From Tubulanus polymorphus (taxonomy: Eukaryota > Animalia > Nemertea): 64,000 nt of DNA. The stretch spans positions 2,042,416-2,106,415 of the forward strand of contig NC_134032.1 of assembly GCF_964204645.1 (NCBI RefSeq), in the 5' to 3' direction. The position numbers and the translations under genes were made by a program. Shown one piece after another: positions 1 through 64,000 of this stretch (the first letter of the stretch is position 1; every line of letters begins with the position of its first letter). The notes beneath the pieces are model-generated. The model did no database searches and was not told where the DNA came from. It worked only from the letters and a program-made list of their open reading frames with translations.

Positions 1-1624
1 TAATTGCGCCGTGACTGCGCGAAATTAGTGCAACCAGTAATAAAATGACAAAGGCAATATTGAATTTTGCTTTACTGACCCAACGTCGAGCAAAAAAGGG
101 AAAATACAAATTGATCACTCGGTCGGCCGATACAGCAGGAATAAACATATTCCTGAATCGTAGGGATGTCCCATAAGCATACACAGATGGTATATAAAAT
201 GCGGGATAGACATTCCCTCCTCCGAGGCGGAATACCATAGTTCCTTTCAGAAAGTAGTATGCCGAAAATCTTACGGTAAAATAGAAAAACGAACATATCA
301 AGTACAGAATATCAGCGACAGCCAAAAGTTGTAGCAAGTGAAATGATACGATAGGAGATTGAAAAGCGCGTAATACAATGATGTTCACGATATTCAAAAC
401 GACTCCAAATACACAAACCGGTCCAACGTAGAAAATGTTCATCATCGAAATAATTTCCCGACTCGGTCTCTCCGGGCAAAACAGACCTCCGTAAGTGGTT
501 GCGTTCATATCTCAGTGAAGACAAATTGCTGAAGGAATTCAATGAATTTCAGCCTTTCAGAACGCGGTACTGTAAGGATGTCTCTATTGTGTTCAAGATC
601 GCATGGTTCTATTCACTGGTCAATTTGCTCAGAATCGATGGACGACTGAATTTGCTCCGTTCCAATTTGTATCTCGTTAGCAACATTCTCCCGATAGAAA
701 TTACGTAAACGTTTTATTAGAAATTCTGTACGAGAGCAAAATGTGAAAATGACTTTTATATATAGATCTAATAATGTAAAATATGATATCATTTCTACAA
801 CCGAGTTTTTATAAAGAGTTCCATCTGGTTCATTTTCAGACCCCAATAAAGATATCGAATATGTAGATGTATTCATTTCTAGCTGTCTGAAATAAGATTT
901 AAATTCAACGCGCTATTTCTGCGTGTGAAAATCAAAATACTATTGAAATCGAAAATTTCACGCAAGTTAGCCTCGAAATACGCCGTCTTCAATCTTAAAC
1001 AATTCTCAGATCTTGATCTTGATATTTTACTGCGTCTATGACTGCGTTGCCGCATATTGGTGACGCAAGGAGTTGCTTAATTCGGGCGAGCTTTAAGGTA
1101 GTGGTATACTTCTTGCTTCAATTTCGCCCTATATGTACAGGCGTTTTAGTCCATGGTCCACTACAGTTCTTGGGGAAAAGGTCTTACCGTACGCGATAAT
1201 TCCGAGATGTACGGTACACTGACAGCTTGTTACTATTTCCGCTGCTTGTGCGTGATGATACAGGAGAGATACAGTCCTCATTGGGGATGGCAATTGTGCC
1301 AGGTGATCTTTTGATCTAGTGAATTCACGGCGCTATGAATAGTTTCCTACCCCCAACAAAATTTATCATTACTATTTCGTATACAAATATCTACTGACAA
1401 AGATATAAGCCGCGATTTGGACCAAATTGCCCCCGATCAGGCCTGAGAAAAATTTGGCCCGTGCCTAATTAGAGAGCGCGCAAACCAATCATGCAAAAAT
1501 ACTGAAAAATGCTTAAAAAAACGAAGTGAAGTGAGTCACTTCCAGAACCAGTTTTTATAATTTGGATAATTCTCTAAACATTCGTATCATTAACATTCGT
1601 ACCTCCCCCTCTCCCCTCTCCCCC

Positions 1625-1628
<4 letters not shown>

Positions 1629-1706
<78 letters not shown>
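1629..1706. repeat. (CT)n microsatellite
   Basis: Pure CT run. Confidence 0.98.
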
Positions 1707-1709
<3 letters not shown>

Positions 1710-2531
1710 CAGTCTTCTTGAACTTGAACTTCCTTCGAATTTTTAACGAGCAAATCCAATCTCATAAAAAAAGGAACGTCTGTAACGTTTTAAAGGAAAC
1801 GTTTGTCTGAATATGCCCAATCGCGCTTGCGCGTGGTGGTTGTCCGAGAATGATCACAACGCATGTTAGAACCTTGTTATTATTGCGTTTTAGTAATACG
1901 TACTTACTGACTTTGGCCTAACAGTCAACAATTCAATCTACGGTATCTAATTCACACATCTACGTTGTTGTTATGACGCATTTATGTACATACTGCCGGT
2001 TTCATACATAGATTAGTGCGGAGCCACTTAGCGACTTGGCTGAAATCTGACGATTATTACCCGGTTTTACAAGTTCAAGTCCAAGCCCATCTATCAACCA
2101 TCTATTCGGTGGTTTGATTCTAAAGGAAATAACACGAAATTCATGGGCAGCTTTCCTCGTAAACTTTGAATGGAAGTAGCAAGTTTCTCAAACTTAGTGT
2201 ACATAGTTTTAAAAAATTTAAGGGTGTTAGGACGACTCCGATGAGAGCGAGGAATCCACTGGTCTTAACTCGTCAAACATTTACAATATTGATATACCTG
2301 TTAAGCAGCGATAACGGGTTTTCTGCCTAGCGGCATTGATCAAATAATCATCAGATAATAAAATACACCCCCAAAACCCATCCTTCAAAGTTATTCTTTG
2401 TCGTGGAAAGGAGGAGAAAATAACTAACGGTACATACAAGGGTATCTTAACGAAAATAGAGGTATTTTTGTAAAATGGCTACTAAAAATTGATCAAATCA
2501 TTTAAGACATGCCATTTTCTATGTATTTCAG

Positions 2532-26606
<24,075 letters not shown>

Positions 26607-27376
26607 CAGACTCTGATGTGACTGGCTCGCTCCGGTAGCAGACTCTCTGATGTGACAACTACTGGCTCGCTCCGGTAGTGGACTCTCTGCTGTGACAACT
26701 ACTGGCTCGCTCCGGTAGCTGACTCTCTGATGTGGCAACTACTGGTGCGCTCCGGGAGCCGGCTCTGATTTGACAACTACTGGCTCGCTCCGGTAGTGGA
26801 CTCTCTGATGTGACAACTACTGGCTCGCTCCGGTAGAGGACTCTCTGATTCGACAACTACTGGCTCGCTCCGGTGCAGTGGACTCTCTGATGTGACAACT
26901 ACTGGCTCGCTCCGGTAGCGGGCTCTGATGTGACAACTACTGGCTCGCTCCGGTAGCGGGCTCTGATGTGACAACTACTGGCTCGCTCCGGTAGCCGGCT
27001 CTGATGTGACAACTACTTGCTCGCTCCGGTAGCGTCTCTGATGTGACAACTACTGGCGCGCTCCGGTAGCGTCTCTGATGTGACAACTACTGGCTCGCTC
27101 CGGTAGAGGACTCTCTGATTTGACAACTACTGGCTCGCTCCGGTAGTGGACTCTCTGATGTGACAACTACTGGCTCGCTCCGGTAGCGGGCTCTGATGTG
27201 ACAACTACTGGCTCGCTCCGGTAGCGGGCTCTGATGTGACAACTACTGGCTCGCTCCGGTAGCCGGCTCTGATGTGACAACTACTGGCTCGCTCCGGTAG
27301 CGTCTCTGATGTGACAACTACTGGCGCGCTCCGGTAGCGTCTCTGATGTGACAACTTCTGGTTCGCTCCGGTAGCA
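26607..27376 (+). repeat. 36-39-bp minisatellite, ~20 copies, directly after the predicted CCP stop codon
   Basis: Unit CTCTGATGTGACAACTACTGGCTCGCTCCGGTAG plus 2-5 variable nt. Confidence 0.95.
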
Positions 27377-27956
27377 CACTCATTTGCATAATATATTCAT
27401 AGGATTAAATGTATATATTCATACGATTTCTGTTTTTTTTCATGAACTTAAATCGCATTTGTTTTAAAATGCTAATTTGATATCATGAAATCTATTCTTT
27501 AAAATGTCATTTAATGTCATTTTCTGAACCTGGTGAACGGGAGGTGGTGATACCATGCTTACGTATTAGTTCGGTTGTTGTTATGTGAGGATTGAATCCA
27601 TACAATAGTTGCCTGACGGTATAGCTGTTGTAAAACTGGGCCGTAGGAACGAATCGTGAGGGGCAGAGACCTACAGTAAAATGAAGAATCGAAGCCATTG
27701 AAGAAATGTTTGAAGCCCCGATTCCCCCACGTGTAGAAAAGTTTGAAAAATCCTTGGTGAAATTGTGTAATTCTAGCAAGCGGTGACCGGAGAGGGATAT
27801 CAGGAATATTGACCATTTATTGACCACGTCCTTGATTAGAAAACATACCTTTCCCATTCTAAAATTCATTGTCAGTTTTAGTCTTATAACTACGGAGATC
27901 TGCACACGTATATGTATAGAAAAAGTTTACGTCTATCATTCTTTTCAACGAATTCT

Positions 27957-28294
27957 CATCCTCCCCCGGCAGGGATTCGAACCTGATGGCATCGAAATTG
28001 CCACGGCACGAAACCCTGCCATAATCGACCGTGTGCGCAATACATGCGCAGTTCAGATGATGTGATTTTTAGCCAATCAGAAATCACGTTTTATTTTAGC
28101 CCGGGTTTTCCCATTTATAGTTCTTCCTTGAAATTTGCCTCAACGATTATACAACGAGCAATCTGATTGGTGCCGCCAGTTTTCGTTCGGAAAGCTGCGC
28201 ATGTACCTGCGCACCCGGTCTACTGATGCAGGGGTTCGTGCCGTGGCTGAGTGTAGCGATGCCATCAGGTTCGAGTCCCTGCAGAGGGAGGATG
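27957..28294. mobile_element. ~340-bp MITE with long tRNA-like inverted arms, copy 1
   Basis: Ends CATCCTCCC...GGGAGGATG; 8-bp TSD CGAATTCT; B-box-like GGTTCGAnTCC in both arms. Confidence 0.85.
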
Positions 28295-28969
28295 CGAATT
28301 CTTCGACTACGTAGAACCACGTCATCATATAAGTCTTCTCTTTCCGTTTCGTGGTAAAAATACAGATTACAGATCAGAGCATATTAATAGAAGCTAAAGT
28401 TTATGTACAAACTGCATAAAATGAAGGTTGAAATCTATCAAAAACCCACACGAACTGTTGAAAAGTTGGAAACTGTAACTTTATATCGCTATGCATGAAT
28501 ACGACCATAACGGATATTTTTACGCTAGGGTATCATATGAGTAAATGAGAAAAGGGGCAGGCCATGTAATTAATTATGCAAAACCGTAGTAATAAATTAT
28601 GTTAATGTGTCAAAAAGTACCCTCCCCGTCCCTACGGCTCTGCCTATTTTACATGCACGTATACAGCAATTCAAACATAATGGTTTAAGGCCCTTTCGTG
28701 AAGCGGGAGCCAAAATATGTAGCAACGTTAGTTTTTATATTCAATTTTTAGAAGTATATTCAAGTTCATAAATAAATTATGTGGCGGAATAAACGTATCT
28801 GCAATGTTTATTTGTTATCCTCAACCTCAAACCTACAACAGCCGTACGCGCAAGTCTTTCGATACACATTTGCATCGAAGATTAGATCGATTTTCCTTTG
28901 CACTGAAAACTCGCAGACCCTTCAGAAACCGGTCGCAAATGGTGGTAATTGTGTACGTGTATGTGAATA

Positions 28970-29242
28970 GTGAATAAATCTGTTAACAATAACGATAGCT
29001 CTTTCTGAACTTCCGCAACTGAACCTATTTTCCAAACCTCTCAACTCAAACCTAATAACGAATGCAGCTGGAACCCTTACAAAGACTAGAATGCTTAAGT
29101 TCGTTGATCGCAAATAGTAATTTATGTATATATGAATAAATCTGTAAAAATACTGATCGTTCTGAACTTCCGCAACTGAACCGATTTCTCAAACCCCTCG
29201 ACTCAAAACTAATTACGAATGCAGCTGGACTCTTACAAAGAG
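28970..29242. repeat. Imperfect ~160-bp tandem duplication upstream of the astacin-like gene
   Basis: TGAATAAATCTGT...TTCTGAACTTCCGCAACTGAACC...ACGAATGCAGCTGGA at about 28971 and 29133. Confidence 0.8.
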
Positions 29243-29316
29243 GAAATAAAAACTCACCGCAACGTGAAAAGAAACTTATGTCGGTTATCGATACGAAAAA
29301 TGTCGATAATTGCTTC

Positions 29317-29323
29317 TATAAAA
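29317..29323 (+). promoter_or_regulatory. Candidate TATA box of the astacin-like gene
   Basis: TATAAAA 67 nt upstream of the ATG at 29384; AATAAA at 34111-34116 follows the stop. Confidence 0.5.
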
Positions 29324-29383
29324 ATATAGTTTATTCCGCGTAAATGGTCAAATCGTCCGCAACTTCTTCTACCGAGCTCAACG

Positions 29384-32300
29384 ATGTCGTCGATTTTAGG
29401 CGCCTTGGTTTTCGTCAGTCTCTGCGCCTCAACCTACCAGGTAAGTTATCCGCGATCAGAATCGCAACTTTTACTAGAATCGTTAATAATCACATCGGAA
29501 ATGTTTCGGAGGAAAATGTGCTGAATACACGAAAGAAAGAATATTTCCACCAAAAGTATTGGAAGTCATACTACCAACGGAATTGCCGGCTAGTCCAGTA
29601 TCTAGCCATTGTTCGTCAGGGTAACCCGTACGTCGTGCGGTATTCAGACTACAATCTTGGCATGAACAGCATCTGACAGTAAAAAAGGCTTTCAGTCTAT
29701 CAGTAAATGGCGGCATCACCAGTAGCGTACTGAAAAACTTTAAATATTACTGGTAATTTATGAAATTATTTAAGTCAAACACGGTGCTGGTCGATTTGAG
29801 GTCCTCGGCAATCGGTTCAATTTCGATTCTCGACTGATATTCTAGTGGGATCCTGATGGTGCGCAAAAACTTTGGAAGGATTCAACGATCGAGTACTTGG
29901 CTACCGATTTCTGTGAGTCACATTATTTATTTAAAAAATTTTTTTACAAAAAAACGCCGGTATTTCTGAGTAGATTTCCTGCATACTGATTCCATAAATT
30001 AAATTCGTAGAATTCATTCAGTTGAAGTTATAGTTTACATGTTTCCGTCATGTTCTTATACCTATGGAAAAGGGAAATCATTTCAAAGCCTTGTATTCTA
30101 ATGGAAATTAGAACGTCGGTAATCGTGATCTCATTTAATCGTTGTAATGCAAAATAAAAGGATCGTCATTTAGTAGCCGATATTAGGTTACACCAAAACC
30201 TGGGACACGGTTAACCGGAATCCGGCGTGCTAAAAATGCCACAGGTAAAAATACCAGTAGGATATATTTTCTACACACACTTAGGCAAACCTGGATGAAA
30301 TTAAAAAGTGAATCCATAATTTATAGAAAAGTCAGGCACATGGAAGAAGTGGATTAACATTGGACGCATGATATTACTATTCGCCCTAGATGGTCATTAG
30401 ATACAAACTTTTTTTTGAATACCGTTGGATTGAAAAAAAATTGATGGAAAGTTTAGATATGATATATACATTTCTAGATCGAAGAAATTTTTGAATGATT
30501 TATTCCCTCTCAAATAGCAAGACAAGACCCCCTTTTCGCATTAGGGTGCCCTTCGTGATTACTTTAGTGCACTTGCGATTACTTTTGTGCCCTCCCTGCC
30601 ATACCCTGGTCCCCCTTGCAGAAATCCTGGCTCCTGGCCAAATATCAAATCAACATCTAAGTGAATAGTTTACGATCGAAGATTGAGACGAGGTAGTTTG
30701 TTGTATGGGGATATAGTGCAAATTTCCTTGAGGCATTTTTACATCTGGTACTTAAACACCCTTGGCATTTTCAATACCGGCGTTATTACCAGTGGCATTT
30801 TACCCCTGGTGCCGTTACAGGATCCTTTCTTAACGTGGCCGAATCAGCCACCATTGATTCGGACCACATCTATAGTATAACACTTCAATATCCACCGATC
30901 TTTTATTTAACATTTTTAACTTAAAACAATATTCTAAGTACAACTGTATGTCGAACTCTCCGTATTGTCATACGCTCAATAGGTTTGGGTTACCCTAGGC
31001 TTTGAAATCACCAGCTAAATTCACAATTTCGTTCAATCACCGAATACGGTTTTTGTTTCTCAATCTTTTCAATAAACCTGTCTACAGCTGCAGAAGAATT
31101 AAAGAATCTGACGGAACGTTTGCGAACTTTCTCCAAATTGATCGGAGCGAATTGTCTTAAATTCATTCCGCAAAATGAGAATCCTGAACTCCGAACGAAC
31201 GGAGGGAAATCCATCGACTTTAGAAGAAGGTTAGTATACTTTAATCTGCTAGTCTGCGTAATACTATCGATGCGCCATCCTCCCTCTGCAGGCACTCGAA
31301 CCTGATGGCATCGCTACACTCAGCCACGGCACGAACCCCTGCATCAGTAGACCGGGTGCGCAGGTACATGCGCAGCTTTCCGAACGAAAACTGGCGGCAC
31401 CAATCAGATTGCTCGTTGTATAATCGTTGAGGCAAATTTCAAGGAAGAACTATAAATGGGAAAATCCGGGCTAAAATAAAACGGGATTTCTGATTGGCTA
31501 AAAATCACATCATCTGAACTGCGCATGTATCTGCGCACACGGTCGATTATGGCAGGGTTTCGTGCCGTGGCAATCTCGATGCCATCAGGTTCGAATCCCT
31601 GCCGGGGGAGGATGTCGATGCGCTTCCACGGTTGTGTGGGCTTACTTTGATAATTCTGGGTCCAGCGGTTTCGCATTCATTTTTACTTAACTTGATTTCG
31701 AGTGCCGTTAAACAGAAGCGTGGGCTTAACTTGATTCTTAAACCAGTTCCAAAGTTGGTAATTGATTTCTATTTTCTTGTAGTGGTGCAGGTTAATCTAG
31801 GTCGTTTAAAAACCAAAATAAATGTTTGGATATCTTTGGCATATTTTCTGTTCTAGCGGAGGCTGTAGGTCATTCTACAGCGGGATGCAGGGCAAGGGTA
31901 CCTATAGGAGAGTTTACCTGGCCGAAACCAACCCGAGATATGGAAAGTGCAATTTATTCACGAACCAGGGCAAATTCAATGTCGCCATGGCAACAAGACT
32001 CGGTTTGATGAGACAGACGAATCGGCCAATCAGAGACGCGTTTCTTAAGATGGCTTTTAAGAAACCATTATGTAAGTCCATTTATATCCCAAGGTGGTGC
32101 CAATAACTCTAAGTCTGTACGATACATATCTAAATAGAACGCTCTTTGGCAGTTGTATATAAAACAATATCACTCCTCACCAGGAAGATATGATTGATAC
32201 ACAATTTCATATACATGGGCCATAAGGGCATTTATCACCTTTTCCTTGGTAAACAGAGTTTATTAGAATACTAGCGCAGTGTGTTTGTTTATTTGTTCGT

Positions 32301-34027
32301 AGGCAAACATAGTTTATTAGAATACTAGCGCAGTGTGTTTGTTTATTTGTTCGTAGATAAACAGAGTTTATTCGAATACTAGCGCAGTGTGTTTATTTGT
32401 TCCTTGGTAAACAGAGTTTATTAGAATACTAGCGCAGTGTGTTTGTTTATTTGTTCGTAGGTAAACATAGTTTATTAGAATACTAGCGCAGTGTGTTTGT
32501 TTATTTGTTCGTAGGTAAACATAGTTTATTAGAATACTAGCGCACTGTGTGTTTGTTTATTTGTTCGTAGGTAAACAGAGTTTATTCGAATACTAGCGCA
32601 GTGTGTTTGTTTATTTGTTCGTAGGTAAACAGAGTTTATTAGAATACTAGCGCAGTGTGTTTGTTTATTTGTTCCTTGGTAAACAGAGTTTATTAGAATA
32701 CTAGCGCAGTGTGTTTGTTTATTTGTTCCTTGGTAAACAGAGTTTATTAGAATACTAGCGCAGTGTGTTTGTTTATTTGTTCCTTGGTAAACAGAGTTTA
32801 TTCGAATACTAGCGCAGTGTGTTTGTTTATTTGTTCCTTGGTAAACAGAGTTTATTAGAATACTAGCGCAGTGTGTTTGTTTATTTGTTCGTAGGTAAAC
32901 AGAGTTTATTAGAATACTAGCACAGTGTGTTTGTTTATTTGTTCCTTGGTAAACAGAGTTTATTAGAATACTAGCGCAGTGTGTTTGTTTATTTGTTCCT
33001 TGGTAAACAGAGTTTATTAGAATACTAGCGCAGTGTGTTTGTTTATTTGTTCCTTGGTAAACAGAGTTTATTAGAATACTAGCGCAGTGTGTTTATTTAT
33101 TTGTTCGTAGGTGAAGGCGATTTGAGAATCAATAAGAAAATGGAAGACGACTCGGCCTTTTTCGAAACGCCTTTCAATATTCTGTCGCACAAACGAGCTG
33201 CTATGAACGAAGCTCGACTTCAACCGAGTGTCATCGAAATCGTGAATAAAAAACTACAGGCTCTAACCGGGAGTGGTAATATCGAAGAGCTGTACAAAAA
33301 GAAGGCGAACGACCTGAGTTACTTCGACGTTTCTAACCTTCGAAGCGCGTACTGTACGCCTAAACCCGACTGGAAAAGTAAGTGTTTTGAAAATATATTG
33401 GCTGCTAGTGTTGCTTGAACACGTATCAACTAACCGTGCGTAAAAGCCATTTGTTTACTCGTGGAACATTGTAAATAGTACACCACACCGTTTCTACGAG
33501 CGATACCTGCTACGATTGGTCTCCGTAAGGGCCGCAACTTATACGTTGAGATAACTTCAATTTGTTCCAAAATATAAACCATATCATCCTCCCACGTCAG
33601 GGATTGGTCTCCGTAAGGGCCGCAACTTATGCGTTGAGATAACTTCAATTTGTTCCAAAATATAAACCATATCATCCTCCCACGTCAGGGATTGGTCTCC
33701 GTAAGGGCCGCAACTTATACGTTGAGATAACTTCAATTTGTTCCAAAATATAAACCATATCATCCTCCCACGTCAGGGATTCGAACCTGATGGCACCGAG
33801 GCTCGCCACACGGAACGAAACCCTGCCACACTCGTCCGTAAGTCGAGTACACAACCCATTCAAAATACTGACCCGCGCAGCTAATAGACCCAAAATCGCC
33901 CAATATTATTTTTTTTGGTCATTTTACAGAAAGACCGGGCGTCGAAGACCACATGGCTTGCGTAGTGAAAAGATGTCATCCTCTGACTTCGCCCAGATTC
34001 GACTATACGCAGTGGGTTGCTTTTTAA
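29384..34027 (+). CDS. Secreted astacin-like (M12A-fold) protein, predicted catalytically inactive, 281 aa, 6 exons
   Basis: Exons 29384-29440, 29846-29912, 31088-31229, 31857-32071, 33111-33377, 33930-34027 join in phase (846 nt). Signal peptide MSSILGALVFVSLCAS; astacin landmarks LWKDSTIEY, NCLKF, GGCRS..G, GKC, G..RQTNRPIRD, PFNILS, LSYFDVSNLRSAYC. Confidence 0.8.
31276..31614. mobile_element. Same MITE, copy 2 (opposite orientation), in intron 3 of the astacin-like gene
   Basis: Near-exact reverse complement of 27957-28294; 9-bp TSD TCGATGCGC. Confidence 0.85.
32249..33110 (+). repeat. 54-bp minisatellite x16 ending at the exon 5 acceptor of the astacin-like gene
   Basis: Unit GTAAACAGAGTTTATTAGAATACTAGCGCAGTGTGTTTGTTTATTTGTTC(GTAG or CTTG). 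Confidence 0.95.
33515..33830. repeat. ~88-bp tandem repeat x3 running into a tRNA-like arm related to the 27957/31276 element
   Basis: ATTGGTCTCCGTAAGGGCCGC...CATCCTCCCACGTCAGGG x3, then ATTCGAACCTGATGGCA. Confidence 0.85.
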
Positions 34028-34337
34028 TACCACGTTGAATGCACCGATACTACTTTGTTACTTCACTGTGGACCCAAGAACACTCGCGTCTCCGTAATTC
34101 TCAAATCAGAAATAAATACGATGGCAATACATGAGTTCCGCATTCGTTTCCTAGCGCAAGCGTCATTTACTACTGTTTCGGTCGTGCAGACAGGATGGAT
34201 AGGTTTTACTGGCTCCATGTGCCTTTGATAGTAGTTTTCTATTTCTACTCGTGATAAACGACCAATCGGGATCAGTGGTGGAGCGTTTTATACGAAAAAC
34301 GATATGATTCGGTCGATCGAGTTTGATATCAGTTAAA

Positions 34338-34558
34338 GGCTAAACAAAAATGATACCTTGTTTCTCCGCAGCGGCCGGGTCATTTTTGTAAAATATGATA
34401 AAATTTATAAACAGTTCGTTTCTATAGCGGCCGGGTCTGTTATGGTGAAATTGATCACGATTTAAAAAAAAGTAATGTATAGGGTAGATAGGCGGCCGGC
34501 CGGGTCAACATTTAAGCTCAGCAGAGCGGAGAAACAAGGTATCAATTTTTTTTTGGCC
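34338..34558. mobile_element. ~220-bp MITE (GGC..ATACCTTGTTTCTCCGC termini), PIF/Harbinger-like
   Basis: Inverted termini; reverse-complement copies at about 10179-10383 and 48208-48731. Confidence 0.8.
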
Positions 34559-35795
34559 TAAGTATATATAATAATACTACTGATATTTGAGACATAGTGC
34601 AACTAATCGACCGACCATAACTGAAACCGAATAAGGAAAGACATTGTGTCCTCTGTGTGACGTGCACTGCGGTTGGCACTCAGCGAGATGAGGGCAATGA
34701 TAGATGATAGTCCCGTGCTTCATGACGACATGCCGTATTAGCCTCACCTCCGCGCAAAACAAACAGCAATTTCATAAACTCAACAAACGATAAATTTTCG
34801 CCGGAAAATTCGAATTAATAGAGCATATGCGAACATGAATATTTCTCATTTTTATGATGAAGATTTCTAATTGATTTCACAGAATAACAGCATAAAACAA
34901 ACATTCATTTTCGTCGATATAGTTATCGGTTAAAGATCGGAATTTCGATGAAATAATTCTCTTTAAAATTCAGAAGCCTTCTAAAAACTATGTACGAAAA
35001 TGTAATGAATTTTGCGTGTATTTTTCATTATTTCAATCTATGTACACGTGACATCGGGAGAGGCGGGCAATGTTATAGCCCCTACTCCGAGAATGACTTC
35101 AAAAAATTGTTGGGATCCTTTGATCGCCCAAAAAGCAAGTCATTGTGAGAGTGAAAACCTTGAGAGTGAATTCATCTATAGAATGTGAGACATATTTGCA
35201 AAATTTGCGTCTCACAAATCGAATCGTTCGGCAGCCGTTGAATAGATTTGCATCCCGCGGTATTGATGCCATTTACGGCATGATGACATGAATCCCTCAC
35301 GCTATTTGCAATGAACCATTTTATACAGTTGCTAGCCGCCATTTTGTTAGGGTACTGTTGTCCTGCTTTTTTTTATATTTTTCAATTTTTTTTGCGATGT
35401 ATCATTCATCATAATTCATAATGTTCACGAATGGATTTGGACATTTAAACCGCGTACTGAATCTCTAGTTTTCAGTTAACCGGCAGTCAAACGTTCGATC
35501 TTTCATTCCTAAAGAACAAATGATCTCCATCTCGGATCTCCGTCGTTGCGAATTCTTACGAAAGATACATCCATAAACGATGAATTAATTGAAGATGGAC
35601 GCGCGCTGGGGTAGGTTTGACGTGATCCTTCTCGGTGTAGGCTGCGGTCATCCGACACAATGGCCAAATAAGTCACTTTGATGGAATGCGTGTCGGCGTA
35701 CTATATACACTTGCGTCTCGGTTTTTTGTTTCACAAATCCCAATCGAGGCGTCCTTTTATGATGCCAGACATTGATGAATATCGAATAAAGAATA

Positions 35796-36893
35796 TTATG
35801 TAGATTCGCTGCTGTTATTGATTTCGGTGACCGCATTTTCCTGAAACAATCTGCGCTGTCTGTTTGACCGGCGGAACAATTTAAATATCGCCGCTCTGTA
35901 TTCCGGTAATTTCCATGCGTAAATACACGGATTTATCGCCGAGTTGATCACGCTCAGCGGCAACGTCAGCCGTTTGGCGTTCGAATGGACGACGACGGTC
36001 GGCTGTGACGTCACCATTTCGTCGTAAATCGTAATCGAGCAAAGTGGTAGCCAGCACACCGCAAATAATCCCACCAACAAACACATGTTCTTCGTAAGAT
36101 GTATCTCCTTTTCGAACGCGGCGAATAGTCGTTTCGGGCGCGTGGTTTTTGATTTATTATCGCCCGTTTGTCCAGCGTTAGCCGGCGGCGTCGTCTTGCC
36201 TTGATCGTCGGTGACCGGAAGATCCGGCATTTCCACGAATTGCGTCGATTTCCAATCGCGGATTTTTTGCCAAGCGACCGTCGCGATCCAGCCGTAGCAA
36301 ACCGCCTGCACGATCACCCCTAGTATCGGCTGGAACGCGATCACCAGTAAATGTTCCCTGATCAGAAAATCGTGCGCGTAGCATTTCCGCTGTGGCGAAA
36401 ATACGTTCCAGAAAATCGCCGGAATCGTCTGCAACAACGACGTCAGCCACGTGACCGACGTGATCGCCAAACAGCGCTTGCGCGTCATGATCAGGTGATA
36501 GTGTAACGGATCGTAGATACAAACCACTCGGTCGCACACGATACACAACAAACAAAACACCGAATTCAACATTGAAATCAGCATCAACAATATTCGAAAG
36601 ACGCATAGATTTTTCACGTATAACAATTCGGGTCGGGCTAAAGTCGCTATCTCCATCGCTAGGGAAAGACCGATTCCTAAATCAGCCACGGCCAGGCTAA
36701 AACTGAAATAATTCGCCGGCCGAACTTTCAAAATTTCGTATTTCAAAGCGCACACGATAACGATGAAATTGCCGCTTAACGTTATCACCATGGTTATGCC
36801 GTTGAGTACGATACATAGTATGTCGATGACGTTGAGGCCGGTAACGCCTGAAAGTTGGTCCCGCGTAACGGAAGAGTTGAATCCGGCAGCCAT
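35796..36893 (-). CDS. Intronless class A GPCR, adenosine-receptor/GPR119-like
   Basis: 365 aa; GN, SLAVADL, CDRVVCIYDPLHY, CWLP, NSAINPCIYAWK. Possible 5'UTR intron 37082-37595. Confidence 0.92.
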   Translation of the reverse strand: MAAGFNSSVTRDQLSGVTGLNVIDILCIVLNGITMVITLSGNFIVIVCALKYEILKVRPANYFSFSLAVADLGIGLSLAMEIATLARPELLYVKNLCVFRILLMLISMLNSVFCLLCIVCDRVVCIYDPLHYHLIMTRKRCLAITSVTWLTSLLQTIPAIFWNVFSPQRKCYAHDFLIREHLLVIAFQPILGVIVQAVCYGWIATVAWQKIRDWKSTQFVEMPDLPVTDDQGKTTPPANAGQTGDNKSKTTRPKRLFAAFEKEIHLTKNMCLLVGLFAVCWLPLCSITIYDEMVTSQPTVVVHSNAKRLTLPLSVINSAINPCIYAWKLPEYRAAIFKLFRRSNRQRRLFQENAVTEINNSSEST

Positions 36894-37208
36894 TACGGCA
36901 TTAACCGTGTGTTGATCCCGGCGGTATCTATCTCACACTGTTTGAATTACACTGTCGTCCGATATTCCGTCTATGTTTGTTGATAAACACACGCGACAAG
37001 CTTTCTACATTTCACGTAGTTTCATGTTTCGATTTGCCTCTAGTAAGCTTCTTGCTACGAAAACGACACGCGGAGCATTCCCTGAAATAAAGAAAACTTC
37101 ATATTCAAGATCGACCCTTTTCATAAGAAAGTGTTCCTTTTTACGGCTTAAAAGTGCTCTTTGTTTCTTGAAATAGCGCGGTCCCTCAAAAAGCTTGGCA
37201 CGGACCTG

Positions 37209-37488
37209 AGCCCAATTTCACAAAAAAAGTTGAACTCAAATTTTTGTTGTAATTGCTAATAGTTCCTTCATGTATTCAATGAGGACAAAAATTTCAAACC
37301 TAATAACCATAGAAGCGATAACACCAAAAACCTCATTTAAGTAAATACAGTTTATTAACATGAACGTTTTCGGGATCATGTCCCCTCATCGGGTGAAATA
37401 CAAAGTGAATCTATGGTTATTCGGATACTTGAACTTCAATTTCAAACCTAACCGCTTTAGGCTTAAACTTTTTTTGCGAAACTGGGCC
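37209..37488. mobile_element. PIF/Harbinger-like MITE
   Basis: AGCCCAATTTCACAAAAAAA ... TTTTTTTGCGAAACTGGGCC, CTG on both sides; partial relative at about 50323-50440. Confidence 0.65.
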
Positions 37489-40400
37489 CTGAGAACCTGC
37501 GTATAAATGTCATAGGATTTATAAAAACAGCCGTTCTTCATATTAGATTTAAATTTTAAAAGTAATGGTATCAGTTCATCATAAGGTCCACTTACCGTGT
37601 TGCGCGCAGAGTCTTATACTTATCAAATCCGATAGATGGTCCACAGACGTCGTTCGGGTGCTGGAATTACATCGATCAATCAAATCGGATATTTGGAGAA
37701 TCGTCCGCGCTCGCTCCGGTTTGAACGTCGGTCGTCTGACGCCGCGTGTTTCAGAAACCGGTGGTCAAACGTAACCGGACGTCGGGGAATGAATCCGAGA
37801 TCCGGCGAAAGAAGCCATAATTACTTAATGTAGCGTATAAGTTCAGCGATCCACGTCAATGCGATTCCTACTGGCAGGAACTTGAAAACGATCCAGAGCT
37901 TGTTTCGGGTTAGATCTATCGCTCGTAAATAGTTCCACGGGGACTCGCGGCTCACCGGACAATCTGTGAAGCTATGAGGTATAAAAGTCGAAGCATTTTT
38001 GCTGAAAATTAACCAACAATAGTTTCTACGAGTGGATTATAAGTTTAAGTAAGTGCGTCTCGAATGCAAACTTCTCATATAGACCGCTACAAATAAGGCA
38101 ACCATTTAAAAACGATTAAGATTGAATGTCCTGACATGAAGAGAATTTGTTTAAAGTTAATAGGATTTCTATATAAGGTGTTACGGTTGGTCACCACTTT
38201 GAACGTGACGGAATTCAAATTTCTGACCTACATTGACCCGCAACAGACGAACATTGACCCGCTACGAACACTTAACCAGGATTCATTAAGTGTTAAGATT
38301 ATAGTTTTTGAGGGGATGCGTGCTACGTCATCAAGCTATTGGGGTTAGACTGGTTGCCGGTCAATTCAATTCAATTATTGATATATCCAAATCTTAATTA
38401 TTGATCCTTGATATTAGATGTGTATATCATTTAATATCATCTTTTTTATCGTCGACAATATTAAGCAATTTGTGTGTTGTTTTTCAAGGCGTCGATTGAA
38501 CTTTGAATGAAGTTTTCTTGTTATCAATTACCACGCAGCCCTTGCCGCAAACGTCATAAGAATGGCCATTCGAACGCCGGTGTCAGTTATCTGGCATTTG
38601 GACAGCCGATGTCTAGATCATTCTAAAAATTCCACTAACTTTGACAAGGGTTTTCTGAGGATATTTCGCAAAATGAAATTGTAGAAAAAATAATGTTCTT
38701 TTCGTTATCTTCGGGTATCTTATAGCGCATTTCAATTTCAAACTCACTCGCAGGATTTCATATTCAGTTCATAGCTGCCACCTTATTGTCAGCGGTATAT
38801 CGCTGAATCGCGACCACGATTTAGTTCAGTGGTTCACTCCTATAGTACACACAGTATACGGAGCGCCGTGAACTGGACACTCTCGTGACTGGGTGAACCG
38901 GTGCCCTAGACATTTCTAGTATAGCTATTAAATGCACCGCTCCATTGGCCACATATACGGAACATACTAAACCTAGGAGTACAGACTCTCGGTGGTTGTA
39001 CGGCTGTCGGAGTTGTTACAGTAGGATACATTTAGTATTTGTAAGTTGAAATCATATCTCACCAGTTAAAGTTGCACAAGTCGCGCATTCATCAATGAAT
39101 TGTCCAATTGTTATTTAAATGTGCCTTAAAAAAGCTGAATTTCTTTGATCATAGACACAGTAAATGCTAGGTGTACTGGACTGGATTAAGCCGAACTGGC
39201 TCCTCCTAAATTCCTCGCATAATCTATTGGTTTTGCTTAAATTGCGGATATAGAACGTGGTTCTCGGGGTCACTCGGTGGCCCAACTTGTTTTCAATCAT
39301 CCAGTTGAAATTAAAGTTTTTATTTCCTTTTCAGATGACGCCTGTTCGCGCAATTCCTCGGCACCTGATCGCTGCCAGTATTTGCTGAATAAACCAAAAA
39401 ATCAGACAGAAGACTCGACGTCATCTTCCGAAATCGTCCACGAAGCTCCACGCGTCACACGAATCGCGGTTAGTAGATATTCCAACTCTCTCCCGAATGA
39501 CAAACGTCGATTAGTTCGGATTTAAGCGGAAATGCATTCAACCGTTTGTTAAAAAATTCTGGATATTATATCAAACTTCAATAGGTGTTAAGTATAATTT
39601 GATATCCGATTGCTTTTTCAGGGAATAATCTTCTCGTTCAGAATCTGATCGCTTACAACTATACGTGGCGACTACATCGGCAAATACAATTTCCAGATTC
39701 GAGACCTTTCTCGCTTCATCGGGACCTGATTGCATCAAATGTGAGCTGATTAAAACAACCCGGTCGCTCGGATAGATAACTCTAGCTGAGAGTGGCTGAC
39801 TTTGTCTTAACTTTGAATTACATCTCGTGGAAAAAATAATCTTAAAAGCTGCTAACATAAGTCGGTGAGTACAAATTTTGAACTTTTTTGTTGTTTAGGA
39901 AACTTTGTTTAATATGTTCGGTTTATGCTTAGTTAAACAGATGGACCCTCGCTGTCGAAAACTCAAATACGCTCGACTCAAACTTAACTCGATTGTGACC
40001 AGCGATTTGTGTTTAAGTCCGAATTAACGGAGTTAAGCGATGGCGATTTGATTGATACATGTATGGCTCGAGTCCGATCCGTGCCAATTTGGCCCGGGTG
40101 ATCGCGGCTTATAGTTAATGTTAGCTGCCTATAGCTGTGGTGATGTGTATATTTTACTGACCGCTGTTCAGACAAACACAGATAGGAAATACCGTAAAAT
40201 TATCTGATATTTGAAATATCAATATGTCTCGATATTTTAACTACATCTTTCGAAGCTATTGATAATGAAAAAATCGTTTTTCACTATTGACTATTTAGGA
40301 ATAAGGTATGATCTTCTCGTTTGACAACAACAGAAACCGCACGCGTATTTCAATCGCGGATTTCATTCAGCGCATATATTCCGCAGCCCGTGTCACTTTT

Positions 40401-40810
40401 CTATCCGTCGCGGAGATAGACCTCTGATAAATTCACCGCTTCAATGGCCGCGTATAACGGGACGTACTAATCCTAATCGTGTCACCTGATTCCTAGTCGT
40501 AGTGTAGTTGTACGAGCGGTCTGTAGCTGTTGGAACGCGACAACCGGAGGCCCCTCATCGCTTCCGTAGATTCCGCATACGATACAATAACGTTTATATA
40601 TTCGTGTAAGTTAAAATACTACATTTAACCAGTTTAATCTTTACATTTACACGTCGCAAATTCATTTTCAGTATTGTCCGACTGTTATTTACACGTATCG
40701 TAAAAAAAGCTGGATTTCATCATTAATCACTATATACATTACTATCATATCATCATTTTCAATTACTAATATTATTACTTAATTGATTACTATCACTACA
40801 TATATATTGC

Positions 40811-41019
40811 GGTGCGATTATTCTTGAATCGCACCAGCAAGATTCAAGAATAGGGGACTAGTGGTTAGGATTAGGGTTAGGGTTAGGTTTAGTTCCCTAA
40901 TCATCATTAATTACTATATACATTACTATCATATCATCATTATCAATTACTAATATTATTACTTAATTGATTACTATCACTACATATATATTGCTATAGT
41001 CCCCTATTCTTGAATCTTA
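40811..41019. mobile_element. Helentron-associated (HINE)-like element with TTAGGG-like tract
   Basis: Hairpin GGTGCGATT..AATCGCACC, inverted repeat AAGATTCAAGAATAGGGGACTA / TAGTCCCCTATTCTTGAATCTT, internal GGTTAGGATTAGGGTTAGGGTTAGG. Confidence 0.45.
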
Positions 41020-41790
41020 CCATGCTCGATACACTTTCCGACTTAATCGGCTCGACGATTTTACCTAAATATATCTATGTATTAAGGCTCGGCAAAGTTC
41101 CATCTCTCGCGTCTAAGATGCATTATACCAGCAGCGGTTTCATTTCAGTTTCAGTGTTTGTTTTTTTAAATGAATTAATTTCTGACCAGTTATTTAGGTT
41201 TGAGTTTATGCGATAACTGCGAATTTAGCTGATATTCTTCTATTGTTACAATGGATGTATGATTTGAGTTCAAATTTGAAAAAGATATAATTCGGCTGTT
41301 AAATCATTCGATTTAAGGAGCGAGTCAAGTATCGCTTAAATAGTTTTTGCTTTGAATGGTAGATTACCTTACGTAAATACATAGTAATCATTTTTGAGAA
41401 ATTTTAGCTGTTATGAGTGATGGATTACTGAAATATTAAAACCCTTTCGCTACGTGGTATACGGTCACCGTCGACCCGCATTTTCATAGGGAATATTCAT
41501 AATACCCATGCGCCATCTATCGCAAAACCTTCGAAGTACTAACACAGTCAAACAGTCGTTTCTAAATATATTTAGCGGATCAATATTGATAAATATATTT
41601 CTCTAATTGCACGGACTATCTTGCACAAACAAAAAAGCCATAATCTTTCCATCAAAAGGAATTTTACCGTCAAATTCTCAGATAATCACCAGCACATACT
41701 GCAGGACAGAAAAGCAGGCTTTGTTTAGCGATTGGTAGGATATCCGAAATTCGCGCACCTGTTATTAATAATTTTGATGGCCACCACCCG

Positions 41791-42352
41791 GGGCCCGGTT
41801 TCGCGAACGTGAATTAAGCCTCTATTTCGGGTTAGTTTGCTTTTTTTCGAATCGAAAGTTTTAGGTTAATTTTCGATGCCCGCTTCACAAACGCGAATCA
41901 ACTTTAATTTGAAATCCATCGGAGCGGGATTAAATCGGCTAATTCGAAATGGGGCTACTGCACGACTGGAACAACTACGAAACTCAAGTTGGTCGACGAT
42001 ACCAATTATAATGAAGATATCTATTTTATTAGACCTAGGACTTTTTAGACTTTATTGATAATATAATTGAAGAAAACAACATTCAAAGAAAATGCGAAAT
42101 GATCAAATTCAATTTCTCCGTACGACCAAAAGCTCCTACGATACTTAGGATTTAGGCGTTTATGAATGAAACTTTGTTCATGTTAGGACTACTGCATTAT
42201 GGGAAGCTAATTCGGAAATAACTTCGGAGATAATTCCAATTAGTGAATTTTTCGCTAATTCGCGTTTGTGAAACCGATTTGATCATCGAATTAACCAATT
42301 CGATTTAAACATTTTTAATTAAAAGATAATTCCCGTTCGCGAAACCGTGCCC
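41791..42352. mobile_element. PIF/Harbinger-like MITE
   Basis: GGGCCCGGTTTCGCGAAC ... GTTCGCGAAACCGTGCCC termini. Confidence 0.65.
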
Positions 42353-44311
42353 TGGGCAAGAATCATTTAAAATGAAATATCTGAAGTATCTAATCAGTCA
42401 ACAACGATTAACCGGGTTGAAACGAACGGTATTTTCTGGTCACGGGCGAAGTTCGGGTTTGACTATTTCACGGAATGGCTTGTTATCGTAATAACGCGAG
42501 TTTCAGGTTCGGAGATCGTGACTTCTACAAAGGGTGGTTCTTAGAAAACGCGACAGATGTCGCCTTCGCTGATTTACACTTGTCGTATAGAGTTTTCTCT
42601 GTAGACACGGAGGAGGTTAGCTCGGCGGGCACAGGACGGCGCTCCGGCCCGCCGGCCAATTCATGTTGAGGCCAAAATGAAACCGCGTTTTTCATCACTT
42701 TCAAATTGAAAATATGCCCGAACCCTAGTCAAATAAGAAACATATCGTCTATTTTTACGATACAACCTTTTTAAAGACCATACAATTAATAAACACCTGC
42801 CGGCGAATGAATTTACACAAGGGACCTGCGCATGCGCGGTAATGAAACCCACGGCTATTGGATGATCCCAATCTTAGTTGTCGATCGAAAATGGCGGCTT
42901 TTTGAAGGGAAAACCAAAGGTAAATCTAAATGAAATTAATATCCTCGATACGTGTGCTGAGGAACGCGGAATACATTTTTGGTCTTAGCAACTGACTTTT
43001 TATTGACGGGTTTTCGGACTTCGCAACCAACAGATGTCTCAACCTCGTTCACCAGACCGACCGCCTCATCACTCGTAGTCAACCTGGCTTAAGTCATTAT
43101 CAGATGAGTCATAACACTATTTCACGTATTTACACAGGGTTTCCAGCAGTCCTGCCATGACGTTTTAGAAAAAATTTGGATAAACATCACCTTCGTCCTA
43201 CTATTTGACTCTAAGTCCTTCTTGATGATAAAAAAGTCCTTCCAAATTAAATTTTTATGTATTTTTTGCGCATAATGTTGTCGCGAACCCGACGGTTAAA
43301 GAATTTATTAGTAAGGCCGGTTAATCCAATTGTCAGTAAGATTGAATATACAGAAAAGTGTTATGGAATTACCCTGGTCTACACGACTAGTATGCCGGTG
43401 AAGGCATTGCTAAAATGGGCCCCCATTTTACTGGAAAGTACTTCTTTCCGAGTGCAAAAGTCCCTCATTTTGGGTCTAAAATTGCCAAAAAGTCCTTCTG
43501 AGTACTTCTTTTTACCCTGGCCTTACCACTAGAATCCCTGTACAATTCACTGGTTTAAAACAAAACTTCCATTCGATTAGTGATCATCTAAATGTTTCTC
43601 GGAACACTTAAGCGAGGTTGACTATCGTTCCCAGCGACCAGTTAGCTACTGCAAGAAGATGGAGATTATTCCCAGAAGAAATGATGGCATTGATGAAATA
43701 GATTCAAACGAACTTTGTGAGATTTTGAATAAATTATCCGTGGAAACAATTTCGTTTTGTGTCGGTTTGTCATATTAATGAAAGCTGCGACAAGTGTAAA
43801 TCGGAGTCAACTTCATTCAAACGATTCTTGCTCGGTCACATGTGCAAAATCAGTACAATACATTGAAGTCAAGTATTGACACAGTTGAATATCAGTTTGT
43901 CAACTTCGGTTTTAAACTAATTGTAAAAAGGACACTTGTTAAGTTGTTGAGAACCACCCGATTGAGCTAGAATGCGGTTAAGGACGCTTCGCTCATCTGC
44001 TGGCGCCGAGTTCGAATTTCTTTGTCGTTTTATCTGTAGGTAGGTGAATTCGTTTTGTGTAGGTTTCAGTCATATGAAATAGTCAAACCCGTGAGTTTTG
44101 CAGTAACGAGGGTCCATTATTGCGGGTATCAATCTGTATCCTGGAATCAACACTTGAAATGTCTTATAGTGATCAGTCAGCTGATCGAATTCTTAATAAA
44201 TGTCTGGCGTCCAGTTCATTTCTTATTTTGATTTCTAATCTAATTTCTGGTATGAAGTCTTAACGATCGAAAATTGAAATTAATGGCGATAAAGTGTCAA
44301 GTGTAAGAGGG

Positions 44312-44702
44312 GTAGCAGGGTCCAGGCTGCAGTTTGAGTGTAGCAGGGTCCAGGTTGCAGTTTGAGTGTAGCAGGGTCCAGGTTGCAGTTTGAGTGTAGC
44401 AGGGTCCAGGCTGCAGTTTGAGTGTAGCAGGGTCCAGGCTGCAGTTTGAGTGTAGCAGGGTCCAGGTTGCAGTTTGAGTGTAGCAGGGTCCAGGCTGCAG
44501 TTTGAGTGTAGCAGGGTCCAGGCTGCAGTTTGAGGGGTAGCAGGGTCCAGGCTGCAGTTTGAGTGTAGCAGGGTCCAGGCTGCAGTTTGAGTGTAGCAGG
44601 GTCCAGGTTGCAGTTTGAGTGTAGCAGGGTCCAGGCTGCAGTTTGAGTGTAGCAGGGTCCAGGCTGCAGTTTGAGTGTAGCAGGGTCCAGGCTGCAGTTT
44701 GA
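44312..44702. repeat. 28-bp minisatellite x14
   Basis: Unit GTAGCAGGGTCCAGG(C/T)TGCAGTTTGAGT. Confidence 0.95.
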
Positions 44703-45290
44703 TGCCAGCATTAATTCATAAAACGGTTTAGAATCGATTTAATCTACGTTGTCTTTAGTGATCATTATATATAATACTGATCGCTATAGCGACTATGATG
44801 TCTGAATCCTATCAATTACAACCAACTGTTCATCATAGTTCGTTTTGGCAAATTCTCTCACTTTCGTTGTTCCTCAAAATTAGCTACCAACCCAAATTAA
44901 GCGATACAAACTTCTGAAATCTGATTGGTTCAGCTCGCTCTTGATTCGGCCGCATCCTTTTAGTTTTTCAATGACATTCGTTCAAATCCAATATATCCAT
45001 AATTAATCAATTGCAACAGATGATTTTATTACAAACAATTCAATTTATTAGAATTCGAATGTTTATTTCATAAACACAATATTTACAAAATCTATCATGT
45101 ATTAAGAAAACCTTGCACATGTTCATGAATCCTCGATCTCCTGACATCATCATCAGTGCCCTACAAAAATTAAAAATTGAAAAACTAAAATCACGATGAT
45201 GCTGAAACTGTGCATTAAACGTTGGTGTGTGACTGGTGGGAATTCCCCCATCTGTTGTTGCAGCTGAACCCTAGCGGCGGATTAAGAAGA

Positions 45291-45813
45291 GACGCAGGAG
45301 GATTCCGACGGCAGAGGGCGCTGCCTATTACGAGAAAAAAGGCCGGCAGACGGCGCTGGCTGTTTCGTGCTTACTCATGCGTGACGAAAACGCCGTCACG
45401 CATGAGTAACCACAAACAAAATCGACCGGCACCGGGGTATTTCGTGTTCACTCAAGCGTGACGAGTTTTGGAAGTTTTTTCACTCAAAACTCGTCACGCT
45501 TGAGTGAACACGAAATACCCCCGGTACAGGTCGATTTTTTTTTTGTGCTTACTCATGCGTGACGAAAAAAGAAAAAAAGTCGACCGGTACAGGGGTATTT
45601 CGTGTTCACTCAAGCGTGACGAGTTTTGAGTGAAAAAACTTCCAAAATCGTCACGCTTGAGTGAACACGAAATACCCCTGCCCCGGTCGACTTTTTTTGT
45701 GTTTACTCATGCGTGACTTTTCGTCACGCACGAGTAAGCACGAAACAGCCAGCGCCCTCTGCCTTTTTTCTCGTAATAGGCAGCGCCCTCTGCCGTCGGA
45801 ATCCTCCTGCGTC
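45291..45813. mobile_element. Foldback element: ~520-bp palindrome built from smaller palindromes
   Basis: GACGCAGGAGGATTCCGACGGCAGAGGGCGCTGCC at the left and its exact reverse complement at the right; no clear TSD. Confidence 0.7.
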
Positions 45814-46635
45814 ACGAAACAACCAGCACCACCCCTCTGTCGACGCGCCTTCCTACACACCTAAAAGTCAATCAAAACCACGATAAGAGTATCCTTCCAT
45901 AGTTTTAAAACGATGATGCTTTTTGTTTTGTAGGGTGCCGTAGTTAGTAGTAAGAGGTGAAGAGGTTGAACTGGTTAGGGTTATGAAAATAAAGTTTTTG
46001 TGCAATATATGTATATGAATTATCAATTTATGCAATTTAGGTCTGGTTTAGGAACTTTCCATGGAAATCCGAAAAGGATGTGTTTCCCTATAACAGAAAA
46101 CGCGAGCCTAGTTCAAGGGAATTCAAAATGGTTATTGATGACGACATTATTTTGAAATTGAATCTTCTTTCGATGGCACAACTTTACAATAAGTAAAAGT
46201 AGATAAGATGACTCTAAAATGATGTCAATAGACCGACCGAACTTTTTTGTAATAAATCATATAATTTCCAGAATAATTACGCGTATTATCTTGAAATTTA
46301 TGTCTGGGTCAATTGCCAGTAAATGGATGTTATGGATGTTCTAAATCGATCGAATGTGGGGTTCGAACCTACGGTGACAAGCCCGGAAAGGCGGTTATGA
46401 CAGATAGCATTTAGACACGTCTTCAATTTTGTACAATACACGATACCGTAATAGAAGTGGTCAGCAATAAAAAGTAACCACTTACGCAACAAGTGACCGC
46501 TGAAGTCAGCGTGTAATAATTATTGATTCTAAACAGTAACCGACTGAATGTAGGCGTCAATCTGCTGCCGGAACCACGACAATCGATTTCGACAATCATT
46601 CTGATTGAATGTCCAGGGACACCTCGAGGCTAGCT

Positions 46636-47397
46636 TATGTCGACAAATGACTCGACGCCTACCGACGCAACATAAGCCGGCTTGTGACGGCAACCCGACG
46701 CCTACCGACTCGCCGCAAGCCGTATCCGGCTAGTTGCCCATGTTCGACTCCGGCCTACGGAAGGCGGACACTCGATCGCAACCGACATAAGCTCATCTGC
46801 GACGTGACACGTAACTTTAGCACAGGAATTCCAACCAATCAGACACCGAATATACAAAATTATGCAAATCAGTAAAAATTGGGTCAAAAACTTTCAAATT
46901 CAAATCAAAGGTAAGCAAAACAGCCTTGTAGATCACTGCACAGGTCAGAAGATCTCGAGACGAAATTGGTAGAATTATGGTCAAAAATTAAGTTAAAAAC
47001 TTTAAAATTCAGATTCAGTTTCAATGGTAAACAAACCAACTTCAGTAATGCTAGAATTATGGTTCCGATACATGCCTGCTTTCTTAAGTTGGCTGTTCCA
47101 TGGCATGAGCGTAAGTCAAATCGAAATTGAAATTTATCTCTAAATGAAATACATATTTATTCGCAATAATTCAGATCTATTCGCAAAATGCCCATCATTT
47201 GACGATTTAAAATCGTTCGAGTTGCCAGTAATCGTAACCGACATAAGCAGGGAAGCAACTAGGAGGATCTCGTATCCCGATAGTCGGCCTCAGTTGCTGC
47301 GAATCGGAGCGCAGTCGACATAAGCAGGGCTGCGATCGCGGTTGGTCTCAGTTGCGTCGGTAGGAGTCGGTAGGCGTCGCGTTGCTTGTCGACATAA
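46636..47397. mobile_element. Non-autonomous DNA element with TTATGTCGACAA termini and CGACGC/CGACAT subterminal repeats
   Basis: Inverted termini TTATGTCGACAA / TTGTCGACATAA; ACGCCTACCGAC mirrored at both ends. Confidence 0.65.
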
Positions 47398-48144
47398 GGC
47401 CAAAATAATGATACCTTGTTTCTCATTTACGGTGGAAAAATGTATGCCCAAAAGTGATCCAGCAGGCAGCATTTTATTTTTATTTTTTCCATAAAGAAAG
47501 TGTATGAAATTTGATATTTTTCCACCAGGAATAATAAGTACAGGATATGGTTTTTTCAGAAATTCTCACTGTTCGTCAAATACCATTCTAATAGGCCTGT
47601 AGGTTTAGTTTGATTGCCAGATGGAGCATTCCCATATTGCTGTTTTTCCCAATTTGCGAGGGCGCGTCAATTATTCAACCATTTTTAGCCAGAACGGAAA
47701 CAATAAGCAAGAGACTCTGCCTGGTTTAGCTGCCAAACCTTGAATCATAACTTGCCGTTCTAATGGTGTTTCTGTGATATTCTATAGAATAAGCTTTAGT
47801 TGATTCAAGAAACGCCATTAGAACGGGAAGTTATGATTCAATCACGTGAGAATACTAATTAAGTGCTATGAATTAAGAATATAAATTAAATGAAAATATA
47901 TTTTCTAAATCCAAGACAAGAATCATTATCATCAGCATGAACGAAATATAAATTACCTTCCCTACAAACTTCATGTACCCATGTTTACCAGTCGATGGTA
48001 CGGGACAACGGCTAGATACTAGACCTCCCGACCTCACGCTATTCGGCGTCTGACTTTAAACAATTATTTATTTTTACGATTTTTACCGTCAATTTATCTG
48101 ACCCGGCCGGGGAATGAGAAACTAGGTATAATTTTTTTTCTGCC
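47398..48144. mobile_element. Longer relative of the 220-bp MITE inserted at the end of another element
   Basis: GGCCAAAATAATGATACCTTGTTTCTCAT...ATGAGAAACTAGGTATAATTTTTTTTCTGCC with TAA on both sides. Confidence 0.65.
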
Positions 48145-48207
48145 TAAGCCAGGATTTATACGTGCCACGTGTTTCCAGGATGATCCAGTTCGGCAGTTAT
48201 GAGGTAA

Positions 48208-48731
48208 GGCTAAAAAATTTGATACCTTGTTTCTCCGCTCTGCTGAACTTAAAACTTGACCCGGCCGGCCGCCTATCTACCCTGTACATTACTTTTTTTT
48301 AAATCGTGATCAATTTTACCATAACAGACCCGGCCGCTATAGAAATGAACTGATTATAAATTTTATCATATTTTGCAAAAATGACCCGGCCGCTGCGGAG
48401 AAACAAGTTATCATTTTTGTTAGCCTTACGCCAGAATCTGTACATTACTCTTTTTTTTAAATCGCGATCAATTTTACCATAACAGACCCGGCCGCTATAG
48501 AAATGAACTGATTATAAATTTTATCATATTTTACAAAAATGACCCGGCCGCTGCGGAGAAACAAGTTATCATTTTTGTTAGCCTTACGCCAGAATCTGTA
48601 CATTACTCTTTTTTTAAATCGCGATCAATTTTACCATAACAGACCCGGTCGCTATAGAAATGAACTGTTAACATATTTTACAAAAATGACCCGGCCGCTG
48701 CGGAGAAACAAGGTATCATTTTTGTTTAGCC
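48208..48731. mobile_element. Copy of the 220-bp MITE with its internal part tandemly triplicated
   Basis: TAA TSD; the segment CTGTACATTACT...TTTTTGTTAGCC occurs three times. Confidence 0.8.
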
Positions 48732-51577
48732 TAAATCTAAGTTAGGATTAGTTCAATGAGATCAGTTTGAGTTAAATCTTAACTCTAAAACTGTGGAACT
48801 GGGTCCGGAGGTCACCCGAGACAAAAACTATACAAACAATATTGAAATCAGTGCACTGATTGTTCGCATATCAAAACAGTAACTGGTAAATGTCTGAAGG
48901 GGCGGTTCCTAAAGATTGACACCTGCACTACAGCGGACCCTCGTTATTGCTAACTGTATCGGTTTGACTATTTCAGATGGCTAAATAAACACTTCACTTA
49001 CCTATAAGAATACTATACCATACAATGTCAGCTGTATCGGTATTTGGCACCCAGCACCAACGAAGTCCTTATACAGCACCAGCAGATGAGCAAAGCGTCG
49101 TTACAGCATCTAAACTCCGCAGGGCGGCTCTTAGAAAACGCAACAGATGTCATTTTTCTCGGATATATTTATCACCAAAGATTATGAACTGATAGAAACT
49201 CTTATTCACCGGGTCAAAAATCAGCTTCTCCATTTCAATGTATTGTACTGGTTTACTAGTTTTATACATATTTTGACTGAGCCAGAATTGTTTGAATAAA
49301 AAGAGACTCGTAATTTACACTTGTCGCAGATTTGACTAAAATGACAAACGTAAAAAAACAGGACAAAATGTTTTTTCTACATGAATTTTATTCCAAATCG
49401 TACAAAGTTTATTCACATGTGAAAGCGGTTTCAGCGACAGAATCATTTTTGATGAGGCTCTGCTTGCTACAGTTGCTGACATCGCCACTGATCAGCCAGA
49501 TCCCAGTTACAGGAACGATATCTCAACTTTTGAATCAACCTCTACAATAATTCATTTCACAGGAGGGAAAGTAGTGGCAAGAGCTTGAGGATTTGTGAAC
49601 GAGGTTGATATCTGGCTGGCCGCAAAGAGCGATGATCGTCTCAGTAGAAGTCGGTTTCTAACCTGAATCCGTCTGCGGGCCGGAGCGCCGTCCTGTGCCC
49701 ACCGAGCTAACCTCCTGAGTCTCCTGAGAAAACTATACGACAAGTGTAAATGAGCGACATCTGTTGCGTTTTTTAGAACCACTCTTCGTTGTAGCCACAA
49801 TCTCCGAACCCGGAACTGACATTTCCATAACATTATTACAATAACAAGCCATCGAAAGAAATAGTCAAACCCGAAATTCGTGCGACCATAAAGAAAAACT
49901 TTGGTTATACCCGGATAATCGTCCTTGACTGACTATTTCATTTAAAATTCACGGCAAGATTTAAAATACCAAACCAAACTTGAGTCCATGATTCAGCACA
50001 AAATTGGCATCAATTATGCACAAATTCGACAAACTTCACTTAGTTTGACTTCTCTCAGGCGCTGTATAAATGTCTCGGACGATTGAACGGTTTACGAGTC
50101 ATATTTGATAATCCAGTTTTATGGTATAAATCCAAAGTTTTGCTTTTTCCGATAAACTATATTCAACATTAGAACCCCTCCTCTTAACTCGAATCATTTT
50201 TTAAGTTGAATTATCATTTCAAATTTGAACTCAAAAATTTTAGAACCAGCGCAACAGTAGAAGAGAATATTAATTGAACGTTTCCAAAATGAATTATCAC
50301 TTTATCCCAAATGTGAATCACTGGGACCAGTTTCACAAAAAAAGATTAACTCAAATTTTTTGGTGTAATTGCCATTGGTTACTTCATGTTTTCAATGAGG
50401 ACAACAATTCAAACTGAACCGTTTTTGGCTTAAGCTTTTTAAATCGATTCGAGTTGAGAGTCGAGTTGAAAGCATGTGTTAGGAGTTTACCCCGCAACGA
50501 GGGTCCATCTGTTTAAATAAGCTTCAAACCGACATAACCTAAGTTTCCTGAGAAAAGAGTTAAACTGTCTACTCACCGATTAACGAGCGGAGTTTCATGG
50601 TCTAATCCGATTAGTTAGTCTATTCCGTTGAAAATACTACGGCACTAAGATCGCTGAGAGTCATCCATCGGGTCAGGTTGGTTTAGTCTACACGCATTGA
50701 CAGCTATCAGGTCCTGGGGTAGCGAGTAAGGTCTGTAAGTCCACTTAGTATTAGCTGGTGGTATATATAGTCAAACACGGTCCCGAGAAAGTGATGGTGT
50801 GAAGTCCATTATATATTTACTGGTTTAGTCAACGCGCATTGAGAGCTATCAGGTCCTGTGAAAGTGATGGAGGTCCGAAAGTCCATTTTGTATTTGCTGG
50901 TTTAGTTAAGACGCATTGAGAGCTATCAGGTCTTGAAGAAGAACATATCTAAAGAAAAAGAATACGTAATACTTTTAATGTGACTCAATACATGAACACC
51001 GCAGGTCTGTGTTACATCCAGTATTAAACAAGATCAAATCTACTCACCACCGATTTCAACATGGTTAATTTCAAATGTCTCTCGTCGACAGTGATGGTTC
51101 GGTCTGCCTTGGCAGCAAACAAATCCGAGTTTCCCAAAAGTGTGATATTTGCGTCTATAAGATCCAAGAAACTCAGCTTTTTACAACAAATATGTATATT
51201 ATAATTGATGAAACTGGCCTAATATAATTTCAACTTACGAGTAAAGGATAAATCTTACTAAACCTACAGCGACTAACAGCGCCCATGTCCACTAACCACC
51301 ACAGTCTAACCAGATATCAGGAGACATAATCGGGTTTAGTACATTTCGTATACGTGGTCATAACCCGTAACAATAATCGTCTCTCTGTGAATGAAACTCG
51401 ATAAACACGTGATCCCAATTGAAAACGTTTGGCACGAATGAATGCATGGTTCTCGGCGATTAGCGTCACCGACTCGGGTCTACGCCGCAGGAATGTGCGA
51501 TGATCCATTTCGCAACGTCGCTAATTTGAGTCAGTGAATCGATTATCTACTGTGTACGAAGGCGTCCTACTCTCTTG

Positions 51578-51719
51578 GGGCCGGTTGCATAGTCGAGACT
51601 TTAAGTTCAAAAGTGGTATCAAATCTAAAGACTGGTCTTAAGCTGTTATTATATTAGCTATAGAACTTATATATTCTTAGACTGGACTTAAGTCTAAGCC
51701 ACGACTATGGAACCGGCCC
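51578..51719. mobile_element. Short PIF/Harbinger-like MITE
   Basis: GGGCCGGTTGCATAGTCG ... CGACTATGGAACCGGCCC termini. Confidence 0.65.
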
Positions 51720-52206
51720 CTGGCGAGATCATTTACGATAAAAAAACTCACTATTACTATTACCATTGCTAAGATGTAAATCCCACCATCACAGAGCCAT
51801 AGGTGATATTGACCAGAAATGGACAGAGATAAAAGTTTATTATCGGGATTGAAACCAAGGTTACCTCTCTGGTCAATGTCGCTTAATCTTGTGTGCAATA
51901 GTGTCAGGTCTGGAGTATCCAGACTCCCCATTGGGTGGGTGCGAATTAAGATATGGCGGAACTTATATGACGACGGAGCAAGTGCTACGGATGCGAAGGA
52001 TCCTATCTCCAGAAAACCGGATGTGTTTTAGAGGCATTTGCAGCGAATGTTTGTTCATATGAACAAGTCGCCGAGAAATAATTCGTAATCTAATGAATTT
52101 TCTTTGACAAAATTAGTGGAACTCAGGATCTTGTGGGGAGGTGTGTTCGCACCCAACGCAACCCCTTTGGCTACGGGCCAGTAATTATGAAGATGATGAT
52201 TAATCT

Positions 52207-53258
52207 TATTCATGAAGATGACTATTAGGATATAGTGGAAACGTTGAATAAACTACACTAGCTCAAGGAAACATTTCAGACTCTTTTTATTCTTAGTGTA
52301 CAGGGATTTTATATTATCTTTACAACACGGACTCAGAGTGTTTCATCAATGGTTATAATGAGGACAACATCAGTATTCCTGAAGATGACTATTAGGATAT
52401 AGTCGAAACGTTGAATAAACTACACTAGCTCAAGGAAACATTTCAGACTATTCTTAGTGTGCAGGGATTTTATATTATCTTTACAACACGGACTCAGAGT
52501 GTTTCATCAATGGTTATAATGAGGACAAAATTAGTATTCCCGAAGATGACTAATAGGATATAGTCGAAACGTTGAATAAACTACACTAGCTCAAGGAATA
52601 CAGTATTCCTGAAGATGACTATTAGGATAAAGTCGAAACGTTGAATAAACTACACTAGCTCAAGGAAACATTTCAGACTCTTTTTATTCTTAGTGTGCAG
52701 GGATTTTATATTATCTTTACAACCGAGACTCAGAGTGTTTCATCAATGGTTATAATGAGGACAACATCAGTATTCCTGAAGATGACTATTAGGATATAGT
52801 GGAAACGTTGAATAAACTACACTAGCTCAAGGAAACATTTCAGACTCTTTTTATTCTTAGTGTGCAGGGATTTTATATTATCTTTACAACACGGACTCAG
52901 AGTGTTTCATCAATGGTTATAATGAGGACAACATCAGTATTCCTGAAGATGACTATTAGGATATAGTCGAATCGTTGAATAAACTACACTAGCTCAAGGA
53001 AACATTTCAGACTCTTTTTATTCTTAGTGTGCAGGGATTTTATATTATCTTTACAACACGGACTCAAGAGTGTTTCATCAATGGTTATAATGAGGACAAC
53101 ATCAGTATTCCTGAAGATCACTATTAGGATATAGTCGAAACGTTGAATAAACGACACTAGCTCAAGGAAACATTTCAGACTCTTTTTTATTCTTAGTGTG
53201 CAGGGATTTTATATTATCTTTACAACCGAGACTCAAGAGTGTTTCATCAATGGTTATA
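52207..53258 (+). repeat. Tandem array of ~167-bp units (one 69-bp short unit), each carrying a minimal hammerhead-ribozyme motif; retrozyme-like
   Basis: Motif starts at 52207, 52374, 52535, 52604, 52771, 52938, 53106. Confidence 0.9.
52374..52417 (+). ncRNA. Minimal type I hammerhead ribozyme motif (best-conserved + strand copy)
   Basis: TATTC-CTGAAGA-T-GACTAT[TAGGAT]ATAGTC-GAAAC-GTT|GAATA: stem I TATTC/GAATA, core CUGANGA, 6-bp stem II, GAAA, palindromic AACGTT in place of stem III. Confidence 0.7.
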
Positions 53259-55069
53259 CTGTCCGACTTACGCCAGGTCTTCTGTATAATATACGGCAGA
53301 ACTGACGTAAGTCGGACAACTCAAAGTCGGAATAGAGTATTGACCCCGTATAAATCAGTTGTTGCAGTACCGTCAACATTCAAATTGTTAGAAAAACCGA
53401 CAGAAAAACTTACCAACATTAATGACTTCTCCAAGAGGATTTAGTTAAAAATGCTGATCACGTGTGTGTATGGATTACGGACTTGAAACAAATATGATAC
53501 TTTGGATTTGATAAACTCTTGAATTCTTATCGATTTATCAGTGTAAAGTTTGTTTCATAGATTTACGTTCTATGTTTTCTCTGGATTATAAGTGTCCTTT
53601 TTAGAATTCTGGTGAGGATTAAATCACTTTTTTCTGGCTGTGTCTTAGTCCGTAGCTAACTCTGATTTTTCTTAGAAAACCCCCGAAATCCGACTTACCC
53701 CATAATCGAAATTTTTCCAAGTCGGAAATTTTCCCGTAGGCCCAACCTATCCGACATACGACAGTTCTACTGTACTGAGGTTGTTACTTCGCAAGTGGCC
53801 TTTGACATTGCTACTTTATTCGAGAAATGCATTTTCCATTATTGTATTCCTAACCTTTCTAGATTCGCCCACGATTGTCTTCTCATAATTTTGGAAACGA
53901 AATGGATTTCCCTAACCAAGCGTGGCCGGTTCGGTGTCTCTTATGAATTTAGGCCGGTGAAGATTTCGTCTTGAGTGTATTGTGAGCGTTTTATTTCCCG
54001 ACGTTGTAATAGTGAATGACAAAGCATCCTTCGTTTTTCAACGCCACTGAACTTTTTTATTACTTGAATTCCTTTGAATTCTGTGTGCAGTTAACAACAT
54101 TAAGATACTTCACAAGGAGGTGAAAAATTACACCAAAAAAACAAGCCAAATATAAGTAAGCCGCCAGTACAATATAATACCAGACATCGCCTAGTATTAG
54201 CAGATAGTCACTGATCAACAACATTTGATAATACATGTAATATATCGCAAGAGATGCCCGCTAGATCGTACGGTAGATAATAACCAAATTTGCCAACCTC
54301 TAAAACTGCCATCAGTAACGAATTGAATTTTTTTTCAGTAACATCTCTTTGCAATATGAAAGAAAATATTCAAATTGATAAATATCAACAGTAAGACCCC
54401 CAGTAACATCTTTCATATTTCTGTACGCATCATCTGTTAGTAATGTAGTAACAAATACTGAAAATCAAGAACAGTTGGCAGCTATATGTAAGAGAAGTTA
54501 AGTATTAACAATAGAGTTAGATTATCTACTACGATCTGAATAACCGATTCTTAAGTAGAATGTTTGGTGTTTAAAGTCCATCTGAAACTGAACATGTCTC
54601 AGATGAAAATATCAAACATGTGAAGTGGGCATAATCAGTTATTTCAAGTGTGCTGAGAAAGTGTGTAGAGTTAACTTAAAATAAAAAATGTCAAATTTGT
54701 TTTTGGAAGGTGTAATTTATGGCTGGTGTTCGTAGTTCATTTACAATAAAAAATGTCCAAATACTGAACGATAAATTTCTGAGATTTTTCTTGACCAGAT
54801 GTTTAAGATCTAAAGCTTTGCAAAATGTGCAACGAGGCAACACTAATATCTTGCACAGATTAATGGACCTTCTGTATAAGATACAGCAGAAACTCGTTAC
54901 AACGAACTCGGATACAAAGATTCATCGGATATAACAAACATAGAATTTTGTACCAAGTAAGAAAATTCGATTAATTTCATACTGGATATATAGAACTATC
55001 GGCTACAACAAACAGATTTCCTTGTCCAGTGAAAATCGCTGTAACGACGTCCTACCGCAAATCGTTAAT

Positions 55070-58000
55070 CTAGGTTTTAACAATCGGTTTCCTTCGTTCA
55101 TTTCGTGCTCTGACCGATTTCATATCGATAGTCAGAATAGTGTAAAGTAACGGGTTTAAAGTAGAGTTTATCGGTAAGAAGAGAACGGCCAGCCAAGCGG
55201 CGACCTGGTTCGGTATTTCGACCGAAAAAACGACACAAACCTGGACGGTTATCAACGGCAGCCAACAGAAAACATTACACAGATTGATGACCAAGCTACG
55301 TCGGGCTAGAACCAGTTCTGTGGGATCGGCTCTTCCCGAGCCAGACCTGCTTCCGGATACGTGTCTGTACATCTGCGCGTAGGTGATCATTATCATAGCA
55401 AGGACCATCGTATTATAAACAACGAATATACCAAAGGAATATTGCCAACCATTGACGTTCATAGAAAGTAAGTTCATTGGTAGACACACGCCTGTGTTAC
55501 CGTAAAAGTAGTCACCGAAAAATGAGACTTTGGACAGTGGCAGAAAAGCGGCTAGACTTGGAAGCAACCAACATAAGCACGAAACTATAGTCAACCATTT
55601 TGAGGATAGAAATGGACTGCCAGAAAATGGATCGATGATTTTTAGGTATCTGAAACGCGTCAGTAGAAGAAGATACGTCAACGAGCCTTCACTTGATATC
55701 GTTACCACGACCCCTGCCACACTGCATAAGACACTTCGTGTCCAAAATTCCGAATGCAAATAATAATCTCCTTTATAAAAGTAATCGGCTCCCGCGATCA
55801 AAAACAAGTAAACTGCCATCAGAAAATCGCAAGCCGCAATATTGATGATGAATATATCTGAATATTTGCTTTGCGTTTCTGACGAATTTCGAATGAAATT
55901 GACACGAAAAAATATGACAATACTGTTCACGAACAAACTGAAAAAAGCAATGACCCAGATGATAGCTCTCAGCACAGTATTCTCCATGAGGTCCGAGCAC
56001 GATGAAAATTGATCGGGAGCCGGGAGACACCGGCCAATATTCGGTGCCATACAACAGAATTTGTACGCGTCAGAAGCGAGAGAATGTAACGATGTCAAAT
56101 TGTCCAAGATGTTAGCTTCGACTGAAATGATCTGAGAGTTGTTGGTTAAATCTAAAATCTCCAGTGAACCTAGCCTAGAGAATGCGTATCGGGATATCGA
56201 ATCGATTGTATTGTCGCTAAGATTCAAAACTACCAACGCGGTTAGACCTCGAAATACGTTCGGACCAAGAATCGATATGGAGAGACCGTTAAGATTAAGA
56301 ACGGGAAGCGACCCCAAACCGACGAAAGTACCGTCGAATAAGAATCGTAGCGGATTTCCAGCGAGAAAAAGCTCTTTCAGACTCGTTAAACCAGCGAATG
56401 TATTGGCAAATAACGAAACAAGGCGATTATAGGAGAGATCTAATGTATAAAGATTGTGAAGTTGAGAAAATGCATTAGATACGATACTAGATAAATCGTT
56501 ACGTGATATGTTGAGAATACGAAGATATAAGAAATTGTTGAACGTCAACGTGTTAATAAGTATTCGGTTATTCGACAGAATTAAAGCTCGTGTAAGAACA
56601 GGAAAGAATCCAGATATATCCGACAAACTACCATTTTCACAATTTATAAAATGACCTTGACATTTACAGGAGCCGGGGCAGGTGACGTTACAGAAGGACT
56701 CGTCATCCGAGTTATATTTACAATTTACGACACCATCACAAACTTCAGATTGAGGAATACATCGATTTTCTTGACCGCATTTGAACATACCGGGGCAGAG
56801 GAAAGTCTCACAGTTTTGCTCGTCTTCTGAATTGGGACAATCCGAATGACCATCGCACACCTGTCTGATCGGAATACAGTAAGATCCTGGACATTTTACA
56901 GTACCAACTGGACATTGGAATTCAGTACAACTCTGTATATGTTCAAGTCTTCTACAAATGGGAAAACCCGTCGCCATCCGTTCTAGAATACATCTATGGC
57001 GTCTTGAATAACAATAAGGAGAATCAAAAGAACATCTCTGTTCATCCGCTTCGTTACATAAATTAGTGAATTCCGTCTTGCAATTAGAGTTACTGTCACA
57101 ATCAATCGGTGGGCTAACAGTTATATTGGTTACTATCTCATCTTCTTCGAGGTCCCCGCCACAATCTACAACACCATCCCGATACAACTGAGAGCTGATA
57201 CAATTACCATTAACACACAAAAACCCGTTACATTCGTTCGAAGAACAGCCGATCTCATCGGATTTGTCTTTACAATCATTAAGTCCATCACATCTTTTTT
57301 GTTTACCCACGCATTGTTTATTGTTACACTTAAACTGTTCAGATGAACATGGAGTATGATAGCACGAGTTCTCATCCGATCCGTCAGCGCAATCACGTAC
57401 GAAATCACACACATTACTGATCGATATTACTCGTCCGTCGGAACAGTGGAACTGATGCTGTAGGTTCGAACCAGAACAATCGAGTTCATCTTCACCGTGT
57501 TGACAGTCGCTCCTGGTATCACAAACGCGATGGTCGCTGATGCATCGTTGATCGTTACATTTGAACTGCCACGATTTACAACCGCTTATGGAAGCTATCT
57601 CGTCGTCAGTCACGTTATACGAACATAGCACAGAATGTTCTAGATCTGTGACATTATTGAAATAAGTTACCGACCATTCCACTTTTTTAATATATGTGAT
57701 ATCATCTCTGGTTACCACTGGTTTGACTGAGATTATTTCATTGCTATCCGCTTCTTTTGCCAGTATACCTCCGTATTGGTGCCGATAGTCGAACGACTCA
57801 ATCAAAACCTGAACGCCGGGTGTCACTTTTCCTATTTCACCGCCGATTGTACGACACATCTCCTCAGCTTCCCAGGTGAATAACTTTCGTTTATTCCAGG
57901 CCGTCAATATCTGATAGCAACGTCCTTCAACGCCAACCCACCCTTTTAGACACGTGGCATTGAATTTGTCAAACACGTTTTTTGTTTTTCCACTAGTGTC

Positions 58001-58310
58001 ATTTAATGCACCATGATCAGATACGTTCAGCGCCGGCGAGTTGTGGCTTCCATCTCGTTCACAAATAAACGTTGTATGTGCTTGCGTGACCTCGCACGGG
58101 AATCGAACCCAATTCGCCGACCCTCGAGGATTATTCAGTATCATAGCCGTACACGGTACATTGACGTCATTTATCGGTTGTTTCCGTAGCTGGGATATCA
58201 ATCCTTGGATAACGGCGGGTAGTGTTTTGTTAATTGCTGGTATATACCACTCTGTGTAGCTCAACGGTTTTCCGTCGACCCATGTATAATAGCTACCATT
58301 TACCTGCAAG

Positions 58311-58404
<94 letters not shown>

Positions 58405-61400
58405 ATATGAATATGAATATATATATGAATAAAGTTTATGAATATAAATATGTTAAAACAATGAAGGAATTTTGTTACATTCAAATGTCGTCGTTCTTTT
58501 CCTTACCTGCCATTTTAGCCCAATCAGTAAAACAAGCGCCGGTCGTGTATACGCTTTCAAAATCAATTTAGTAGCGAACAGGTGTTTTACAGCCATCATT
58601 TCATGTTCGGAGTTGATACTGAGAAGATGTGCTCCATATTTCTGTTGACAGTGCAATTCAGCGTTCTCCCAGTTTAGATGCTGACCCGTGATGTATCTAA
58701 TGCACGACACACCGGAATCGAGAAAACCCGCTGCGCAGTCATTATCTCGAAGCTTTCGCATAGTTGCCTTTTCTAAACTATATTGAATTCGAAATGTTGG
58801 TACATAACCCTTTACCGAAAATTGCAGTTCATACCCGAGTAGACTGTGCAATACAAATCCGGGTAAAGCGTTTCTTTCACATATCTTGGTCTCGTAGATG
58901 CTTTCAGCGATAATCTTAAGTCCACTACGAATTCGTACGTATTGCCTAAGCAATACACTATCTCTAATTACGTGGGTTTTAGACTCATTGCAGGAAGTTT
59001 GTCCTATCGATTTGATGACGAATCTGAGGTACGCGTTTGGACCGCGGTGGTCAAAATAATAATACCACGCCCTACATCCAGTGATGGGTGGTGTCCCAGG
59101 ATAGAGCACCGATTGCACAAGTCCGCACTTATGCCTTTGTATGGCATGGGGCGAAACATAAACACCCCTGTTAATTTTCACTCTTTCGCAGTGATGACGG
59201 ATGACAACTACTAAACCTTTACCAGACATCCCAGCCTTCATGAACGGATATACACCTGATAACTTAATGTGGCTACGTATGAGCCCATTATCTAGCAGTC
59301 TACTAGAATACTTCATTACAAGTCCACAAAAACCAATGAATTTCCCCGAACATCCGCCGAATTGGTATTTATACTTCGATAGTACGAATATGTTTTCTAT
59401 CGGAAGGCGTCGGTTTTCGGCCGTAATCGCGAGGCATCGGGACGACGCATTAATATGACGTTCCCCTTCCCTCAGGACATACCCGTCACAGTCAGTTGGA
59501 GCAAAGGCAATACTCCCGCTTCCCATATGACTTCCCCACTTGTAAGCGTAGCCGACCACAATAACCGGTCCCCCTGATGTGATCAGGTTTACCACCGAGC
59601 GACCGTAGTTGACCATTCCGTGATGGCAATACGGCCCGAAGCGGCGGGCTGTACTAAAATCATTACCATCGAATATATAAAATCCAGCTCGCTCGCACGC
59701 CTCTGATGCCACTTTGAACACTAAATCATCTTCAGAGATAACAACCTTCGAGGGAAAGGGGAATCTAGTGACGCGATATTTTAGCATTTTCTTCCCACTG
59801 GAATGGAACATATCCCCGAACGCCAGTCTTTCTATCCCAATTGCATATCTGTATACCTGAAATGAATCATATCAAAATCTGAAATGTACTTTCGCCCCGC
59901 ATTATATATAACCTCTGTACAGATAATAATTATATAACAATAACTTATTCAGGCTAAAATCCATATAAAATATGCTCATTGGCTTATAAACACCATATAA
60001 AAAAAAGCAAACACAAAACAGTGAAAACTAAAACTGGTTTAATCGAAAGCTTTGATGAACAAATGGGTCTTGAGTTTAGATTTAAAATCATCGATTGAAG
60101 GACTCGATTTAATTAGCCTGAATAAATTATTCAAGGGTACTGGGGCAGAGTACGCGAAGGCTCTCCGCCCGGCTGAGACGAGATTAACGCCATGTGGGGC
60201 AGATGAAAGTCCCGAATAGATAATTTACTTTATACATATATCCGAATAACAGAATTTCGAATTTCTCGAACGATAACAGAACCCCGGAGATAAAACAGCT
60301 GTAGACGATACTGCGGGTTCACCTTACATGATATCAACTGCTTATTCAATCTCAGATAATTCGTCGGCCACCGATTGCCTTATCGAAACCAAAAACGTCA
60401 GATAAAAGCTCATAAGTGTACAAGACAACTTATTTTTCATCTGTTTCAATGTTTTCCCGTTTTTTATCAATGATCGTACACGCACGGAAACATTACACCA
60501 TATCCCAACTTAAAGGGCGCAATATGCCAACAAAATTCAACTTTCCGTGAGTAGTTGAGAAAAATAAAATGGATGGCGACCCGAGATGGCACTGATCGAA
60601 CAAGGTATCTGTAATTAGCCAAAAATTAGTCATTAATTTATCTTTCATTTCGTGTACGTAGTTCACACACAGCCCGCAGTGGCGCTATTTACGTATGGCG
60701 TTTTCGTTTGCCTGCTGTATTCACAGAACCACGCAACTAACTAATATATTTTTATCATGTCAAAAAGTAAAAATCATGGTCAAATGATATTGTAATCGGG
60801 CAAATGATATTGTTATCGTAAGATATTCCGTTAAAAGTTAATCATTACCTTAACGAAATGGGATGGCCTAAGACGAACAAAAAAATATAGCTACTTCACG
60901 AACCTGTCGAGTTGCTACATCGATGTCTGTTATTTTCAATGATTCCACTTTGTAGTTTATAGATGAGTTAGAAGCCGTTCTGACAAAGCTATCTGATTTG
61001 AGTAGACACAACGTCACCAGAAATCCGTCAGACTCAACGCTTAATGATTCGAGGTAATTGTAACTTTGCAGGATATCAGATTTCACATTTGACGGCCCCT
61101 CGTGTTTATATACACCGATTACCTCGCTGGAATTTATCAAATTATGTGTCCAGCTAAAGACCACGTACTGCAACACTTCAGCAGTGATGGACCAGCAGTG
61201 CAAGTGTCTTGATTGAGTCATTACGTATAAACTCTTGTCATTTGGATTAAGCACTCCATAGCGATTAGTAAAGGTCTGAATCAAGGGATTCATAATGTTC
61301 CAACCCGATGCGTTATAGGTTTCCACAGTCAGCACACCAGTTATAAAGAACCAGGGGCCTTTCCTCGCAAAAACCATTCTGGCTTGATTATTTCTAGCGT

Positions 61401-62136
61401 AAACTATCCACGACGATTGTCCTCGTTGATCTCGTAACGCTAACAAAGCTTCACTCGAGTTTGTGCCATCGTAAACCCTAATCGCCTGAACCGAGCCCGG
61501 CTCGGTCATGTAATCGAGGCCAGCGATAGTCAGTTTCAATCCCATGCCGTCGGGTAGACCGGGCCATTCCAATTCCAGCTGACAGAACCTATTGGGTACA
61601 TCAATAAAGAATTGGTCGTGTCCCGTTTTATGAGATTGGAATTGAGATATAGAATAACCTCTACAACTGTGAGCATATTTTAGGCGAGTGCCGTCTTGAA
61701 GACGAAACGCTATAAAAACGTAACCACCTCGTTTGTTTGAGACACCTTTGTACAACACGGAGAACGAGTTAGTGCGCATCATGCTTACTTCTTTCGCTTT
61801 GCCGCATAATTTTCTATCAGATTCACTGATCATTAGATGGGGTCCTTTGCTGCACAACATGCTATCATAGATATCGTAGTAAGCTTGGATACGGATGAGA
61901 CCGGGCAATGACCTGTTGACGGTCCAACGGCATTCGACATCGCGAGTCAACGAAGGATAGTTCGGCGAAAAGAGAAAACCGGATCGCGAATCGACAAAGT
62001 GCCACGTGTTGTTACAGGACGCGCTGACGGTTACGTACGGGTCTTCGTTAGCGCTTTGAACAGTCGTTGGAGTCTGCGCTGCGACCTCTGCAGTAACGAA
62101 CAGGCTCGACAATAACGCTATGAGGTGACGTGTCAT
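55070..62136 (-). CDS. GRL101-type leucine-rich-repeat GPCR with CUB-like, C-type lectin and LDLa ectodomain, ~1938 aa, 3 exons
   Basis: Exons 62136-60904, 59856-58507 and 58303-55070, all phase 0 with GT/AG. Signal peptide; CUB ([15 protein letters not shown]) plus degenerate CUBs; C-type lectin split by intron 2 ([31 protein letters not shown]) and a second partial one; about 6 clear LDLa repeats (e.g. [13 protein letters not shown]); LRRNT, ~7 LRRs; hinge FCC...FSSCSDLM; 7TM with CWLP and NSTLNPLLY. Confidence 0.92.
58313..58430. repeat. (AT)n microsatellite in intron 2 of the GRL101-type gene
   Basis: AT run next to the acceptor at 58304-58305. Confidence 0.98.
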
Positions 62137-62866
62137 TGTGACGACCAGTAACGACGACTAAATCATGAATTTCATTCCATCCAACAGAATTCATTAATTG
62201 GCAAATTATTAATGTAATAAGATATCGACGTGCTGTGCTAATGGGCATGCAGGGAATCATGTATCAACACGCCTCACCTCAGTTCGACTTTGCCTACGAA
62301 TTCGATATTCCAATTATGAGTAACACATTCCTCACAATTATAAACGAGTATACTATCTGAAGATAACTTGTTCAACTTTAATGCCAGGTAGGGATTGCTT
62401 AGGTTCTCTTATCAGGAGTGTGGTTCTACGCTAAAATTGCTATAGCAAATATTGTTGGAAGATTTTTTAACTACTGACCTTCAATGGATTATTATTGTGT
62501 TTCCAGATATATCTTGGATTTAGCGTTGAGTTAGGCTCTCATTGTTAATAAAAATAAAGGTTGGTGAAATAAATTAACACCTCCATTGAAAAAATGGGGT
62601 CACCATAAAACTGGCCCCTAGCGCCAAAACGTTTTGCCATAGATAGGCACGACCACTTGCAAAGTAACCTTAAGGTTGTGAACTATAACTTCACCTCTGA
62701 CTTCAAACTGAAATCTCATTAACTTCGAGATGATAATGGTAATGATAGAGATAGGAATAACGATAAATCGGTATGATTACTATTTTGAGAAAGTCGCAGA
62801 AACTAATCAACATTAGAGAGAATCCCACAGTAGTAACGGAAAAACAAAGTCCAAAGACGTAACTGA

Positions 62867-63309
62867 AGCTAGTAGTTTATTCAACGTTTCGACTATATCC
62901 TAATAGTCATCTTCAGGAATACTGTATTCCTTGAGCTAGTGTTGTTTATTCAACGTTTCGACTATATGCTAATAGTCATCTTCAGGAAAACTGATGATGT
63001 CATCATTATAACCATTGATGAAACACTCTGAGTTCGTGTTGTAAAGATAAAATAAAATCCCTGCACACTAAGAATAAAAAGAGTCTGAAATGTTTCCTTG
63101 AGCTAGTGTAGTTTATTCAACGTTTCCACTATATCCTAATAGTCATCTTCAGGAATACTGATGTTGTCATCATTATAACCATTGATGAAACACTCTGAGT
63201 CCGTGTTGTAAAGATAATACAATCCCTGCACACTAAGAATAAAATGAGTCTGAAATGTTTCCTTGAGCTAGTGTCGTTTATTAAACGTTTCGACTATATC
63301 CTAATAGTC
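62867..63309 (-). repeat. Second, inverted array of the same hammerhead-bearing unit
   Basis: Reverse-complement motifs at 62878-62921, 62947-62990, 63114-63157 and partial 63279-63309; includes the same 69-bp short unit. Confidence 0.9.
62878..62921 (-). ncRNA. Minimal type I hammerhead ribozyme motif (intact - strand copy)
   Basis: Exact reverse complement of 52374-52417. Confidence 0.7.
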
Positions 63310-63419
63310 CCCATGTAAAAGTAACCCCTTCCGGGTATTCTAGCAACCGGCTTCAATTGAAGTGGAATTACGTCGCTGAAAAACACGGTATCAATTTCAA
63401 TGAATTTCTATTGATATTC

Positions 63420-63520
63420 CAAACAAATGAACATAGATTTTGTCCCATATGTGAATATCGCGAGCAGAACACAGACACGGACACAGAACATTTCTTCCTT
63501 GTTTCCTGTACATTTCACAT
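63420..63520 (+). mobile_element. Possible non-LTR retrotransposon ORF2 C-terminal remnant
   Basis: Translation RFCPICEY...DTEHFFLVSC resembles the CxxC..E.HF..C tail of LINE ORF2 proteins; short and isolated. Confidence 0.3.
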
Positions 63521-64000
63521 TGCATTGACATTCCGGCGCTCGACCAGTCATCTAGAGTGGATATAATTCGACTCGATGAGTTAAGAGAAGTTGAAATGTA
63601 TAATGATAATTCGACTATTCGGATATTTGAGTTCAGAACAGTTCATTGGAGTTTGTTTCAAAGGTGTCCCGTCCAGAGCTCAGACTTTTGATCGCGAATG
63701 AACGTTGTGAAAATCGCGAATCTGGTGAAATGATAAAATGTCTAACGTCTGGTGTGTCGTTCATTGTCGATTAAAAACATCTCAAGTGAAGTTCTGAATT
63801 CGTCCGCATTATCGACGGTCAGCATTTGAAATGTCTAATGTAGGGTGTTAGTAGTTCATCTTCAGTAAGAAATGTCCCAAGTCCTGAACCTAAGTGTGAA
63901 CGATCAGTTTATGGGAGTGTGCTGATGAATGGTCTGATATCTGAAGGTCATATTCAAATTTAATATGTCTCAGGTGAAGTGCTTAACATCATTGAATAGA

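Follow-up and report, generated by a model that had tools for sequence, protein, structure and literature searches.

The locus studied here, on contig NC_134032.1 of the nemertean Tubulanus polymorphus, raises the question of whether an astacin gene without an active site still encodes a working secreted protein or is the remnant of an enzyme. Astacins carry the consensus HExxHxxGxxHExxRxDRD, followed by a Met-turn (SxMHY) whose Tyr is the fifth zinc ligand. A preliminary description of the locus had proposed a hidden six-exon gene for a secreted astacin pseudoprotease without zinc. All positions given below are those of the window, which is the whole stretch of 64,000 nucleotides that was analysed.

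The gene model is composed of six exons on the + strand, placed as the preliminary description had them. The spliced frame is open and contains 846 nt, corresponding to 281 amino acids and a TAA stop codon, and each intron is bordered by GT...AG, as read from the sequence. The proposed TATA box and poly(A) signal are also present, as candidates. The features of the locus are the following:

29317-29324, + strand: candidate TATA-like box TATAAAAA, about 60 nt 5' of the ATG, read from the sequence
29384-29440, + strand: exon 1, the ATG and a 19-residue signal-peptide-like segment, ending in phase 0; donor GTAAGT
29846-29912, + strand: exon 2, mature N-terminus WDPDGAQKLW..IEY, equivalent to the astacin domain start LW..G.IPY
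31088-31229, + strand: exon 3, a helix and the first conserved Cys, in NCLKF where astacins have TC.RF
31857-32071, + strand: exon 4, with GGCRSFYSG as edge strand, the second disulfide Cys in GKC and a degenerate active-site helix
31981-32037, + strand: pseudo-active-site motif VAMATRLGLMRQTNRPIRD, in place of HExxHxxGxxHExxRxDRD
32242-33112, + strand: minisatellite of 16 units of 54 bp filling intron 4 (Tandem Repeats Finder)
33111-33377, + strand: exon 5, the lower subdomain, the former Met-turn region, the C-terminal helix and the last domain Cys (SYFD..N.R.AYC)
33185-33199, + strand: SHKRA, which replaces the Met-turn SxMHY with its zinc-ligand Tyr
33930-34027, + strand: exon 6, a conserved C-terminal tail of 32 residues, two of them Cys (HM.C..K.C ... 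F.Y..WV.F), and the TAA stop codon
34111-34116, + strand: candidate AATAAA poly(A) signal, about 85 nt 3' of the stop codon, read from the sequence

The acceptor of exon 5 is supplied by the last unit of the minisatellite. The gene is the lone member of its family on its own chromosome-scale contig, where it lies amid GPCR genes.

The gene is not a singleton but one of five paralogues. Its four sister genes are intact and likewise have six exons in this layout: one (LOC141910545, P0008) lies on contig C9 and three (LOC141905394, P0009; LOC141905392, P0001; and an unannotated copy) lie on contig C5. In exon layout and phases, the gene is the same as the RefSeq paralogues P0008 and P0009. For each of exons 2-6 there is a match in the corresponding exon of the four paralogues, with equal intron phases, and exon 1 also has a counterpart in them. 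Compared with P0008 exon by exon, the gene gives genome-wide E values of 1e-9 to 1e-8. Exon 2 matches its paralogue equivalent at a tblastn E of 0.001 (53-58% identity, phase equal), exon 4 at 47% identity (genome-wide E 1.8e-11), exon 5 at 38% (genome-wide E 1.4e-9) and exon 6 at 40-43%; the latter exon has no match to any Pfam family. In exon 3, the donor GTTAGT is common to all paralogues, and the paralogue equivalent of its Cys aligns in the TC..F column of canonical astacins.

In RefSeq, the gene is represented by LOC141910003 (XP_074656794.1, P0005), a protein that covers only the last 149 residues of the model, is identical to it there and agrees exactly with its junctions 4/5 and 5/6. 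The gene is therefore under-annotated rather than fully hidden, and the six-exon model proposed for it holds and corrects the RefSeq entry. XP_074656794.1 starts at an internal Met in exon 4 and lacks a signal peptide. If it were the true product, with exons 1-3 untranslated or outside the transcript, the protein would have precisely this extent, and the model of P0001 (190 aa) is likewise without N-terminal exons in RefSeq. However, such a product would be half an astacin domain, with no N-terminal sheet and two disulfide partners missing, and would be unlikely to fold. An Atlas search with P0005 gave a model of pLDDT 0.38 and chance-level matches only. Exons 1-3, moreover, are open, in phase, poor in variants and homologous to the coding exons 1-3 of P0008 and P0009. 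The short product is thus quite improbable, and the 281-residue protein is the one considered below.

The N-terminal features of this protein are those expected from the preliminary description, namely a signal peptide and essentially no propeptide. Residues 1-19 form a hydrophobic, signal-like segment (maximum hydropathy of 2.8 over 10 residues). The astacin domain begins about 10 residues further on, so a propeptide is absent. The mature protein is rich in Lys and Arg, as claimed, with a pI of 9.5, 44 Lys and Arg against 29 Asp and Glu, and only three His, none of which is in the cleft motif. The Cys of NCLKF, GGC, GKC and AYC, which had been placed at astacin disulfide positions, align with these columns when the gene is compared, by MAFFT and hhalign, with canonical astacin exons from T. 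polymorphus itself; the last one (AYC) sits one residue earlier than in the canonical exons. The Cys positions of the two disulfides known from astacin (C42-C198 and C64-C84 in astacin numbering) are therefore kept, and the bonds are predicted. Of three further conserved Cys, two belong to the C-terminal tail and the codon of the third is divided between exons 4 and 5. With seven Cys in all, a free thiol or a dimer would be expected.

The active site of the domain is degenerate exactly as had been described. Compared with the astacin consensus, VAMATRLGLMRQTNRPIRD retains only G, R and RD. V, T and R stand in for the three His, A for the catalytic Glu and Q for the Glu that follows. In the Met-turn, Met is replaced by Lys and Tyr by Ala, whichever register is chosen (SHKRA(A)). 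The register of the motif was confirmed by hhalign and MAFFT against the canonical astacin exons. The substitutions show that the encoded protein has lost all five zinc ligands expected of an astacin, together with the general base. A peptidase that still worked through a non-canonical metal site or mechanism would be expected to retain the overall fold signature, edge strand and disulfides, as the gene product does. Such activity is very improbable given the exchange of three His, catalytic Glu, Met-turn Met and Tyr for V, T, R, A, K and A, and a cleft motif without any of the three His of the mature protein.

The replaced residues follow a pattern common to the family. All five genes encode the derived helix AM..RLGLM.QTNRPIRD where astacins have HExxHxxGxxHExxRxDRD, and 14 of the 19 residues of the motif are invariant across the five paralogues, against an overall identity of about 41%. 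Since the derived motif is common to the gene and its four paralogues, the loss is older than their divergence. The paralogues also resemble the gene in the Cys pattern, the lack of a propeptide and the pI (9.2-9.5). They differ from it in being 72-98% identical among themselves, whereas the gene, about 41% identical to them, is the outlier.

The derivation from astacins, which the preliminary description had read from motifs, is borne out by gene structure, alignment and paralogue profiles. No match to Astacin was found in Pfam with the exons of the gene taken one by one, even at E 10, and neither the exon 4 and exon 5 profiles nor the full-length paralogue profile found an astacin among the PDB sequences. 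On the other hand, the full-length C9 sister P0008 matches Pfam Astacin (PF01400) over profile positions 2-188 of 189 (E 1.7e-5), with a score of 25.1 bits where the cut-off is 22.5. The proposed check against this family gave a match for the paralogue and none for the single exons of the gene. Because the gene's own exons are below Pfam and PDB detection, the astacin homology is transitive, via the paralogues. With hhalign, exons 4 and 5 align with canonical astacin exons in the expected, collinear register (P 0.011 and P 0.0099, respectively). MAFFT alignments with short exon fragments and canonical C-terminal exons were left out because these sequences were misplaced in them.

Three introns also agree with those found in a class of canonical astacins from T. 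polymorphus, at a position that is exact or within two codons and in equal phase:

shared intron a: just 5' of the GC.S Cys, in phase 2 and two codons away from the position in the canonical astacins
shared intron b: 12-13 residues after RD, phase 1
shared intron c: 5-7 residues after the last Cys, phase 1

The shared introns point to common descent with astacins by gene structure, and together with the hhalign register and the P0008 match they show, at the level of sequence, that the gene descends from astacins.

The predicted structures are consistent with this origin, although their confidence is low. For P0008, the features and the structure from the ESM Atlas (pLDDT 0.61) matched only astacin clusters, with TM scores of 0.57-0.63. 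AlphaFold reached a pLDDT of 37 on the family alone and a weak mean pLDDT of 51 when canonical astacin fragments were added. In a Foldseek search with the latter paralogue model, the ten best matches are all astacins (E 3e-3 to 3e-2), a result that is partly circular, as the canonical fragments were in the AlphaFold input alignment.

The distribution of the family is narrow. A profile HMM of exon 4 searched against 1.84 billion representatives matched only Tubulanus proteins and repetitive false hits, and word-based searches returned the same family only; within the limited sensitivity of both approaches, no relatives were found outside T. polymorphus. The genome of this species contains more than 100 astacin loci.

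Whether the gene is maintained can be judged from substitutions and variants. Between the C9 and C5 genes, dN/dS is 0.23-0.27 (about 0.25, bootstrap interval 0.15-0.40), which shows, from coding sequence comparison, that the family is under purifying selection. Comparison of the gene with its paralogues gives a pN of 0.40 and a pS of 0.78; synonymous sites are saturated, and therefore dN/dS is undefined there, with no estimate specific to the gene's lineage. The comparison with homologues that had been proposed thus gives a value among the sisters and none for the gene itself. Variants were taken from three DNA runs, whose contigs cover introns and exons alike and contain no splice joints. The 481 nt of exons 1-4 contain a single difference, whereas 28 SNPs and 7 indels were counted over the 2221 nt of adjoining non-coding sequence. 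This is a six-fold depletion (Fisher test, P 0.024 for SNPs and P 0.007 with indels). The sole exonic variant is 29411 T>C (F10L, exon 1). At 31233, position +4 of the exon 3 donor, all three DNA runs carry T (A>T), a change that may weaken this junction.

These data bear on the alternative that the locus is a silent or decaying pseudo-astacin relic, intact by chance or lately silenced, from which no functional protein is made. The truncated RefSeq coding model, the strong divergence of this lone copy, the introns enlarged by the minisatellite and high-copy repeats and the exon 3 donor that varies at +4 in other individuals would all suit a relic. Yet the gene preserves 281 codons without a stop or frameshift and ten canonical splice sites, in spite of synonymous saturation against every paralogue, and it keeps the key blocks of the family and all seven mature Cys. 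The depletion of variants in exons 1-4 likewise speaks against decay. The contrast is given by a truly decayed partial copy on C5, which has lost exons and has an in-frame deletion within the motif. A relic is thus an unlikely explanation, though a somewhat more credible one than the short RefSeq product, and the earlier statement that the gene does not look decayed is upheld. The catalytic residues are lost and the gene appears to be maintained by selection, two features expected of a pseudopeptidase.

The preferred reading, with a probability of roughly 0.7, is that the gene is real and encodes a basic, secreted, disulfide-stabilised protein of about 30 kDa with an astacin fold (M12A metzincin), incapable of binding zinc or hydrolysing peptides. 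The gene is probably not dead, and its product would be a functional pseudo-protease that does not cut, since the loss is common to and conserved in five sister genes, this one being the most diverged.

The protein would then act outside the cell as a non-catalytic binder. A latency prodomain would be superfluous, with nothing to keep latent. Conservation within the cleft is strongest in the edge strand for substrate docking (C.S.YSG) and in the remodelled helix and loop (RLGLM.QTNRPIRD); these parts would grip a peptide or protein ligand without cleaving it. The Arg or Lys at the position of the third His may occupy the former metal site. Given the more than 100 astacin loci, the ligand could plausibly be a substrate of the active astacins or one of their inhibitors. 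A bolder and tentative proposal, which we regard as rather doubtful at present, is that the five genes represent a family of secreted proteins with the astacin fold that is specific to nemerteans, and that in this family the former metal site was rebuilt as a strictly conserved cationic binding site (RLGLM.QTNRPIRD). Its members would be decoys or regulators of the worm's astacins, or non-enzymatic parts of the defensive mucus or proboscis secretion. If true, these would be the first astacin-type pseudoproteases with a defined role.

Among known proteins, the closest are the single-domain astacins, such as crayfish astacin and the fish hatching enzymes ZHE1 and HCE-1 (M12A, PF01400), which are also the best Foldseek matches of the paralogue model. 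They resemble the gene product in the domain of about 200 residues, the order of conserved blocks, the four Cys at two disulfide positions, the R..RD after the active-site helix and the secretion; three of the gene's introns also lie at the positions of those in canonical astacins of T. polymorphus, exactly or to within two codons, and in equal phase. Unlike them, the gene has no HExxHxxGxxHE, Met-turn Met, Tyr ligand or Asp-switch propeptide, and it has three extra conserved Cys, a conserved tail of 32-40 residues and exons that are below Pfam detection. Inactive astacin homologues are catalogued in databases. To our knowledge, none of them has a defined function.

The second comparison is with the ADAM pseudopeptidases (ADAM11, 22, 23, 2 and 7; M12B), which share the metzincin fold and the substitution of zinc ligands and general base (PMC11266112). 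These proteins work by protein-protein binding and not by catalysis (PMC11266112). They differ from the gene product in belonging to the adamalysin and not the astacin subfamily and in being multidomain membrane proteins. The M12 pseudopeptidases treated in a 2024 review are of the ADAM branch only, with no astacin-type member (PMC11266112). The Met-turn is usually kept by the ADAM pseudopeptidases (PMC11266112), whereas it is lost in the T. polymorphus gene. Astacin-type pseudopeptidases are thus a little-studied type, for which this gene offers a tractable case: a small, single-domain protein without a propeptide, with five paralogues (about 41-98% identity) that pinpoint the parts of the dead cleft still under selection.

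The preliminary description had placed at 29384-34027 a hidden six-exon gene for a secreted, zinc-less astacin pseudoprotease. Its exon borders were located by script within 29000-34400 (the window is C8:2042416-2106415 in the 268-Mb assembly of Tubulanus polymorphus, a palaeonemertean ribbon worm). The exons were recovered as first placed, both motifs read exactly as first given, and the TATA-like box and a candidate poly(A) signal are present.

29317-29324, forward strand: TATAAAAA box, read from the sequence
29384-29440, forward strand: exon 1, script
29846-29912, forward strand: exon 2, script
31088-31229, forward strand: exon 3, script
31857-32071, forward strand: exon 4, script
31981-32037, forward strand: pseudo-active-site motif VAMATRLGLMRQTNRPIRD, translation
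33111-33377, forward strand: exon 5, script
33185-33199, forward strand: SHKRA, translation
33930-34027, forward strand: exon 6, script
34111-34116, forward strand: AATAAA, read from the sequence

All introns start with GT and end with AG, the donors of introns 1 to 5 being GTAAGT, GTGAGT, GTTAGT, GTAAGT and GTAAGT, and the predicted spliced frame of 846 nt comprises 281 codons followed by TAA. The RefSeq entry for the locus is LOC141910003, with a 149-aa product (XP_074656794.1, P0005) whose first residue is an internal Met of exon 4. By identity check, this product is an exact copy of the C-terminal 149 residues of the six-exon model, and therefore the 4/5 and 5/6 junctions are used by an independent annotation too. 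The gene is under-annotated, not hidden: RefSeq already models its C-terminal part, and the upstream exons are absent from the RefSeq model.

A genome search with exons 4 and 5 retrieved four more loci, one on contig C9 (LOC141910545, product P0008) and three on contig C5 (LOC141905394, product P0009; LOC141905392, product P0001; and an unannotated copy), with 49-54% identity to the focal gene in exon 4 and 38-41% in exon 5 (genome-wide E 1e-11 to 1e-9). A genome search using the full-length C9 protein as query found no further family members. Focal exons 2-6 all have sister counterparts (tblastn), and P0008 (291 aa) and P0009 (288 aa) have six coding exons in RefSeq, with intron phases equal to those of the focal model. 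At L043 (G000 C5, 4341.6-4344.6 kb, minus strand) the RefSeq model is the 190-aa P0001, which opens with a 7-residue exon within intron 3 and omits the first part of exon 4. Although absent from the model, exons 1-3 of this locus are open and in phase, and it is probably another under-annotated member. A decayed partial copy (L044:6265-6411 and L044:6020-6091, both minus strand; G000 C5, ~4352.0-4352.5 kb) sits between two intact C5 paralogues and retains remnants of exons 4 and 5 only, with a two-residue deletion within the conserved motif; it exemplifies how a family member is lost.

The predicted focal protein carries a secretion signal, with residues 1-19 strongly hydrophobic, and its mature form has ~30 kDa, a pI of 9.5 (Lys + Arg 44, Asp + Glu 29), seven Cys and only three His. 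The propeptide, described earlier as essentially missing, is absent: the Pfam match of P0008 starts at residue 32, about ten residues past the signal peptide. The catalytic apparatus is completely lost, and the replacements first reported for the zinc ligands, the catalytic Glu and the Met-turn are borne out.

Residues at astacin active-site positions
Three zinc-binding His: V, T, R in the focal gene; S, K, K in the paralogues
Catalytic Glu: A in the focal gene; A in the paralogues
Glu anchoring the mature N-terminus: Q in the focal gene; Q in the paralogues
Met-turn Met: K in the focal gene; L in the paralogues
Tyr ligand: A in the focal gene; Tyr one residue off, in one possible register, in the paralogues

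The blocks conserved in the family are those classical for astacins: LW...IEY at the N-terminus, C.S.YSG as edge strand, the second Cys, the helix with its loop, the region TP.NI.S and, at the C-terminal end, SYFD..N.R.AYC. Beyond these, the family has a Cys divided between exons 4 and 5, and two additional Cys in a tail. Its most conserved stretch is the derived helix motif, identical at 14 of 19 positions in all five genes versus ~41% overall.

Searched exon by exon, the focal gene has no Pfam match even at E 10, and profile searches with its exons 4 and 5 against PDB sequences found no astacin. These direct exon tests are negative, and its link to the astacins runs through the paralogues. 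P0008 exceeds the curated cut-off for Pfam Astacin (25.1 bits versus 22.5; E 1.7e-5; profile positions 2-188 of 189). By ESM Atlas features, its 30 nearest clusters are all Astacin family (top score 0.94, 185 shared features), and astacin clusters are the sole matches of its Atlas model (TM 0.57-0.63 across 200-233 residues). Profile-profile comparison with the canonical astacin exons of T. polymorphus gave independent and collinear results for the exon-4 alignment, with the focal gene first (P 0.011; AM..RLGLM.QTNRPIRD on E..HalG..HE..R.DRD), and for the exon-5 alignment (P 0.0099; TPFNILS on PYDY.S.M, SYFD..N.R.AY on S..DI..IR.LY). MAFFT returned the same exon-4 register, and three Cys fall in nearly invariant Cys columns.

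One class of canonical astacins has a phase-2 intron immediately 5' of the GC.S Cys, a phase-1 intron at the Gly 13 residues past DRD and a phase-1 intron ~5 residues past the last Cys. The family has three introns with corresponding phases and places: phase 2 near the GC.S Cys, with a two-codon offset; phase 1 after RD (12 residues on in the focal gene, 13 in the sisters); and phase 1 6-7 residues after the last Cys. We conclude that the focal gene descends from an astacin, and the fold is very probably retained. Structure prediction was poor, with a mean pLDDT of 37 from the family alignment alone and 51 with canonical fragments added. In Foldseek, the top ten matches of the latter model are all astacins (among them BMP1, crayfish astacin, ZHE1, TLL1 and HCE-1), at E values of only 3e-3 to 3e-2 and in a partly circular comparison, given the canonical fragments in the input. 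The original interpretation, a zinc-less astacin pseudoprotease, is supported and extends to a five-gene family.

The gene had also been described as not looking decayed, and this is supported. The dN/dS of C9 versus C5 genes is 0.23-0.27, with a bootstrap interval of 0.15-0.40, and C5a compared with the two remaining C5 copies gives 0.40-0.43; at 98% identity, the youngest C5 pair has too few differences to inform the ratio. Between the focal gene and any paralogue synonymous divergence is saturated (pS 0.78, pN 0.40), so that the dN/dS of the focal lineage is undefined; despite this saturation the frame is still open and its ten splice sites are still canonical. Three sequencing runs, all DNA, cover the locus, and X1 represents a different haplotype or individual. 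In the contig-covered parts of 29250-32234, X1 differs from the assembly at 28 sites and 7 indels in 2221 non-coding nt. The 481 nt of exons 1-4 carry a single difference, the signal-peptide change F10L (29411 T>C). Differences are thus six-fold depleted in these exons (Fisher P 0.024; 0.007 when indels are counted), which supports present-day constraint, also on exons absent from the RefSeq model. The remodelled cleft is under selection. Position 31233 (exon-3 donor +4) is A in the assembly (GTTAGT) and in all paralogues, and T in all three DNA runs (two samples); either the site is polymorphic or the assembly differs here, and the T could weaken the exon 3/4 junction.

An exon-4 profile searched against 1.84 billion representatives matched Tubulanus proteins and repetitive false hits, nothing else, and word-based searches, one with the family profile, returned the same family only, so that, as far as these searches reach, the family looks lineage-restricted. 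The T. polymorphus genome holds at least 163 Astacin profile matches, tallied per exon, a very large expansion. Its canonical astacins (L001-L030) form two intron-position classes, with introns near Pfam positions 79 and 148 or near 55 and 117.

No other astacins lie in the 64-kb window. Intronless rhodopsin-type GPCR frames cluster around the focal gene (Pfam 7tm_1, E 1e-6 to 1e-35), and the 55070-58309 frame is an LGR/relaxin-receptor-like gene.

5774-6802, forward strand: GPCR frame, Pfam 7tm_1
16123-17247, reverse strand: GPCR frame, Pfam 7tm_1
18920-19594, reverse strand: partial GPCR frame, Pfam 7tm_1
20806-21789, reverse strand: GPCR frame, Pfam 7tm_1
35796-36893, reverse strand: GPCR frame, Pfam 7tm_1
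55070-58309, reverse strand: 1079-aa single open frame with five LDL-receptor class A repeats, leucine-rich repeats and a rhodopsin-type 7TM
58453-59811, reverse strand: 452-aa open frame without Pfam match
60868-62136, reverse strand: 422-aa open frame without Pfam match

Within the gene, intron 3 (31250-31650) holds a very high-copy inverted-repeat element, probably MITE- or SINE-like, whose word depth reaches ~1.3e5 in a run of single-copy depth 27; contigs break at its edges. Intron 4 (32242-33112) is filled by a minisatellite (54 bp x 16.2) with a TAG|GT motif in many units; the last unit of the array supplies the real exon-5 acceptor. Intron 5 (33514-33781) contains three copies of an 88-bp unit (98% identity), then a tRNA-like tail (GGGATTCGAACC...) in which ARAGORN called no tRNA.

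The focal protein would fold without zinc, and the conserved Arg/Lys at the third His position perhaps occupies the metal site. It may hold a peptide or protein, uncut, along the cleft and edge strand that the family has retained. The protein could serve as decoy, competitor or scaffold, possibly in connection with the worm's numerous active astacins. Roles of this kind are described for ADAM-type pseudopeptidases in a 2024 review of pseudoenzymes among metallopeptidases (PMC11266112), which lists no pseudopeptidase of astacin type.
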